This document shows positions 1 to 64,000 of a stretch of 64,000 bases of DNA, piece after piece. The DNA comes from a bacterium (GTDB lineage: Bacteria > Patescibacteriota > Minisyncoccia > Phycocordibacterales > VMGT01): NCBI GenBank assembly GCA_030697645.1, contig JAUYPI010000003.1, forward strand, positions 318-64,317. Reading direction: 5' to 3'. Under the pieces are notes generated by a model. It was given only the letters and a program-made list of their open reading frames with translations, was not told the origin of the DNA and ran no database searches. The position numbers were made by a program, and so were the translations under genes. Numbering within the stretch: position 1 is the stretch's first letter; every line of letters starts with the position of its first letter.

Positions 1-585
1 GACTTGAAAATTCCGTATTTTACTTTTTGGGGGACTTCGCTGGATAATGTTACCAAAAGGCCGTCGTCGGAAGTTAAATTTCTGCTGAATCTTTTTGAAC
101 GGGATTTTAAAAAACTGATTAAAGATAAAAAAATTTATCAAAATGGCGTGAAGGTTAATGTTTTTGGCCGCTGGGAGAAACTATTTCCTGAAAAAACCAA
201 AAAGGCCATAAAAGAGGCAATTGAAAAAACTAAAAATCATAAAAACTGTCAACTGACTTTTTTACTGGCTTATAGCGGCGTTGACGAAATGGCAAGCGCA
301 ATCCAGAGGATTGCTAAAATAAAAAATCAAAATGCAAAAATCAAAATTGATGAGAAATTGATTAAAAACAATCTTTGGACAAAGGATTTACCGGCCGTTG
401 ATTTAATGATTCGCACCGGCGGTGAAAGGCAAGGGTGGTCGCATTTTTCCAGCGGTTTGATGATGTGGGACATGGCCGACGCGCAATTTTATTTCACCAA
501 AAATCTTTTTCCGGATTTCTCGGTGGCGGAATTTAAAAAAGTTATAGCGCAATACAGCCAAACCAAGAGGAAAATGGGAGCATAA
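1..585 (+). CDS. uppS: isoprenyl transferase / undecaprenyl-diphosphate synthase, 5'-truncated at window edge
   Basis: Frame is open from position 1. The C-terminal UPPS signatures LLAYSG, IRTGGExR and WQ..FYF are present. Very AT-rich coding. Confidence 0.7.
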   Translation, partial: DLKIPYFTFWGTSLDNVTKRPSSEVKFLLNLFERDFKKLIKDKKIYQNGVKVNVFGRWEKLFPEKTKKAIKEAIEKTKNHKNCQLTFLLAYSGVDEMASAIQRIAKIKNQNAKIKIDEKLIKNNLWTKDLPAVDLMIRTGGERQGWSHFSSGLMMWDMADAQFYFTKNLFPDFSVAEFKKVIAQYSQTKRKMGA

Positions 586-661
586 AGCAGAGAGTCAGTT
601 TGACAAACTTTCCCGATCCTCTATCATTTATTATTAGAAACCTTGAAAGGGGGTGGGGACA

Positions 662-889
662 ATGAGAAGGATTCTCATCAAGGTTTGGCAGGGGGAGTTA
701 AGTCCCAAACAAGCTCTGAAGGAGCTTGAAAAAATGGGATTTAAATTTGCTGCCGGTAAAGAAAAGAGGGGGCTGGAGGTACTTACCGCCTTAAAAAAAA
801 AGGAGGTCAATGTTAATGAAGCCGAAGAGGAGATTGCGCTTCTTGAATGTGTTGGGTGCCAGAGAGAAAAGGATCTCTGCCAAATCTAG
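662..889 (+). CDS. hypothetical small protein (75 aa)
   Basis: ATG preceded by a GAAAGGGGGTGG RBS. TTGACA-17-TATCAT promoter-like pair at ~604-632. No recognisable domain. Confidence 0.35.
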   Translation: MRRILIKVWQGELSPKQALKELEKMGFKFAAGKEKRGLEVLTALKKKEVNVNEAEEEIALLECVGCQREKDLCQI

Positions 890-963
890 AATCTCCCTCA
901 AAAAGCCCGCCGAAATCTTTTAAAAAAATAAAAGAAAGTAAGCGGGCTCACCTATTTAGGTAG

Positions 964-1037
964 GCCGCGGTAGCTTAATGGTAAAGCAGGTGCCTGAAGA
1001 GCATCTGAAGGCAGTTCGATTCTGCCCCGCGGCACCA
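964..1037 (+). tRNA. tRNA-Phe (anticodon GAA)
   Basis: Hand-folded cloverleaf: acceptor GCCGCGG/CCGCGGC, D-arm TAGC..GCTA-like, anticodon stem GGTGC/GCATC with loop CTGAAGA, T-arm GGCAG-TTCGATT-CTGCC, discriminator A and encoded CCA. Confidence 0.85.
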
Positions 1038-1179
1038 CAAACGAACTGAAAGGTTTTTTAGAAGCCCAAAGGTGGGACGCGCGAAGCGCGTCCCACTGAT
1101 TTCCCCCCATTTTTCCAAACGAATTCGGAGTCCCGCCTTCGGCGGGACGGACTGTTTTTTCGCCAAGAAGCAGGTTCGA
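1038..1179. repeat. inverted-repeat copy 1 (3' flank of tRNA-Phe). Contains two terminator-like hairpins, GGGACGCGCGAAGCGCGTCCC and GTCCCGCCTTCGGCGGGAC followed by T6.
   Basis: Reverse complement is 108/108 identical to 2758-2865 and ~75% identical over the remaining ~34 bp. Explains the duplicated peptides in minus-strand ORFs 952..1200 and 975..1166. Confidence 0.8.
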
Positions 1180-1262
1180 AATCAGAAGCAATTTTGACAT
1201 AGTATTTGCTTTGAATACAAAAAGAATTTTTGTCCTTTTTTCAAAAGTGGTATACTAACTTT

Positions 1263-1358
1263 GCGCACAATTATTATTAGTAAATCAGCAGAAATGGTTG
1301 TGCTAGAACAATTTTGATTTACGTTGAAATTGTGCGCCTAGTACAACCATTTCTGCTT
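1263..1358 (+). promoter_or_regulatory. interleaved inverted repeats immediately upstream of the recombinase start (candidate recombinase binding/crossover or regulatory site)
   Basis: GCGCACAATT (1263-1272) ... AATTGTGCGC (1331-1340). CAGAAATGGTTGTGCTAG (1290-1308) ... CTAGTACAACCATTTCTG (1341-1358). A TGGTATACT -10-like box sits at ~1247. Confidence 0.35.
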
Positions 1359-1368
1359 TTGTAAATAT

Positions 1369-3102
1369 ATGTCACAAAAATTCTTTTTGTATGCTCGCAA
1401 GAGTACCGATGTCGAGGACAAGCAAGTTTTGAGCATTGATGCGCAAATTACGGAATTGCGCGCTTTCGCCAAAAATGAAAAGTTAGAAATCGTTGAGGAG
1501 TTTGTAGAAAAGCGTACGGCGAAAATTCCAGGTCGTCCCATTTTTGGCGAAATGATGAGGCGAATAGAGAAAGGTGAAGTGTCTGGGATTATCAGTTGGC
1601 ATCCCGATCGTTTGGCGCGCAATTCTGTGGACGGCGGACAGATTGTGTACTTTCTCGACATCGGAAACCTTGCGAGCCTCAAATTCCCTAGCCATTGGTT
1701 TGAAAACACGCCACAGGGCAAATTCTCGCTGTCTATGGCATTCGTACAAAGCAAATACTATGTTGATTCTCTTTCCGAGAACACGAAGCGTGGACTTCGC
1801 CAAAAAGTGAGAATGGGGATATTCCCAAGCCAAGCGCCAGTGGGTTATCTGAACGACAGTAGAACAAAGACGATAGTGGTGGAAAAGAAAAAATCTCGTA
1901 TCGTGCGCTTGGCTTTTGAGAAATACACGAAAGGAAATATGAGACTGGAAGATGTTTCAAACTTTTTGGCGAAGAACGGAATCAGTACGCGTTCCGGAAA
2001 GAGAATCTCAAAAACTAGAGTGTCTTTCATTTTGTCCAATCCGTTCTATGTCGGACTGTTTAACTACGCAAAAGAATTGCACGAAGGAAAACACGAGCCA
2101 ATCATTTCAAAGAAACTTTTTGATGAAGCACAAGAAATTTTGAAATCTCGCGGACAACCAGAGCGTAAACCACAAAACGAACCTCAACCTTTTTGCGGAC
2201 TTATTTCTTGTGCTTCTTGTGGAATGATGATAACTGGCGAACACAAATTCAAACGGCAGAAAAATGGAAATGTCCACGAGTATATCTACTATCACTGCAC
2301 AAAAAAGCGAAAAGTTTTTAAGTGTCCCGAATCTGCCGTTAGAGAAAAAGAATTGGATCGCCAGTTATCATCCCTAATCAAAAAAGTTTCTTTGCCCAAA
2401 GACTGGGCGGAGGAATTATTGAAAATGGCGAACAATGACCACAAAAATTCCGCCCAGTCTTTGACTGCTTGTGTGAAAGAGAAAGAGGAAAAGATTTCTT
2501 CTTTGTCGAAAAGGTTAGAGCGACTTCTTTCGGGTTATCTCGACCAAGATATTGAAAAGGAAATTTATCGTGTTGAAAAAGGAAAATTGATTTTGCAAAA
2601 GAAGTCGCTCGAAGAAGAAATCACTAATCTTTCACACAAGCAGAATGATTGGCTCGAACCGTTTACCGAGTGGCTGAAAGACGCACAATCATTGGACAAA
2701 ATTGCTTCTGATGATGACCTTTTTGCGAAAAAGGTCAAAGCCAAAGAAATCTTTGGCTCGAACCTGCTTCTTGGCGAAAAAACAGTCCGTCCCGCCGAAG
2801 GCGGGACTCCGAATTCGTTTGGAAAAATGGGGGGAAATCAGTGGGACGCGCTTCGCGCGTCCCACTTTCTGGCTTCCAAAAAGCCGTTTAGTTCGTTTGT
2901 GGTGCCGGAGGTGGGACTCGAACCCACAAGCCTTTCAGCATGCGATTTTGAGTCGCACGTGTTTGCCAATTTCACCACTCCGGCGCGAGGTTTTTTGCGG
3001 GCAGATCTACCAATGCCGCCACCCCGGCGCTGTGCAATGTACGGATTAGTGGTTTCAGTATATATGCTCCGGTGTATTTTTCAAACTCTCTATTCAAAGT
3101 AA
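1369..3102 (+). CDS. large serine recombinase (resolvase catalytic domain + recombinase domain + zinc ribbon + coiled coil)
   Basis: N-terminal YARKSTD..Q catalytic-serine motif. Zinc ribbon CGLISCASCG...YYHCTKK..KC. ORF runs with no stop through the right inverted repeat and antisense across tRNA-Leu, so the last ~115 codons are probably read-through or a fusion. Confidence 0.8.
   Translation: MSQKFFLYARKSTDVEDKQVLSIDAQITELRAFAKNEKLEIVEEFVEKRTAKIPGRPIFGEMMRRIEKGEVSGIISWHPDRLARNSVDGGQIVYFLDIGNLASLKFPSHWFENTPQGKFSLSMAFVQSKYYVDSLSENTKRGLRQKVRMGIFPSQAPVGYLNDSRTKTIVVEKKKSRIVRLAFEKYTKGNMRLEDVSNFLAKNGISTRSGKRISKTRVSFILSNPFYVGLFNYAKELHEGKHEPIISKKLFDEAQEILKSRGQPERKPQNEPQPFCGLISCASCGMMITGEHKFKRQKNGNVHEYIYYHCTKKRKVFKCPESAVREKELDRQLSSLIKKVSLPKDWAEELLKMANNDHKNSAQSLTACVKEKEEKISSLSKRLERLLSGYLDQDIEKEIYRVEKGKLILQKKSLEEEITNLSHKQNDWLEPFTEWLKDAQSLDKIASDDDLFAKKVKAKEIFGSNLLLGEKTVRPAEGGTPNSFGKMGGNQWDALRASHFLASKKPFSSFVVPEVGLEPTSLSACDFESHVFANFTTPARGFLRADLPMPPPRRCAMYGLVVSVYMLRCIFQTLYSK
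2758..2899. repeat. inverted-repeat copy 2 (3' flank of tRNA-Leu), partner of 1038-1179
   Basis: Direct sequence comparison; 108-bp perfect identity. Confidence 0.8.
2900..2984 (-). tRNA. tRNA-Leu (anticodon CAA), class II with long variable arm
   Basis: Minus-strand fold: acceptor GCCGGAG/CTCCGGC, 3-bp D stem, anticodon stem TGCGA/TCGCA with loop CTCAAAA, long variable arm, T-arm GTGGG-TTCGAGT-CCCAC, CCA encoded. Confidence 0.8.
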
Positions 3103-3107
3103 AGAAG

Positions 3108-3139
3108 GCCCCCTGTCGCAGAGGTCTGCGACAGGGGGC
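3108..3139. terminator. bidirectional hairpin terminator between recombinase and convergent ALDH gene
   Basis: GCCCCCTGTCGCAGAGGTCTGCGACAGGGGGC, a perfect 13-bp stem. Confidence 0.5.
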
Positions 3140-3149
3140 GAAGCGTGGC

Positions 3150-4742
3150 TTATGTTTGGACCAAAGGTGCCGCAGTGCGAATCGGCGCTATCGTGTCGAA
3201 AATAATTTCACGATGGGCGGTCCATGTTTCTCGTATTGCCTCGGGCGTCCCAATACCGGCGGCGCATGGGCCGCACGGGCCGAACCAGTGGTTTTGTGGC
3301 GCGCCGGTGGTTTTGGCTCGTAGGCCGACGTAGGTTGTTCCATTCGTCGTGTGTCCGAGCATGGTGTTCAGAAACCCGTGCTCATTTGAAACAATCGCCG
3401 CAGCGAGGCGTGGCTTAATGTGCTCAATGATGCGGAGCAAAAGCTCGATATGCTGGTCGCCGTAGGTAGTGATGATCTGTAAGGGCCCAAACAACTCTTT
3501 GGTAACCAGATCAAAATACTTGGGCAGCTCTAAGCGGCGAAACGGGACAAAGATCGCCGTCGGTTCGAACGCGCCATACGTATTCGGTATGGTGTGGTTT
3601 TTGAGCCGTTTGCCACCCCAGAGAATGTATGTGCCGCTTAATTTGAGGATTGCGGCGATGTGCGCCTCCACGTACTCGTTTGTCACTGAGAGCAGCGGGC
3701 CATTGGTGAGGTCGGAGAGCGTCCGTGTGCTCGCACGGATTTGCAGTGCGTCATAGAGCCGGTATGCCTTCTCGTGGACAAAGAGCAACGATTGCGCAGA
3801 GCATTTTTGCCCTGCCGCCGCGTATGCATCCTGATCACACTGCCAGGCGACGTATTCGAGCATGTCATCGCTCACATCGCGTCCTATGACTTTCGGGTTG
3901 AAGCCGGAGTCCTCGAGCTTCACTCTGCCTCGAAGCTTTCGCATGAGAGCCGCGCCGACCGCGGATGAACCAGTGAACTGGCACAGAGCAATGTGTTGCT
4001 CTGCGGCGTCAATAAACGCAGCCATATGCTCGCCGCTGCAATGGATGAGATCGACGTCGTGTGCGGACAAGCCACAGGCGAGCAAAAGCCGAATGAATTG
4101 TTCCGCAACGATTGAGACCTTCAGATCCGCCTTCAGGAGCGGTCGGTTTCCAGCGAGGAGCGCTCCGACGACTTGAAGTGCGGGGATCTCGAGCGGGAAG
4201 TTAAACGGCGTGATAATGACAACCGGACCAAGCGGCCAGCGGTACCCATTACTCTCCTGCCCCGCGTGATTGCCGGGAGTGGAAAATCCTCGGCCGAAAT
4301 GAAAACGAGGATTATCGCCGGCAAAATTGTAGAGAAAGTCTCTCGTTACCTCTACTTCCCCCATGCACTGCGGGAGTGATTTTGGCATGACACGCTGTAT
4401 GAGCCGCGTGAAGAAATATGCAATGTCGGGATCGGCAAGCGCTCTCGCCGCTCTACTGCATACGAGCCCGAGCCCGCGGTAGCGTTCCACGTTGCGAAAC
4501 GGATTGTGAAGACCGTAAGACGGACAGGACCGAAGGCCTTCTATAAAACTTTCGAACTTCACCGGAGGCGTGTCGGGGATGCTGATCATGCCTGCTCCGG
4601 TGAGCGGGTCCGGCATGAGGTGCGTGAGTGAATTTTCAACGAACCAGAACTTTCCTTCTGAGAGGTTCATGGCGAATGCGGTGCACCCTGTCGCTTTGTG
4701 CCGCATCGTATCCGGATCAAGTGTTGCAAACGATAGATCCAT
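3150..4742 (-). CDS. aldehyde dehydrogenase family protein (P5C-dehydrogenase-like)
   Basis: ALDH motifs: glycine-rich FTGSSAVG and catalytic-Cys context GQKCSAQS. 530 aa. ATG start. Confidence 0.75.
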   Translation of the reverse strand: MDLSFATLDPDTMRHKATGCTAFAMNLSEGKFWFVENSLTHLMPDPLTGAGMISIPDTPPVKFESFIEGLRSCPSYGLHNPFRNVERYRGLGLVCSRAARALADPDIAYFFTRLIQRVMPKSLPQCMGEVEVTRDFLYNFAGDNPRFHFGRGFSTPGNHAGQESNGYRWPLGPVVIITPFNFPLEIPALQVVGALLAGNRPLLKADLKVSIVAEQFIRLLLACGLSAHDVDLIHCSGEHMAAFIDAAEQHIALCQFTGSSAVGAALMRKLRGRVKLEDSGFNPKVIGRDVSDDMLEYVAWQCDQDAYAAAGQKCSAQSLLFVHEKAYRLYDALQIRASTRTLSDLTNGPLLSVTNEYVEAHIAAILKLSGTYILWGGKRLKNHTIPNTYGAFEPTAIFVPFRRLELPKYFDLVTKELFGPLQIITTYGDQHIELLLRIIEHIKPRLAAAIVSNEHGFLNTMLGHTTNGTTYVGLRAKTTGAPQNHWFGPCGPCAAGIGTPEAIRETWTAHREIIFDTIAPIRTAAPLVQT

Positions 4743-4918
4743 CTTTCTTCCTCCTCATATCTTACGAATGTGCGTGTTTTGCCGAGGCCGTCGGGCGGGG
4801 CGGTGTCGCTGTAGCTATATGAGCATAAAATCCCCTTGTGCGCAATAGACTTCTTCGGAAACTCCTTACATCGTATAAACGTGGTATAATGTAGACATGC
4901 CGCAAAACGAGTCTCGAT

Positions 4919-6121
4919 GTGCGAAGTCGTTTATCAGTCATCAGTCTAGCAAAAGTTTTTTCAAAGAATAAAAATATGAACTCGAAAGGCGCAATCACTA
5001 CCGTCGTAGTTGTTGGGGTCGTGCTGCTTGTCGGAGTGGCGGGCTTCCTTGCGTTGAGAGAACGGGCGTTGTCGCCCGTGCCAGCCCCTTCACCGACTCC
5101 AATGCCTACTCCAATCCCGACACCAACCCCTGCTCCGACACCTACTCCCATACCAACCCCAAAGCCTTCCCCATTACCTAAACTGGCGGCGTTTGAAGAC
5201 CAGATCACCCTCACGGTTGGCGAGAGAGTAAAATTTAGCGATGGCTTGGTCGTGACGCTTCTCGAAATAAACGATTCGCGTTGCCCAGCACCACCAGTAG
5301 TTTGCGTATGGGAGGGCGAACTGGCGCCGGTGTTGCGCGTCACGGGCGGCACTATAGGTAAGGAGGTCAAGGAAGTCCGCCTCGGAACCGTGCGCGCAAA
5401 GAGTGTCATTGAAAACGGCTATGGATTTGTATTGGATGGTGCAACCATGACGATGGCAACGGTCGCAGTAACAAGGAAAGAAGGAGACGTATCTTTGCAA
5501 GAAGGAGAGCGGGAGGGTCCGTTTTTACTCGAAAAAATTTATCCTGACCACGTCACCGGCCTCAATTTTCTGGAGTATCCTGTAGCGACCAACGTCGGGC
5601 ACCCTCTCGCTCTGCGGGTCGGCGAGAGCGCGAGTAACGGCTGCACCGTAACGCTCACCCTCACTCGCATAGAAGGCGAGACTGCCACGTTCAGCAAGGA
5701 AACGGATTTTGACCGGCCGTGCCCGATATGCCTTGCCGGCGCTACGCTGCTTGATACGCCATCGGGATCAGTGACAGTGAAAGATGTACACGTCGGCATG
5801 CCGATATGGACGACTGATATGAATGGCCATCGCGTCCCCGGAGTCGTGATCAAGACTTCGAAAACGCCGGTGCCGCTCACACACCTGATGACCCATTTAG
5901 TTTTGAGTGACGGGCGAGAACTCTTTGTCTCCTCCGGACATCCGACTACTGACGGGCGCGTCGTCGGCGACCTCAAGGCCGGCGATGTGTATGATAGTGG
6001 CGTCGTAGCGAGCGCTGAGCTCGCTCAGTACGGCGAGAGCGCAACGTATGACATCCTCCCCTCTGGAGAAACAGGCTTCTACTGGGCGAGCGGCATTCTC
6101 CTCGATAGTACGCTGTATTAA
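4919..6121 (+). CDS. membrane-anchored secreted protein with Pro/Thr-rich linker and C-terminal Hint (bacterial intein-like) domain
   Basis: N-terminal TM helix, (PTPxP)n linker. C-terminal block begins C-LAGATLLDT (intein block A) and LTHLMTHL (TxxH block B). Alternative start ATG at 4976 (MNSKG...). Confidence 0.6.
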   Translation: MRSRLSVISLAKVFSKNKNMNSKGAITTVVVVGVVLLVGVAGFLALRERALSPVPAPSPTPMPTPIPTPTPAPTPTPIPTPKPSPLPKLAAFEDQITLTVGERVKFSDGLVVTLLEINDSRCPAPPVVCVWEGELAPVLRVTGGTIGKEVKEVRLGTVRAKSVIENGYGFVLDGATMTMATVAVTRKEGDVSLQEGEREGPFLLEKIYPDHVTGLNFLEYPVATNVGHPLALRVGESASNGCTVTLTLTRIEGETATFSKETDFDRPCPICLAGATLLDTPSGSVTVKDVHVGMPIWTTDMNGHRVPGVVIKTSKTPVPLTHLMTHLVLSDGRELFVSSGHPTTDGRVVGDLKAGDVYDSGVVASAELAQYGESATYDILPSGETGFYWASGILLDSTLY

Positions 6122-6129
6122 AGCAGGTG

Positions 6130-6400
6130 CTTCGTACTGTGAATTACGAAATTGTAAGACATTCGGGTCCCCCGTTCCAGTCTGAATTTCGAAATTCCAA
6201 AAAACCCGTCTCCAAACAAATCTCAATACTTAAAATCCAATCTCCAAACACGACGTGCGTGTTTGGAGATTTGATGCATTGGAATTTGAAATTTGGTTGG
6301 AGCTTGTTGGTTGGAGCTTGGAATTTATTTGTTTCGGATTTTGTGTATCGAATGTTTACGTCGGCAATTTCGTTATTCACAGTAGGGTAGATTAGAGCGG
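6130..6400. repeat. palindromic element, family B (CCAAA/TTTGG-type arms, core CAAACACGACGTGCGTGTTTGG) flanked by GTGAATTACGAAATTG / CAATTTCGTTATTCAC inverted repeats
   Basis: Related copies at 26130-26290, 29600-29784, 35222-35350 and 57940-58100. Confidence 0.7.
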
Positions 6401-6417
6401 AGCATGGCGGTACGTTT

Positions 6418-8376
6418 TTACACCCCGATGAGGACCGGGATGACCATGGGTCTCTTGTTCGTTTTCTGGAAGAGGAAGCGGCCGACGGCGTCGGTCACGG
6501 CGCCGCGGATGTAGTCGAAGTTGATCGGGCGCATATTCTCGGTTGCGTCCTCGATCGTCTTTTTGATGATGAGCCGCGTCTGGCCGAGGAGCTCCTGCGA
6601 CTCGCGGAGATAGACGAACCCGCGCGAGACGATGTCCGGCGACTTGCGGAGCTTGCCGGTCTTCGGGTTCACGCTCGCGATGATGACGAACATGCCTTCC
6701 TCGGCGAGCATCTGGCGGTCGCGGAGCACCACCTCCTGCGTGTCCCCGATCGAGAAGCCGTCAACGAGGATGACGCTCGAGGGCGCCTGCTCGCGACGCA
6801 CGACGATTTTCTCCCCGCGCTCGATTTCGATCACCATGCCGTTGTCGGGAATGACGACGCTCTGCGGCTTCATGCCGCGCGCCTCGGCGATCGCGGCGTG
6901 TACGCGGAGCATGTAGTGGTAGCCGTGAATCGGGATGAAGAATTTCGGATTGATGCGGTTTTGGATCCAGATCGTCTCCTCGCGATTCGCGTGCCCGCTC
7001 GCGTGGACGTCCGCGACCTGGTAGTGGATGATCGCCGCGCCCTGGCGCGAGAGGTTGTCTTTGAGCTTCTGCACCGCACGCTCATTGCCCGGGATGATCG
7101 AGGAGGAGAGGAGGATCGTGTCGCGGTTCGTAATTTTGAAGAATTTGTTCGTCTTGTTCGCCATGCGCATGAGGGCCGCGAACTCGTCCCCCTGCGCGCC
7201 AGTCGCGAGCACGACGATTCGGTCTGGCGGGAGCTGCTCCATTTCGGGAGCGCTAATCAGGGTGCCGGGGCGGGTTTTGAGGAGCCCGAGCTCTCGCACG
7301 ATCTCGACGTTCGTCTTCATGCTCCGGCCTTCGATCACGACTTTTTTATTGTAGCGCTCGCAGATTTCGACGATCTTGATGATGCGCTCAAGCTGCGAGG
7401 CGAAGGTACCGATAATGAGCCGGCTGGGAACGTTTTTGATAATCTGTTCGATATTTTTGTGGACAACCGGTTCTGGTATCGAGAAGCCCGGCCGCTCGAC
7501 GTTCGTCGAGTCGGACATGAGAAGCAGGACGTTCATATTTTTGAAGACGCTGTATTCTTTTTCTTCTTTCTCGCTCGGTACGCCATCGAGGTGGTCAAGC
7601 TTGAGGTCGCCGGTGTGGACGATCGCGCCGTAGGGCGTTTCGATGATAATGCCCATCGCGTCGGGGATCGTGTGGGTCACCGAGAAGAACCGCACCTTGA
7701 GGCCGCCCAGGGTAATGGATTCTTCCTTCTCGACAACGCGGATATCGAGCGGCGGCAGATGCGGAAATTCTTCCTGGCGCTTTTTGATCATTACGGTCGT
7801 GAGGAGTCGGGAGTAGATCGGGGGATTACCGATCTTTTCGAGAATGTAGGGGATGCCGCCGATGTGGTCGAGGTGGCCGTGGGTGACGAGGATCGCGCGG
7901 ATTTTATCTTTGCGCTCTTCAAGGTAGCTTGCATTCGGCAGGATGTAGTCAATGCCCGGCGTATCGTCGTCACGGAACTGCACGCCCGCGTCAACGACGA
8001 TGATATCGTCGCGGAATTCGATGAGCGACATGTTGCGCCCGATTTCCTCGACGCCGCCGAGGGGAATGATGCGCACGGTGTCAGGCGCCGGCGGGGGGAT
8101 TGGCATACTCCGCGAGCGCGACAAGCCGCGCCGCTCGAGGCGCTCGCCGCGCCTGTGCTCTCCGGTCTGCCGCACGAGGCGGCGCGTCTCGCGCGGTGGG
8201 CCGCCGCCTGCCGCTCGCCGCGGGGCGGGCCTTCCCCCTTCGGGACGGGGCGCGTGGCGCGGAGCGCGGTGATCGAACCGAGAGCGGCGGCGGGCCTGTC
8301 TCCCGCCGCCCGGTCCCCGTCCGCCGCTCTGCGGCGAAGAGGAGGGGCGGGAGTTGTTTGGGTGTGTTGGGTTCAT
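6418..8376 (-). CDS. rnj: ribonuclease J (metallo-beta-lactamase/beta-CASP RNase)
   Basis: HGHLDHIGG motif and beta-CASP region. Has a 90-aa Arg/Pro/Gly-rich N-terminal extension. Alternative start at 8106 (MPIPPPAPDTV...) gives a canonical 562-aa protein. A TATAAT-like box sits just upstream of 8376. Confidence 0.85.
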   Translation of the reverse strand: MNPTHPNNSRPSSSPQSGGRGPGGGRQARRRSRFDHRAPRHAPRPEGGRPAPRRAAGGGPPRETRRLVRQTGEHRRGERLERRGLSRSRSMPIPPPAPDTVRIIPLGGVEEIGRNMSLIEFRDDIIVVDAGVQFRDDDTPGIDYILPNASYLEERKDKIRAILVTHGHLDHIGGIPYILEKIGNPPIYSRLLTTVMIKKRQEEFPHLPPLDIRVVEKEESITLGGLKVRFFSVTHTIPDAMGIIIETPYGAIVHTGDLKLDHLDGVPSEKEEKEYSVFKNMNVLLLMSDSTNVERPGFSIPEPVVHKNIEQIIKNVPSRLIIGTFASQLERIIKIVEICERYNKKVVIEGRSMKTNVEIVRELGLLKTRPGTLISAPEMEQLPPDRIVVLATGAQGDEFAALMRMANKTNKFFKITNRDTILLSSSIIPGNERAVQKLKDNLSRQGAAIIHYQVADVHASGHANREETIWIQNRINPKFFIPIHGYHYMLRVHAAIAEARGMKPQSVVIPDNGMVIEIERGEKIVVRREQAPSSVILVDGFSIGDTQEVVLRDRQMLAEEGMFVIIASVNPKTGKLRKSPDIVSRGFVYLRESQELLGQTRLIIKKTIEDATENMRPINFDYIRGAVTDAVGRFLFQKTNKRPMVIPVLIGV

Positions 8377-8399
8377 AAAGGGGTCAGATTTTTGATTAT

Positions 8400-8545
8400 A
8401 GTTTTGGTTTTTATAAGCAATGACATTATAACAATTTTCAAATTTTCAATTTTCAATCAATTTTCAATTACTCAATTTTCAAACACGACGTCGCCGCAAC
8501 TCAGTCATTGAAACATTGAAAATTTATTGAAAATTGATCCTTGAA
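8400..8545. repeat. palindromic element, family A (tandem CAATTTTCAA / TTGAAAATT arms, core CAAACACGACGTCG)
   Basis: Related copies at 23135, 23958, 24737, 25638, 27735, 38376, 42747 and 51462. Confidence 0.75.
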
Positions 8546-8614
8546 AATTGAAAATTCGCATGAGTAAGAATCTCCGTTCTCTGAGACTGCTAGAGGCGGT
8601 TCGACCGAGAGCGC

Positions 8615-10411
8615 CTACTGTGCTTTGTTGAAGAACGGCCACACTTTTTCGCGTTCAACATACCAGTCTTTAACCTTGAGAAAGCGCTCGGAGGCCACTG
8701 TCATGACCCCGAGCTCGAGTCCGCCGAGCCGCTCGGGGACGACATAGATGAACTCGGGCGCATAGAGAAAAATGGCGGGCAGATCTTCTTCGACCTCGCG
8801 CTCGAGAGCGCGATAACGCTTGATCCGTTCCGTGTTCGCGGAGACCGTGCGCGCTTCCTCGAGCAGTTTGTCTGCCGTGAGGTTCGTGTACAGAGCGACA
8901 TTGAGTCCGGGGTCCGCGCGCTGCGATGAGTGCCAGAAGGGGTAGAGGTCAAGGTCGCGGCCGATGACCTCGCCGAAGAGAAGCGCGTCATACTCTCGCG
9001 GACGGATGACGTCGTGCTGGAGCGCGCTCATGTCAAAGACGGCGAGCGTGACGCTGATCCCGAGCCGCTCCCATACTTCTTTGATATAGAGTGCGGCGGC
9101 TTTGAGCTCTGCGCTGTCCGCGGTTGCGAGCGTAAAAGCAAGCGTTTTCGTTTCTTTGCCGATGCGTTTTTCGAGTGCGTTAGTTTGGGTGTTTTGTTTC
9201 CAGCCGGCGCGCTCAAGTATTTCTCGCGCCTCGGCGAGGTGCTCGTCCGGCGCTCGGCGCGCCATACGCTCACTCCGGTCCGCGCCACGCTCTCCATCAC
9301 TCGCGCTCCGGTGCGGCTCTACCTCGTCCGCAAGACTCGCGAGTAGCCCGGGCGGGATCGGACCCTCTGCCGGAGAGCCGTAGCCGCGGAGCACACGCTC
9401 GATGAGTGCCGTCTTGTCAATGGCTGCCGCAAGCGCGCGGCGTACCGCCGCCTCCGAGAACACCGGAGAGCGGTTTTGGTTGAGGAAGACGGCAAAGAGG
9501 CGCGGGAGCGTCGAGAGCTCAATGCGAACCCCTGAGGCGGCGAGCCGCTCGGCATAGAACGGCGGCACACTCGTGAGCGTGTCAACATCGCCCGCAGTGT
9601 AGGCATCGAGCAGCGCGGCTTCATTGGGGTAAAAAAGGAACTTGATAGTTTCAAGGTACGGCGTGCCGAGCGCATAGTCCTCGAAGCCCTCGAGCGTGTA
9701 GCTTTTTGGGACGCCGTTTCGATCGCGGTCAATGCGGCGCAGCCGAAACGGCCCCGCGCCGACCGGCTCGCTCATGAGGGTACTGAAGAGAAACGTGTCC
9801 GGGTCGAACTCTCTCCAGAGGCGCGCGGGGAGAATCCCAAGCGTGAGTGCTTCCGGAAACGGCGCATAGGGTTTCGCGAGCGTAAACCGAACATGTCGCT
9901 CATCGAGCGCTTCAACCTGGACACCCTCCCAACTCCCCCGCTTCGGGCTCTTCAGCCGGCTGTCTTGCGCCGCAGCGACGGTGAAGACCACATCCTCGGC
10001 GCGCACGCTCGATCCGTCGTGGAATCGGGCGTCTTCGCGGATCGTAACGGTGTAGGAGAGGTTGTCGTTTGAAATCTCATACGACTCGGCGAGCTCTGGG
10101 GCGAGCGAGCCGTCCGGAAGGGGCTTCAGCAGGCCCGCGTAGAGGAGCGCCGTGAGGTCGCGCTCCGGCTCTGAGAGCGCAAAGAGTGGATTGATGAAGC
10201 GCGGCGTGCCGATGAGGCCTTCCCGGAGCGTGCCGCCCCGAGCGGGTATCTCCTCGAGAAGTACCTCATTCAGCCGGCCGAGCGCGAGGAGCGACGTGCC
10301 GGCGAGGAGGAGCGCGAACACCCAAAAACAGACTCGCTCCAGGGGCGAGAAATTCTTGCGAAGCCGCTCGAGATAGGCAAGCGGCGCTATGGAGAAAGTG
10401 CCGGTTCGCAC
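8615..10411 (-). CDS. ABC transporter substrate-binding protein, family 5 (peptide/nickel type)
   Basis: Signal anchor plus SBP_bac_5-like architecture. GTG start. Confidence 0.7.
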   Translation of the reverse strand: MRTGTFSIAPLAYLERLRKNFSPLERVCFWVFALLLAGTSLLALGRLNEVLLEEIPARGGTLREGLIGTPRFINPLFALSEPERDLTALLYAGLLKPLPDGSLAPELAESYEISNDNLSYTVTIREDARFHDGSSVRAEDVVFTVAAAQDSRLKSPKRGSWEGVQVEALDERHVRFTLAKPYAPFPEALTLGILPARLWREFDPDTFLFSTLMSEPVGAGPFRLRRIDRDRNGVPKSYTLEGFEDYALGTPYLETIKFLFYPNEAALLDAYTAGDVDTLTSVPPFYAERLAASGVRIELSTLPRLFAVFLNQNRSPVFSEAAVRRALAAAIDKTALIERVLRGYGSPAEGPIPPGLLASLADEVEPHRSASDGERGADRSERMARRAPDEHLAEAREILERAGWKQNTQTNALEKRIGKETKTLAFTLATADSAELKAAALYIKEVWERLGISVTLAVFDMSALQHDVIRPREYDALLFGEVIGRDLDLYPFWHSSQRADPGLNVALYTNLTADKLLEEARTVSANTERIKRYRALEREVEEDLPAIFLYAPEFIYVVPERLGGLELGVMTVASERFLKVKDWYVEREKVWPFFNKAQ

Positions 10412-10431
10412 AAAGTGATAGTGTCAGGGCG

Positions 10432-10632
10432 CGGGCAACGCTCTATGGTAACCACTCGCATCTTTTATTTTTGTGCTCGTGCTTCGGTGTTTGGAAATGG
10501 TGTCGCCTCGTTTACGAAAAACACAGAACTCGGCCTCCCTTTGGTCGGCCTCAGACAGCTGTGTTTTTCTACTCGGCTCGCCATTTCCTAAACACCTCTC
10601 GCAATGCACAAAAATAAAAGGCGCGAGTGGTT
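10432..10632. repeat. ~190-bp imperfect palindrome between secG stop and the SBP gene start
   Basis: Arms TAACCACTCGC(A/G)(T/C)CTTTTATTTTTGTGC...AACACAG mirror each other across a centre at ~10535. Confidence 0.5.
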
Positions 10633-10710
10633 ACGCTCTGTGGCGTTGCCGCACCCTATTTTCCGTGCGGTTTTTTTGTCCCGCTAGACTTCTCTCAAAA
10701 AGAAGAAGTC

Positions 10711-10947
10711 TTACTGATGCAGGAATACTGCCGTGAGCGCGGAGAGAAAGAAAAACGATGCGAAGACGATGGTGAGATAGAAGAGCGTTTTTTCAGCGCC
10801 GCGGCGGGTATGAAATCCCACATCCGTGCCAGCTCCGCCGAGCACTTCAGAGAGCCCTGCGCCAGTCTGCTGAAGCAGGATCGTTGCGATGAGGAGGACG
10901 GCGACACCAATCTGGAAATACGGCAATCCGGCCGTAAGCGCAGTCAT
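10711..10947 (-). CDS. secG: preprotein translocase subunit SecG
   Basis: 78 aa. Two TM segments with the LLQQTGAGLSEVLGGAG...RRGAEKTL pattern typical of SecG. Confidence 0.7.
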   Translation of the reverse strand: MTALTAGLPYFQIGVAVLLIATILLQQTGAGLSEVLGGAGTDVGFHTRRGAEKTLFYLTIVFASFFFLSALTAVFLHQ

Positions 10948-11056
10948 GTGTTTCTATTTATACCGCAGAGCGCCGTTTGTAGCAAACATTGACTTTAATA
11001 ATTTTTGTGGCGCAGACTACACATATGCGCACCCCACTCCACGGAAATGGGCCTGA

Positions 11057-11094
11057 CCCCATTTCGCCATTCTGACCCCATTTCGCCATTTCGA
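11057..11094. repeat. tandem direct repeat 2 x 19 bp (GACCCCATTTCGCCATT(C/T)(T/C))
   Basis: Seen directly. Confidence 0.6.
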
Positions 11095-11115
11095 CTAATT
11101 TTTTATCATAGTTGG

Positions 11116-12885
11116 TTATTTTTTAATTTTTTCAAGACCTTTTTTAAGATATGCTTCCATCCTCTTAACATTTTCCTGGAGTTGCTTCAGCGCATAGGCG
11201 TCATCAGCGCTCGTCGGAGTCTCGGACGCTTTGGATAGCCGCTCGACATCGTCCATAATCAATGTGAATATTTTTGTGACCTCGGATTCGACGAGCAACA
11301 CTCGTAAAGAAATTTTCTCCTGCCGTCTTTTATAAAACCAAATTCCTCCGCCAAACCCTGCTATGAGAATAAAGAGAAGAAGCACCGCCGCGCCGCCTTT
11401 CCCGAGCTCTAAGAACCCGATCTGAATAATCGGTTTACTCTTCACTTTGATCGGCGCTGAATCCACAATCAAACTCAACGCGCCTCGCGCATCTTTGCTT
11501 TGGGCTGTTGCGGTATAGCTCCCATTTTTGAATGCTTGGTCAATAGTAAACTCCCAATTCCCTTTCTCGTCGGTGCGTGCCGTCCCCTCTGCGACGAGCG
11601 CCTCTTTTCTATACACCCGAAGAAGGACGTTAATCGCCGGCAGGGCAGTCCCTTTTACGGTCAACCCTTTTTCTTCATCGGAAAACAACTCCTTGGTAAC
11701 AAAGGTAATGGTTGGAGACGCAATAGGAATCGTTTGGAGCGTCACGCTATCCTCAATGCCATTGTCCGCCTCGTCAACCGCTCGTACACTGATGTGCCGC
11801 GTACCGGGAGTTTGTAATGGCAAGGTAAAACTGCCGTCAAATTCTGCTGCGGGGATTTTCAGTACAGCTCCATCCCCTACTCGTATCTGATATTCTTTAA
11901 GACCGGATAGGGCGTCGCTCGTTCTAAATTGAAGTGTGGGAGCCGGGTTGTCGGTTGCCTCACCTTCAACAATGGAGAGCTCAAATCCAAGCGGGGGCTC
12001 GGTATCAATGGCTAAACGGTGATGTGCTGTCGGCCCCCAGCCGACATCGTTTCGAAAACGGATATGCAGATACCACACGCCATCCGAGAGTGAAGCAAAC
12101 GTTTTATTATCAAACAGACCTTCGGATCGTTCGGGCGGGATAGAGTTTGGATATTTATTGAGCGCCGTGCTCACGCCGGAGATATCAAGCGGCACATCCC
12201 ATCGTACCGTAAACTGCGCCACCAGATTATACCAGCGGTTCTCTTCGGGGTAGAGCGGAATTTTGAGCGTGGGCTTCAGGGGCAATTTCCCCGAAGGCAC
12301 GGGTTTCCGGACAATTTGTTCGGGCTCCGGAATTTTTTGTTGCACCGCCGGAGCCTCGGGAGGCTTTCGCTCTGCCTCCGGCGTCTTCGGGGTAACCCTC
12401 TCGGGAATGACCGCAATCGCCGCATCATGCACCTTTGATAAAATATTGGTTCCACTCCCGTCTGATGCGGTAATTGCGGCATCGCTCGCTGAGAGAGTGC
12501 CGGCGCCGCTCCCTTTGGCGGTGAATATAACTCTCAAAATCTGAATGGAGCTGCCGGAAGCGCCGTACGGCGTTCCGCCAACAAATGAAATGGCCCCGTC
12601 GGTATTAGAAAAGTTTGGCTCCTCAAGCCAAAAGCTGAATATCGAACCGGTTTTATCCACAGAAACGACTTCAAGAATATCTTTCGGAAAACGAAGGACT
12701 GCTTGCGCGGCATTGAGACTCACCCCCTCGCTGTCAGTTTTAAGATCGACGGTGAGTTTTTCTCCCATGCCAACTTCGGAACTCGGCGGCGCGATAAAAA
12801 GAGTTGCCGCTTCTGCAACGAAAGCACGCGACAAGGCGCCAAGCCCCCATGCCACGAGTACAATAAGTAAAATTTTAGTTTTCAT
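11116..12885 (-). CDS. cell-surface protein: signal peptide, N-terminal cohesin-like domain, Ig-like middle, C-terminal TM anchor
   Basis: Signal peptide. LRFPKDILEVVSV...GAISFVGG resembles a cohesin beta-sandwich. C-terminal hydrophobic helix plus KRRQEK stop-transfer. Confidence 0.5.
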   Translation of the reverse strand: MKTKILLIVLVAWGLGALSRAFVAEAATLFIAPPSSEVGMGEKLTVDLKTDSEGVSLNAAQAVLRFPKDILEVVSVDKTGSIFSFWLEEPNFSNTDGAISFVGGTPYGASGSSIQILRVIFTAKGSGAGTLSASDAAITASDGSGTNILSKVHDAAIAVIPERVTPKTPEAERKPPEAPAVQQKIPEPEQIVRKPVPSGKLPLKPTLKIPLYPEENRWYNLVAQFTVRWDVPLDISGVSTALNKYPNSIPPERSEGLFDNKTFASLSDGVWYLHIRFRNDVGWGPTAHHRLAIDTEPPLGFELSIVEGEATDNPAPTLQFRTSDALSGLKEYQIRVGDGAVLKIPAAEFDGSFTLPLQTPGTRHISVRAVDEADNGIEDSVTLQTIPIASPTITFVTKELFSDEEKGLTVKGTALPAINVLLRVYRKEALVAEGTARTDEKGNWEFTIDQAFKNGSYTATAQSKDARGALSLIVDSAPIKVKSKPIIQIGFLELGKGGAAVLLLFILIAGFGGGIWFYKRRQEKISLRVLLVESEVTKIFTLIMDDVERLSKASETPTSADDAYALKQLQENVKRMEAYLKKGLEKIKK

Positions 12886-12912
12886 GTTATGACTACACGT
12901 AACTCCTCACAC

Positions 12913-13003
12913 TCGTCATTGCGAGCGGAGCGAAGCAATCCAGAGTATAAGTCTATAGTCCCCCTGGATTGCTTCGTCGCTCCGCTCCTCGCAATGACGA
13001 AAT
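12913..13003. repeat. long hairpin element (36-bp stem GTCATTGCGAGCGGAGCGAAGCAATCCAG / CTGGATTGCTTCGTCGCTCCGCTCCTCGCAATGAC)
   Basis: A second copy at 14747-14867 brackets the dockerin gene. Confidence 0.7.
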
Positions 13004-13026
13004 TTGCCAAAGTTTAGTAAATACCT

Positions 13027-14706
13027 TCATCGTTTTCGTATATTTCGAACGAAAATACTAAAATCGGAAATATCAATGGCGCCGTCTTCATTCAAATCAA
13101 TTAATCGGCGAGACCCCGCGTCTTTTGAGGCCCATCGAGACAGAAAAATACTCCAGTCCTTAATATCAACCCGACCGTCGCCGGAGAAATCCGTTTTGGG
13201 AACGGCAAGGCGCGACACGACTAAGTTTTTTGTTGGTGAAAAATCGCTTTCTTTCTCCTCTTCTTTCTCCCCCCGAGAGAGCAGTTGCTTCACCCGTACC
13301 CGATGCGAGCCAAATTCAAGCATGCTGGTCGGGGCCGCTACCGTATAGGAACCGTCGTCTGCTACTCTGACTTCTTTTTTAATTGTACCATCCATTTCAA
13401 CGACGACACTGCTTCGCGGCGACGCGAATCCGGTAATAGTTGCCTCATCCCCTCGCGTCACCACGGAACGGACGAAAGCAACGGTCGGTGGAACAACGAT
13501 GTCTTTTTCCACCAAATCGTCGGCCAGCGTATTCACATTAAAAAACTTCGTTTGCGTCGTCCGGCCTTCTTTGTCTTTAATCAGAAGGCCGAAGCTATGC
13601 TGACTTTTTAAGACTCCCACAAAACTCGTATTAAAAGAACCGTCATCGTTTGTAATTACGTCTTGACTCACGATTGTCTCGCGGTGGCTATCCTTATCAA
13701 CAACGAACACCTGTGCACCCGGGAAGGCCTTCCCGGAAAAACTTATCGTTGTAGGCGTCACTCCCCCGGATATCGGCTGAGAAGGGGGTGGCTGAATTGT
13801 TAAAGTCGGACATGCTTCATAGGCATCAAGAGTAGCAGCGTCGTTGGTAACACGAAAGCTATAGGTTCGGCCGAGTGGGACATCGTCTGCGGCTTTCAAT
13901 GACCATTCGTATTCCGTGGATTGGCCCTTGAGCATGCTCTGGGCTGACGCTGGATTTGTTGACTCAAGAATCTTTCCAGCGACAAAATTGAGGCCGCCTA
14001 CCAGCTGTTGCGTAGTCGGAGCACTATCATCAAAATTCGTAGACGCCATGAGATTAAAACTGGCGCTTGCGGGAGTAATAATTGCCCAACTGCCTGTAGT
14101 ACAATCGATTCCTTCTTTAAATTCTACACGAGGCGAGATAGTACCATCAGCGGTGCCGAGTTTGATGGCAAAACGAAGACGAAACGGCGTCCCCTGGGGT
14201 ACATTTGTAATGTTCGTATTCTGGCTTACATTTTCAGCCCCATAACCAGTGTCGGTGATTTCAGATCCGTCATCATCTCGAAACCAAAATTTCTGTTGAT
14301 TCCACGATGGTGTTCCACCACCGCCGCCACCACCACTACCTGTTGAAAAGATTGTGGTTTGTGTAGAACTCACATCGAGCCCAGTTGTTTCTGTATCGGA
14401 GAGCGAAAGTGTTACGGTTTCGGCCACGAGATCATTGATTTGTCGCGTGCCAACCCCATTCACGATATCCACCACACCTCCACCGGTTGCCGAACCGCCC
14501 GCAACAAGCGTGACGTCGCTCTGGTATCCGGTATCTACCTGATTATTCTGTTTTCGCGCTTCAACGGTGACCGTAACCGGCACGCCCGCGGTACTATCAT
14601 CGGGATTAACAATAAAAAATTTTACTGCTACGCTCGGAGGAGCGGCTACTGCCGCGACCGGTAGTAAACAGAAAAGCAACAAAAATGGTACAAAAGGCAA
14701 TCGCAT
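13027..14706 (-). CDS. secreted protein with C-terminal type I dockerin domain
   Basis: Signal peptide. C-terminal duplicated Ca-binding segments DFSGDGRVDIKDWSIF and DLNEDGAIDISDFSIF. Gly/Thr-rich linkers. Confidence 0.65.
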   Translation of the reverse strand: MRLPFVPFLLLFCLLPVAAVAAPPSVAVKFFIVNPDDSTAGVPVTVTVEARKQNNQVDTGYQSDVTLVAGGSATGGGVVDIVNGVGTRQINDLVAETVTLSLSDTETTGLDVSSTQTTIFSTGSGGGGGGGTPSWNQQKFWFRDDDGSEITDTGYGAENVSQNTNITNVPQGTPFRLRFAIKLGTADGTISPRVEFKEGIDCTTGSWAIITPASASFNLMASTNFDDSAPTTQQLVGGLNFVAGKILESTNPASAQSMLKGQSTEYEWSLKAADDVPLGRTYSFRVTNDAATLDAYEACPTLTIQPPPSQPISGGVTPTTISFSGKAFPGAQVFVVDKDSHRETIVSQDVITNDDGSFNTSFVGVLKSQHSFGLLIKDKEGRTTQTKFFNVNTLADDLVEKDIVVPPTVAFVRSVVTRGDEATITGFASPRSSVVVEMDGTIKKEVRVADDGSYTVAAPTSMLEFGSHRVRVKQLLSRGEKEEEKESDFSPTKNLVVSRLAVPKTDFSGDGRVDIKDWSIFLSRWASKDAGSRRLIDLNEDGAIDISDFSIFVRNIRKR

Positions 14707-14746
14707 AGTGGGGCTAACTTTGGATCACACGCAAAAGCACTGGTAT

Positions 14747-14867
14747 TCCGTCATTGCGAGCGGAGCGAAGCAATCCAGAATATCATCTGTGGCAAGACTT
14801 GTCTGAAGAGGTTTAATCCTGGATTGCTTCGTCACTCCGCTCCGCTGCGTTCCTCGCAAAGACGAAC
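14747..14867. repeat. long hairpin element, second copy of the GTCATTGCGAGCGGAGCGAAGCAATCCAG inverted pair
   Basis: Seen directly. Confidence 0.7.
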
Positions 14868-14902
14868 GTGAGTCAGAACCATGCTTTTGCGTATGATCCG
14901 TA

Positions 14903-15304
14903 CTAACTCTTGACCGGCGGAGTTTTTACCGCTTTTTTCCCCTCCAGATACGCTTTGGTTTTTTCAATCACCTCCTCAATCGGGTGCTGGGATTTTACAA
15001 AATAATCATCCGCGCCGAGCGCGAGCGCCCGTTTGATTTGTGTGTCATCGCCAAGATTGGAAAGCACGATAATCGGAATCAGCTTCCAGTCCGGATTTTT
15101 CTTCACTTCTTCCAACACATAAAAGCCGTCCTTTTTGGGCATCAAGAGATCGAGCAGAATGATATTCGGCTTCATCTTTTTTATATGCTCCACCGCTTCT
15201 TCTCCGTCTGCCGCCGTATCCACACTACAGCCCTCGGATTCGAGATTATCCTTCAGCGCCCGCATCAAAAACTCTTCATCTTCAACGATTAATACTTTGC
15301 TCAT
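14903..15304 (-). CDS. response regulator, receiver domain only (CheY-like)
   Basis: DD...D...T...K receiver pattern. 133 aa. Confidence 0.85.
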   Translation of the reverse strand: MSKVLIVEDEEFLMRALKDNLESEGCSVDTAADGEEAVEHIKKMKPNIILLDLLMPKKDGFYVLEEVKKNPDWKLIPIIVLSNLGDDTQIKRALALGADDYFVKSQHPIEEVIEKTKAYLEGKKAVKTPPVKS

Positions 15305-15308
15305 ACGT

Positions 15309-16850
15309 TTAGGTTGTAGATTTTAGCTTCGGAACGCGTAAATAAAATATCGACCCTTTGCCGGGCTCCGATTCAAGGAGAATTTTCGCCCCGATTTTCT
15401 CCGCGAGCATTGAGGCGACATATAGGCCCAACCCAGTGCCATCGGGCTTGAATTTTTTGGCATTGGACGCGCGGTAAAATTTTTCAAAGATGCGCCCCTG
15501 CTCGTCGTTGGGTATCCCGATGCCGCTGTCTTTCACGGAAAATACCACACTCCCTGTTTCTTCGGTGACGTCAAAAAATATATCCTGCCCCCGCTCGGAA
15601 TAATTGATTGCGTTTACGATAAACGTCTCAAGAATGGAGCGCAGCATCTCCGCGTCAGTCTCGACAACGGTCGTGGCGAGATTTTTCACGTCCGCGTGAA
15701 GCCGCACCCCTCTCTGCTCGGCGACAGGCGCCGTCGCGAGAGAAACGTCTCGAGCGAGGCGCGCAAGGGAAATCGCTTCTGTTTTCATCGCGACGTCGCC
15801 GCCCTCGATACGTAAGGCGTTCAGCATGTCAAAGACGATTTTGAGCGCGCGCTCGTTCAATTGGTAGATTTGATCAAGATATTCTTGCTGTTTTTGATTT
15901 ACAGTACCGAGTATCTTTCGATCGAGCGTTTCAACGAACCACTTGATGCCGGAGAGCGGCGTTCGCAGTTGGTGCGAGGCAAGAGCAAGAAATTCAGTTT
16001 TCATGCGATCAATTTCCTTTTCTTTGGTAATATCGCGAAATACTTCAACGGCGCCTATAATTTTTCCGTCTAAAGTGACGGGGGTGACAATACCCGACGC
16101 AGGAAACCTGGTTTTATCTTTGCGAATATAATACCAACTACTACTACTACTACTAGTAGTAGTAGTTCCCACCAATGCCTGCGTTATTGCTCTTTCTTGA
16201 GGCGGCACCAAATTCCCGGCTTCATCTTCTTGTGGCACTACTTCAACCATTCGTTTCCCCGCGATTTCCTTTTCACCCCAGCCGGTGAGCGCTTCAAAAG
16301 CTTTACTGATGAAAAGAATATTTCCTTCCTTATCGACTGCCACAAGTCCCTCGCCGATGCCTGACAAAATTGCCTCATCTTTGGCTTTGGTATTATCCAG
16401 CGCTTCTTTTTCAACTTGAAGGTCTTCGAAGACGTTTTTGGCGGCCGTCCTTGCATTTTCCAAATCCTCCTCTATCTGCTTTCGGTCAGTGATATTTTGC
16501 AACACTGCCACAAAAAATCCTTTTTGGGGACTATACGCCGAAACCAAAAACCACATCGATAACGGTTTAACGTATATTTCGAACCTCTTTGATTTTCCAG
16601 TTAAATAAAGCCGGCCGTAAATCTCAAACAATTCAGGATTAGACGCGCGAATTCCCGGAATTATCTCTGATATTTTCTTTCCTGTAACATTTTTCAATCC
16701 CGTCAGATTTTCATAATTTTTATTAACCCTTAAATGGATCCAATCTATCAGGTTTCCTTGCATATCAAAAATCATTTGGCAGTAAGCCAAACCGTCAAGC
16801 ATATTATCAAAAAGCGACTCATAAAAGACGCTGGGATCTTCGGGTTTCAT
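15309..16850 (-). CDS. PAS-domain sensor histidine kinase
   Basis: HisKA H-box (ASHQLRTPL) and HATPase G-boxes (GTGLGLYV). Lower GC. Contains the (CTA)5(GTA)4 triplet palindrome at 16136-16165. Confidence 0.85.
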   Translation of the reverse strand: MKPEDPSVFYESLFDNMLDGLAYCQMIFDMQGNLIDWIHLRVNKNYENLTGLKNVTGKKISEIIPGIRASNPELFEIYGRLYLTGKSKRFEIYVKPLSMWFLVSAYSPQKGFFVAVLQNITDRKQIEEDLENARTAAKNVFEDLQVEKEALDNTKAKDEAILSGIGEGLVAVDKEGNILFISKAFEALTGWGEKEIAGKRMVEVVPQEDEAGNLVPPQERAITQALVGTTTTSSSSSSWYYIRKDKTRFPASGIVTPVTLDGKIIGAVEVFRDITKEKEIDRMKTEFLALASHQLRTPLSGIKWFVETLDRKILGTVNQKQQEYLDQIYQLNERALKIVFDMLNALRIEGGDVAMKTEAISLARLARDVSLATAPVAEQRGVRLHADVKNLATTVVETDAEMLRSILETFIVNAINYSERGQDIFFDVTEETGSVVFSVKDSGIGIPNDEQGRIFEKFYRASNAKKFKPDGTGLGLYVASMLAEKIGAKILLESEPGKGSIFYLRVPKLKSTT

Positions 16851-16921
16851 TTTTTGTCGGCCATTTTTATGATTACCATTGTGATTTTTCCGGTTCCATT
16901 CTTGCCGTTGCCGTTTTTAAC

Positions 16922-17485
16922 TCACTGCCGCTTCAGAATTTCAATTTCTTTTTTAAGCTCCGCCATTTTCAATTCTCTACCAACCATACTTTTATTTGTC
17001 TTCTCTAATTCTTTAATTTTATCAGTAAGTTCTTCTGTTTGTTCTGCCACTTTTTTCTCCAGTTCATTTGTATAATCGTCTAATTTTATTTCAAGCTCCT
17101 TTCTGACAGTTATGTCTTCAATGGCTAATATGATCAATTGCACCGAATCTATCTGCATGGCGTTGAGCAGCATTATTTTTTGCCCGATTGTTTCAAACTC
17201 ATGCCTAACCTCATAATCTTTTACAACTTTTTTATTAGGCAAAATGTCTTCCAGCAATTTTTTCAATTTAGGAATATTCCATTGGCCATTTCCTAATCCA
17301 TAAAGAGATTTGGCCTCTGTTTGTTTTTGCGAGACCTGAAAGGTTTGGTAAAAAACTGGGTTTGCCGAAATCACCACAAGATTAGAGTCAAGAATTAAGA
17401 ATGCCTCTCTGGAAACATCTACCAGTGTTTTCATGTAATGCAAGGCAAGTTCTTTGTTGTCTAATATATTTTTATTATTTTCCAT
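16922..17485 (-). CDS. PAS domain plus coiled-coil protein (possibly the detached N-terminal part of the downstream kinase)
   Basis: PAS fold followed by a heptad-rich C-terminus. The ORF track starts at TTG 17503; ATG at 17485 is preferred. Confidence 0.55.
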   Translation of the reverse strand: MENNKNILDNKELALHYMKTLVDVSREAFLILDSNLVVISANPVFYQTFQVSQKQTEAKSLYGLGNGQWNIPKLKKLLEDILPNKKVVKDYEVRHEFETIGQKIMLLNAMQIDSVQLIILAIEDITVRKELEIKLDDYTNELEKKVAEQTEELTDKIKELEKTNKSMVGRELKMAELKKEIEILKRQ

Positions 17486-17761
17486 ATTTTTAGTTTTAAT
17501 CAAACAATTCCTCGCAGCTCTGCTGCGAGGTCGTACAGAACTCGAACGAAGTCACAGCCAGAAAAAAATTATGAGCGAAGCTCCTTTAGATACCTCGGAG
17601 CAGAGCTCCGAGGTAGTTCATTTTACTTTTTAGCTAAGTTTATTTCGACCTTTATGCCCCCGTTAGAAGTACCGGCTTTCTATTTTCCAATAGGGCGATA
17701 AAACAAAAACACGCGGCCAAAAAGCAGCATGTAAAAACTTTCCTCTAAACGGAGGATCAGA

Positions 17762-17786
17762 GAGAGAGAGAGAGAGAGAGAGACGA
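17762..17786. repeat. (GA)12 dinucleotide microsatellite
   Basis: Seen directly. Confidence 0.9.
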
Positions 17787-18045
17787 AACCCGTGCCAAAT
17801 TTTGATATCCAGTGAGCATAAGTTTATGATACCATCAACTTGAAATGTTACCCACATCATTGTGGATAAAATCTTTATTCCCCGTGTTATACGGCGGGTC
17901 AATGTAGATGACATCCATCTTGCCTTTGTGGGTATAGTTGAGCACCGAGAGGGCGTGGTAATTCAGTTATACCGTCGCAGCGTGCTGCACGGTTCGTGAT
18001 TGTTACCGTATATTTCACGAAGAAGATAAAAGAAGGTGAAATCGT

Positions 18046-18291
18046 ATGGCAAAAAAAATAAACAAAAAAGTAACGGGCATTGCTCCGATTCGGGTGTGCT
18101 ACGATTCTTTCGGGAACACGCTGAACGTATGGTTTGACGATCCGGCAAAAGAGCATATCTCTGAAGAGGTGGGAGACGAAGTGATTTTGAACAAAGATCG
18201 TCGCGGGCGGGTTATCGGTTTTGAAAAGCTTAATTTTTCTCACTTCACCGGCAGCCTCACGAAGCTCCCCATAGAATCTCGTGCGTGGTAG
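18046..18291 (+). CDS. DUF2283-family small protein
   Basis: IRVCYDSFGNTLNVWF...GRVIGFEKLNFS matches the DUF2283 pattern. Preferred over the overlapping antisense ORF 17899..18318. Confidence 0.5.
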   Translation: MAKKINKKVTGIAPIRVCYDSFGNTLNVWFDDPAKEHISEEVGDEVILNKDRRGRVIGFEKLNFSHFTGSLTKLPIESRAW

Positions 18292-18325
18292 ACGAGAGAC
18301 GACATGTCGCACCACCAAGCGTGGT

Positions 18326-18844
18326 TCACGCCGGGCGGACTTTGAGTTTTGTTTGCCGGTCTTTGTCGAGTTTGGGCAATTTTATAATGAGGAGTCCCTG
18401 GCGCGACATCGCTTCGGCCGAGTCGGGGTCCACTTCGGCGGGGAGAAGCACGGTGCGTGAGAACGTGCCCCAGTAGAGCTCGCGGTGGAGATAGTCATCC
18501 TCGGAGATCGTGCGGGCCTCGGAGCGGCTGCCGCGGATCGTGAGCATGTCGCGCGTGATGACGATATCTATCTCATCAGGCTTCACACCGGCGACCATGG
18601 TCTTCACCACGATATCGGAGGGCGTTTGGTAGACGTCAACGGCGAGCTGGCCTTCGCGCGACTCCGCAAGGAGGTCGGCCGCGTTCTCGCTGTCTGTGTC
18701 GAGCGTTGCCTTGTTTTTCCCGATTTCGTTCGCGCCAGCGAGCCCCATACGCTTCGCGAGTGGGACGGTGCGGCCCTCGTCGTCCTCGTTTATTACCTTG
18801 TGTCGTGCGCCGGTGAGGCGCTCAAGAAATGATCGTTTGGACAT
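18326..18844 (-). CDS. Hsp20/alpha-crystallin family small heat-shock protein
   Basis: Alpha-crystallin domain: DVYQTPSDIVVKT..GVKPDEIDIV...GLLIIKLPK. Confidence 0.8.
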   Translation of the reverse strand: MSKRSFLERLTGARHKVINEDDEGRTVPLAKRMGLAGANEIGKNKATLDTDSENAADLLAESREGQLAVDVYQTPSDIVVKTMVAGVKPDEIDIVITRDMLTIRGSRSEARTISEDDYLHRELYWGTFSRTVLLPAEVDPDSAEAMSRQGLLIIKLPKLDKDRQTKLKVRPA

Positions 18845-19014
18845 TTGTTTACGAGATATTAGGTTTTAGGTTATAGGCCGCTAGGTTCTACGCTCCCTTA
18901 TAGGCTCTCGTTTTATCGTCAAAACCTAACACCTATAACCTAGCATCTAGTTAATAACTGCTAACAAGGTCGGCGAACGCTTGCTGCTTACTGCATACTG
19001 CTTGTTGCACGTTT

Positions 19015-19719
19015 TCATCCTCTCCGTTTTATTTTCTCAAACAGGATGATAAGCCCAACCATACCTGCCCAGACTGACGCGAAGACGGAGAAGAGGGCGG
19101 AGCCGTTTGAGGTGATTATAAGGAGATTGAAGAGCGCATGCAAGATGACCGCGGCGAGGACCCCGACGAGAAGGTAGTGGTGTCGGACGCTCCGGTGGCG
19201 GTGGAATGAGAGCGCGAGCGCGCCGCCGATTGCTGCGGAGGAGAGCGTGTGGAGGAGGGTCGCGCCGATGAAGCGGAGGTTCCCGGTCACGAGCCCGGCG
19301 AGGAACCCATCCTCCGTGAGTGGACCGATGAGGAAGAAGGCGTTTTCAAGCGCCGCAAACCCGAGCGCGGTCGTCATAAGGTAGATCAGCGCATCTATCG
19401 GCTCATCAACGTAGCGACTCCGGAGGACGAGCACTGCCGCTAGAGCGTATTTTGCGAGTTCTTCTATGACGGCCCAAAGTATGATAGTAGTGCTCGACGC
19501 GCCGTAGATGCTCCACACCCAGCGCTCCAGGGGGATCACGAGCGGCACCGCGAGCATCCCCGCGACGAACGCGAGCGCAATCATCCCGCGCGGCTCCGGG
19601 CGCTTGCGATCTTCATGGCGCCAGAACCAAAGCCAAAAGAGGGCAGGGAGGAAACCGCCGAGGGCGGCGTACAGAATGGTTGTTAGGTGCATGTTTTTGG
19701 TACTAGGTGCAAAGTGCAC
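19015..19719 (-). CDS. PrsW-family intramembrane metalloprotease
   Basis: Motifs EELAKY, FAALENAFF and HTLSSA within a multi-TM protein. GTG start; alternative ATG at 19692. Confidence 0.65.
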   Translation of the reverse strand: MHFAPSTKNMHLTTILYAALGGFLPALFWLWFWRHEDRKRPEPRGMIALAFVAGMLAVPLVIPLERWVWSIYGASSTTIILWAVIEELAKYALAAVLVLRSRYVDEPIDALIYLMTTALGFAALENAFFLIGPLTEDGFLAGLVTGNLRFIGATLLHTLSSAAIGGALALSFHRHRSVRHHYLLVGVLAAVILHALFNLLIITSNGSALFSVFASVWAGMVGLIILFEKIKRRG

Positions 19720-19788
19720 GGTACACGGCGGGAATTACTAGTATGCATCGAGTGTTGCACCTTGCACTGGGCACCGTGCACCTGGTGT

Positions 19789-21939
19789 TTACTTCGGCCA
19801 TCGTTCTACGAGCAGCAATTTCTCCTCGCCTTCGCGCCTCGGTATGATCTGCCAAATCGCCTCGGTGAGAAAGGGCATGAATGGGTGGAGGAGGATGAGG
19901 ACTCGGCGCAGGAGGGAGTCGAGGAGTAGCGCCGCCACACGCGCATCCTTCGCGTCCTCTCCCCTCAGGCGCGGCTTCGCCTCCTCTATAATTTTATCAG
20001 CAAACGTGTGCCAGACGTAGTGGTAGAGCTTCTCCGCGGCGACGTGAAGTCGAAAGTGTTCCATGTCGTCGGTAACCTCGCGCGAGAGCTCGTCAAGCTC
20101 GCCGAGGAGTTTGTTGTCGCCCTCGTCTGTATCTTGTATTTTGTATCTTGTATTTTGTATCGTTCCTTCGGCGTTCTCAACAACAAACCGCGCGATGTTC
20201 CAGAGCTTGTTTGAGAAATGCTTGTACCCCTTTATCTTATCCTCGGCAAGCGCGAGCGAAGTGCCTGGAGTGTTACCAACAATGAGTCCCATGCGGAGCG
20301 CGTCGGTACCATATTTTTCGGTGATGGTGAGGGGATCAATGACGTTGCCTTTCGATTTGCTCATTTTTTTCCCATGCGCGTCAAGGACGAGCCCATGGAG
20401 ATAAACGGTGCGAAACGGGACCTGGCCCGTCACATAGAGCGAGAGCATGGTCATGCGCGACACCCAAAAAAAGATAATTTCTCCCGCAGTTTCAAGCACA
20501 TCGGTGGGGAAGAAGGTTTTGAAATCGCTTGAGTCCGGGTAGCCGAGCGCCGCGAACGGCCACTGGCCTGAAGAGAACCAGGTGTCGAACGTATCGGGGT
20601 CTTTTCGTACTGCTCCGCCGCAGCGTGGACACACCCCGATGTTTCCTTCGAGATCAACGAAGCCATCCTCGCAGTGCTCGCAGAGCATAGCGGGGATCGG
20701 GATGCCCCAGACGATTTGCCGTGAGATATTCCAATCAATGATGTTCTCGAGCCAGTGGAGTACTATCTTTTTATAGTAGTCGGGAATGAAGACAACTTCG
20801 CCGCTTTCGATCGCCGTTCTCGCGCGCGCGGCGAGCGGTTGCATGCGTATGAACCACTGCGGTTTTATCTGCGGCTCAATCGGCGTGTCGCATTTGTAGC
20901 AGACACGCACCGTGTGCTTATAGCTCTCGTCGACATGGTCGAGCAGCCCTTTTTGTTTTAGTTTCTCAACGATGAGCGGCCGCGCCTTTTTGATGTGCAT
21001 GCCAGCGAATTCTCCGGCGATGGGAAGCAGCTTTCCGCCCCAATCGATGACTTGCTCCTTATCGAGCCCGTGCCGCTCGGCGATCTCAAAGTCGACGGCG
21101 TCGTGCCAGGGAGTGATGGTCATGACGCCAGTGCCGAAATCTCGGTCAATAGCAGTGTCCTTGATAACAGTCGCCCTGACCGGTCCATTGATCCACTCGA
21201 GCTCCAGAGTCTCGCCATCTCGGTAATTCCGGTAGCGTTCATCATCCGGGTGCATAACCACATATTTGTCGCCGAACTTCGTTTCCGGCCGCGCGGTGCC
21301 GATCGTAAACGGCCCGTATTTGAGATAGTAAAATGCATCGGTGCGCTCTTCGTCCTTGATTTCAAGGTCGGAGAAGGACGTTTGGTGCTTCGGGCACCAG
21401 CTTACGATCCGCTTGCCGCGGTAGAGGAGCTTGTCGTCGGCGAGCCTTTTGAATGTCTGGTAGACGGTGCGCACGACATCCTCGTCCAAGGTGAATTTCT
21501 CGCGGGACCAGTCGCATGAGGCGCCGAGACGGCGTACTTGGCCGTTGATGTTCGCGCGGTTGGCTTGGGTGAACTCCATGATTTCATCATAGAGTTTCTG
21601 CGGCGGCATATCGAAGCGGGAGCGTCCTTCTTTTTCGAGTTTTTTTTCGTACACCACCTGCGTTTCAAATCCCGCGTGGTCATTGCCCGGGAGCCAGAGC
21701 GCGCGCTTGCCACGCATACGCTCGTAGCGCACGAGAATGTCCTCGATCGTCATGACGAGTGCATGGCCCGCATGGAGATTACCGTTCGCGTTCGTCGGCG
21801 GCATGATGAGCGTAAACGCCGTATCGCGCCCGCCCGGGAGTTTGTCCGGGTTAAAGAAACCGCTCTCCTCCCACCTCCGGTAGAGTGCCGCCTCCCACTC
21901 GCGGTGATCGTATGGCTTTTTAAGCCGCTCGTCTGCCAT
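19789..21939 (-). CDS. valS: valine--tRNA ligase
   Basis: HIGH (HAGH) and KMSKS class I signatures. GNDHAGFETQ is ValRS-specific. ATG at 21939 (MADERLKKPYD...); the track's TTG start at 21975 was rejected. Confidence 0.9.
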   Translation of the reverse strand: MADERLKKPYDHREWEAALYRRWEESGFFNPDKLPGGRDTAFTLIMPPTNANGNLHAGHALVMTIEDILVRYERMRGKRALWLPGNDHAGFETQVVYEKKLEKEGRSRFDMPPQKLYDEIMEFTQANRANINGQVRRLGASCDWSREKFTLDEDVVRTVYQTFKRLADDKLLYRGKRIVSWCPKHQTSFSDLEIKDEERTDAFYYLKYGPFTIGTARPETKFGDKYVVMHPDDERYRNYRDGETLELEWINGPVRATVIKDTAIDRDFGTGVMTITPWHDAVDFEIAERHGLDKEQVIDWGGKLLPIAGEFAGMHIKKARPLIVEKLKQKGLLDHVDESYKHTVRVCYKCDTPIEPQIKPQWFIRMQPLAARARTAIESGEVVFIPDYYKKIVLHWLENIIDWNISRQIVWGIPIPAMLCEHCEDGFVDLEGNIGVCPRCGGAVRKDPDTFDTWFSSGQWPFAALGYPDSSDFKTFFPTDVLETAGEIIFFWVSRMTMLSLYVTGQVPFRTVYLHGLVLDAHGKKMSKSKGNVIDPLTITEKYGTDALRMGLIVGNTPGTSLALAEDKIKGYKHFSNKLWNIARFVVENAEGTIQNTRYKIQDTDEGDNKLLGELDELSREVTDDMEHFRLHVAAEKLYHYVWHTFADKIIEEAKPRLRGEDAKDARVAALLLDSLLRRVLILLHPFMPFLTEAIWQIIPRREGEEKLLLVERWPK

Positions 21940-22329
21940 AGGCATTATCATACAAAGATCGCCCGTACGCCGCAACGGATCGGATCGGCTTTGCGTACCA
22001 TGCTCGCGCGGCGATCCTATTACACAGTACTACACGGTAATGACGCCGTGAGGGCCTTTTTGTGTTGCATTTGCAATAACACTGCGATCGCTTTGTTATT
22101 GCAAATGTACGATTACGATAAAGATTACGGTTCAACAACTGGATTGCTTCCCGCCATGCTTTGCTCTGCACTGTCTGATGTAGGGCTTCGCTCGCGGCTT
22201 CGGCCAAATCGCTCGCAATGCATTAAATGACGGGCGTGAGTGATTACCGTGTGCCGTTTGAAGTTTGACAAGACGCCTTTCTTTGCTAGGATGAATGTTG
22301 AGCTCGTCCACGGGCGGGCTTGTTTTAGT

Positions 22330-22674
22330 ATGTCACGGTCGCTGAAGAAAGGTCCCTATGTGGACGCGAAGCTCCTGAAGAAAATCTCCGGCAAGAAGCC
22401 GGAGGACTTCAAGCAGCCCGTCCGCACCTGGGCGCGCCGGAGCCAAATCAGCCCCGAGATGGTCGGGTTCACGTTTGGCGTGCATAATGGACGAGAGCAT
22501 ATACCAGTATTCGTGAGCGAGGAGATGGTGGGGCAGCGGCTCGGCGAATTTTCGTTGACGCGCAAGTTCGTGCGACACGGCGGCAAGATGCAGAAGGAGA
22601 TCGAGACCAAAAAGAAAGAAGCCGAGCTCGCCGCGGCAAAAGCGGCGAAAGAGCCGGCGGGAGTGAAGAAGTAG
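22330..22674 (+). CDS. rpsS: 30S ribosomal protein S19 (with Lys/Ala-rich C-terminal tail)
   Basis: [12 protein letters not shown]...[11 protein letters not shown]. Confidence 0.9.
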
Positions 22675-22689
22675 TGTTTATTTTAGGGA

Positions 22690-22784
22690 TTAGTAACTCG
22701 TCACTAGTAACTAGGGACTTCTTCTGTATCGGTTCTCGTCGCTCGTTTCTAGTTACCAGTTACTGATTACCAGTCCCTCGTTTT
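22690..22784. repeat. palindromic element, family D (TAGTAACTAG / CTAGTTACCAGTTAC arms)
   Basis: Related copies at 25150-25262 and 27225-27313. Arm motifs also occur at 37355-37400 and 43795-43830. Confidence 0.7.
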
Positions 22785-23108
22785 ATGAGAGCCACCCTCA
22801 AAACCTATCGTCAGTCGCCGCGTAAAGTGCGACTTGTTGCTGATACAATCCGAGGCAAGCGGGTCAGCGAGGCGCTCACCGTGCTCTCGTTTCTTGAGAA
22901 GCGCGCGGCGGCGCCGATCAGAAAATTGCTTGAGTCCGCGGTTGCGAATGCGCGGCAGAATTTCGGCGCTGATCCCGACGGGCTTGCCGTCCGCGAGATC
23001 ACCGTGAACAAGGGCGCGGTTCTCAAACGCTCGATGCCTCGCGCGCGCGGCAGGGCGACGCCGATTCGTAAGAGAACCTCGCATATAAGTATTACTTTGG
23101 GCGAATGA
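22785..23108 (+). CDS. rplV: 50S ribosomal protein L22
   Basis: Sequence similarity and operon position. Confidence 0.9.
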   Translation: MRATLKTYRQSPRKVRLVADTIRGKRVSEALTVLSFLEKRAAAPIRKLLESAVANARQNFGADPDGLAVREITVNKGAVLKRSMPRARGRATPIRKRTSHISITLGE

Positions 23109-23134
23109 TTTTTAAGTTTGCAGGGTTAGGTTAT

Positions 23135-23265
23135 AGAGTCGAATTTTCAATGTACAATTTTCAATTTTCAATCAATTTTGCAATGACTCAATTTTCAAAC
23201 ACGTCGACGTTTATCCGTCGCTCGTCGTCGAAACATTGAAAATTGATAATTGAAAATTTCAACGT
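23135..23265. repeat. palindromic element, family A
   Basis: Ends 1 bp before the rpsC ATG. Confidence 0.75.
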
Positions 23266-23928
23266 ATGTCTCACACCGTCCACCCCTACGCCCACCGCCT
23301 CGGCATCATTCGCGACTGGAAGTCGCGCTGGTGGGCGTTGGGTGAACAATACAAAACGCGTCTCCGGGGCGACGTGTTGCTTCGCGAGTATCTTGAGAAG
23401 CGCCTGCGCGGGCTCTATGTGAGTACGATTGAGATGGAGCGCGGCGCGCACATGCTCCGCATCATCGTGAAAACGACGCGCCCGGGGCTCCTCATCGGCC
23501 GCAGTGGCGAGGGCGCGACGCGCCTTCGCGGCGACATCGTGAATTTCCTCAAGAAGCGCCGCGGTCTCCTTGAGAGCGCGGGAGACATCAAACTCGACAT
23601 TGAGGAGGTGCGCTCGCCGGAGTCGAACGCGAAAATCGTCGGCTACATGGTTGTGGACGGCCTCGAGAAGCGCATGCCGTTTCGCCGTGTGCTCAAACAA
23701 ATCGTGGAGAAAGTGATGGCGAATCGGGATGTACTTGGCGTGCGCATAAAGCTCTCCGGCAGGCTCGGGGGTGCCGATATGGCACGGCAGGAGGACGTGC
23801 GTAAGGGTAGGATTCCGCTTCAGACGTTTCGCTCAGACATAGATTTCGCTCGGCTTCGAGCTACGATTCCGCAGGGCGATATCGGTGTGAAGGTGTGGAT
23901 CTATAAAGGAGAGGTGTTTCAGAAGTAA
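23266..23928 (+). CDS. rpsC: 30S ribosomal protein S3
   Basis: KH plus S3-C domains. Confidence 0.9.
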   Translation: MSHTVHPYAHRLGIIRDWKSRWWALGEQYKTRLRGDVLLREYLEKRLRGLYVSTIEMERGAHMLRIIVKTTRPGLLIGRSGEGATRLRGDIVNFLKKRRGLLESAGDIKLDIEEVRSPESNAKIVGYMVVDGLEKRMPFRRVLKQIVEKVMANRDVLGVRIKLSGRLGGADMARQEDVRKGRIPLQTFRSDIDFARLRATIPQGDIGVKVWIYKGEVFQK

Positions 23929-23957
23929 AGTAAAGGACGTGAAGATGGTGATGAAAG

Positions 23958-24096
23958 AATTTTCAATTTACAATTTTCAATTTTCAATCAATTTTGCAAT
24001 GAATCAATTTTCAAACACGACGTCGTTCGTCATTGAGTCATTGAAACATTGAAAATTTATTGAAAATTGAAAATTGGGACTTGAAAATTTTCGACT
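23958..24096. repeat. palindromic element, family A
   Basis: Abuts the rplP ATG. Confidence 0.75.
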
Positions 24097-24513
24097 ATGT
24101 TGTTTCCCAAAAAAGTAAAACATCGTAAGTGGCAGAAACACCGGCGTAATCTCTCGAAGGTTGGCGTCGCCTCGCGTGGCACGACGGTCGCATTCGGGTC
24201 GTGGGGCTTGCGCGCGACGAGTTACGGCAGGATCCGTTCGACGCAAATCGAGGCGGCGCGTCGCGTGCTCTCGCGGGGCGTTGCGAAGTCCGGCCGGGTG
24301 TGGATCCGGATATTTCCGGACCGTCCGTATACTGCGAAGCCCCCGGAAGTAGGCATGGGCAAGGGAAAGGGCGACCCGCAGGGCTTTGAAGTCGAGGTGC
24401 TGCCCGGACGGATACTCTTTGAGATAGATGGCCTTGCGCGCGAGGCGGCGCTTGATACGCTTCGTAAGGCCGCGAGCAAGATGCCAGTGAAGACACGGGC
24501 AGTGAGTGCGTAG
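24097..24513 (+). CDS. rplP: 50S ribosomal protein L16
   Basis: Sequence similarity. Confidence 0.9.
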   Translation: MLFPKKVKHRKWQKHRRNLSKVGVASRGTTVAFGSWGLRATSYGRIRSTQIEAARRVLSRGVAKSGRVWIRIFPDRPYTAKPPEVGMGKGKGDPQGFEVEVLPGRILFEIDGLAREAALDTLRKAASKMPVKTRAVSA

Positions 24514-24524
24514 TCCTTTACTTT

Positions 24525-24734
24525 ATGAAAAAAGCGACGTATAAAGATATATCCGATGTCGATCTCGCCAAGGCTCTTCGCGAGAAACGCGAGACGCTTC
24601 GCGCATTTCGTTTTGCCTCCTCGGGTGCCAAGGTGAAGAATGTGCACGAGGGACGGAATGTGAGGAGAGATGTGGCGAGGATATTGACGGAGTTGGAGCG
24701 CCGTTCCACTAGTGGGGTGCGTGGGGCAGCGTAA
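24525..24734 (+). CDS. rpmC: 50S ribosomal protein L29
   Basis: Sequence similarity and position. Confidence 0.85.
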   Translation: MKKATYKDISDVDLAKALREKRETLRAFRFASSGAKVKNVHEGRNVRRDVARILTELERRSTSGVRGAA

Positions 24735-24736
24735 TT

Positions 24737-24890
24737 TCCAATTTTCAATTTTACAATTTTCAATCAATTTTGCAATTACTCAATTTTCAAACACGACATC
24801 GTTCGTCATTGACTCATTGGAGCATTGAAAATTTATTGAAAATTGGAAATTGGAAATTGAAAATTTTTAGCGGCGATTACTTTTAGAGAT
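24737..24890. repeat. palindromic element, family A
   Basis: Lies between rpmC and rpsQ. Confidence 0.75.
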
Positions 24891-25148
24891 ATGGTAACTT
24901 CTAATATAAAGTCCCATGTTAGAGGCGGCAGGGTGCTACGCGGTACCGTTGTCTCCGACAAAATGCGCGACACCGTCGCGGTTGTGGTGACGCGCTACGT
25001 GAAGCACCCGCGCGTCGGCAAGTATGTGCGCTGTCGGAAAAAGTATCTCGCGCATGATGCAGGCAACACGCATCACACGGGAGATACTGTCACCATACGG
25101 GAGACCAGGCCCCTGTCTAAACGAAAATCTTTTATCGTTGCCCCGTAG
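24891..25148 (+). CDS. rpsQ: 30S ribosomal protein S17
   Basis: Sequence similarity. Confidence 0.9.
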   Translation: MVTSNIKSHVRGGRVLRGTVVSDKMRDTVAVVVTRYVKHPRVGKYVRCRKKYLAHDAGNTHHTGDTVTIRETRPLSKRKSFIVAP

Positions 25149-25149
25149 G

Positions 25150-25262
25150 GACTCGTAATCAGTAACTCGTAACTAGCAGCCGGCAATTTGGCGTGACTGT
25201 AACAATAGCAAGAGGCGATGTCGCCCCTAGTTACCAGTTACTAGTTACGAGTCCCCACTTAC
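25150..25262. repeat. palindromic element, family D
   Basis: Abuts the rplN ATG. Confidence 0.7.
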
Positions 25263-25634
25263 ATGATCCAGCCCCAAACCATCGTCACTATAGCGGACAA
25301 TTCCGGCGGCAAGATCGGACGCATCTTCAAGGTGCCCGGCGGATCGCGCCGCAGGTACGCGCGTCTCGGGGACGTGGTCATTCTCTCGGTGCAGGTCGCG
25401 GAGCCGCGAAAGACTGTGAAGAAGAAAGACATCTGCCACGCGGTCGTCGTGCGGCAGCGGCAGCCCTTTCGCCGGAAGGATGGTTCGTACGTGCGTTTTG
25501 ATGACAACGCCGTGGTGCTCATTGAGAAGGGCAAGCTCGAGCCGCGCGCGAATCGCATCTTCGGCCCGATGCCGCGGGAGCTTGCGGAGAGGGGATACCA
25601 GAAAATAATATCTCTTGCCCCCGAGGTGGTATAG
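25263..25634 (+). CDS. rplN: 50S ribosomal protein L14
   Basis: Sequence similarity. Confidence 0.9.
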   Translation: MIQPQTIVTIADNSGGKIGRIFKVPGGSRRRYARLGDVVILSVQVAEPRKTVKKKDICHAVVVRQRQPFRRKDGSYVRFDDNAVVLIEKGKLEPRANRIFGPMPRELAERGYQKIISLAPEVV

Positions 25635-25637
25635 TTT

Positions 25638-25791
25638 GGGAATTTTCAATTTACAATTTTCAATCAATTTTGCAATGGCTCAATTTTCAAACACGACATA
25701 GTCCGTCATTGAGTCATTGGAGCATTGAAAATTATTTGAAAATTGCAAAATTGAAAATTGAAAATTTTTAGCGGCGTGGGAACCCATCGTC
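25638..25791. repeat. palindromic element, family A
   Basis: Abuts the rplX ATG. Confidence 0.75.
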
Positions 25792-26100
25792 ATGAAACTG
25801 CATCGTGGTGACAATGTCATAATTATTTCCGGCAAAGACCGTGGTCGCACCGGCACGGTAACGCGCGCGCTTCCTGCGAGCGAGCAGGTGATTATTGACG
25901 GCCTCAATATGCGGAAGCGTCACCGCCGTCCGCGTCGCGCGAATGAGAAAGGGCAGATTGTCGATCTTGCGCACCCGATTCATATCTCGAACGTGATGCT
26001 TGTTGACCCGAAGACAGGGAAGCCTACGCGGGTGGGGTACAGGATGGAGGGAGGAAAGAAAATAAGGTTCGCCAAAAAAAGTGGAGCCGCACTCATCTGA
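25792..26100 (+). CDS. rplX: 50S ribosomal protein L24
   Basis: KOW domain. Confidence 0.9.
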   Translation: MKLHRGDNVIIISGKDRGRTGTVTRALPASEQVIIDGLNMRKRHRRPRRANEKGQIVDLAHPIHISNVMLVDPKTGKPTRVGYRMEGGKKIRFAKKSGAALI

Positions 26101-26129
26101 ATAAGCGTAAAGCGCAAAGCGAAAAGCGC

Positions 26130-26290
26130 AAAAAAAAACAGTAAAAAATTTCAAGCTCCAACCAACAAGCTCCAAACAAATTTCAAATTCCAATGCATCA
26201 AATCTCAAACACGCACGTCGTGTTTGGAAATTGGATTTTGAATATTGAGATTTGTTTGGAGACGGGTTTTTTTGGAATTTGGAAATTAGT
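26130..26290. repeat. palindromic element, family B
   Basis: Produces the spurious MHQISNTHVVFGNWIL peptide in ORF 26193..26384. Confidence 0.7.
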
Positions 26291-26296
26291 GAACGT

Positions 26297-26827
26297 ATGG
26301 TTACCGAAAAATTACAAAGCGCTTTCGGCGCTCTCAAAGACCGTTTTGGCTATACCAACATATGGCAGGCTCCTCGCCTTGTGAAGATTGTCGTCTCGGT
26401 CGGCGCGGGCCGCGTGAGCAAAGACGAGAAGCGGCTCGCGCTGATTGCAGACCGGCTCGCGAAGATCACGGGGCAGAAGGCGGCACCCCGCGCCGCAAAG
26501 AAAGCGATCGCTTCGTTCAAGTCGCGGCAGGGGGACATCGTGGGTTACCAGGTGACGCTCCGCGGTCGACGGGCGCGCGATTTCCTCACGCGGCTTATCT
26601 CGATTGCCCTGCCGCGCACGCGTGACTTCCGCGGTGTTGCGCGCAGTTCTGTTGACGAGATGGGCAACTGCACCGTCGGCATTTCGGAGCACATTATCTT
26701 CCCCGAGAGCGCGGACGAGGAGTCGCGCGACATCTTCGGCTTTGCGGCGACGATTGTTACCACAGCCCATACGCGAGACGAGGCGCTCGCTTTCCTTGAG
26801 CACCTCGGCATGCCGTTTACAAAGTGA
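26297..26827 (+). CDS. rplE: 50S ribosomal protein L5
   Basis: Starts MVTEKLQSAF. The ORF-track start at 26252 lies inside the repeat and was rejected. Confidence 0.9.
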   Translation: MVTEKLQSAFGALKDRFGYTNIWQAPRLVKIVVSVGAGRVSKDEKRLALIADRLAKITGQKAAPRAAKKAIASFKSRQGDIVGYQVTLRGRRARDFLTRLISIALPRTRDFRGVARSSVDEMGNCTVGISEHIIFPESADEESRDIFGFAATIVTTAHTRDEALAFLEHLGMPFTK

Positions 26828-27029
26828 CTCGTGTTCGACTATAGTTTTCGGAGAAGTGAATGGTTTTTTGCTTCGTTTGCAATCGATCGCGCGTCCCTGC
26901 GGTTCCGACCGTTCGGGGCGCTGTCTTTTTTTTGGCGTGACGATGCGCGTTTGACTTCAGCGCGGAGTTTCGCTACTATAAAGCCCGAGCCCACTGAGCT
27001 GCGGGCTTCTTCATTGCTTTTGGAAAGGT

Positions 27030-27215
27030 ATGGCGAAGACATCGGTCATTGCACGGGCTTTGAAGCCCCCCAAATTCCGCTCGCGGGTCGTGCGGCGGTG
27101 TTTTCGGTGTGGCAGGAAGCGCGGCTATATGAGTGACTTCGATCTCTGCCGCATCTGCTTCCGTGAGCTCGCGAATGAAGGGATGATACCGGGCATTAGA
27201 AAGTCGAGCTGGTGA
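27030..27215 (+). CDS. rpsZ: 30S ribosomal protein S14, type Z (zinc-binding)
   Basis: CxxC...CxxC, 61 aa. Confidence 0.9.
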   Translation: MAKTSVIARALKPPKFRSRVVRRCFRCGRKRGYMSDFDLCRICFRELANEGMIPGIRKSSW

Positions 27216-27224
27216 TTTTTTTAA

Positions 27225-27313
27225 CGAGGGGTTAGTAATCAGTAACTGGTAACTGGGGACGGGATGGCGTCGCGTCCTAGTGACTAGTTACCAGTGACTA
27301 GTCCCCAGTAACC
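27225..27313. repeat. palindromic element, family D
   Basis: Abuts the rpsH ATG. Confidence 0.7.
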
Positions 27314-27700
27314 ATGGATCCTATCGCCGACATGTTGATACGTTTCAAAAACGCGGGGAGCGCGCGGAAGCCCTCGGTTTTTGTGCCGTATTCAAAGATG
27401 AAGTTCTCGATCGCGACGCTCCTTGCGCGCGAGGGTTTTCTTGGCGGCGTGACGCGTCGCACGCGCCGCGGCAAAAAAATGCTCGAGTGCATGCTGCGCT
27501 CTGGGGAGGGAAACTCCGGGATCCGCGGCGTGCGACGCCTCTCGAAGCTCTCGCGGCGAGTCTACCTCGGCGCTGACGGCATTCGCCGCGTGCGGCAGGG
27601 TTTCGGGCGGCTAGTACTCTCGACCCCAAAAGGCATCATGACCGGCGAGGAAGCGCGGAAAGAGCATGTGGGAGGGGAGGCGCTGTTCACCATTTGGTAA
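27314..27700 (+). CDS. rpsH: 30S ribosomal protein S8
   Basis: Sequence similarity. Confidence 0.9.
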   Translation: MDPIADMLIRFKNAGSARKPSVFVPYSKMKFSIATLLAREGFLGGVTRRTRRGKKMLECMLRSGEGNSGIRGVRRLSKLSRRVYLGADGIRRVRQGFGRLVLSTPKGIMTGEEARKEHVGGEALFTIW

Positions 27701-27734
27701 AACATTTATGGAGTAAAGTAACCGCTTTTTTTGA

Positions 27735-27871
27735 GAAGCTAAAATTTTCAATTTTCAATGTTTCAATGACGCAATGACGAGTGGCGGACGAATGTCGACG
27801 TGTTTGAAAATTGATTCATTGCAAAATTGATTGAAAATTGGAAATTGTAAATTGAAAATTCAGACTATACT
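27735..27871. repeat. palindromic element, family A (opposite orientation)
   Basis: Ends TATACT ATG, so the rplF mRNA is possibly leaderless. Confidence 0.75.
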
Positions 27872-28408
27872 ATGTCTCGTTACGGCAAACAACCTATCAC
27901 GATTCCCGTGGGCGTTGACGTCACCCTCGGCGACGGCGGTGAAATTACTGTCGGCGGTGCGCACGGTACGCTCGCGCGTGTTTTTCGTTCGGAGATCGAG
28001 ATTCGTAAAGATGACAATGCGCTCCTTCTCGCGCCGAGAGCGAAGACCGAGCTCGCCCACGCGCTCTGGGGCACCTACGCGGCGCACCTGCGCAACATGA
28101 TCCAGGGCGTGCGCGAGCCGTTTGTGAAGAAGCTGGTGATAGAGGGCGTCGGCTTTCGGGCAGAGGCCGCAGGCGAGACGCTGACGCTCCAGCTCGGCTT
28201 TTCGCACCCGGTGAAAGTCGCGATACCGAAAGGGATTGCGGCAAAGGTGGAGAAGGGCACCATCACGATTACCGGCGCGGACAAGGAGCTCGTGGGGGAA
28301 TTTGCAGCGCGGGTCCGGGCGCTCAAGAAGCCGGAGCCGTACAAGGGCAAGGGGATTCGCTATGAGGGTGAGGTCGTGCGTAGGAAGCAGGGGAAGAAAT
28401 CGGTGTAA
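27872..28408 (+). CDS. rplF: 50S ribosomal protein L6
   Basis: Sequence similarity. Confidence 0.9.
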   Translation: MSRYGKQPITIPVGVDVTLGDGGEITVGGAHGTLARVFRSEIEIRKDDNALLLAPRAKTELAHALWGTYAAHLRNMIQGVREPFVKKLVIEGVGFRAEAAGETLTLQLGFSHPVKVAIPKGIAAKVEKGTITITGADKELVGEFAARVRALKKPEPYKGKGIRYEGEVVRRKQGKKSV

Positions 28409-28419
28409 CGGGTGTAACG

Positions 28420-28495
28420 AGAGGGTAGAGAGTGGAAAGTGGAGAGTAGATTGTAGTCTACTTTCTCCCTTCCACTTTCTACTTTCCAAAATAAA
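28420..28495. repeat. palindromic element, family F (AGTGGAAAGTGGAGAG / CTCCCTTCCACTTTCTAC arms)
   Basis: Lies between rplF and rplR. Confidence 0.6.
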
Positions 28496-28503
28496 ACAAA
28501 TAT

Positions 28504-28848
28504 ATGCGCCCAACAAAACAGACACAACGTATTCGTCGCCACAAACGCATCCGCGCGAAGGTACGCGGTACCTCCGTGCGTCCCCGTCTCGCCGTGTATA
28601 AGTCCAATCGCTATCTTCACGTGCAGCTTGTTGATGACCGTACGGCGAAAACGATCGTTGGCATCATGAGTCGCGGTATCGGCTCGGGGAGCAAGGTCGA
28701 GCGCTCCCGGGTGGCAGGTGAGCAGCTTGCAAAAGCCGCGCGCGCAAAAGGCATCGAGCGCGTGGTGTTTGACCGTGGTGGCTTTAGCTTCAGAGGGAGG
28801 ATTGCGGCATGCGCAGAAGGGGCGAGATCAGGAGGACTTGTATTTTAG
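28504..28848 (+). CDS. rplR: 50S ribosomal protein L18
   Basis: Sequence similarity. Confidence 0.9.
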   Translation: MRPTKQTQRIRRHKRIRAKVRGTSVRPRLAVYKSNRYLHVQLVDDRTAKTIVGIMSRGIGSGSKVERSRVAGEQLAKAARAKGIERVVFDRGGFSFRGRIAACAEGARSGGLVF

Positions 28849-28957
28849 CTTTTAGTTGTTAGCTTATAGCTTTTAGAAGCTTCGAACGACTACGTCGCAA
28901 CGCGCGTGTACCGCAGTATCTCTAAAAGCTAACAGCTATAAGCTAAAAGCTAGAAAT
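28843..28957. repeat. palindromic element, family C (TTTTAGCTTTTAGC / GCTAAAAGCTA arms, core CGAACGACTACGTCGCAACGCG)
   Basis: Related copies at 58443-58540. Partial at 40597-40640. Arm motifs at 43337-43370 and 44070-44100. Confidence 0.7.
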
Positions 28958-28959
28958 TT

Positions 28960-29601
28960 ATGCCAGATCAAAGACCACAAGGACAAAGAGGAGGAGCGCG
29001 CGGGGCGAGACCGCCACGCGGGCAAGGAGGCGCTCGTCCTGAGCGCGCGCGCCCTCAGCGCGGCGGGCGCGCTGGTGGCCCGCGCGGCGGCGCAGAGCGC
29101 CGCCCGCGCCGCGGCGGGCCCGAAACATCAGACCGTTCACGTCAGTACAAGCCGGAGTTCGATCAAAAGATTCTCGACATCCGCCGTGTCGCGCGCGTTG
29201 TTTCCGGTGGGCGCCGATTTTCTTTCAGCGTGACGATTGTCGTCGGGAATCGCGCCGGCTCGGTCGGCGTCGGCCTCGGCAAGGCTGGGGACACGCCGCT
29301 TGCGATCGAGAAGGCAACGCGCGATGCCCGTAGAAATCTTATCGTCATCCCGCTCACCGAGAGCAAGTCGATCCCTCACGACACCGCAGCGAAGTATGGC
29401 GCGAGCATTGTGGAGTTCACGCCCGTCCGCGGACGCGGCCTCGTCGCGGGGAGCTCGGTGAGGAGCGTGCTTGAGCTCGCGGGCATCACCGACGTGTCCG
29501 CGAAAATTCATTCACGGAGTAAAAATAAGTTGAACAATGCGCGGGCGGCGGTGAAGGCGCTTGAGCAGTTTGTGTCGCATTCGACAAAAATCAAGGCATA
29601 A
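28960..29601 (+). CDS. rpsE: 30S ribosomal protein S5 with ~60-aa Arg/Gly-rich N-terminal extension
   Basis: S5 dsRBD plus C-terminal domain. ATG lies 2 bp after the repeat element. Confidence 0.9.
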   Translation: MPDQRPQGQRGGARGARPPRGQGGARPERARPQRGGRAGGPRGGAERRPRRGGPETSDRSRQYKPEFDQKILDIRRVARVVSGGRRFSFSVTIVVGNRAGSVGVGLGKAGDTPLAIEKATRDARRNLIVIPLTESKSIPHDTAAKYGASIVEFTPVRGRGLVAGSSVRSVLELAGITDVSAKIHSRSKNKLNNARAAVKALEQFVSHSTKIKA

Positions 29602-29784
29602 AGCGAATTGGGAACCCACAAGCTCCAAACCAAATAAATTCCAAGCTCCAACCAACAAGTTCCAAACAAACTTCAAATTCCAATGCATCAAATCTCAAAC
29701 ACGCACGTCGTGTTTGGAAATTGGATTTTGAGCATTGAGATTTGTTTGGAGACGGGTTTTTTGGAAATTGGAAATTCGTATCGT
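29600..29784. repeat. palindromic element, family B
   Basis: Explains the spurious N-terminus of ORF 29683..30240. Confidence 0.7.
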
Positions 29785-30240
29785 ATGCAACTCCATCAAT
29801 TATCGCGAACACATACTCATAAACACGCACGGCGCGTCGGCCGCGGCGGCAAGCGCGGCAAGACCTCGGGACGCGGCACGAAGGGGCAGCGCTCTCGCGC
29901 CGGGCACCGGATGCGCCCCGAGCTCCGCGACATCCTGAAGAAGCTCCCGAAGCGCCGCGGCTACGGCAAGAACCGCGCGCGCGGCGTGAACTCTTCGCGC
30001 GTGCGGCCGCTCGTTCTGAATGTCTCCGCGCTCGAGCGCACGTTTGCGGGAGGCGCGCGCGTTACTCCCGCCTCGCTCATCGCGGCAGGTCTCATTTCGA
30101 AGCGCGGCGGCAAAATGCCGCTTGTGAAGATCCTCAGCGACGGCGCGCTCACCAAGGCGCTCACGGTGAGCGGCTGCAGTGTCTCCGCTTCGGCGAGGGC
30201 GAAGATTGAGGGAGCGGGAGGGGGAATAAATCAAAAGTAA
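29785..30240 (+). CDS. rplO: 50S ribosomal protein L15 (no L30 gene between rpsE and rplO)
   Basis: Starts MQLHQLSRTHTHKHARRVGRGGKRG. Confidence 0.9.
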   Translation: MQLHQLSRTHTHKHARRVGRGGKRGKTSGRGTKGQRSRAGHRMRPELRDILKKLPKRRGYGKNRARGVNSSRVRPLVLNVSALERTFAGGARVTPASLIAAGLISKRGGKMPLVKILSDGALTKALTVSGCSVSASARAKIEGAGGGINQK

Positions 30241-30260
30241 AAAATCAAAAATTAAAAATC

Positions 30261-30296
30261 ACGAACCGCGCAGCTTGCTGCGCGGTTCGTGATTGC
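30261..30296 (+). terminator. rho-independent terminator after rplO
   Basis: CACGAACCGCGCAGC-TTGC-TGCGCGGTTCGTG hairpin. Confidence 0.6.
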
Positions 30297-30491
30297 GGTC
30301 TTCTGGTGAGATACCGGGTCCCGGTCTTCACCTGATGGAATATGCAGATTTGCACGGGCAACCCCTGAAAAACCCTTGCTAATCCGCGTCTTCCGTCGAC
30401 TACCGCCACAACGATTGTCCATCCTTGTCCCTCGAGAATTTTCTAACTCGTATACGCCGAACGCGGGGAAGTTTGTCAACAGTAGGCGAGT

Positions 30492-30520
30492 TTGACAGGG
30501 GACGAAAGGGTGTATATAGT
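30492..30520 (+). promoter_or_regulatory. sigma70-like rRNA promoter TTGACA-17-TATAGT
   Basis: Consensus hexamers about 340 bp upstream of the 23S 5' end. Confidence 0.45.
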
Positions 30521-31014
30521 GATTTTACGTATGAGTAGATTGACTAAACTACACAAAAAGCGGAGGAGCTGACACTCGTCTTTGGTAGACTGTGTTCGTC
30601 CCATCCGCTCAAGGTGAGCGGTTTTTGTTTTGTCCGAACGATTGGACGATTGATTCTTTGTCAACAAAATAGGCCCCACGGCAAGAACGCATGGAGCGTT
30701 TTTAATTTCGATATTTTGAAATTTTGATATATCGAGGTGCCGGTGGCGGGCTAAAGCAAAAAGAATCAAATTAAGCAGGTAAAACCGTGCTTCGCACGGA
30801 CATTTCGAAATATCGATATATCGAAATTTCCGCGCGGAGCGCGGTAGCGGTTTTTCCGTTCCTCACAGGAATGGAAGCGCATATGGTGGATGCCTAGACT
30901 CCACATGGCGATGAAGGACGCGGCCTGGCGGCGATACGCTTCGGGGAGGTGCCTGGTAACCTTTGATCCGAAGATTTCCGAATGGGGAAACCCCTTTGCA
31001 TAAAACGCATTGAT

Positions 31015-31391
31015 CTGCCTGTATGTTTTGACTTTTGATTTTTGACAAAAAACCGACTGTCTGACACCTGACGTCAGAGCAGTCGGCCGCTTCGAACTCG
31101 CCCTCGATCCTTAACTTACATAGAGGATGAGGGAGAATGCGAGTAGTAAAAGCAATGCTGCGAGCATATACCAATATTTGTTGTTTTTATTGAGCTCGCG
31201 ATTTGCAGCCCCCAGCGCTTGCGCGGGCACTTCCTGCTCTTCCGTTCTGAGTAAGGAATGGGGATGCCTGTTATTGTGCATGGCATTGCTCCTAATCTAA
31301 GGTAAGAACTTTAAACTCACCCCGTGAGCTTACGTCACGAATATTTTATACTATAAGTATATTTTTGTCAAGAGTCAAAACATACAGGCAG
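31015..31391 (+). other. IVS-like insertion 1 in 23S (helix-9 region), AT-rich
   Basis: 18-bp terminal inverted repeats CTGCCTGTATGTTTTGAC / GTCAAAACATACAGGCAG. Shares internal TTGTCAAGAGTC with insertion 2. Carries ~57-codon ORFs on both strands; the antisense one ends in a hydrophobic helix. Confidence 0.6.
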
Positions 31392-31812
31392 AGGCATACC
31401 CAGGGAAGTGAAACATCTCAGTACCTGGAGGAAAAGAAAACAACCGTGCTTCGCACGGACATTTCGAAATATCGATATATCGAAATTTCCGCGCGGAGCG
31501 CGGCCATTCCCTTAGTAGCGGCGAGCGAAACGGGAGGAGCCTAAACCGTGCGCAGCACGGACATATCGATATTTCGAAATTTCGATATTTCCGCGCTGCG
31601 CGCGGTGTTGTACGGCAACGGCGTAGTTTAACTAGAGAAGTTACAAAGTGGTTTGTTAGCGGAATCTGCTGGAAAGCAGAGCCCCAGCGGGTAATAGCCC
31701 CGTACGCGAAAGCACGCCACCTTCTTTGCTGTTGTTCGTGAGTACCTCGGGACATGAATAGCCCGAGGGAATCTGGCAGGACTAACTGCCAAGGCTACAT
31801 ACGTGTGGAGAT

Positions 31813-31849
<37 letters not shown>

Positions 31850-32109
31850 CAGCCCGGTGAGGGCGGTGAAATAGACCTGAAACCATATGCGTACAAGGAG
31901 TCGGAGCTGCCGCACCTCATTGCATTCGGTGCGGACATTTCGATATTTCGAAATATCGATATATCGAAATGTCCACCGCGCCGAGTGTAGCGAGGTGCGG
32001 CGGTCACGGCGTGCCTATTGAAGAATGAGCCAACGAGTTGTCGTTTGTTGCCCGTCTAACCGCTTGTCGCGGGAAGGCATAGGGAAACCGAGTGTTAAAA
32101 GCGCGATCG

Positions 32110-32503
32110 CCTGCTCATATTTTTGGATTTTTATTAGTGGAAGTTAACTGAAACCGCCACGTTCATGTTAAACGTAGCGGTTTATCCCTGAGTCCAAGGA
32201 AGAGCGTCTTCCTCACCTTGTGAGGAAGAACCAGATTTTATCTGGAATGAGCTTTTGAAGGAAAGAGCCTGGAACAAGGAAATAAGCAAGTGCAATACAG
32301 ATCAAAAGCGGCCAATATATCCACCTTGGGACGAAATACCCGAGAAGATAGAAAACACCAGCAACGATACCAATAATGATATGACCTTTAAGGTTCATTT
32401 TCGTCTCCAATCTCGAATGAGGTGCCAGGGGGATGGGGGGTTCTCTATACAACAAATTAGTATAAATGTATTAATTTGTCAAGAGTCCAAAAATATGAGC
32501 AGG
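32110..32503 (+). other. IVS-like insertion 2 in 23S (helix-45 region, ~E. coli 1170), AT-rich
   Basis: Terminal inverted repeats CCTGCTCATATTTTTGGA / TCCAAAAATATGAGCAGG. Internal TTGTCAAGAGTC. Antisense ORF 32213..32455 encodes a small protein with two TM helices. Confidence 0.6.
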
Positions 32504-33784
32504 TACAGCAGCAAACGCCAGACCCGAAGCCGGGTGAGCTTGCCATGGGCAGGGTGAAGGCGATGGAAACATCGCTGGAGGCCCGAACCGGTCAGCCGTG
32601 CAAAACTGTCGGATGACCTGTGGCAAGGAGTGAAAAGCTAATCGAACTCGGTAATAGCTGGTTCTCTCCGAAATAGCTTTAGGGCTAGCGTTCTGTGTTC
32701 CTTCCGGGGGTAGAGCACTGGATGGAAAGAATAGGGAGCAATCTCGTCTTTCCAATCAAACTCCGAATACCGGAAGCACGCCGCACCTCATTGCATTCGG
32801 TGCGGACATATCGATATTTCGAAATTTCGATATGTCCGCCGCGCCGAGTGTAGCGAGGTGCGGCGGATAGCAGGGCAGTTAGACTATGGGGGCTAAGCTC
32901 CATTGGTCAAAAAGGGAAGAGCCTTTGATCTCCAGTTAAGGTCCCTAATACGGCGCTCAGTGCATCTTAAGGAAGTAGAGACCCACAGACAGTGAGGAGG
33001 TTGGCTTAGAAGCAGCCATCCTTTAAAGAAAGCGTAACAGCTCACTCATCGAGGGTTTCTGCGCCGCAGATTCACGGGGCTTAAGCGCCGAACCGAAACT
33101 GAGGATGCCGTGCGCAGCACGGACATATCGATATTTCGAAATTTCGATATTTCCGCGCTGCGCGCGGTGTGGTAGGAGAGCATCCTGCACCCGCAATGAA
33201 GCACGGGCGTGAGCTCCGTGTGGAGCGTGCAGGAGTGAGAATGTTGGCACAAGTAACCGCAATGCGGGTGAAAGCCCCGCACGCCGAAAGCCCAAGGTTT
33301 CCTTGGCGATGACAATCAGCCAAGGGTTAGTCGGGCCTTAGCCGATGGCGAAAGCCGGAGGTGATGGACACACGGTTAATATTCCGTGACCCGGATCCAT
33401 TTCGATGTGGTGACGGAGGAGATAAGCGGGGGCGCATTATTGGATTTGCGTCGCCCGTGCGAAGACGCGCCGCCTAGGTAAATCCGGACGGCACGCCGCC
33501 GCACCTCATTGCATTCGGTGCGGACATTTCGATATGTCGATATTTCGAAATGTCCGCCGCACCGAGTGTAGCGAGGTGCGGCGGTACCGTCGAGCGCGGT
33601 AGAAATTCCGGGGTTCGCCCCGGGAAATCCTCGCGAAGAGCCTTCCAAGAAAAACCACTAAGGCTAGGTGGATTCGGTCCGTACCGCAAACCGACACAGG
33701 TGGGCAGGTCGAGAAGACCAAGGCGAACGGGTGAGTGTTCCCCAAGGAACTCGGCAAAAAAGCAGCCGTAACTTCGGGATAAGG

Positions 33785-34330
33785 CTTGCCTTGTCGGGGC
33801 TGAAAGAAGGAAAATTTTGTTCTTTAAGGAGACGATCAATGGATAGCATAGGTGGGAGGCTGAATTATTGGAGCGGCGAAAAATCCAATAGAAATACCAG
33901 CCGTCAGTGGAATACCACCCTTGATCGTTTTCGTCCGGAAATTCGCTTAAAAACCGAGTTTCCGGTTGAGTTCAGTGGAGCAAATCGGGCGTTTAGTCGA
34001 GTGCTTCCATGCCGTGTAAAATAGCGCTTGTCTGATTTGCTCCGCCAGTCCAATGGAGCGGTCAGGCCGGAGAGTTCTCCTGCAATACGTGGGTGACCCA
34101 TGAGAGGTTGCTACGTTCCCTTGCAAGGTTCTGTAAAAATCTCCCGCCCTGCCGAGTGGTTGAAGTCCACGCCGCTCCAACCCGACCAATGGGGTAGATC
34201 ATGGATACTTTCTGGGATATTGGGAGTGATAACCTCCGAACCCAATTTCCGGAGTAGCAAGTATGCATGGTCTACTCCTTCAATCAATCGGGGGATGTCT
34301 CTGATATCCCCTCCTTCTTTCAGCTCCGAT
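33785..34330 (+). other. ~545-bp insertion in 23S domain IV (between CTTGTCGGGGCTGAAAGAAGG and CCTTCTTTCAGCTCC) containing a divergent copy of a domain-V segment
   Basis: GGATAGCATAGGTGGGAGGCT...GCCGTCAGTGGAATACCACCCTT duplicates the canonical block at 34990-35060. Confidence 0.45.
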
Positions 34331-34589
34331 GAGGCCGCAGCGAAAGTACCCCTGCCGACTGTTTACCAAAAACACAGCTCCCTGCGAACTCGCAAGAGAA
34401 TGTATAGGGGGTGATGCCTGACCAATGCCGGAAGGTCAAACAGTGGTGGTGACCGCATCACACGGCGTGTGATGCGGACATATCGATATTTCGAAATTTC
34501 GATATGTCCGCATCGCGCTTCGCGCGATGCGGTTGCTGGCCGCTGTAAGCCCCGGTGAATGTCGGCCATAACTATAATGGTCCTAAGGT

Positions 34590-34818
34590 CACGGCTCTCT
34601 TGATTTTTCAAGGGAGTCGTGAGGACTGGGACTATTATAGCGGTAAACAGAAAGTGCAAGCTACCTTATCGTGCGGTAACGCACGAATTAGTCCGCACCA
34701 CGACTCACATGAGAGGCCATACGTCGTGCTCCGACACCACTTTTTGGTTTCAGTCTTAGCTGAAACCAAAAAGTGGTGTCGGGTGAAGATATGGTCCTTC
34801 GCAAGAAGGAAAGCGAAG
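34590..34818 (+). other. compact ORF-less group I intron at the L1917 site
   Basis: 5' exon ends in U (CCTAAGGT). Intron ends in G. Exon ligation restores GGT|AGCGAAATTCC. P7-3' strand like GAAGATATGGTCC followed by a P9 hairpin. Confidence 0.6.
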
Positions 34819-35478
34819 AGCGAAATTCCTTGTCCTCTAATTAGGGACGCGCACGAATGGCATAACGAGTGGGGGACTGTCTCGGGGAACAGCCCGGTGA
34901 AAATACAATCCCGGTGAAGATGCCGGGTACCTGCAGCTAGACGAAAAGACCCTAGAAGCTTTACTATAACTTGATATTGGTCGTATGTTTCCACTGCGTA
35001 GCATAGGTGGGAGGCTTTGAAGCTCTGCTCTCGGGCAGCGTGGAGCCGTCAGTGAAATACCACTCTGTGGGAGTGTACGCTCTAACCTCGACGGCAAAAA
35101 CGGCGAGGGACAGTATCTGGTGGGTAGTTTTGTTGGGGCGACATCCTGAAAGTTCTGCGAAAGGAGGCCTTTCGCAGCGTCGTCCCGGATCGTCATTTAT
35201 TCCTGACGGTTCGAAGCCGTGCGTGGCACAGAATTTCCAATTTCCAATAACCAATTTCCAATAAAATGTCCAATGTTTCAATTTCCAATGTTCAAACGTT
35301 CATGTTTGAGATTTTGAATTTGAGATTTGGAATTTGTTTGGAAATTTAACACTTGGAGCTTGGAGCTTCCGCGCCGCGCGCGGCGAAGGGGATCCCGTAT
35401 GGCAACATGCGGGCAAACATCTTGCTATTTGCTGGAACAGCCGGCGTATCTGGCACTACCATGAGAGGAGGATGATAC

Positions 35479-35667
35479 ATGTATTATCTTTTACAGATCC
35501 AAACGAATGAGGAAATTATGTTCACCGAAAAAGATGATCACCGTGCGCTTCGAGAAGCGCGCAAGTATCTTTGGGAGCATGGAATAACGAAAGAGGACGG
35601 ATCAAAAGTTAAGCACGAAGTCACCGTTACCCTTTCAGGGTTACTGCGACGGATCAAAACATGGTGA
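35479..35667 (+). CDS. intron-encoded hypothetical protein (62 aa), no endonuclease motif
   Basis: Strong RBS GAGAGGAGGA 8 nt before the ATG. Low GC. Confidence 0.45.
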   Translation: MYYLLQIQTNEEIMFTEKDDHRALREARKYLWEHGITKEDGSKVKHEVTVTLSGLLRRIKTW

Positions 35668-35713
35668 AAATGTGACCAGTGCGGCCAACCAGCAGGGAAG
35701 GAGAAAATTACCA

Positions 35714-35950
35714 ATGAGTGCAGCAACACCAGTGGATGATCTTGGTGAAACAAAGACAAAGATAAATATTGTAAAGGAGTTAGACGATATTTTACACGAT
35801 TACAAGTCTGAACGCTTCAAGTTAGATACGGTGGCGTATCATGTATCAGTGCCTGCAGGAGAAACAGAGAAAGAAAGAGAACGATTAGCTAAGCAGACGC
35901 TGAAAAAATGTCTTTGGCTGGTAGTTAATTATCTCACCCTCAACGACTAA
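35714..35950 (+). CDS. intron-encoded hypothetical protein (79 aa; ORF track gives 35672)
   Basis: RBS GGGAAGGAG 9 nt before ATG 35714. Directly follows the previous ORF. No known homing-endonuclease family motif. Confidence 0.45.
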   Translation: MSAATPVDDLGETKTKINIVKELDDILHDYKSERFKLDTVAYHVSVPAGETEKERERLAKQTLKKCLWLVVNYLTLND

Positions 35951-36342
35951 ACGCAGGATTCCTTACCGACGGGCGATTTCGCTCGTCGGTAAGGAAAAGA
36001 TATAGTCTGATCTCCATGGCGACATGGAGAGGCACGCAGAAATGACGTGCCCGCGCCGTGCTTCGCACGGAAATTTAAATATTTAAACATTTAAACTTCC
36101 GCGCGGAGCGCGGCGGGCAACAACAATGCCTAAAAAGTAACGGAGGAGTCTATTAAGGTCGGCTAGGCGCGAATGGAAACCGTGCCGATAGTGTAAGGGC
36201 ACAAGCCGGCTTCACTGCGAGGCGTACATGCCAAGCAGATGCGAAAGCAGAGCCTAGTGAACCGACGGTTCGCTTTAGAAGCGGCCGAAGATTAACGGAT
36301 AAAAGCTACTCTAGGGATAACAGGCTGGTACCGCCCAAGAGT

Positions 36343-37205
36343 CAATGAGGCTCCCTCTGGCGGCAACGTCAGAGTAAACTGTGACTCAAATCGGTGAAAT
36401 CCAGCGTTCGCAATTTGCAATTTCTAATTCCCAATTTCGAATTAGTAGTTGATAATTCGTAATTGCGTCAGCTGGACAATACCGAGGGTAAGAGAACTTG
36501 AAATTTGTTATATGGAAACAAAACGCGCACAACGCGCTCGTGTGCTACCTCTCGACCAGAGGCAGCGTGAGATCGTTATCGGATCTCTCCTAGGAGACGG
36601 ACATTTGGCACGGACAACGCGAGGATATGCGTTCCGGGTCAATCACGGGATAGGACAGCGTGAGTATGTTAATTGGAAGTATCAGGAGCTCGAGTCGTTT
36701 ACGAACTCGAGGCCGAATACATGTGATCGATCGTACTATTTTCGCACCGTATCTCACCCGTACTTCGACGAGTTGCGTCGTGTGTTCTATGTTGGCAATC
36801 GAAAAATAATTCCAGAAATGCTTGAGGGCTGGTTGACGCCACTCGTGTTCGCCGTGTGGTTTATGGACGACGGCACGCGAGACGGAAAACAAGTTCGACT
36901 GAATACGCAATGCTTCAGAAGAGAAGAGCACGAACTGCTCGTGTTTCTTTTACAAGCTAAACTCGGGATAACGGCGACAATCAATCGAGATAAAGCCCAG
37001 TACCGTTTGCGCGTGTGCGAGAAAAGCATGCCGCGCTTTCGAGCACTGGTGTCCCCGTTGATTATTCCGAGCATGCGCTACAAGTTCTCCCCGTAACGAC
37101 TTCCGCATTTCACTGCGGGGACTGCGGGCTTAAAAAGCCGCAGTAAAACGTCACCGTCCCGAAAGGGACGAAGGTATAGTCTACCTCATGAGTAATCATG
37201 AAGTG
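36343..37205 (+). other. group I intron at L2449 (863 nt) encoding a LAGLIDADG endonuclease
   Basis: 5' exon ends U (CAAGAGT). Intron ends G. Ligated exons give CAAGAGT|CCATATCGCCGGCGG. GAAGGTATAGTC P7-3' at ~37172. Confidence 0.8.
36512..37096 (+). CDS. LAGLIDADG homing endonuclease (two-motif, single-chain)
   Basis: Motifs LLGDGHL and WFMDDGT. Start METKRAQRA; ORF track gives 36449. Confidence 0.85.
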   Translation: METKRAQRARVLPLDQRQREIVIGSLLGDGHLARTTRGYAFRVNHGIGQREYVNWKYQELESFTNSRPNTCDRSYYFRTVSHPYFDELRRVFYVGNRKIIPEMLEGWLTPLVFAVWFMDDGTRDGKQVRLNTQCFRREEHELLVFLLQAKLGITATINRDKAQYRLRVCEKSMPRFRALVSPLIIPSMRYKFSP

Positions 37206-37264
37206 CCATATCGCCGGCGGTGTTCGGCACCTCGATGTCGGCTCACCTCATCCCGGGGCTGGAG

Positions 37265-37550
37265 AAAACAGACCTTCTCTCCTTCGCGGAAACGCGAGGG
37301 TAATAAACGAGCTCAAAACGGTGAAGGCCTTGAGTTAAAGGTTAACGCCGTAGGAAGCCCACTAGTAATTAGTTCCTAGTAACTGGTAATTAGTGTGGCC
37401 CTCTAACGACTGAATCCCGCAAAATGCGGGATGAGATAGAACCATCGCCACGGGTTCTATAATACGGCTCGCACCTACGGTCCGTCTCAGAGGCGGACTA
37501 CGGTGAAGGCATAGTCTGATATCCGTAGTAATACGGGCAAACACAAACTG
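37265..37550 (+). other. small ORF-less group I intron near L2500 (boundaries ±5)
   Basis: Follows exon GGGGCTGGAG. Exon resumes AGGTCCCAAGGGTATAGCTG. GAAGGCATAGTCTG P7-3' plus P9 hairpin near the 3' end. Confidence 0.55.
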
Positions 37551-37606
37551 AGGTCCCAAGGGTATAGCTGTTCGCTATTTAAAGAGGTACGCGAGCTGGG
37601 TTCAGA

Positions 37607-37949
37607 CCGTCCAGGACGTGAATTATGAATGAAGAATCATGAGTCATGGATTGGACAGTCTGAACCCGCATCGAAACTTTTCGTCTATGAAAAATGAAAA
37701 AGGCCTAAACGCACTATACAGTGCGTCGGCCAAGGAACCCCACTATCGCTAAAGCTATGGTGGGCGAGACCAATCATATCACGGCGGTCGCCCGCAGTAA
37801 TGCGGGACGAAGAAGCTGACTATATCGGTGGAACCCTGTTTTACACAGGACAACACCGAGGGAAGTCCGCGTGACCCCGTAGAGACTACATGTCAGCCCT
37901 CCGATTTTATCGGAGAAAGGTATAGTCCAATGCACACAGTAATGTGTGG
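37607..37949 (+). other. small ORF-less group I intron near L2593 (boundaries ±5)
   Basis: Follows exon GCGAGCTGGGTTCAGA. Exon resumes (A)AACATGCGTGAGACAGGTTGGTC. GAAAGGTATAGTCC P7-3' near the 3' end. Confidence 0.55.
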
Positions 37950-38098
37950 AAACATGCGTGAGACAGGTTGGTCTCCTATCTGCTGCAGGCGTTGATTCTT
38001 GAGGGGAGTCGTTCCTAGTACGAGAGGACCGGAATGAACGAACCTCTGGTCTATCGGCTGTCCCGCCAGGGGCACCGCCGAGTAGCTATGTTCGGAAT

Positions 38099-38131
<33 letters not shown>

Positions 38132-38375
38132 AATCCCAAGATGAGGAATCGCGTCGCCGCATCACACGGAGTGTGATGCGGACATATCGATATTTCGATA
38201 TATCGAAATTTCCGCATCGCGCTTCGCGCGATGCGGCGGCATCGGCCCGTGGGAGATGACCACGTTGATAGGCACCAGGTGTACGCGCAGTAATGCGTTT
38301 AGCCGAGGTGTACTAATCCGCCGAAATTCCTGTGAGGAATAGAGGAACCGCGTCGTACCTCGCTCGGGCTCGGTG

Positions 38376-38530
38376 CGGAATTTCCAATTTCCAATTTTAC
38401 AATTTCCAAATAATTTCCAATGACCAAATTTCCAATTTCCAAACACGACGCCGGATGTCGCTCGTCGTTTGAAAATTGACTCATTGAAAATTTATTGAAA
38501 ATTGAAAATTGATAATTGAAAATTCCGTGT
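38376..38530. repeat. palindromic element, family A/B hybrid (CCAATTTCC arms, core CAAACACGACGCCGGATGTCGCTCGTCGTTTG) in the 23S-5S spacer
   Basis: Seen directly. Confidence 0.7.
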
Positions 38531-38599
38531 CGAGCACATGGGGGTGTTGAAAAACTTTTACCTGCTTCTTTTTGCTTATTTTTTCGCGACGTTTCGAAC

Positions 38600-38718
38600 G
38601 CCGCGTGCTGGTGATTTATCGCCGGGGCCACACCTGTTCTCATTCCGAACACAGAAGTTAAGCCCGGCTGAGGCGATGGTACTCGAAAGGGGAGAGTAGC
38701 TCGTCGCCAGCACGCGGC
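38600..38718 (+). rRNA. rrf: 5S ribosomal RNA
   Basis: Helix 1 GCCGCGTGCTGG / CCAGCACGCGGC. Loop C CCGAACACAGAAGTTAAGC. GAGAGTAG motif. Confidence 0.8.
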
Positions 38719-38986
38719 GTTTGATGTCTATCTATCTTTATGCAATACTCCAGCAAGACAGAGGTCTTGGTGGAGTATTTGCTTTAAGAATGTGTTGTAG
38801 AGCGAGGAGCGTGTATCCTTAAGGAGCGACTATGAATTGGTGGTTGTCCGGACTTTGTATGCTTTTGGTTGGTTTTCTTCTTGCGGCGATATACAGCCCG
38901 ATTTTGCCGTACGACGTGCGATACTCATTGTGGTTGTCCGTAACGGCTTTGTTCCACTGAGAACGTCGACAACAGGAGGATTTGTG

Positions 38987-40381
38987 ATGAAAATTTTGAT
39001 TGTCGGCTCTGGCGCTCGGGAGCACGCGCTTGCGGCAAAGATTGCGGAAAGTCCACTTGTGGAGACGCTCTACGCAGCACCCGGAAATGCGGGGATGGAG
39101 ATGGTGACCCTTCGATCGAGTGGTTTCTCGCTCGAGCCTGTACATATACAGGCGAGTGACATAAACGGCCTGTGTTCGTTTGCAAAGTGTGTAAGCGTTG
39201 ATCTTACGGTCGTTGGTCCAGAAATTCCTCTTGCCCTCGGCGTTGTCGATCGATTTCTCGAGTGGGGTTTGCCGATTGTCGGGCCGACGATGGCTGCAGC
39301 GAGGCTCGAGGCGTCGAAGATTTTTGCCAAGCAACTCATGTGGGGTCTCGGGATTCCGACGGCCTCGGGGGCAGTTTTCTGTGGTGATGATGTGTGTCTC
39401 GCCTCGGTCCTCGGGTATGCCGAGGAGCACTTTCGTCGCGTAAAGGGGCCGCTCGTTATCAAGCAGGATGGTCTCGCTGGCGGCAAGGGGGTGACCATCG
39501 TCCGTACGCCCGAGGAAGCGGAGGCGAGCATCCGTGCTCATCTTGAAGAGTGGCGTTTCGGTGACGGCGGCAGAGGACTTGTGCTCGAGAAGTACCTCGG
39601 AGGGGAAGAGCTCTCGTTCCATGTCGTTGCTCGCGGCGAGGAGTTTGTGGTTCTCCCCACGGCGCAGGATTATAAATTTCTCTACGCATCAGCGGAGGAC
39701 GGGGCTCTTGGCGATAACTGGATGACCGGCGGGATGGGGGCATATGCACCAGTCCGCATTACAGCGGCGCTGTATAAGAAAATCATTGATCGTATCGTGC
39801 GTCCGACACTCGCCGGCATGAGCGCGCGCCGTACGCCATTTAATGGCGTGCTCTATATAGGTCTTATGATTGTCGAGGATGAACCGTACGTCCTCGAGTT
39901 TAACGTGCGGTTCGGCGATCCTGAGGCGCAGGTGATCCTTCCGTTGATCCCGGGCGATATCGTGCCCCTGCTCCTCGCGTGCGCATCGGGAAGGAGGTTC
40001 CTCACAGGCGAGTATCGTGAACTGGCATCGTTTGTGCTCCCGGGAGGAGAATCGTCGGGATATGCGGTCTGCGTCGTTCTCACCAGTGATGGGTATGCGA
40101 AAGAAAAAAAGCACGGTCGGCACGTGATTGCAGGGCTCGATGTTGTCGCGACGCTGCCCCACACGCGCGTCTATCACGCGAGCACAGTTCGCGGGAGCGA
40201 CGGCGGGTTTCAGGCGCTCGACGGTAACCGTGTGTTAAGTGTCGTGGGAGAAGGTGATACGCACGAAGACGCATTGGAGAGAGCGTATACTGCGGTCGAA
40301 AAAATTTTTTGGCCTGGGATGTATTTCCGCAGGGACATTGGGTTCCTAAAAAAGGATAGTACATGGACAAAACAGCGCTGA
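38987..40381 (+). CDS. purD: phosphoribosylamine--glycine ligase
   Basis: MKILIVGSGAREHALA...APGNAG. AGGAGGA RBS. ORF-track start 38837 rejected. Confidence 0.9.
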   Translation: MKILIVGSGAREHALAAKIAESPLVETLYAAPGNAGMEMVTLRSSGFSLEPVHIQASDINGLCSFAKCVSVDLTVVGPEIPLALGVVDRFLEWGLPIVGPTMAAARLEASKIFAKQLMWGLGIPTASGAVFCGDDVCLASVLGYAEEHFRRVKGPLVIKQDGLAGGKGVTIVRTPEEAEASIRAHLEEWRFGDGGRGLVLEKYLGGEELSFHVVARGEEFVVLPTAQDYKFLYASAEDGALGDNWMTGGMGAYAPVRITAALYKKIIDRIVRPTLAGMSARRTPFNGVLYIGLMIVEDEPYVLEFNVRFGDPEAQVILPLIPGDIVPLLLACASGRRFLTGEYRELASFVLPGGESSGYAVCVVLTSDGYAKEKKHGRHVIAGLDVVATLPHTRVYHASTVRGSDGGFQALDGNRVLSVVGEGDTHEDALERAYTAVEKIFWPGMYFRRDIGFLKKDSTWTKQR

Positions 40382-40551
40382 AGACCCTGTTGAAGATGGC
40401 TATGCGACCCGTACTGCTGGCGTTTCTTGTTATGGTAGCGGTCACCACCGGTGCGGCATTCCTCTCTGATTTGACCGGTACTGGCGTGTGGCCAGTGTTG
40501 TTCCTTGGAGGCGTCGCTATAGTACTCCTTGTAATTCGCAGATTTGTTTAA
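40363..40551 (+). CDS. hypothetical small membrane protein (62 aa)
   Basis: Two hydrophobic helices. Overlaps the purD stop. Weak evidence. Confidence 0.3.
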   Translation: MDKTALKTLLKMAMRPVLLAFLVMVAVTTGAAFLSDLTGTGVWPVLFLGGVAIVLLVIRRFV

Positions 40552-40639
40552 CGTGATCTCTTACAGGCGCGACCCTTGGTCGCGCCTGCTTCCCTTTTTC
40601 ATCTAAAAGCTATAAGCTAAAAGCTATAAGCTCGCACCT

Positions 40640-41404
40640 ATGAGTCTCTGGTCCCTCCGCCATCAGCTCGGCTACGCTTTACTTGGAATCGGGTTCCTCG
40701 CGCTTCTTGTGGGGGTGCCGATCACGCTCACTCTGCTCGGGAGGTCCCCGACGTGCTTTGACCGCACGCGCAACCAGGGTGAGAGCGGCGTTGACTGCGG
40801 CGGGCCGTGTACGCTTCTCTGTGGCATGGAGGCTGCGGCACCGCTTGTACTTTGGGCGAGAGCAACGCGCGTGACCGAGACGGTCTACAACGCTGCCGCG
40901 CTCATTGAAAACCGCAACGCGGGCGCCGGCGCGCGCAACGTGCCGTACTCGTTTAAGCTCTACGACAGCCGCAATGTGCTCATTCTCGAGGAGCGCGGCA
41001 CGATCTCGCTTCCGCCGCAGACGCGCATCCCTATCTTTGCCGGGGGACTTGTGGTCGGCGCGCGGCCTCCGGCTCGGACATTCTTCGCATTCACTGACGA
41101 GCCGATTTGGGAGAAAATGGAGCACCGCGCAGCCGCGCTGACCGTGCAAAATGTTTCGCTGTCGCATGAAATGACAGCTCCGCGCGTCACCGCTGAGCTC
41201 GTGAATACCGGCGTTGAGACGATACGCGACATTACGGTCGTAGCCCTGCTCTATTCTCCCGAGGGGAGCATCGTCGCGACCTCTCGCACCGTGGTTGACC
41301 AGCTCGGGAAAAACCGCGTCGCGACTATCACGTTCACCTGGCCGGAGCCCCTACCTGCGCGGGTAGGGAAGGTTGATCTGTTTCCGTCCGTCCCATTGGA
41401 GTGA
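40640..41404 (+). CDS. hypothetical membrane-anchored protein
   Basis: N-terminal TM helix, Cys-rich segment. No recognised domain. Confidence 0.5.
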   Translation: MSLWSLRHQLGYALLGIGFLALLVGVPITLTLLGRSPTCFDRTRNQGESGVDCGGPCTLLCGMEAAAPLVLWARATRVTETVYNAAALIENRNAGAGARNVPYSFKLYDSRNVLILEERGTISLPPQTRIPIFAGGLVVGARPPARTFFAFTDEPIWEKMEHRAAALTVQNVSLSHEMTAPRVTAELVNTGVETIRDITVVALLYSPEGSIVATSRTVVDQLGKNRVATITFTWPEPLPARVGKVDLFPSVPLE

Positions 41405-41419
41405 GAGAAAATAAGAGAG

Positions 41420-41515
41420 AGAATAAGACAATTGACATGTAACATTTGACCATTGACCACGAACGAGAGCGCCCGTCGTCGTCAAATGTCAAAGGTCAAT
41501 TGTCAAATGTTTTTA
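41420..41515. repeat. palindromic element, family E (TTGACATGTAACATTTGACCATTGACC / GTCAAATGTCAAAGGTCAATTGTCAAATG arms, core CGAACGAGAGCGCCCGTCGTCG)
   Basis: Same architecture as families A-D. Sits upstream of the FtsW/RodA start. Confidence 0.6.
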
Positions 41516-41547
41516 CGCAATTCCATGCTTCGATATTTGGCTTTTGT

Positions 41548-42675
41548 ATGTCTTTCCATGTCCTTCGCCACATCGACTGGCTTCTCCTCGGCGCAGCGGC
41601 GCTCATTGTGTCTGTCGGCCTCGTGACCATGTACTCCTTTCGCGGGGAGAACATTTTTTTTGCGCGGCAGATTGTCTGGGGGGCAGGAGCGATTACGATG
41701 GCGTGTGCTTTAAGCTTTATCGACTTTCATTTTTTGCGAAGGCCCGGAGTGCTCGTGGGCCTTTTTGGGGCGTTTTGCGTCCTCCTTCTCTTCTTGATTT
41801 TTTTCGGTACGAGCGTGCGTGGGGTGCAGAGCTGGCTTGATCTCGGGTCATTTCGCGTACAGCCGGCGGATCCGGCGAAGCTCGTCCTCATTCTCCTCCT
41901 CGCGAAATACTTTTCGCGCCGTCACATCGAGATCGCGCACGTGCGCCATATTTTGGTCTCGGGGTTCTATGCAGGTGTGCTTTTTTTGCTTGTGCTCTTG
42001 CAGCCGGATTTCGGATCGGCGATCATCATCGCATCGCTCTGGCTTGGCATGGTCGCGATATCCGGCATCTCGAAGCGCCACCTCGCTTTGGTCCTCGCGA
42101 CTGGGCTACTTGGCGCGAGCACGTTGTGGCTCTTTGTCTTCGAAGATTACCAGCGTGCACGTCTCGTCAGCTTCCTCAATCCGATGGCCGATCTCCAAGG
42201 TGCCGGATACAACGCGTATCAGTCCGTCGTCGCGATTGGCTCCGGCGGGCTCTTTGGTAAGGGCATCGGCTTTGGGAGTCAATCGCGGCTGCGCTTTCTT
42301 CCCGAATACGAGACGGATTTCATCTTTGCAGCGTTTGCAGAGGAGTGGGGGTTTATCGGCGTCGTGATGCTCTGTGCGCTCTTCGCCATTATTATCTGGC
42401 GGCTTCTCCGGGCATCGATCCGTGGCGCGACTAATTTTGAGACGCTCTTTGCTGCTGGGCTCGCCGTGCTCATCATGAGTCACGCGACTGTCCATATCGG
42501 AATGAATCTAGGCCTCCTTCCGGTCACCGGCACGCCGCTGCCGTTTATGAGCTACGGTGGCTCGCACCTCTTTACCGAATTCATCGGCATCGGGATTTTA
42601 ATGGGCATGCGGCGCTATGGCCGCGCCACACATCGAAGCGAGCTCGCACGGGAGGAGGTGGATGTAACGCCATAG
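41548..42675 (+). CDS. SEDS-family peptidoglycan glycosyltransferase (FtsW/RodA)
   Basis: Multi-TM. Conserved PFMSYGGS and GxGxxxG regions. ATG at 41548 preferred over 41446. Confidence 0.8.
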   Translation: MSFHVLRHIDWLLLGAAALIVSVGLVTMYSFRGENIFFARQIVWGAGAITMACALSFIDFHFLRRPGVLVGLFGAFCVLLLFLIFFGTSVRGVQSWLDLGSFRVQPADPAKLVLILLLAKYFSRRHIEIAHVRHILVSGFYAGVLFLLVLLQPDFGSAIIIASLWLGMVAISGISKRHLALVLATGLLGASTLWLFVFEDYQRARLVSFLNPMADLQGAGYNAYQSVVAIGSGGLFGKGIGFGSQSRLRFLPEYETDFIFAAFAEEWGFIGVVMLCALFAIIIWRLLRASIRGATNFETLFAAGLAVLIMSHATVHIGMNLGLLPVTGTPLPFMSYGGSHLFTEFIGIGILMGMRRYGRATHRSELAREEVDVTP

Positions 42676-42746
42676 GCCGTATGAAGCGCTCAAAAATACC
42701 AGATTGAGTAGGACGTTCGCGCCTTGTTGGAAACCCCCGGATACAA

Positions 42747-42880
42747 ATTTCCAATTATCAATTTTCAATTTTCAGTCAATTTTGCAATGAATCAATTTTC
42801 AAACACGACGTCGTTCGTCATTGAGCCATTGAAACATTGAAAATTTACTGAAAATTGAAAATTGTAAATTGAAAATTATG
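42747..42880. repeat. palindromic element, family A
   Basis: Seen directly. Confidence 0.75.
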
Positions 42881-42923
42881 CGTATGATACTACCGGTGGA
42901 GTTTTGTACTCGAGTTTCGCTGC

Positions 42924-44186
42924 TCAGTTTTCATATACCGCGTAAGTCCTTGTTATCATTCGCTCGAGCGAAAACATTCGTGCGCTCTCGCGCGCGCTCG
43001 TGCCGAGTCGTGCTCTAAGCTCGATGTCGCTCGCGAGGCGCTCGATTGCCTCGGCGAGCGCGGTGCTGTCGTTGGGCGCAACGAGCAAACCGGTTTCCTC
43101 ATGTATGACGATCTCCGGTATGCCGCCGACCCGTGTTGCAATAATCGGCACGCCTGCGTGGAGCGCCTCGATGAGCACGTACGGCAGGCCTTCTTTGCGC
43201 GAGGGGAGTACAAAAAGGTCAAAGGCAGGCAGAAGCTCTGCTGCGTTTTCAATGTGTCCGGTGAGCACAACATGCTCGCCGAGGTCGCGCTCGGCGATGA
43301 GCGAGGCGAGCGAACCGCGGAGTTCACCGGAACCGATTAGAAAAGCTTTTAGCTGATAGCTTTTAGCTTTTAGGAGTGCGAGCGCCTCGATGAGCGTGTC
43401 GAGTCCTTTGTTTGGATGTAATTCCGCGATAGTTCCGATCCATAGATCAGGCACTGGCGTTTGAAATTTGACATTTGAAATTTTATTGGAAATTGGAAAT
43501 TGCTTGCCCGCCGGAGCTTCAGTGAAGGCGGGGAAATTAGAAATTGCGGCACGTGTCAGGATTTCTTTCCGTGCCTCTGTGGTAGGCATGTATTCTGTTG
43601 TTTCGATGCCGTTCCATATAGTTACCACTTTGCGCCGCAGCCCCGGCCATTTCTCGACAATCCGTCGATCGTGCTCCGAGACCGTGATCGTTTGGTGTGC
43701 GAGAAGCATCGTAAACCACGTGAATATTTTGATGAGTTGGCGTTGCCAGAACGGACGTGGCTCGAGGTGGGGAAGGCCGTGGAGAGTAACGATGATTTTG
43801 GGGACTGGTAACTGGTAACTAGTAACTAGGACGACGAATCGGTACGCGCGCGCCGCGAGCACTCCGATGCCGGCGGCTTTGGAGGAGTTGAGATGGATGA
43901 CATCGGGTTGCTCGCGGCGGTAGAGCGCAAGCAGAGCGAAGAACGCGCGAACGTCCTTCGTGATGCCGACGTCGCGCTCGAGGGCGAGAACGGGAACCAC
44001 CCGTACTCCTGCTGCTTCGAGCTTGTCTTTGAGGGCCCCGTCGCCGCCGAGAGCAACGATTGCCTCCGAGCTGTTAGCTTTTAGCTTATAGCTTTTAGCA
44101 GCGACGGCGAGATCGTAGACGTAGCGTTGCGCCCCGCCCCAGTTTGATTTCGTTATTACGTAAAGAATTTTTTGGTTATTTGACAT
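42924..44186 (-). CDS. glycosyltransferase family 4
   Basis: C-terminal EGLPYVLIEALHAGVPIIAT GT4 motif. Contains three in-frame repeat-arm motifs (see findings). Confidence 0.8.
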   Translation of the reverse strand: MSNNQKILYVITKSNWGGAQRYVYDLAVAAKSYKLKANSSEAIVALGGDGALKDKLEAAGVRVVPVLALERDVGITKDVRAFFALLALYRREQPDVIHLNSSKAAGIGVLAARAYRFVVLVTSYQLPVPKIIVTLHGLPHLEPRPFWQRQLIKIFTWFTMLLAHQTITVSEHDRRIVEKWPGLRRKVVTIWNGIETTEYMPTTEARKEILTRAAISNFPAFTEAPAGKQFPISNKISNVKFQTPVPDLWIGTIAELHPNKGLDTLIEALALLKAKSYQLKAFLIGSGELRGSLASLIAERDLGEHVVLTGHIENAAELLPAFDLFVLPSRKEGLPYVLIEALHAGVPIIATRVGGIPEIVIHEETGLLVAPNDSTALAEAIERLASDIELRARLGTSARESARMFSLERMITRTYAVYEN

Positions 44187-44294
44187 ATCAAATTTATATG
44201 CTAGGCTTTTGTTAGAGTGATGTCCCCGCTCAAATAGGTGTCATTGTTGTATTGATGACACGATAGAAACCAGAAAGAACCTTGGAGGTGTGGC

Positions 44295-44522
44295 ATGGAC
44301 CGAGTTAAACGAGAAAGCACGGCCAGTATGATTTTGAGTACAGTGGGAGACATGGTCGTATGGCTGTTGCTTGTCGCCAGTTCAGTGAGCGGCATAGTCA
44401 AGGGACCACTAGAGTATTTCCGCTATGGGCACGTTGATACCGACGTCGTGTTGATGGCCTTGCCGGTTCAGGTTTTTTGTCTCGGGTATTGTATCCTCAT
44501 GGACCTTCGCCGCCGCGGGTAA
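44295..44522 (+). CDS. hypothetical small membrane protein
   Basis: GGAGG RBS. Two TM helices. Confidence 0.4.
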   Translation: MDRVKRESTASMILSTVGDMVVWLLLVASSVSGIVKGPLEYFRYGHVDTDVVLMALPVQVFCLGYCILMDLRRRG

Positions 44523-44639
44523 AAAATCTTCCTGAGCAAGAGGACAATCGCAACCGCGGTTGTCCTCGCTCTGTTTTACAGCGTATGATATAGGAAGTTG
44601 GCAGAAAGCAGACGGCTGATAGCCGAAAGCTGCGCTAGC

Positions 44640-45989
44640 ATGACTATCCGCTCCAAAACTGAATCCCTGCTTCTCTTCATCGGCGATGTCGCGCTGTTTT
44701 TTGCTGCGCTGTGGGTGACACTCCTCGTGCGCTACGCCGCCGTACCGTCAGCGCACATCTGGACGCTCCACTTCGCACCATTCGCGCTCCTCTTTGTCGC
44801 GTGGGTCATCGTCTTCTACATTGCGGGCCTCTACGGCAAGCACACGCTTATGCTGAAGAGCAAGCTCCCGACGACGATCCTCAACGCCCAGCTCGTGAAT
44901 ATGGCCCTCGCCGTGGGCTTCTTTTATTTCATCCCGCTCTTCGTCATTACGCCGAAGGTACACCTTTTCATCTATCTCGGCATCTCATTCGTGATGATCC
45001 TCCTCTGGCGCATCTACGGCCACCGAGCGTTTGGTTTCCGCAAGCGGGAGAAGGCGATCCTCATCGGCTCCGGCGAGGAGATGCGTGAGCTCCGCGACGA
45101 GGTCAACCACAACCGTAGTTATTCGCTCTCGTTCGTTTCCTCGGTGGATCTCGACGAGATCGATGCTCTCGACTTTGAGGAGGAGATCATCCGACGGCTC
45201 TATAGCGAGGGGATCGGCGTCGTCGTTATCCACTTCCGCTCCGAGAAGGTGGAGCCGGTCCTTCCCCGTCTCTATAACTTGATTTTCTCCCACATTCGTT
45301 TCATAGACATGCACCGCGTGTACGAGGACATTTTTGACCGCGTGCCGCTCTCGCTCCTCCAGTATAGCTGGTTCCTCGAGAACATCTCCTTCGCGCCAAG
45401 CCGGCTCTACGACATCCTGAAGCGCGCGATGGACCTTACGCTCTCGGCCCTCGCGGGACTTGTGACGCTGCCGCTCTACCCACTGGTCTATTGCGCGATA
45501 AAGCTCGACGACGGCGGGCCGATTTTTGTCTTTCAGACGCGTGTGGGCCAGAATAATCATCCGGTGCGCCTCATTAAGTTTCGTACCATGAGTTTTGACG
45601 ATGGCGGGCAGTGGGGAGACGCAAACTATAATGAAGTGACTCGAGTGGGAAATTTTTTGCGCAGGACGCGTCTTGATGAGCTTCCGCAGCTCTTTAACGT
45701 GTTACGTGGCGATATTTCACTGATAGGCCCACGTCCGGAATTTCCAGAGGCGGTAAAAGAGTACGAAGCGCAGATTCCATATTACGGCGTACGCCATCTT
45801 ATAAAGCCGGGGCTTTCCGGCTGGGCACAGATACATCATCAAAAACACCCACATCACAGCGTTGACATTGTGGAGACCGAGAACAAGCTCGCCTACGACC
45901 TCTACTACATCAAAAACCGTTCATTCATGCTTGATGTGAAAATCGCGGTTAAGACACTGCGGATATTGGCGTCAAGGAGTGGGCTCTAA
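44640..45989 (+). CDS. polyprenyl glycosylphosphotransferase (bacterial sugar transferase, WbaP/ExoY family)
   Basis: C-terminal DELPQLFNVLRGDISLIGPRP motif. N-terminal TM helices. ORF track TTG 44598; ATG 44640 chosen. Confidence 0.8.
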   Translation: MTIRSKTESLLLFIGDVALFFAALWVTLLVRYAAVPSAHIWTLHFAPFALLFVAWVIVFYIAGLYGKHTLMLKSKLPTTILNAQLVNMALAVGFFYFIPLFVITPKVHLFIYLGISFVMILLWRIYGHRAFGFRKREKAILIGSGEEMRELRDEVNHNRSYSLSFVSSVDLDEIDALDFEEEIIRRLYSEGIGVVVIHFRSEKVEPVLPRLYNLIFSHIRFIDMHRVYEDIFDRVPLSLLQYSWFLENISFAPSRLYDILKRAMDLTLSALAGLVTLPLYPLVYCAIKLDDGGPIFVFQTRVGQNNHPVRLIKFRTMSFDDGGQWGDANYNEVTRVGNFLRRTRLDELPQLFNVLRGDISLIGPRPEFPEAVKEYEAQIPYYGVRHLIKPGLSGWAQIHHQKHPHHSVDIVETENKLAYDLYYIKNRSFMLDVKIAVKTLRILASRSGL

Positions 45990-46187
45990 AAAGCAGTATG
46001 CAACAAGCAGTATGCAGTAAGCACAGCGCGTCTACAGGCGATGGTTAGGCTCCTCGCCACGCATCACGAGAGGCGGGCCACCTTGTATTGGATGCGCGTT
46101 AGTGTCAAGTTGTCGCACTGTTCTCTGCATGAGACGATTATAGTGGACTAATTTAGCGGCGACACTTTTTAGCAGGAGTATACGCAT

Positions 46188-47117
46188 ATGCGCCAGTACC
46201 TTGATTTACTGCAGGATATTCTGGAGAATGGTGTGCGGAAAGATGACCGTACCGGCGTTGGCACGCAGAGCGTGTTCGGGCGGCAACTCCGTTTTAATCT
46301 CACTGACGGCTTTCCGCTCGTAACGACAAAGAAAGTGTTCGTTCGAGGCGTCATAGTGGAACTTTTGTGGTTCTTGCGTGGCGATACGAACATTCAATTT
46401 TTAATCCAGAACGGTGTCAACATCTGGAACGACTGGGCGTTTCAAAAGTACCTCGAAGCGAATGATTTGGCAAATCGCTTCGAGCGGTCATCGGAGACAT
46501 GGCGTGACGAAGTCAAGTTGTTTGCCGAGCGTATCAAGACGGACGATGAATTTGCGTGTCTCTACGGCGAGCTCGGGCCGATCTACGGTAAGCAGTGGGT
46601 ACGCTGGGAGTCTCGGGATGGGGAGGAGATCAATCAAGTTGCGCAAGCAGTTGACCTGATCAAAACCGACCCGACATCGCGACGCATCATTGTGTGTGGG
46701 TGGAACGTCGGCGAGCTCCAGGAACTCATCCGGGCGCGCCATCACGCGCCGCCGTCGTGTCATACGCTTTTTCAATTTATGGTGATCGGCGATTCGCTGT
46801 CATGCCAGCTCTATCAGCGTAGCGCGGATATGTTTCTCGGCGTGCCGTTCAATATCGCCTCGTACGCGCTGCTCACGATGATGATGGCGCACGTGACCGG
46901 ACTCAAGCCAGGTGAGTTTATCCATACGTTCGGCGACGCGCACATTTATCTTAACCACCTCGAGCAGGTGCGCGAGCAGCTCGCAAGAGAGCCGCGAGAG
47001 CTGCCGCAGATGAAACTCGCGAGCGGTGTGCGGGACATTTTTGGCTTTGTCTACGATGATTTTACGCTTGATGGCTACGATCCGTGGCCAGCGATTCGGG
47101 CGCCTATAGCAGTATAG
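46188..47117 (+). CDS. thyA: thymidylate synthase
   Basis: Conserved ThyA blocks including the catalytic Cys region. AGGAG RBS. Confidence 0.9.
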
Positions 47118-47127
47118 TGGAGGTTCT

Positions 47128-47748
47128 ATGGGGGAAGAGCAACAAAGACAGACGCTGAATATAATCGCCGCCGTGGCGCGAAACGGCGTCCTCGGCAAGC
47201 GCGGTGGGCTGCCGTGGTATCTGCCCGAGGATTTGAAGATGTTCCGCAAGCGCACGATGGGCTCGCCGGTTATTATGGGACGGCGTACGTTCGATTCGCT
47301 TATGGCGATGCGCGGCAAGCCGCTCGACGGACGCACGAACATTGTGGTGACGCGACAGCGTAAGTTCTCTGTGCCCGAAGGCGTCTTTGTCGTGCGCTCA
47401 CTTGACGAGGCGTTCAAGATTGCCGCCGAGCAGCCGAGCGTGCATGACGATGTATTCGTCGCGGGCGGTGGGGAGATCTACGCGCTCGCGCTGCCTCTCG
47501 CCGAGCGCTTCTATCTCACCGAAGTTGACGCGGATCCAGATGGCGAGGTGTATTTTCCGCTCTGGCAGCGTTTCGTGCCGCAGTGTACGCACCCGGAGTG
47601 GAAGTGCATCGCCACCGAGAAGTGGCGCCGCGATGAGGCGAGTGACACGCGTTTCCGATTTCTGACGCTGCAGCGGAAGCTTCCTGTGACCGCTTCGTTT
47701 GAACAGGCGTGTGGTCCGTGTCGGGACCACCCAGAGGAGAACAATTGA
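47128..47748 (+). CDS. folA: dihydrofolate reductase (with C-terminal extension)
   Basis: IAAVARNGVLG..LPW..PEDL..F...T.G..VIMGRRT. Confidence 0.85.
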   Translation: MGEEQQRQTLNIIAAVARNGVLGKRGGLPWYLPEDLKMFRKRTMGSPVIMGRRTFDSLMAMRGKPLDGRTNIVVTRQRKFSVPEGVFVVRSLDEAFKIAAEQPSVHDDVFVAGGGEIYALALPLAERFYLTEVDADPDGEVYFPLWQRFVPQCTHPEWKCIATEKWRRDEASDTRFRFLTLQRKLPVTASFEQACGPCRDHPEENN

Positions 47749-47759
47749 GACTTCAATGG

Positions 47760-47793
47760 CCCGAGACCAATCTCGGGCCTTCGTTTTTTTTGC
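47760..47793 (+). terminator. rho-independent terminator
   Basis: GGCCCGAGACCAATCTCGGGCC followed by T8. Confidence 0.7.
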
Positions 47794-47804
47794 GCTTGCG
47801 GATC

Positions 47805-47852
47805 GAGCGTCATAATAACAATGCGGCCGCATTGTTATTATGACGCGCTCGA
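47805..47852. repeat. perfect 48-bp palindrome centred on GCGGCCGC
   Basis: CGAGCGTCATAATAACAATGCGGCCGCATTGTTATTATGACGCGCTCG. Confidence 0.8.
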
Positions 47853-48102
47853 ATGTCGTCGAATGCAGACCGACTGTTTGGTTCGCGTAGACAATAGACA
47901 GAAAAAAACCTCCCTAAGCCAAGTGGCTGAGGGGGGTTGATGTGCGGTAGTGTTACCGCTCGGGTGTGTCGCTTTGCGACACCAAACAAACTATATAGTT
48001 TGTTTTTGAGAACAGAGTGCGGTACTGTTAAAAACACAGTACCAACTTTTTCTTTTCTGTACCTAGTGTATTTTCCACAGGTACTATTCGTCAAGCGCGA
48101 TT

Positions 48103-49266
48103 ATGGTTGACAAACAAATTAAAAAACTTGTCAAGTTAGAAGCGGCACGCCAGATAGGCGTGATTAATCTTATCGCATCAGAGAATTATATCTCAGACGG
48201 TGTTCTCACAGCGCTTGCCTCGCCCTTTATCAATAAGTATGCCGAGGGGTACCCGGGCGCGCGATATTATCAGGGTAATAGTGTGGTAGACGAGGTTGAG
48301 TGGCTCTGCATAGAGAGGGCGCTCAAACTTTATAAACTGTCGCCCCAAAAATGGCACGTCAATGTGCAGTCGCTCTCCGGTGCACCTGCAAATTTTGCAC
48401 TCTATTATGCGCTTGTGCCTCTTGGCGAGAAAATCATGGGTCTCGCGCTCGACAGCGGCGGGCATCTCTCCCACGGGCACAAAGTCTCGCTCACCGGAAA
48501 GCTTTGGAGCCAAGTGCCCTACGGCGTGAGCCGGATAGACGAGCGGCTCGACTACGATGAGATCCGCGCCATTGCGCTCCGCGAGCGGCCGAAGATGATT
48601 GTCACGGGCTACACCGCCTACTCGCGCATTATTGATTTTAAGAAATTCCGCGCCATCGCGGACGAGTGCGGCGCTCTGCTTCACGTCGACATGTCACACT
48701 TTGCCGGGCTTGTCGCCGGTGGGGTATACCCATCGCCGTTTCGCTACGCCGACACCGTGATGACGACGACGCATAAGACACTCCGCGGCCCGCGCTCGGC
48801 GATAATCTTCGTGCGCGAGGAGCATGCGAAAAAGCTCGACAAAACGATTTTTCCCGGCATGTACGGCGGCCCGCACATGAATCAAATCGCCGCGGTTGCC
48901 GTTTGCCTTTTTGAAGCCACGCAACCCAGCTTCAAGCGCTATGCTGCCCAAGTCGTCAAAAACTCCAAGGTTTTGGCGCGGAGTCTCCAGTCACTCGGTT
49001 GGCGTATCATCTCCGGCGGCACAGATACGCATCTTTTCCTCGTTGATACGTGGATGGAGGGGAAGGGCATTGGCGGCAAGGAGGCTGCGGAGAGGCTTGA
49101 GGCGGCGGAAATTATTGTTAATAAAAACGCGATTCCCTTCGACACCCGTCCGCCAACCGACCCATCCGGCATTCGCCTCGGGACCGCGGCCGAGACAACG
49201 CGTGGAAAGAAAAAGGAGGATATGATAGAAATTGCAGAGAGGATTGATAGTTGTTTGAAATCGTAG
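48103..49266 (+). CDS. glyA: serine hydroxymethyltransferase
   Basis: PLP-lysine context HKTLRGPR. 387 aa. Confidence 0.9.
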   Translation: MVDKQIKKLVKLEAARQIGVINLIASENYISDGVLTALASPFINKYAEGYPGARYYQGNSVVDEVEWLCIERALKLYKLSPQKWHVNVQSLSGAPANFALYYALVPLGEKIMGLALDSGGHLSHGHKVSLTGKLWSQVPYGVSRIDERLDYDEIRAIALRERPKMIVTGYTAYSRIIDFKKFRAIADECGALLHVDMSHFAGLVAGGVYPSPFRYADTVMTTTHKTLRGPRSAIIFVREEHAKKLDKTIFPGMYGGPHMNQIAAVAVCLFEATQPSFKRYAAQVVKNSKVLARSLQSLGWRIISGGTDTHLFLVDTWMEGKGIGGKEAAERLEAAEIIVNKNAIPFDTRPPTDPSGIRLGTAAETTRGKKKEDMIEIAERIDSCLKS

Positions 49267-49334
49267 GGCAGCATAAATAGAGTTTCTCTGCATTTTTTTG
49301 TTTGGGGGCGAACACGTCAAGAAAGGGGGATGAG

Positions 49335-49697
49335 GTGAAGCACTTCGCGTTATTCGTAATCAAACCACCGCGTAACGGGAAGGAATATGTGCGGCTTATG
49401 TATGTCGAGAAACCTTCCGAGGCTCTTCTCATTTCGGGGGAACGATTGCTCGCGTATGTTGTTATTGATAGACAATTCAGCGCGGGAGAAAAAAAGATTT
49501 TAAAAAAAGTCGTGGAAGTAGGGCAGCCCGTTTCAGACCTCCTGACACGAGTGTATCATGAGCCGCAATTCTGCGAAGTCTATGAACTGTTGTCCGAAAT
49601 TGATGCTGCCACAGCTCCGCTGGCGAAGAGAAGTGATACAAATTTCCACTTACTCCTGCAGGTGTGGGAGTTAAGCGGATACACAAGGAGCACATGA
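49335..49697 (+). CDS. hypothetical protein
   Basis: GTG start with an AAGGGGG RBS. ORF track TTG 49302. Confidence 0.35.
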   Translation: MKHFALFVIKPPRNGKEYVRLMYVEKPSEALLISGERLLAYVVIDRQFSAGEKKILKKVVEVGQPVSDLLTRVYHEPQFCEVYELLSEIDAATAPLAKRSDTNFHLLLQVWELSGYTRST

Positions 49698-49890
49698 AGA
49701 AAAGGTGCGGAATGTTTTCTGCTTTGAATACCTGAACAAATCATAGAGCCCTGCCGTTACGGCAGGGCTTTCTGCTATTCGCTATCACGGTGAGTTTTCA
49801 GCAGCGTCTTGTTTCAAGCGTCGCAACTCTCCTCAGAAACGTGGACGTTGCACTCCCCGTAGGTAAGGTCTGCGGGGAGTGTTTGGCTCG

Positions 49891-50619
49891 CTATGTATTG
49901 GCGGAGGCTGCATCTGCATGGATGCGCGGTGCGAGGAACAAGTCGCTGTATGCTCTGTCGGGTGCGACGAGTCGTCTCTTGTAATAATCTGGGCGGTGTA
50001 CCGCTCTGATACGCACGCCGTACTCGACGACGCCTCTGCCGACTGCAGTTACAAAAACAACGTCGAGCGTGCCCGTATCAGAGAGGCGATCGAGACCCAG
50101 ACGATTTTGCCCTATGGTCACGTCAATAATTCGATCGAAGTGCGTGTGGCTCATGCTCCTCCCGAAGAAGTACAGGTAGCGTACCTGCTCGACCACGCGC
50201 CACTGGCCCTCTGATTTGAAAAAGGTACACCGCTCTCGTGCGCAGTAGAGGAGGGTATAGAGTATGCGCACGGCGAAAAAGGCGGCCACGACGACGAGTA
50301 CTTTTATGCCCCCGTAAAGTAGCGGAACAGGATACAGGAACCACGGCTTTTTGATAGTGCGCGGCAGGGCAGCAAACGCTTCCCGCGTTGGGACGTCGAG
50401 CGCAGCGTACGTAGCGTTGGCATGCTGCTCGAGTAGAAGCGCGAGGCAAACGGAGACGCCGATCCAGAATAGGCATGACAGATAACGCGACAGAAAACCG
50501 CGGTTGGTACTTTTTATTGCGAGGTACACCAGCGTGTCTTCGGTATGTTCGTTCACGTCATTTCTCCCATACGATGTGTTTTGGTTCCGAACGTACTTTG
50601 TCTGATAGTATTTCAGCAC
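49891..50619 (-). CDS. hypothetical membrane protein
   Basis: Several hydrophobic helices. No domain recognised. Opposite-strand ORFs rejected. Confidence 0.35.
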   Translation of the reverse strand: MLKYYQTKYVRNQNTSYGRNDVNEHTEDTLVYLAIKSTNRGFLSRYLSCLFWIGVSVCLALLLEQHANATYAALDVPTREAFAALPRTIKKPWFLYPVPLLYGGIKVLVVVAAFFAVRILYTLLYCARERCTFFKSEGQWRVVEQVRYLYFFGRSMSHTHFDRIIDVTIGQNRLGLDRLSDTGTLDVVFVTAVGRGVVEYGVRIRAVHRPDYYKRRLVAPDRAYSDLFLAPRIHADAASANT

Positions 50620-50665
50620 GTATCAGAGAGGAAAAGCAAGCAATTTTTTGTTATAGTTTTAGCAT

Positions 50666-51460
50666 ATGCTCGTGGAGGGTAAAAAAATTGCGGACGACAT
50701 CAGGTGTGAGCTTGCGGAGCGGATTGTCGCGCTCGGGCGGCAATTGATTCTCGCGGTGATTCAGGTCGGCTCGGAGAGGGCGACTGAGAAATTTATCGAG
50801 CGCAAGAAAAAATTTGGCGAAGCCGTGGGCGTTGCGGTTGTCGTGTACCAGTTTCCGTCCGATGTGGCGGAGGATGCGCTCGCGGCTGAGGTGAGAGCGA
50901 TCGGCGAGGATCCTGCCGTCGGCGGCCTTATCGTGCAGCTGCCGCTGCCGATTGAGATCAACGGGGGCGCGGTGCTCGAGTGTATTCCGCCGGAGAAGGA
51001 CGTGGATGCACTCTCAAGCACTTCGCGCGTACTCGCGCCGGTTGCAGGCGCGGTTGCGGAAATTTTTACGCGCTACAGTATTGACCCACGCGGGAAGAAA
51101 GCAGTCGTCGTCGGAGAGGGGCGGCTCGTGGGGAAGCCGGTCGCCGATTGGCTGCGAAGAGCGGGTGCGCTCGTCGAGACGGTTTCGCTCGAGATGACGA
51201 GAGAGATGCGCTCCTCTACCCAGCGCGCAGATATTATTGTCTCTGGTGCCGGTGTGCCGCGGCTCATTACGCCGGAGTTCATCAAGGATGACGTCGTGCT
51301 CATCGACGCCGGCACTTCGGAGAGCGACGGCGTGCTTGTCGGCGACATTGATCCTGCCTGCGCGGAGAAAGCGGCGCTCTATACGAGCGTGCCGGGGGGA
51401 GTGGGGCCGGTGACGGTTGCGAAGCTGTTTGAGAACCTTGTTATATTGGCTGGAGGCTAA
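50666..51460 (+). CDS. folD: bifunctional methylenetetrahydrofolate dehydrogenase/cyclohydrolase
   Basis: LxVIQVG..ATEKFIERKKK, GGLIVQLPLP and a Rossmann GEG.LVGKP motif. Confidence 0.85.
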   Translation: MLVEGKKIADDIRCELAERIVALGRQLILAVIQVGSERATEKFIERKKKFGEAVGVAVVVYQFPSDVAEDALAAEVRAIGEDPAVGGLIVQLPLPIEINGGAVLECIPPEKDVDALSSTSRVLAPVAGAVAEIFTRYSIDPRGKKAVVVGEGRLVGKPVADWLRRAGALVETVSLEMTREMRSSTQRADIIVSGAGVPRLITPEFIKDDVVLIDAGTSESDGVLVGDIDPACAEKAALYTSVPGGVGPVTVAKLFENLVILAGG

Positions 51461-51461
51461 T

Positions 51462-51607
51462 TAATTTTCAATTTTTAATTTTTAATTTTCAATCAATTTT
51501 GCAATTTCTCAATTTTCAAACACGACGTCGTCCGTCATTGGTCATTGGACCCTCCAGCTGGCGGATTGAAAATTTATTAAAAATTGAGCATTGAAAATTG
51601 AAAATTT
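51462..51607. repeat. palindromic element, family A
   Basis: Abuts the GTG start of the PAP2 gene. Confidence 0.75.
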
Positions 51608-52255
51608 GTGAATACGGCACTTTTTTTACTTCTGCACTCATTTGCAGATCGCTCTGCGGCACTCGACGCCTTCATTGTGTTCGTGGCCGACTACCTCGCC
51701 TTTATTTTCTTTTTCGCGCTGCTCGCCTACGAGGGTTGGCAGTGGATGAAAGGGAGACGAGCACGGGCGCGAGAGTTGCTCCGTGCTATCGGCATCGCGG
51801 GCTTAGCGTGGATTATTGCCGAAGCGGTGAAATTTTTTGTCGCAAGCCCGCGGCCGTTTTTGGTGATTGAAGGCATTGCGCCGCTCATTCGGCATGGCGG
51901 CTATGACTCGTTCCCGTCAGGGCACGTTACGTTTTTTTTCGCGCTTGGTGTCGCGCTTTTTCTTTCGGCACGTCGTCCATTTTTCGGGAAAACATCGGGT
52001 GTTGAGAGGGAGCCCCGCACTCTGCAACAGAGAGCGGGGCGACGGGAAACGCCGGATGTTGAGGAGAAAAATGGACTCGTAAATCGTCTGCTCGGCACTC
52101 TTTTCATGGTCGCCGCGCTCCTCATGGGCCTTGCCCGCGTCGCGGCAGGCATCCACTGGCCGATCGATGTGCTTGGGGGAATCATCCTCGGCTGCGGTAT
52201 GGCGTTATTAGCGCAGGGCAGTGGGGACTTCAAAACAGAGCACCAGCAGACCTGA
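51608..52255 (+). CDS. PAP2-family phosphatase (undecaprenyl-diphosphatase-like)
   Basis: PAP2 motifs KFFVASPRP, PSGH and RVAAGIHWPIDV. GTG start. Confidence 0.7.
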   Translation: MNTALFLLLHSFADRSAALDAFIVFVADYLAFIFFFALLAYEGWQWMKGRRARARELLRAIGIAGLAWIIAEAVKFFVASPRPFLVIEGIAPLIRHGGYDSFPSGHVTFFFALGVALFLSARRPFFGKTSGVEREPRTLQQRAGRRETPDVEEKNGLVNRLLGTLFMVAALLMGLARVAAGIHWPIDVLGGIILGCGMALLAQGSGDFKTEHQQT

Positions 52256-52388
52256 ATCTGCTGGTGTGATTGTTAAGGCCCCGTCCATAAATAGTTTCCC
52301 TAATTCCGATTGGACAGAATATGCGCCACTTTTCTTTATAGGCGTATGGCTGTTGAGAACTGCGCCAAACCATACTATAGTTGACGTG

Positions 52389-53750
52389 ATGCACAAGCCA
52401 CGATTATGGGCTATCGTGATTCTCCTCACCGGGGTTGCGGCGGGGTATCTTATATTCGCGAGCGAGCGCGCGGGCGGGCGATTTGCCTTTAAGCTCGGGC
52501 TTGATCTTGCGGGCGGCACGCAGCTTGTCTACCGCGCTGACCTCTCGAGCCTCGAGGAGGGTGAGACGCGCGAGGCCATGCAGGCGCTGCGGGACGTCGT
52601 GGAGCGCCGCGTTAACCTTTTCGGCGTCTCGGAGCCCTTGGTCCAGCTCGAGCGATCAAGCGCCTTGGCCCTCGGGGAGCGCGAGGAGCGGCTCATTGTT
52701 GAGCTCCCGGGCGTTACCGACATTGACGAGGCGGTCGCTCTTATCGGCCAGACGCCGCTTCTCGAGTTCAAGCTCCTCTCGCGCGAAGCCTCGCCCGAGG
52801 TAGCAGGTGCCAGCGACGTCGCAGAGAACGGTTCCACCCTCCACCCTCCACCCTCCACCTTCGAGTCCACTGGCCTCACTGGCCGCTTTCTGAAGCGCGC
52901 GCAGCTTCAGTTCACCGGCGGGGGTCAGAGCGAGGCATTTGCCGAGCCGGTGGTCGCGCTTCAGTTCAACTCTGAGGGCGCGGAGCGCTTCGCCGCGATC
53001 ACGCGCGAGCACGTTGGCGAAGTGCTCGCCATTTTTCTCGACGGTAAGCCGATCACGACGCCGGTGATCCGCGACGAGATCACCAGCGGCGAGGCTATTA
53101 TTACCGGCTCATTTACACCCGAGGCCGCGCGTGAGCTCGTGCGCGATCTTAACCTCGGCGCACTGCCGGTGCCGATTGAACTCATCTCAACGCAGAACGT
53201 CGGCGCGACGCTTGGGCGCGAGGCGCTCGACGCTGGCGTCAAGGCCGGGCTCGCGGGTCTTGCCGCGGTTGCCGTTTTCCTTATATTTTGGTATCGCCTC
53301 GAGGGCGCGGTAGCATCCCTTGCGCTCGCGCTCTACGTAATCGCAATGCTCGCGCTCTTCAAGCTGGTACCCGTGACACTCACCGCGGCTGGTATCACGG
53401 GCTTCATCCTCTCGCTCGGTATGGCGGTTGATGCGAACATTCTCATCTTCGAGCGCATTAAGGATGAGCGGCTGGGCGGGGGGGCGCGTACTGATGCGAT
53501 CGCCGCGGGTTTCAAGCGCGCGTGGGATCCGATCCGCGACGCCAACCTCTCGAGCCTCATCACCGCCGCGGTGCTCTTCTGGTTCGGCACCTCCCTCGTC
53601 CAGGGCTTTGCACTCACATTCGGGATCGGCGTCGTAGTCTCGATGTTCACTGCCGTGACGATTTCCCGCACGCTCCTTGTGGCGACCGAGACGGGGCAGC
53701 ACCGTCTCGAAATCAGAAGCACGCATCATCCCGCTGGCAGACGAATTTGA
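52389..53750 (+). CDS. secD: protein translocase subunit SecD
   Basis: LGLDLAGGTQLVY and C-terminal RND-like TM block (ILSLGMAVDANILIFERIKDE). ATG 52389; track start 52221. Confidence 0.8.
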   Translation: MHKPRLWAIVILLTGVAAGYLIFASERAGGRFAFKLGLDLAGGTQLVYRADLSSLEEGETREAMQALRDVVERRVNLFGVSEPLVQLERSSALALGEREERLIVELPGVTDIDEAVALIGQTPLLEFKLLSREASPEVAGASDVAENGSTLHPPPSTFESTGLTGRFLKRAQLQFTGGGQSEAFAEPVVALQFNSEGAERFAAITREHVGEVLAIFLDGKPITTPVIRDEITSGEAIITGSFTPEAARELVRDLNLGALPVPIELISTQNVGATLGREALDAGVKAGLAGLAAVAVFLIFWYRLEGAVASLALALYVIAMLALFKLVPVTLTAAGITGFILSLGMAVDANILIFERIKDERLGGGARTDAIAAGFKRAWDPIRDANLSSLITAAVLFWFGTSLVQGFALTFGIGVVVSMFTAVTISRTLLVATETGQHRLEIRSTHHPAGRRI

Positions 53751-53752
53751 GT

Positions 53753-54703
53753 ATGAGAAAAATACTTATCACCCTCTTGTGCTTCACCTGCTTTCTTTCA
53801 TATATATTCCTGACCGCAATAGTTGTAAAAACGTTTTTTCCGGATACCCGTCTGTACAGGGCTATTCAGCACATAGAGAGGACGTGGCATGCACCGGAAG
53901 CCCCGCCTCCGATTATAAATGTCCTAGAAGGAACGATACTTCCCGGGCAGACGGTGCGCCTTGGGGAGGTGAGCATCTCACTTTCAAATAGTGCATCAGA
54001 CGGCATGGCCGGCACCACGACGCAATTTTTATGGACATTCAGAAACGAATCCACTCAAAAACCGTTTTTCCCGGATCGAGCGATGCATAATTTTCTCACA
54101 CACGTCTATGCATGGCACGAAAATTTGGCTGGAGCTGTTGTCCACGCTCATCCCGAGCAGTCGGTTGGCGCCTCGACAGAGGGGCCGATTGAGGAAACCA
54201 TTCACTTCACGCACACTGGAGCATGGACACATGTTATGCAATTTGCCTACCGAGGCACGGTATACAATCTGTATACGCCGGTCATCGTTCCCAAAGGGAG
54301 CATCGCGCAGCAATCAAGGGAGATCGAACCGCCCGATCGTGGCCGTGTGCGAGGCGAAGATTTGAATGACGTACTTCTTACAACAAGTCCTGAAACTATA
54401 AAAAAGAACGTTCCGACACTCCTCACCTTCACGTTCCCGAACATTGCTCAAGCTGATGATATACGACCGGGACTCTCTGGTAGGAATTTTATTGTGGCGC
54501 TTGCCGGCGAGAACCTTTTTTGGAATGAGCATGGCGATGGGAGCGTCGAATACGTATCGGGCCAGTCGCAATTCCATGTCGTCTCACAGGAGCCGACACG
54601 GAACGCGGCTTCATACCTAACCACGTTCCCAAGAGCCGGGAAGTGGCTAGTACGGTTTGAAGACCGAGGAGACCACGATTTTTTTGTTGCGGTGGATGAG
54701 TGA
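53753..54703 (+). CDS. hypothetical secreted/membrane-anchored protein, low GC
   Basis: ATG overlaps the secD stop (TGAGTATG). Signal anchor. Track start 53522 rejected. Confidence 0.5.
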   Translation: MRKILITLLCFTCFLSYIFLTAIVVKTFFPDTRLYRAIQHIERTWHAPEAPPPIINVLEGTILPGQTVRLGEVSISLSNSASDGMAGTTTQFLWTFRNESTQKPFFPDRAMHNFLTHVYAWHENLAGAVVHAHPEQSVGASTEGPIEETIHFTHTGAWTHVMQFAYRGTVYNLYTPVIVPKGSIAQQSREIEPPDRGRVRGEDLNDVLLTTSPETIKKNVPTLLTFTFPNIAQADDIRPGLSGRNFIVALAGENLFWNEHGDGSVEYVSGQSQFHVVSQEPTRNAASYLTTFPRAGKWLVRFEDRGDHDFFVAVDE

Positions 54704-54880
54704 AGGCAACGAAGCTTGTTGAATGTCAAACGGTCGAGCACATTTATCCACAGGCCTCTCTTGCAGAAGCAGGCTCGTATTATTTATACTAGAGAAGTGA
54801 ATAAAATTAATGGTCGATGCCACGGGCTCGGGTGCACGGGGCCCGTCTTTTAGAAGTTAGAAGTTGGAGATTGGAATTTT

Positions 54881-55345
54881 ATGATGAACATAAAGAACGG
54901 AAAAAGAGGTTTTACGCTGATCGAGCTCCTTGTCGTGATCGCGATCATCGGCATTCTCTCCGGCGTGGTTCTCGCGAGCCTACAGAGTGCTCGTGAGCGT
55001 GCGCGGAACGCTACGCGTATCAGCGACGTACGCCAGGTGGTTCTTGCACTGGAACTCTATTTTGACGCGAATTCTGGATATCCCATCGCCGCTATGGGCG
55101 ATGATGTGCCGGACATTTTAACGATGCAGGGGTACTTGTCGCAAGAACCAAAGGAACCCGTGGCCGGACGACAGGCATACAGGTATGTTGCCATTACTGG
55201 CAATGCGGGGTATTGTTTCGGTGTTGACTTAGAGGGTACGCCTTCTGTTCCGAAAAACAATGACCCTCAGTGTCTTTCAACTGGAATGGGCGTTGAACCA
55301 AATCGGATAACTATCGCTGCGATTGACTACGCCGTCAGCCCGTAA
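54881..55345 (+). CDS. type IV pilin / pseudopilin (prepilin N-methylation domain)
   Basis: KRGFTLIELLVVIAIIGIL class III signal. GGAG RBS. Confidence 0.75.
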   Translation: MMNIKNGKRGFTLIELLVVIAIIGILSGVVLASLQSARERARNATRISDVRQVVLALELYFDANSGYPIAAMGDDVPDILTMQGYLSQEPKEPVAGRQAYRYVAITGNAGYCFGVDLEGTPSVPKNNDPQCLSTGMGVEPNRITIAAIDYAVSP

Positions 55346-55437
55346 CCCCTTGGCCAGTCTGTCCATCGCGCGCGCTTCTGTCCGAGTAGCGCGCAACTCA
55401 CACACCTCCGCGCGAGCGGCGGTGTGTGTTTATATAA

Positions 55438-55611
55438 GACCTCTTGCATAACCCGCTCCTGCTGCGATTTTTGATTTTTTGCTGCGACTTCGTCAGACTT
55501 CGCAAAATGGTTCTCGCCGTACAACAAGTACGCCGTCGAACCATTTTGCTTGTCTTCCTCGTCTCGCTCAAAAATCAAAAATCTCGCCACGAAACGGGTT
55601 ATGCAAGAGGT
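55438..55611. repeat. 174-bp palindrome whose ends are GACCTCTTGCATAACCCG...GATTTTTGATT. The same 38-bp end is repeated, inverted, at 57628-57667.
   Basis: Direct comparison. Internal palindrome CGCAAAATGGTTC...GAACCATTTTGC. Confidence 0.7.
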
Positions 55612-55712
55612 CTATACTATGCGGGGGACATCGGAGTCTCGGATCTCGTAATTCACAGACCGTTTTCAATGTGATGGATTTAATTTTGCGTATTTTGTGC
55701 TATTGTACAAAT

Positions 55713-57626
55713 ATGGACACATTCGCACCGCCGCAAGGGAGAAAACAGGGCAAGCGCCCGGGTGCTGCCCCGGAGAAGCCGCAGGTCATGAACCATCTCG
55801 TGACAGCACTGCTCGTGCTCCTTGCACTGATGACGCTCTACTCGTATGTGAGAGAGCAGAGCACGCGCGCTGAGGAAGTCCCGATCTCGACGCTCGCAGA
55901 TGACGTGCGAGCAGGACGGGTCGCAGGCATCGTGGTCCACGGCGAGGATCTCACGATTAGCTATAAGGATGAGAGCACGCGCCGCGCCAAAAAAGAGCTC
56001 GGTACCGCGCTCTCGGAGACTTTTGGTAACTATGGTGTGACGACGGAGATGCTCGCGGCTGTCGAGATGCGCGTCGAGGAGCCGAGCGGGCTTTTCTTCT
56101 TGGTTTTGAATCTGCTGCCGTTCATGCTGCCGGTGTTTTTCATCGTGTTTTTCCTTTGGTTTCTCTCGCGGCAGGTGCGCGGCGCCGGCATGCAGGCGTT
56201 CTCCTTCGGGCAGTCGCGCGCGCGGCTCATTGACCCGCGCGATAAGAGCCAAAAGGCGGTGACGTTTAAGGACGTGGCTGGCGTGAAGGAAGCGAAAGAG
56301 GAACTGCAGGAAATCGTCGAGTTCTTGAAGCACCCGAAGAAGTTTCTCGACATCGGCGCGCGGATCCCGAAGGGCGTGCTCCTCATGGGCCCGGCCGGCA
56401 CGGGAAAAACGTTGCTTGCGCGCGCAGTCGCGGGTGAGGCGGGCGTGCCGTTCTTCTCGGTCTCCGGTTCAGAATTCGTCGAGCTTTTTGTCGGCGTTGG
56501 CGCAGCGCGCACGCGCGACCTCTTCCGCATGGCGAAGAAAGCGGCGCCGGCGATTATATTTATAGATGAAATTGACGCGGTCGGCCGCGTGCGAGGCGGG
56601 GGGCTTGGCGGCGGCAACGACGAGCGCGAGCAGACGCTGAATCAAATTTTGGTTGAAATGGATGGTTTTGAACCGACGGAGAAGGTGATCGTGCTCGCAG
56701 CCTCAAACATGGCAGGGGTTCTCGACCCGGCGCTTCTGCGGCCAGGCAGGTTTGATCGTAGGATTACGCTCGACATGCCGGATCGGGAGGAGCGCGAGCA
56801 GATACTCCTGATCCACGCAAACCACAAGCCCCTCGGCGAGGATGTCAATATGCGCGTCATTGCCGAGCGCACGCCTGGGCTCTCAGGCGCTGATCTTCAG
56901 AATCTTATGAATGAAGCCGCGATCCTCGCCGCGCGCGAGAATCGTAAGAAGATCACCCAATACGATATCATCCGTTCGATCGAGAAGGTGATGCTTGGCC
57001 CAGAGCGCAAGAGCCACCTGCTCTCGAGGCACGAGAAAGAGATTACTGCCTACCACGAGGCCGGGCATGCGCTTGTGGCGTCGGTTTTGCCGCAGGCGGA
57101 TCCGGTGCACAAGGTCTCGATTGTCTCCCGCGGGCATGCGGGCGGATACACGCTGAAGCTTCCGCTTGAGGAGCGACGGTTGAAGACCCGGCGCGAGTTT
57201 ACCGACGAGCTTGCCGCGATGCTCGGCGGCTACGCCGCTGAGGTGCTTCTCTTCGACGATGTTTCAACCGGGCCATCGAATGATCTTGCGGTTGCCACCG
57301 CGCTCGCGCGCGAAATGGTCGTGCGCTACGGGATGTCAGAGGTAATCGGGCCGCTTGCGCTCGAGGAGCCGCTGGGGCGGATGTCCGCCATGCGGCTCCC
57401 GGGCGAGAAAGATTATTCGGAGGAGGTGGCGGCAAAAGTGGACGCCGAGGTGAATCGCCTCATGAACGAGGCGCGCTCTCGTGCGCACGAGACGCTCGTC
57501 GCGCACCGCGCGGCACTTGAGAGCATCGCGCATCAACTCATCGAGCAAGAATCCATCGAGCGCGATGAATTCGAAAAGCTCCTCATCGTAAACGGCATCG
57601 TGCCGAAGAAGAAGAGCGGAGAGTAG
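55713..57626 (+). CDS. ftsH: ATP-dependent zinc metalloprotease FtsH
   Basis: Walker [12 protein letters not shown] region and HEAGH zinc motif. Start uncertain: 55674, 55713 or 55788. Track start 55479 lies in the repeat. Confidence 0.9.
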
Positions 57627-57627
57627 A

Positions 57628-57667
57628 CCTCTTGCATAACCCGTTTCGTGGCGAGATTTTTGATTCA
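57628..57667. repeat. inverted copy of the 38-bp GACCTCTTGCATAACCCGTTTCGTGGCGAGATTTTTGATT motif
   Basis: Reverse complement equals 55574-55611. Confidence 0.7.
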
Positions 57668-57939
57668 ATATTTCGGATTTCAAAAACGATGGGTGTGGAT
57701 AAGTCCCATTGTGCGCGTGAGGCCCCCGCATTACAATAAACTGACGCATTTTATTAGCCATTTTTTTTCTCTTCATGAGGGCATCTGACGATTTCGTGTC
57801 GCGTGAGTCGAGGGTATATCGTTTCAAAATTGGAACTGTGATCGCCTCGTCGCTCTCTGGCTTCATCGCTGGGACACTCGTCGCGAGCACAGTGTGGCTT
57901 CTCGTCATCATCGCGGGGAAGGTGTAGGAGGGAGCGCGA

Positions 57940-58100
57940 ATTATGAAATCCGCGACTCCGATGTCGCCGTGCGAAAGCTCCAAGCAAAAATCAAGCTCCA
58001 AGCAAATCTCGATACACAAATTCCAATGCGGAAACACGGACTACGACGTGTTCGTGATTTGAGATCTGAATCATTGGAATTTGTCTTGAAAATCCCCAGC
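57940..58100. repeat. palindromic element, family B-like (CAAGCTCCAAGCAAA arms, core ACACGGACTACGACGTGTTCG)
   Basis: Seen directly. Confidence 0.55.
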
Positions 58101-58157
58101 GGCTCGCGAAGCGAGCCGCTGGTTGCGTTTTTGCGCCCGCGGCGTTATTGTTGAGTC

Positions 58158-58316
58158 ATGTCCCAAGACCATCTTATCAAGATGCAGTGCAGCGCCTGCA
58201 AGCGCGTCACCTACTGGACGCGCAAGAATCGCAAGCGCGTCGAGCGTAAGATTGAGCTCAAAAAATTTTGCAACTGGTGCCGTCAGCACACTGCGCATAA
58301 GGAGGGGAAAAAATAG
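58158..58316 (+). CDS. rpmG: 50S ribosomal protein L33 (zinc-ribbon type)
   Basis: 52 aa: C..C...NY.T.KN......LELKKFC..C..HT.H.E.K. Below the ORF-track length cutoff. Confidence 0.7.
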   Translation: MSQDHLIKMQCSACKRVTYWTRKNRKRVERKIELKKFCNWCRQHTAHKEGKK

Positions 58317-58368
58317 CTGCGTCTTGCTGGCGGTGTGTGAGCCTGCAACATGCTGCCACTATCTTGCT

Positions 58369-58441
58369 GGGAGCTTAGTAAAGTGGCATAACAGGTGGCT
58401 CCAAACCACCAGTCGGGGGTTCGATTCCCTCAGCTCCCGCC
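58369..58441 (+). tRNA. tRNA-Trp (anticodon CCA)
   Basis: Acceptor GGGAGCT/AGCTCCC, anticodon stem GGTGG/CCACC with loop CTCCAAA, T-arm GGGGG-TTCGATT-CCCTC. One D-stem mismatch. The usual rpmG-tRNA-Trp linkage. Confidence 0.7.
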
Positions 58442-58442
58442 C

Positions 58443-58540
58443 CGTTTTAGCTTTTTGCTGTTAGCGTATAGCTTTTAGCATGACGGCGAGGCTTCTAAAA
58501 ACTAACAGCTATAAGCTAAAAGCTTGTATATTTTTGTTGT
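58443..58540. repeat. palindromic element, family C
   Basis: Lies between tRNA-Trp and tRNA-Thr. Confidence 0.7.
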
Positions 58541-58616
58541 GCCAACGTAGCTCAGTCGGTAGAGCAACTCCATGGTAAGGAGTAGGTCGCCGGTTCGATT
58601 CCGGCCGTTGGCTCCA
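58541..58616 (+). tRNA. tRNA-Thr (anticodon GGT)
   Basis: GCCAACG...anticodon stem ACTCC/GGAGT, loop ATGGTAA, T-arm GCCGG-TTCGATT-CCGGC, CCA. Confidence 0.85.
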
Positions 58617-58752
58617 GTGTTATAAATTCCGGTTTCCTCCCCCGCTTTTCTAGAACTAAAAATCGTGCTAGATTCGCTCAGAGAGGAGGCACTAAACCTT
58701 TGTGCTTCGTTGTTTGATAATCTGCAGCTAACAAATAAGGAGGTAGGCTGCT

Positions 58753-61700
58753 ATGATGGTACGACTCTACCGTCATGTCATCGGAGAGTGTCCCGCTTTT
58801 GAGGATTGTTTTTACATCGACTTCCTCTCGGCTCCTAATACGCAACAGACCGCGCTCATGAGATGGCTCCTCACCGAGCCACTCACCACAGTCTCCGAGG
58901 AGTCTTGCTTCGGTGATCTTGATGTCGTCGAGATCGGTCCGCGGCTCTCTGCCGAGACACCGTTCTCTTCAAACGCGGTTGCAATCTGTGTCTCAATGGG
59001 GCTTTCCGTGCGGCGAATCGAGCGGTCGGTTCGTTATTGTTACGGCGATGGCCTGGGCATATCGCGAACGCCAAATCGGGACGAGGTGCTGCAGCAACAC
59101 CTTGATCGCATGAGAGAGACGGTCTATCCGTCGACACTCACGACGTTTGACTCATGTCTCAAACCGGAGCCGGTGAGCTTCGTTCAGCTGCTTGAAGGCG
59201 AGGATGCCTTGCGAGACGCGAACAAAAAGCTCGGCCTCGGCATGGATGACTGGGATATCGTCTACTACAGAAAGCTGTTCCAGCGCCTCGGACGCAATCC
59301 GACCGACGTTGAGCTGTTCCAGATCGGCAATGCAAACTCCGAACATAGCAGGCACTGGTTCTTCCGTGGTATCCAGGCGATCGACGGCAAGGAAATGCCG
59401 GAGAGCCTCATGGATGTCGTGCGGGAGCCGTGGCAGCGCAGTGCAGGAAATAGCATCACCGCGTTCAAGGACAACGCCGGCGTGATACGGGGTGTCGAAG
59501 TTTTAGCGTTTGCTCCTACCAAACAGGGGCAACCGTCCCCGTTTGGGACCGTCGAGGTGCTCCAGCATATCACAGCGACGGCGGAGACACACAACCATCC
59601 GACGCTCATCGCGCCATTCCCTGGTGCCGAGACCGGTACCGGCGGGCGGATCCGCGACAATCGGGCGGTGGGTCGAGGCGGTCTTGTTCACGCGGGGCTT
59701 GCGGGCTACTCTGTGGGTAATCTGCATATCCCCGGATTCGAGATCCCGGGGGAGGCGGCACGCGGCGAAGACAGTCGCTCTGCGGCGACCCCGCTTGAGA
59801 TCCTCATTCGGGGTAGCGACGGCATCTCTGACTACGGTAATAAAATCGGTGAGCCACTCATCGGAGGGTTTACGCGATCGTTCGGCCAGATGTTCAATCG
59901 TGAACGTCGCGAATTCAGAAAACCGGTTCTCTACAGTGCCGGTTTCGGACGCATCAGAGATATGCACGTCGCCAAGCAGCAGCCGGAGAGGGGTATGCTT
60001 ATCGTGCGCATCGGTGGCCCAGCATACCGGATCGGTGTTGGGGGCGGCAGTGCCTCAAGCATGATCCACGGACATCAAGATGAGGAGCTCGACTTCAAGT
60101 CGGTACAGCGCGGTAATGCCGAAATGGAAAACAGGGCCAATCGGGTCATCCAAGCGTGCGCCGAAATGGGCACGGTCAATCCGATTGAGAGCATCCACGA
60201 CCAAGGAGCCGGTGGCCCCAGCAATGTCCTCACGGAGTTGATGGAACCGGCTGGCGGCACGGTCGACATCCGCAAGATCATCGTGGGCGACACAACCATG
60301 TCCGTTCTCGAGATTTGGGTTGCTGAATATCAAGAGGGGTACGGCTTACTCGTGCGACCGGAGAATATCGAGGTGTTCCAGTCGATCTGTACGCGCGAGC
60401 GCGTGAACTGCGAAGTGTTGGGCCTTATCACCGGCGACGGCACTGTTGTCGTCGAGGATTCCGCCGATGGCACGACGCCGGTTAATCTCTCCCTCAAAGA
60501 AATCCTGGGGGAGTTGCCCCGGAAGCGGTTTGAATCGAATCGCCCGCATGTGGCATTGCAGTCACTCGTGATCCCGGAAGGGCTCACGGTGGACGAAGCT
60601 CTGCGGCTGGTGTTTTTGCTTCCTCACGTCGGTTCCAAGGGCTTCTTGGTTCGGAAAGTGGATCGCTCGGTCACGGGCTTGGTGGCGAGGCAGCAGTGCT
60701 GTGGGCCGACCCAAGTGCCGGTCGCTGACGCGGCAGTTACCGCTGATGGCTATTTTGGTTTCACCGGAGCGGCATCCGCCCTCGGCGAGGCGCCGATCAA
60801 GATGCTCATTGATCCGAAGAAAGGCGCTCGCATGGCGGTCGCAGAAATGCTCACCAACCTCGCAAGTGTCCGCATCACCACACTCTCGGACGTGAAGTGC
60901 CGCGCCAACTGGATGTGGGCGGCAAAGCAACCGGGGGAAGGCGCGCTGCTCTATGAAGCCGCCGTCGCAATGCGAGACTTCATGGTTCGACTCGGTATCG
61001 CTAGCGACGGAGGCAAGGATAGTCTTTCTATGGAGACGGTAGTCGGGAAAAGTCTCGTGATTTCGCCTGGTGAGTTGGTCGTCATGGGCTACGCACCGGT
61101 ACCAGACGTGAGAAAGGTGGTCACTCCCGATTTTAAGGGAAGTGGCTGTCTTGGCTACGTCAACCTCTCTGGCTCGTACTCGCGGCTCGGTGGTTCTGCG
61201 CTCGCCGAGGTGCTCGGGCAGGTGGGAGACGAGACTCCGGACGTCGACGCATCGTATCTCGCAGCTGCTTTCGCGGCTGTGCAGGAGCTGATCGAGAAAG
61301 GTCTGATTACCGCGTACCACGATGTGAGTGACGGCGGACTCATCACTGCCGTTACGGAAATGTGCATGGCGGGCAACCGCGGCGCGCGTCTTCAGTGCAA
61401 GGAGGGCATAGATCCCCTTTCAGTGCTTTTTTGCGAAGAGGCGGGTATGCTGTTTGAGTTCGAAGCGAAGTCAGAGGGAGCAATCACGCGCGTGACGCAT
61501 ACTCATGGCGTGCATTATGATCAAATTGGGACAGTCGGTTCCAGCCCTGGAGGCAGCCTGCACATCGAGAGAGGTCGAACCACATTGCTTGATCGCAGTG
61601 TGGTGGACCTCAGAAAGTGGTGGGAAGCGACGAGCACTGCGCTCGAGAAGCTCCAGGCCAATCGAGAAACGGTAGAAGCCGAGAGCAGAAGTCATGGAGA

Positions 61701-62565
61701 GGTGAGGACTGTCGAATATCACCTCTCCTTCATACCGAAAGCCCGGAGCGTGCGCACGACGCACCGCCCAAAGGTTGCGATTTTGCGTGAGGAAGGAACC
61801 AATGGCGATCGGGAGATGGCCGCGGCCTGTTTCACCGTCGGCTTCGAGCCGTGGGACATCACGATGAGCGATCTCTTCGACGGAAGGGTAACGACGCTCG
61901 ACACTATGCGCGGCGTTATTTTCCCCGGCGGGTTTTCGTTCGCAGATGTTTTCGGAAGCGCGAAGGGCTGGGCTGGCCCAATCCGATTCAATCCAAGCGT
62001 GAGCGAAATCTTTGACCGGTTCTATGACCGGCCGGATACCTTCTCGCTCGGCGTCTGCAATGGCTGCCAGTTAATGGCGAACATTGGCTGGTTGCCATGG
62101 AAAGGCATTTCGGAGGACGCACAGCCTCGATTCGTTCACAATACATCAGGGCGTTTCGAGTCTCGGTGGGCGGCGGTGAAGGTGTTGCCGAGCCCGTCGA
62201 TTTTGATGCGTGGCATGGAAGATTCGGTGCTCGGCATTCATGTCGCACACGGCGAAGGGCGGATGTTATTTCCGGATCCGCGCATCATGGGGGAAATCCG
62301 AGAGCGGCAACTTGTCCCGCTTGTCTATGTCGATGTAGAAGGCAAAGCCACCGAAGAGTATCCATACGATCCAAACGGATCGCCCTTAGGATGGACGGCT
62401 CTCTCGTCGCCGGACGGCAGGCATCTTGCGATGATGCCGCACCCAGAGCGCAGCTTCCTAACGTGGCAATGGCCGTGGATGCCGGAGAAGTGGCGTACCA
62501 CGCTCAAGGCCTCGCCGTGGCTCGAGATGTTCCAGAACGCCTGCGACTGGTGCTCTAAGGGCTAG
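58753..62565 (+). CDS. purL: phosphoribosylformylglycinamidine synthase, large single-chain type
   Basis: 1270 aa. AIRS-like domains plus C-terminal class I glutamine amidotransferase (LGVCNGCQLM). AAGGAGG RBS. Confidence 0.9.
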   Translation: MMVRLYRHVIGECPAFEDCFYIDFLSAPNTQQTALMRWLLTEPLTTVSEESCFGDLDVVEIGPRLSAETPFSSNAVAICVSMGLSVRRIERSVRYCYGDGLGISRTPNRDEVLQQHLDRMRETVYPSTLTTFDSCLKPEPVSFVQLLEGEDALRDANKKLGLGMDDWDIVYYRKLFQRLGRNPTDVELFQIGNANSEHSRHWFFRGIQAIDGKEMPESLMDVVREPWQRSAGNSITAFKDNAGVIRGVEVLAFAPTKQGQPSPFGTVEVLQHITATAETHNHPTLIAPFPGAETGTGGRIRDNRAVGRGGLVHAGLAGYSVGNLHIPGFEIPGEAARGEDSRSAATPLEILIRGSDGISDYGNKIGEPLIGGFTRSFGQMFNRERREFRKPVLYSAGFGRIRDMHVAKQQPERGMLIVRIGGPAYRIGVGGGSASSMIHGHQDEELDFKSVQRGNAEMENRANRVIQACAEMGTVNPIESIHDQGAGGPSNVLTELMEPAGGTVDIRKIIVGDTTMSVLEIWVAEYQEGYGLLVRPENIEVFQSICTRERVNCEVLGLITGDGTVVVEDSADGTTPVNLSLKEILGELPRKRFESNRPHVALQSLVIPEGLTVDEALRLVFLLPHVGSKGFLVRKVDRSVTGLVARQQCCGPTQVPVADAAVTADGYFGFTGAASALGEAPIKMLIDPKKGARMAVAEMLTNLASVRITTLSDVKCRANWMWAAKQPGEGALLYEAAVAMRDFMVRLGIASDGGKDSLSMETVVGKSLVISPGELVVMGYAPVPDVRKVVTPDFKGSGCLGYVNLSGSYSRLGGSALAEVLGQVGDETPDVDASYLAAAFAAVQELIEKGLITAYHDVSDGGLITAVTEMCMAGNRGARLQCKEGIDPLSVLFCEEAGMLFEFEAKSEGAITRVTHTHGVHYDQIGTVGSSPGGSLHIERGRTTLLDRSVVDLRKWWEATSTALEKLQANRETVEAESRSHGEVRTVEYHLSFIPKARSVRTTHRPKVAILREEGTNGDREMAAACFTVGFEPWDITMSDLFDGRVTTLDTMRGVIFPGGFSFADVFGSAKGWAGPIRFNPSVSEIFDRFYDRPDTFSLGVCNGCQLMANIGWLPWKGISEDAQPRFVHNTSGRFESRWAAVKVLPSPSILMRGMEDSVLGIHVAHGEGRMLFPDPRIMGEIRERQLVPLVYVDVEGKATEEYPYDPNGSPLGWTALSSPDGRHLAMMPHPERSFLTWQWPWMPEKWRTTLKASPWLEMFQNACDWCSKG

Positions 62566-62589
62566 CTCTACTCGCGTGTCTATCCTTCG

Positions 62590-62621
62590 CACCCCCGGCT
62601 ACGAGTACAGTCGGGGGTGCT
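62590..62621 (+). terminator. hairpin terminator after purL
   Basis: GCACCCCCGGCTACGAGTACAGTCGGGGGTGC. Confidence 0.5.
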
Positions 62622-62745
62622 CTCTGTAATCACAGGAAGGTGGAACGCGCGTAGGGCCTTTTCATTTGACGTATTTTTGGTAGAGTAGAGTGAGTCGAAG
62701 TAGATATTGTGAAGATGCCCCAGACGCAGAGTGGTGGGCAACATT

Positions 62746-62786
62746 GCCGAAGTAACTCAGTTGGTAGAGCAATGCTTTCAATAAAC
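62746..62786 (+). pseudogene. tRNA 5' fragment (acceptor + D arm + 5' anticodon stem only)
   Basis: GCCGAAGTAACTCAGTTGGTAGAGCAATGCTTTCAATAA. The first 24 nt are near-identical to tRNA-Thr(CGT) at 63280; then it diverges into AT-rich DNA. Confidence 0.5.
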
Positions 62787-62800
62787 AACCACTTCTAATA

Positions 62801-62828
62801 TTGACACTGGTCGTAAGTCCTATATACT
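62801..62828 (+). promoter_or_regulatory. sigma70-like promoter TTGACA-16-TATACT for the HNH gene
   Basis: Consensus hexamers 7 bp upstream of ATG 62835. Confidence 0.5.
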
Positions 62829-62834
62829 GGATTT

Positions 62835-63272
62835 ATGCCAATGTCTAAAAAACATAGAACGAGTTGTCTTGACTGCGGTAAAGAAACAGCTCGTGCAGGA
62901 TATAAATACTGCAGCAATGCCTGCCAAATTGAATATCAACATAAAGCTTGTATCAAAAAATGGAAAGACGGAGAAGAGAGTGGGTTACAAGGTCTCGGTA
63001 TCGTTTCAGGGTATATTAAAAGATATTTGCGGAGAAAGTTTGGAAATAGGTGTTGCTTATGCGGATGGGCAGAGATTAATCCTAAAACCAAGCAGGTTCC
63101 CCTAGTTGCTGACCACATTGACGGTAATTGGCGTAATAATATTGAAAGTAATCTTCGCCTACTTTGCCCCAATTGTGATTCGCTGACTCCTACATATGCA
63201 GGATTAAATAGGGGGAACGGCAGGAAAGGTCGAGCACTGAGCAAAAGAGCGAAAGAAGGTCGTTGTTGTTAG
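62835..63272 (+). CDS. HNH endonuclease (free-standing, homing-endonuclease-like), AT-rich
   Basis: N-terminal CxxC...CxxC zinc knuckle. HNH core CCLCGW...ADHIDGNWRNN...LRLLCPNCD. Confidence 0.75.
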   Translation: MPMSKKHRTSCLDCGKETARAGYKYCSNACQIEYQHKACIKKWKDGEESGLQGLGIVSGYIKRYLRRKFGNRCCLCGWAEINPKTKQVPLVADHIDGNWRNNIESNLRLLCPNCDSLTPTYAGLNRGNGRKGRALSKRAKEGRCC

Positions 63273-63279
63273 CGAATAA

Positions 63280-63355
63280 GCCGGAGTAACTCAGTTGGTA
63301 GAGTAGCTGCTTCGTAAGCAGCAAGTCGGGAGTTCGAGCCTCCCCTCCGGCTCCA
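63280..63355 (+). tRNA. tRNA-Thr (anticodon CGT)
   Basis: GCCGGAG...anticodon stem GCTGC/GCAGC, loop TTCGTAA, T-arm GGGAG-TTCGAGC-CTCCC, CCA. Confidence 0.85.
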
Positions 63356-63384
63356 CAATTAGACCTGTCCGTTTTTGACCAACG

Positions 63385-63455
63385 AATCAATGGGCGGCAC
63401 GAAGTGCCGCCCATTGATTGATAACATACCCTGGGGCTCTGCCCCAGGGTACTCG
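63385..63455. terminator. two hairpins between convergent tRNA-Thr and the MFS gene
   Basis: CAATGGGCGGCACGAAGTGCCGCCCATTG and CCCTGGGGCTCTGCCCCAGGG. Confidence 0.5.
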
Positions 63456-63519
63456 ATTTGCTTCATAAATTCAAAGAACAAAGAATGTGCCGCCCCGTGG
63501 ACCCGTGGTGCGGGGCGTT

Positions 63520-64000
63520 CTACCGCGTATCCTTGAGCGAGAGGGCAAGCGGCACGCCGAGGAGCATGAGGAGGCCGAGAGCGACAAATATGAAGCGGAG
63601 GTCAAGTGCGGCGAGAAAAATCGTGGCGAATGCGGGGCCGACAAGGTAGCCGAGAGGTACCGTGCCTCGATAGAGCGAGATCAGATGCACGTCAGTCTCA
63701 TTGATATGCTTGAAGAAGTAGGACTCATTCATGATCTCAACTGCGGCAGCGCCGACGCGGGTGAGGCAGAGCAGAACGCCCCAGATCAGCACACCGCCTC
63801 CAGTGATAAACGAGAGCATCGCGGTTCCAAGCCCCATCACGCCGAACCCAACGGCAAGTATCTCTTTCTCACCAAGTAATCGGTCCGCGAGGCGGCCGAG
63901 AGGATACTGAAGCAAGATGAACGGCACGAGCATCACGGTAAAGAGAATGCCGATCGTGCTCCAGCTGAAGCCGATATATTTGTGAAGGTAGATCGGGGCG
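63520..64000 (-). CDS. MFS transporter, C-terminal part (gene continues beyond window end)
   Basis: Reading frame stays open upstream of the listed start through position 64000. Multiple TM helices. Confidence 0.6.
   Translation of the reverse strand, partial: APIYLHKYIGFSWSTIGILFTVMLVPFILLQYPLGRLADRLLGEKEILAVGFGVMGLGTAMLSFITGGGVLIWGVLLCLTRVGAAAVEIMNESYFFKHINETDVHLISLYRGTVPLGYLVGPAFATIFLAALDLRFIFVALGLLMLLGVPLALSLKDTR

Follow-up and report, generated by a model that had tools for sequence, protein, structure and literature searches.

What is an endonuclease gene doing between a partial and a complete copy of a tRNA gene? The window (the whole 64,000-nt stretch of DNA that was analyzed) contains a 0.53-kb block whose sole coding content, by ORF calls, is an HNH gene, preceded by the 5′ half of a tRNA-Thr gene and followed by a complete tRNA-Thr(CGT) gene. 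An earlier, sequence-only reading had taken this for a free-standing homing endonuclease inserted into a tRNA gene or array, and it has held up well: the layout recurs in unrelated contexts, and empty sites exist. Quite probably, the window copy is a selfish free-standing HNH homing-endonuclease cassette at the tRNA-Thr(CGT) genes of Patescibacteria. The cassette has four parts: a tRNA-Thr 5′ half, a leader with a promoter, a nuclease of ~150 amino acids, and a complete tRNA-Thr(CGT) that abuts or overlaps the ORF. The nuclease ORF is free-standing: it lies outside any intron, has its own conserved promoter, and is followed by a complete tRNA.

Architecture of the window locus

Table 1. Positions of the cassette parts and adjoining features in the window.
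Feature	Positions	Strand	Description
tRNA-Thr 5′ half pseudo-fragment	62746..62779	+	Acceptor 5′ strand, D arm, 5′ anticodon stem; ends in loop ..TTC
Cassette leader, conserved	62780..62834	+	Promoter scan, column conservation
Leader inverted repeat S1	62778-62783 / 62799-62804		Interleaved with S2
Leader inverted repeat S2	62786-62792 / 62807-62813		Interleaved with S1
HNH endonuclease ORF, 145 aa, intact	62835..63272	+	N-terminal Cys4 zinc knuckle, basic C-terminal tail
tRNA-Thr(CGT), complete, type 1 (GCCGGAGTAACTCAG...)	63280..63355	+	ARAGORN; Rfam 66.9 bits
16-bp hairpin, perfect, just 3′ of tRNA	63385..63419	+	Cassette membership uncertain

The HNH block of the window is foreign in base composition. 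Its GC content (positions 62780-63279) is 0.41, vs. 0.56-0.63 in the flanks, in agreement with the ~0.5-kb AT-rich block described earlier, and GC3 of the HNH gene is 0.33, vs. 0.57-0.74 in most long host ORFs (0.68 in purL). The 145-aa HNH protein with a zinc knuckle and the intact downstream tRNA-Thr(CGT), both also part of the sequence-only reading, were recovered by HNH family matches (below) and by ARAGORN and Rfam respectively; the gap between stop codon and tRNA, given there as 8 bp, measures 7 nt. The ~70 nt 3′ of the window tRNA are ~80% identical to another occupied locus (L072) whose other flanks are unrelated.

The promoter proposed earlier, TTGACA-16-TATACT, is present at 62801-62828: a scan for sigma-70-type promoters found a -35 TTGACA (62801-62806) and a -10 TATACT (62823-62828), separated by a 16-nt spacer and matching the consensus at 11 of 12 positions. 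Conservation across 43 loci is at least 90% in the TTGAC, TGGT, and TA...T columns. Only 6 nt separate the end of the -10 element from the ATG, implying that the mRNA is leaderless. From this promoter to the tRNA, the window showed no further promoter-like site, so tRNA-Thr(CGT) is probably co-transcribed from the cassette promoter. On the 5′ side of the fragment there is a TTGACG at 62666 without a properly spaced -10, and no native promoter is therefore claimed there.

RNA structure in the leader, possibly a pseudoknot, was considered for the two interleaved inverted repeats (Table 1); it is not claimed, because shuffled sequences pair nearly as often (69.3% of cells, vs. 71.3% for the repeats). 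In the MFE fold of the window leader, the AUG is sequestered (z = -3.5), by a pairing that by eye is not conserved elsewhere. A leader half-site, AGTGGTYG, resembles the tRNA D loop (AGTGGTAG) and could conceivably be an I-TevI-like autorepressor operator; this is offered as an idea only, since a shared 6-7-mer is expected by chance.

A nuclease family linked to tRNA-Thr(CGT)

The window ORF matches HNH families in PHROGs (E 1e-15 to 3e-16) and the PADLOC “homing endonuclease” (HEase) model (2.4e-11); its Pfam HNH_3 score of 15.7 bits falls under the 24.8-bit threshold. Two N-terminal CxxC pairs and the HNH-domain motif C..C / DH / N / N / CxxC are invariant in 24 relatives, as are C73, C76, D93, H94, N106, C111, N113, and C114. 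By its motifs, the protein is a member of the HNH (His-Me finger) superfamily, Cys4 zinc type. AlphaFold modeled the protein with low confidence (pLDDT 65), and Foldseek matches to the model were generic HNH nucleases only, at E > 0.07. A PDB search with the single sequence as query gave no match, and a profile search gave a sole, weak one, to I-HmuI (E 0.22).

Homologs of the window ORF make up 1,949 protein clusters at 65-87% identity, the best 120 of which are all 75-87% identical, and these collapse to essentially one 50%-identity cluster inside a larger HNH family. Apart from a small number of labels that are generic or doubtful, every named source belongs to Patescibacteria, and the host range covers essentially the entire phylum. 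At 65 of 66 testable loci, tRNA-Thr(CGT) is found between -44 and +240 nt from the ORF end, and the flanking genes are unrelated. Overlap of ORF and tRNA by 10 or 26 nt is the commonest arrangement, and most relatives have the stop codon at tRNA nt 8-10 or 24-26. Even copies with in-frame stops (L057, L067, L071) or truncations (L073, L074) still adjoin the tRNA. The tie to one target gene, tRNA-Thr(CGT), is consistent across unrelated contexts.

The HNH ORF is under strong purifying selection, with dN/dS of 0.04-0.13 overall and 0.05-0.13 for the window ORF against relatives. Between loci with unrelated flanks, HNH nucleotide identity is 80-88%, and identity at fourfold sites is 0.63-0.67, vs. 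~0.30 expected at random. HNH GC content follows that of the host (r = 0.78), which indicates that many lineages have had the gene for a long time.

All 66 genome loci, like the window, lie on cellular contigs, of which nearly all are labeled Patescibacteria, and no close relative of the window nuclease was found in IMG/VR; a viral source or phage-borne status for the window cassette was rejected on these grounds. More distant homologs do occur in phages, 32 of them full-length, the closest being 39-47% identical to the window nuclease and located beside tRNA genes; the homologs in phage tRNA arrays carry the annotation HNH or homing endonuclease. For five of nine sampled phage homologs the adjoining gene is tRNA-Thr: directly downstream of the homolog or overlapping it, as tRNA-Thr(TGT), in iF6, MET_P1_137_112, and DSL-LC03, and directly upstream in Forrest and WPEC5. 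The likeness to phage tRNA regions remarked on in the sequence-only reading is thus real, with the nearest phage homologs located there and mostly beside tRNA-Thr. DSL-LC03, a cyanophage, has the same order of 5′ half, hairpin, HNH gene, and tRNA-Thr.

Origin of the fragment and probable spread of the cassette

Occupied and empty sites can be compared within one conserved gene order: DivIC-tRNAGly-mnmA-nifU-nifS, then tRNA-Thr(CGT), then hyp-rplJ-rplL-tRNAVal. Two loci with this order are occupied (L001, L015), and those of four species are empty (L157; L159-L164; L165-L168; L169), with an intact tRNA-Thr(CGT) and no HNH gene. The intergenic gap at the empty sites is 190-272 nt, vs. 739 nt in L001. 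The L001 fragment starts exactly at the native tRNA start, and the downstream tRNA of L001 is identical to that of empty L157. L015 carries a type-2 tRNA and 67 nt of foreign DNA, which suggests that its resident tRNA was replaced, an indirect trace of conversion. In a tree of the flanks, L001 and L015 are placed in separate clades and each has an empty locus as its sister, and flanks of species with and without the HNH gene are 82-89% identical. Between L001 and L015, dS is 0.56 for the HNH gene and 0.54 for nifS, so two gains explain the pattern no better than presence in the ancestor with four precise losses afterwards. The search for empty sites called for by the sequence-only reading was accordingly productive for this group; for the window's own lineage, none was found among 80 metagenome loci with purL relatives (57-85% identity), and neither tRNA-Thr nor an HNH gene follows purL in any of the 80. 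Contigs nearly identical to the window are all 100% identical to it, one of them breaking off five bases into the HNH ORF.

The fragment itself begins with a direct repeat of the downstream tRNA (62746-62769 / 63280-63303; 24 nt, 23 of them identical, or 96%); two such repeat matches occurred in 0 of 100 shuffles of the window. With nhmmer and a tRNA-Thr profile, positions 62746-62779 align to tRNA positions 1-33 (E 7.7e-8), so the tRNA-like stretch is 34 nt long and ends in the anticodon loop (..CTTTC/AAT..): the tRNA 5′ half described earlier is genuine, but its length is 34 nt rather than 41. Nucleotides 1-24 are of the local tRNA type, and nucleotides 25-34 (CAATGCTTTC) are of the type seen in the fragments of other loci; GAGC at positions 22-25 creates an A10.C25 mismatch with the ACTC D stem of the local type. 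Judged by these types, the window fragment is chimeric, which would be a trace, only an indirect one, of gene conversion. The partial target duplication proposed earlier is supported, with the refinement that the 3′ part of the fragment appears to travel with the element and not to be simply a leftover of the target.

The fragment could alternatively be the decayed remnant of a resident tandem tRNA-Thr paralog, with the HNH gene lying between tandem tRNAs and the fragment irrelevant to its insertion. Immediately 5′ of the HNH gene, some 17 loci do carry a complete tRNA-Thr(GGT) and one (L033) a complete tRNA-Thr(CGT), and the D-arm sequence of the fragments also fits tRNA-Thr(GGT). Such an origin, which the sequence-only reading had itself named as the finding that would count against it, is nevertheless unlikely. 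In the L001/L015 group there is no sign of a paralog, since the syntenic empty sites hold one intact tRNA-Thr(CGT), and the fragments of both L001 and L015 lie at the native tRNA start. A 5′ tRNA half that ends at or before profile position 33 and lies 42-69 nt 5′ of the ATG is present in at least 12 loci, with the tRNA/leader junction at one common place, and further loci show decayed vestiges of fragments. Derived bases of the window fragment, GAGCAATG.CTTC, are also found in L001, L009, and L030, from unrelated contexts, and the layout is matched in one cyanophage.

A quite improbable second alternative is that the HNH gene is not mobile but a domesticated gene of the host, passed on vertically and functionally coupled to tRNA-Thr(CGT), perhaps as a co-transcribed regulator or processing factor. 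Near-universal linkage to one tRNA, strong purifying selection, GC content partly adjusted to the host, and equal HNH and host dS in one syntenic pair would all be expected of such a gene. Set against these are its presence or absence among species with flanks as similar as those above, the differences between L001 and L015 in linked tRNA type and right junction, the strongly foreign composition in the window, the existence of pseudogenized and truncated copies, and the annotation of the phage tRNA-array homologs. A degenerate group I or other intron in the tRNA anticodon loop, with an endonuclease ORF and the fragment as 5′ exon, is highly improbable, as the sequence-only reading had also concluded: the fragment does end at the classical intron site, and tRNA group I introns, some with HNH ORFs, do exist in Patescibacteria (PMC13011429), but Rfam at E <= 1 matches tRNA only (no RF00028-type match, no ribozyme), non-coding space amounts to ~55 nt 5′ of the ORF and at most 7 nt 3′ of it, the downstream tRNA is complete, and the anticodon-stem strand of the fragment (elsewhere also the acceptor strand) is unable to base-pair with the 3′ half of the downstream tRNA. 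An integrase-mediated tRNA-gene element was rejected as well: the block encodes HNH only, and the duplicated part is an upstream 5′ half rather than a 3′ att site.

If the cassette is a homing element, its nuclease would nick or cut an unoccupied tRNA-Thr gene, and an occupied copy would then serve as the repair template, its 5′ half fragment providing homology on the left and its full tRNA on the right. The cassette would be copied in with a working tRNA kept, and the resident tRNA allele sometimes replaced; the tRNA would then be transcribed from the cassette promoter. In most relatives, where the stop codon sits inside the tRNA, maturation by RNase P would clip the nuclease mRNA and hold expression low; this would not apply to the window copy as it stands, with its stop ahead of the tRNA. 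Recombination between the direct tRNA repeats could delete the cassette precisely, restoring an empty site. Had the HNH gene and its tRNA simply been inserted together into a resident tRNA, a 3′ tRNA half would be expected beyond the downstream tRNA; the fragment-bearing loci showed none. A further point against homing is self-immunity: the intact downstream tRNA would still carry any target lying wholly inside the tRNA. I-HmuI nicks intron-plus and intron-minus alleles alike, and nicking of both alleles in this fashion would remove the need for self-immunity.

More tentatively, the tRNA 5′ half may be a selected, portable left homology arm and not debris. Together with the linked complete tRNA, it could allow one HNH lineage to home into tRNA-Thr genes in genomes very far apart, those of Patescibacteria and those of phages of Cyanobacteria, Firmicutes, Actinobacteria, and Proteobacteria, overwriting resident tRNA alleles. 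If the fragment is a functional arm, the cassette would amount to a naturally occurring gene drive that brings its own homology arms. It would be widespread in a phylum whose genomes are streamlined, and DNA uptake would be a plausible means of its spread.

A few model phages are known to carry free-standing homing endonucleases in their tRNA regions; here, a single compact HNH lineage is linked to tRNA-Thr genes over phages of four bacterial phyla and has colonized many chromosomes of the otherwise extremely streamlined Patescibacteria. The layout of 5′ half, nuclease, and tRNA suggests a simple means by which an endonuclease with no intron could enter an RNA gene and yet spare it, and a route for tRNA allele replacement between species. 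In practical terms, metagenome assemblies break at tRNA-Thr(CGT) owing to the cassette, and the tRNA pseudo-fragments it leaves can confuse annotation. The nuclease is small (~150 aa), with a possibly tRNA-gene-specific target, and is open to biochemical study.

Comparison with known systems

Among characterized systems, T4 SegB is likewise a free-standing endonuclease gene among tRNA genes, with its ORF ending at a tRNA (PMC2330249). It recognizes a tRNA motif and spreads with tRNA genes, and maturation of the tRNA at the ORF end removes its stop codon and limits its expression (PMC2330249). Unlike the cassette nuclease, SegB is a GIY-YIG rather than an HNH enzyme and belongs to a phage rather than a cellular chromosome; a tRNA 5′ half arm is not part of its description (PMC2330249), and its target is a T-psi-C motif common to several tRNAs, whereas the cassette is tied to one tRNA species.

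[quoted passage not shown] 18). T5 hegA has the HNH core (H40) in common with the window protein, and a T5-like Salmonella phage encodes a full-length homolog 5 nt upstream of tRNA-Thr(TGT). The T5 genes differ in being phage-borne and distantly related over most of their length, and the passage of PMC2330249 that cites them reports no partial tRNA duplication.

Patescibacteria themselves have group I introns with HNH ORFs in tRNA-Asn and divergent introns lacking ORFs in tRNA-Thr(GGU) (PMC13011429). These have the phylum, tRNA targets, anticodon-loop position, and HNH endonucleases in common with the cassette (PMC13011429), but they are self-splicing, with HNH proteins of PF01844, whereas the cassette has no ribozyme, targets tRNA-Thr(CGT), and leaves a complete tRNA downstream. 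The cassette is not mentioned in that intron survey (PMC13011429). At eight of the loci, intron-split tRNA-Thr(GGT) genes lie directly upstream of the cassette.

The window protein and I-HmuI, the SPO1 HNH nickase (PDB 1u3e), both have the catalytic motif DH.DGN..NN...NLR; the match is weak, and I-HmuI is intron-encoded with a different DNA-binding architecture. In the Allomyces atp6 case, reportedly described by Paquin and colleagues in 1994, an organellar homing-endonuclease ORF is said to carry a replacement copy of part of its host gene. There the host genes are mitochondrial and protein-coding, the endonucleases are of other families, and the 3′ end is duplicated, whereas the cassette duplicates a tRNA 5′ half. 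In both, a displaced partial copy lies beside an intact functional one, and because insertion leaves that intact copy, the host gene is not inactivated.

The cassette and its protein

tRNA-Thr(CGT) genes gain and lose a self-contained cassette made up of a promoter, a nuclease gene, and their tRNA context; the nuclease is under purifying selection, and tRNA sequence flanks its gene on both sides. The layout of the window copy was correctly described by the sequence-only reading, as a tRNA 5' fragment, TTGACA-16-TATACT, a 145-aa HNH ORF, and a complete tRNA-Thr(CGT) in an AT-rich block, except for small numbers: by profile alignment the 5' half is 34 nt long rather than 41, and the tRNA follows the stop codon after 7 nt rather than 8.

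Features of the window (positions on the 64,000-nt stretch)
Feature	Position	Strand	Remarks
AT-rich stretches	1-3000; 16000-18000		GC 0.39-0.44 (0.53 window-wide)
tRNA-Phe	964-1037		within 1-3000
tRNA-Leu	2900-2984	-	within 1-3000
PurL, large, single-chain, 1,270 aa	58753-62565		metagenome relatives 57-85% identical
Third copy of TTGGTAGAGTAG	62677-62688		same as tRNA nt 16-27 (63295-63306); 58 nt upstream of fragment start
tRNA-Thr 5' half (fragment)	62746-62779	+	tRNA positions 1-33; tRNA-Thr profile, E 7.7e-8
Promoter TTGACA-16-TATACT	62801-62828	+	11/12 consensus positions
HNH ORF, 145 aa	62835-63272	+	7-nt gap, then tRNA-Thr(CGT)
Complete tRNA-Thr(CGT)	63280-63355	+	ARAGORN; Rfam 66.9 bits
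Stretch shared with relative L072	63356-63450		~70 nt directly after tRNA, ~80% identical to L072:3516-3600
Perfect 16-bp hairpin	63385-63419		within the shared stretch
Second hairpin, 10 bp	63428-63450		

The first 24 nt of the tRNA are repeated at 62746-62769 (23/24 identical); shuffles of the window never gave two such matches. The fragment spans the acceptor 5' strand, D arm, and 5' anticodon stem, and ends within the anticodon loop (..CTTTC/AATAAAC..). GC content is 0.41 in the block between fragment and tRNA, vs. 0.56-0.63 in its flanks. The third TTGGTAGAGTAG copy may be left over from an earlier round of insertion or have arisen by chance (~0.05 expected in the region). The hairpin behind the tRNA recurs in L072 with G.U-type changes at the stem base; the HNH genes of the two loci are just 65% identical, and their remaining flanks unrelated. 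The window's contig belongs to a MAG labeled “bacterium”; the cluster-mate of its purL is labeled Patescibacteria, and the closest named relative of the PurL-bearing genome is a Patescibacteria MAG. Purine biosynthesis genes are uncommon among Patescibacteria.

The protein matches HNH endonuclease families in PHROGs (E 1e-15 to 3e-16), one of which covers both domains, and its top PADLOC model is “homing endonuclease” (2.4e-11); against Pfam HNH_3 it scores under the family threshold. Four N-terminal cysteines (C11, C14, C26, C30) and a zinc-type HNH motif (C73, C76, D93-H94, N106, C111, N113, C114) are unchanged across 24 relatives. The sole solved structure matched by sequence is the homing nickase I-HmuI, weakly (E 0.22), via DH.DGN..NN...NLR. 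AlphaFold gave a low-confidence model (pLDDT 65), with generic HNH nucleases as its fold matches.

Occupied and empty sites

Two occupied relatives, L001 and L015, share the order DivIC-tRNAGly(CCC)-mnmA-nifU-nifS / HNH-tRNA-Thr(CGT) / hyp-rplJ-rplL-tRNAVal. The comparison with empty tRNA-Thr sites in related genomes, which the sequence-only reading had proposed, could be made in this synteny group, using contigs whose rplJ proteins share 81-93% identity with the L001 one. Gene order is the same in L157, L159-L164, L165-L168, and L169, with HNH absent and one intact tRNA-Thr(CGT) in a gap of 190-272 nt, vs. 739 nt in L001. In alignment, the L001 fragment begins exactly at the native tRNA start, behind a conserved promoter-like stretch; the downstream tRNA is identical to that of empty L157, and the right flank carries on unchanged. 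L015, whose nearest relative is empty L159 (left flank 89% identical), carries a tRNA of a second sequence type (type 2; the window's is type 1) along with 67 foreign nt; at this locus the resident tRNA has thus been replaced. The same empty sites contradict the alternative that the fragment is a decayed resident tRNA-Thr paralogue, which the sequence-only reading had named as what would refute it: they hold no such paralogue, and this explanation is now unlikely.

A tree of 2.5 kb of left flank puts L001 and L015 in separate clades, each with an empty sister. Such presence/absence polymorphism at a fixed site is what marks a homing element. A cassette present in the ancestor and precisely lost four times would nevertheless fit as well as two gains, because HNH dS between L001 and L015 (0.56) equals that of nifS (0.54); precise loss is easy to imagine, since fragment and tRNA are direct repeats.

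Distribution, selection, and phage relatives

A protein search returned 1,949 homologue clusters; identity is 75-87% for the best 120, whose specific source names are all Patescibacteria/CPR (one is “bacterium”). In a 50%-identity library the clade reduces to essentially one representative within an HNH family of >11,000 proteins, most with a longer N terminus. A scan of GTDB species representatives gave 66 loci, nearly all Patescibacteria, with a few generic or doubtful labels; three further contexts and the window bring the total to 69 distinct loci, 66 of them with sufficient downstream DNA. In 65 of these 66, tRNA-Thr(CGT) adjoins the ORF end (-44 to +240 nt), most commonly overlapped by 10 or 26 nt, because the ORF stop is a TAG inside the tRNA. 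In the lone exception (L033), a complete tRNA-Thr(CGT) directly precedes HNH, and prfB lies downstream. Genes flanking the cassette are mostly unrelated from locus to locus.

At L029 (601-790) one tRNA is nested in another: the HNH-linked tRNA-Thr(CGT) (GCCGAAGTAGCTCAGTTGGTAGA / GGCAGCCGATTCGTAATCGG...CTCCGGCTCC) is broken at nt 23/24 by ~110 nt comprising a complete tRNA-Thr(CGT) of another type between GC-rich inverted repeats (CCTGCCCGCC.. / ..GGCAGGCGG). Several contigs start (L010, L029, L034, L042) or end (L031, L035, L036, L076) no more than ~160 nt from the HNH gene; L076, a contig end in GCA_034376905.1, matches the window at 100% identity and breaks off at base five of the ORF. The cassette seems to be an inter-genome repeat that breaks metagenome assemblies.

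Strong purifying selection is evident from dN/dS values of 0.04-0.13. HNH genes are 80-88% nucleotide-identical between loci without detectable flank similarity; fourfold-site identity is 63-67% inside the window's clade vs. ~30% expected, and saturated toward distant clades. HNH GC tracks host GC (r = 0.78), though it is generally lower. The window is the strongest outlier (GC3 0.33, vs. 0.68 in purL and 0.57-0.74 in most long ORFs of the host), which argues that a low-GC donor supplied it comparatively recently. In-frame stops interrupt three copies (L057, L067, L071), and two are cut to their last 53-61 residues (L073:3001-3183, L074:3001-3159), all still adjoining the tRNA. Together, selection, composition, and decayed copies resemble the cycle of invasion, decay, and loss of homing endonuclease genes.

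By tblastn, 175 of 50,697 phage records matched, 32 over the full length (39-47% identity). In nine sampled contexts, the gene is directly upstream of or overlaps tRNA-Thr(TGT) in Enterococcus phage iF6 (L175), T5-like Salmonella phage MET_P1_137_112 (L179), and Synechococcus phage DSL-LC03 (L183); directly downstream of tRNA-Thr in Streptomyces phage Forrest (L176; Thr tgt, cgt, ggt) and E. coli jumbo phage WPEC5 (L177); amid other tRNAs of arrays in Spilled (L178) and RN05-S (L182); and followed by no more than weak tRNA-like matches in CB7 (L181) and cr53_1 (L180) (E 0.004 and 0.04). DSL-LC03 has the window's layout: a tRNA 5' half that breaks off in the anticodon loop, a 9-bp inverted repeat that runs up to the ATG, and then the HNH ORF, its end overlapped by tRNA-Thr. 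The likeness to phage tRNA regions suggested from the window sequence thus holds, and the link to tRNA genes, tRNA-Thr above all, is a property of the protein family, not of the Patescibacteria clade alone. That HNH is instead a domesticated host gene is likewise unlikely: presence/absence among relatives, decayed copies, foreign composition in the window, and the phage homologues all speak against it.

Upstream fragments, proposed mechanism, and known systems

A conserved leader of ~55-60 nt runs up to the ATG (..TTCAAT.TAC.ACCACTT.TAA.TTTGAC..TGGTCG.TAA.T....TATACT..AT.T-ATG); across 43 loci, its -35 and -10 positions are at least 90% conserved. The -10 ends 6 nt upstream of the ATG, and a Shine-Dalgarno sequence is missing; the nuclease mRNA is thus likely leaderless. 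Further upstream is one of three things: a tRNA 5' half that reaches no further than profile position 33 (window, L001, L009, L010, L013, L014, L017, L023, L030, L032, L035, L072), with fainter vestiges in many further loci; a complete tRNA-Thr(GGT), intron-split in eight loci; or nothing recognizable. L034 has just a 3' tRNA half, at the contig start. The split tRNA-Thr(GGT) genes (L040, L043, L052, L056, L060, L066, L067, L068) are interrupted right after the anticodon (..TTGGT/) by ~160-200 nt, ~250-620 nt upstream of the HNH start, and were missed by ARAGORN; they agree with what has been described in Patescibacteria as “divergent group I introns” of tRNA-Thr(GGU), at position 36/37 (PMC13011429).

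The tRNA/leader junction is at the same position in every fragment-bearing locus. In several, fragment and downstream tRNA are of different types (e.g., GCCACCTTAGCTCAG.. upstream of GCCGGAGTAACTCAG..), so the fragment cannot be the 5' exon of that tRNA. A degenerate intron is very improbable: a ribozyme is lacking, the would-be exons do not fit together, and a whole tRNA follows downstream. Fragments of the window, L001, L009, and L030, in unrelated contexts, share the derived bases GAGCAATG.CTTC, where local tRNAs have GAGTAGCTGTTTC; L001 and L009 also share an unusual junction, CAACCTGC. The fragment therefore appears partly to move together with the element. In the window it looks chimeric: nt 1-24 are of local type, with an ACTC D stem, and identical to the L069 tRNA 5' end, while nt 25-34 are of the shared fragment type, giving an A10.C25 mismatch. 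A crossover in the D-loop region is the trace expected from break repair off an occupied donor, but later gene conversion within the locus would look identical.

As a homing element, the cassette would most likely work as follows. The nuclease would nick or cut an unoccupied tRNA-Thr gene, and repair off an occupied allele would bring in a copy of the cassette; the 5' half would serve as the left arm and the complete tRNA as the right one. The tRNA would remain functional, with the cassette promoter now driving its transcription. Where the stop codon is inside the tRNA, RNase P processing would leave a non-stop nuclease mRNA and so limit expression; such limitation by tRNA maturation is described for T4 segB (PMC2330249), and the same source includes a proposal to this effect for T5 F-Tfl genes. 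The intact downstream tRNA might be spared because the nuclease is a nickase like I-HmuI, by self-repression of the cassette promoter via the inverted repeat around its -35, or through preference for particular alleles.

A full-text literature search found no published description of the cassette, and a survey of Patescibacteria tRNA introns, which does not describe it, reports HNH ORFs solely within tRNA-Asn introns (PMC13011429). The closest functional parallels would be the homing endonucleases of phage tRNA regions, SegB (GIY-YIG) and F-TflI/II/IV (HNH). Unlike these, the cassette sits in the chromosomes of a cellular phylum; it is tied to one tRNA species and flanked by a tRNA 5' half; and it is extremely widespread.
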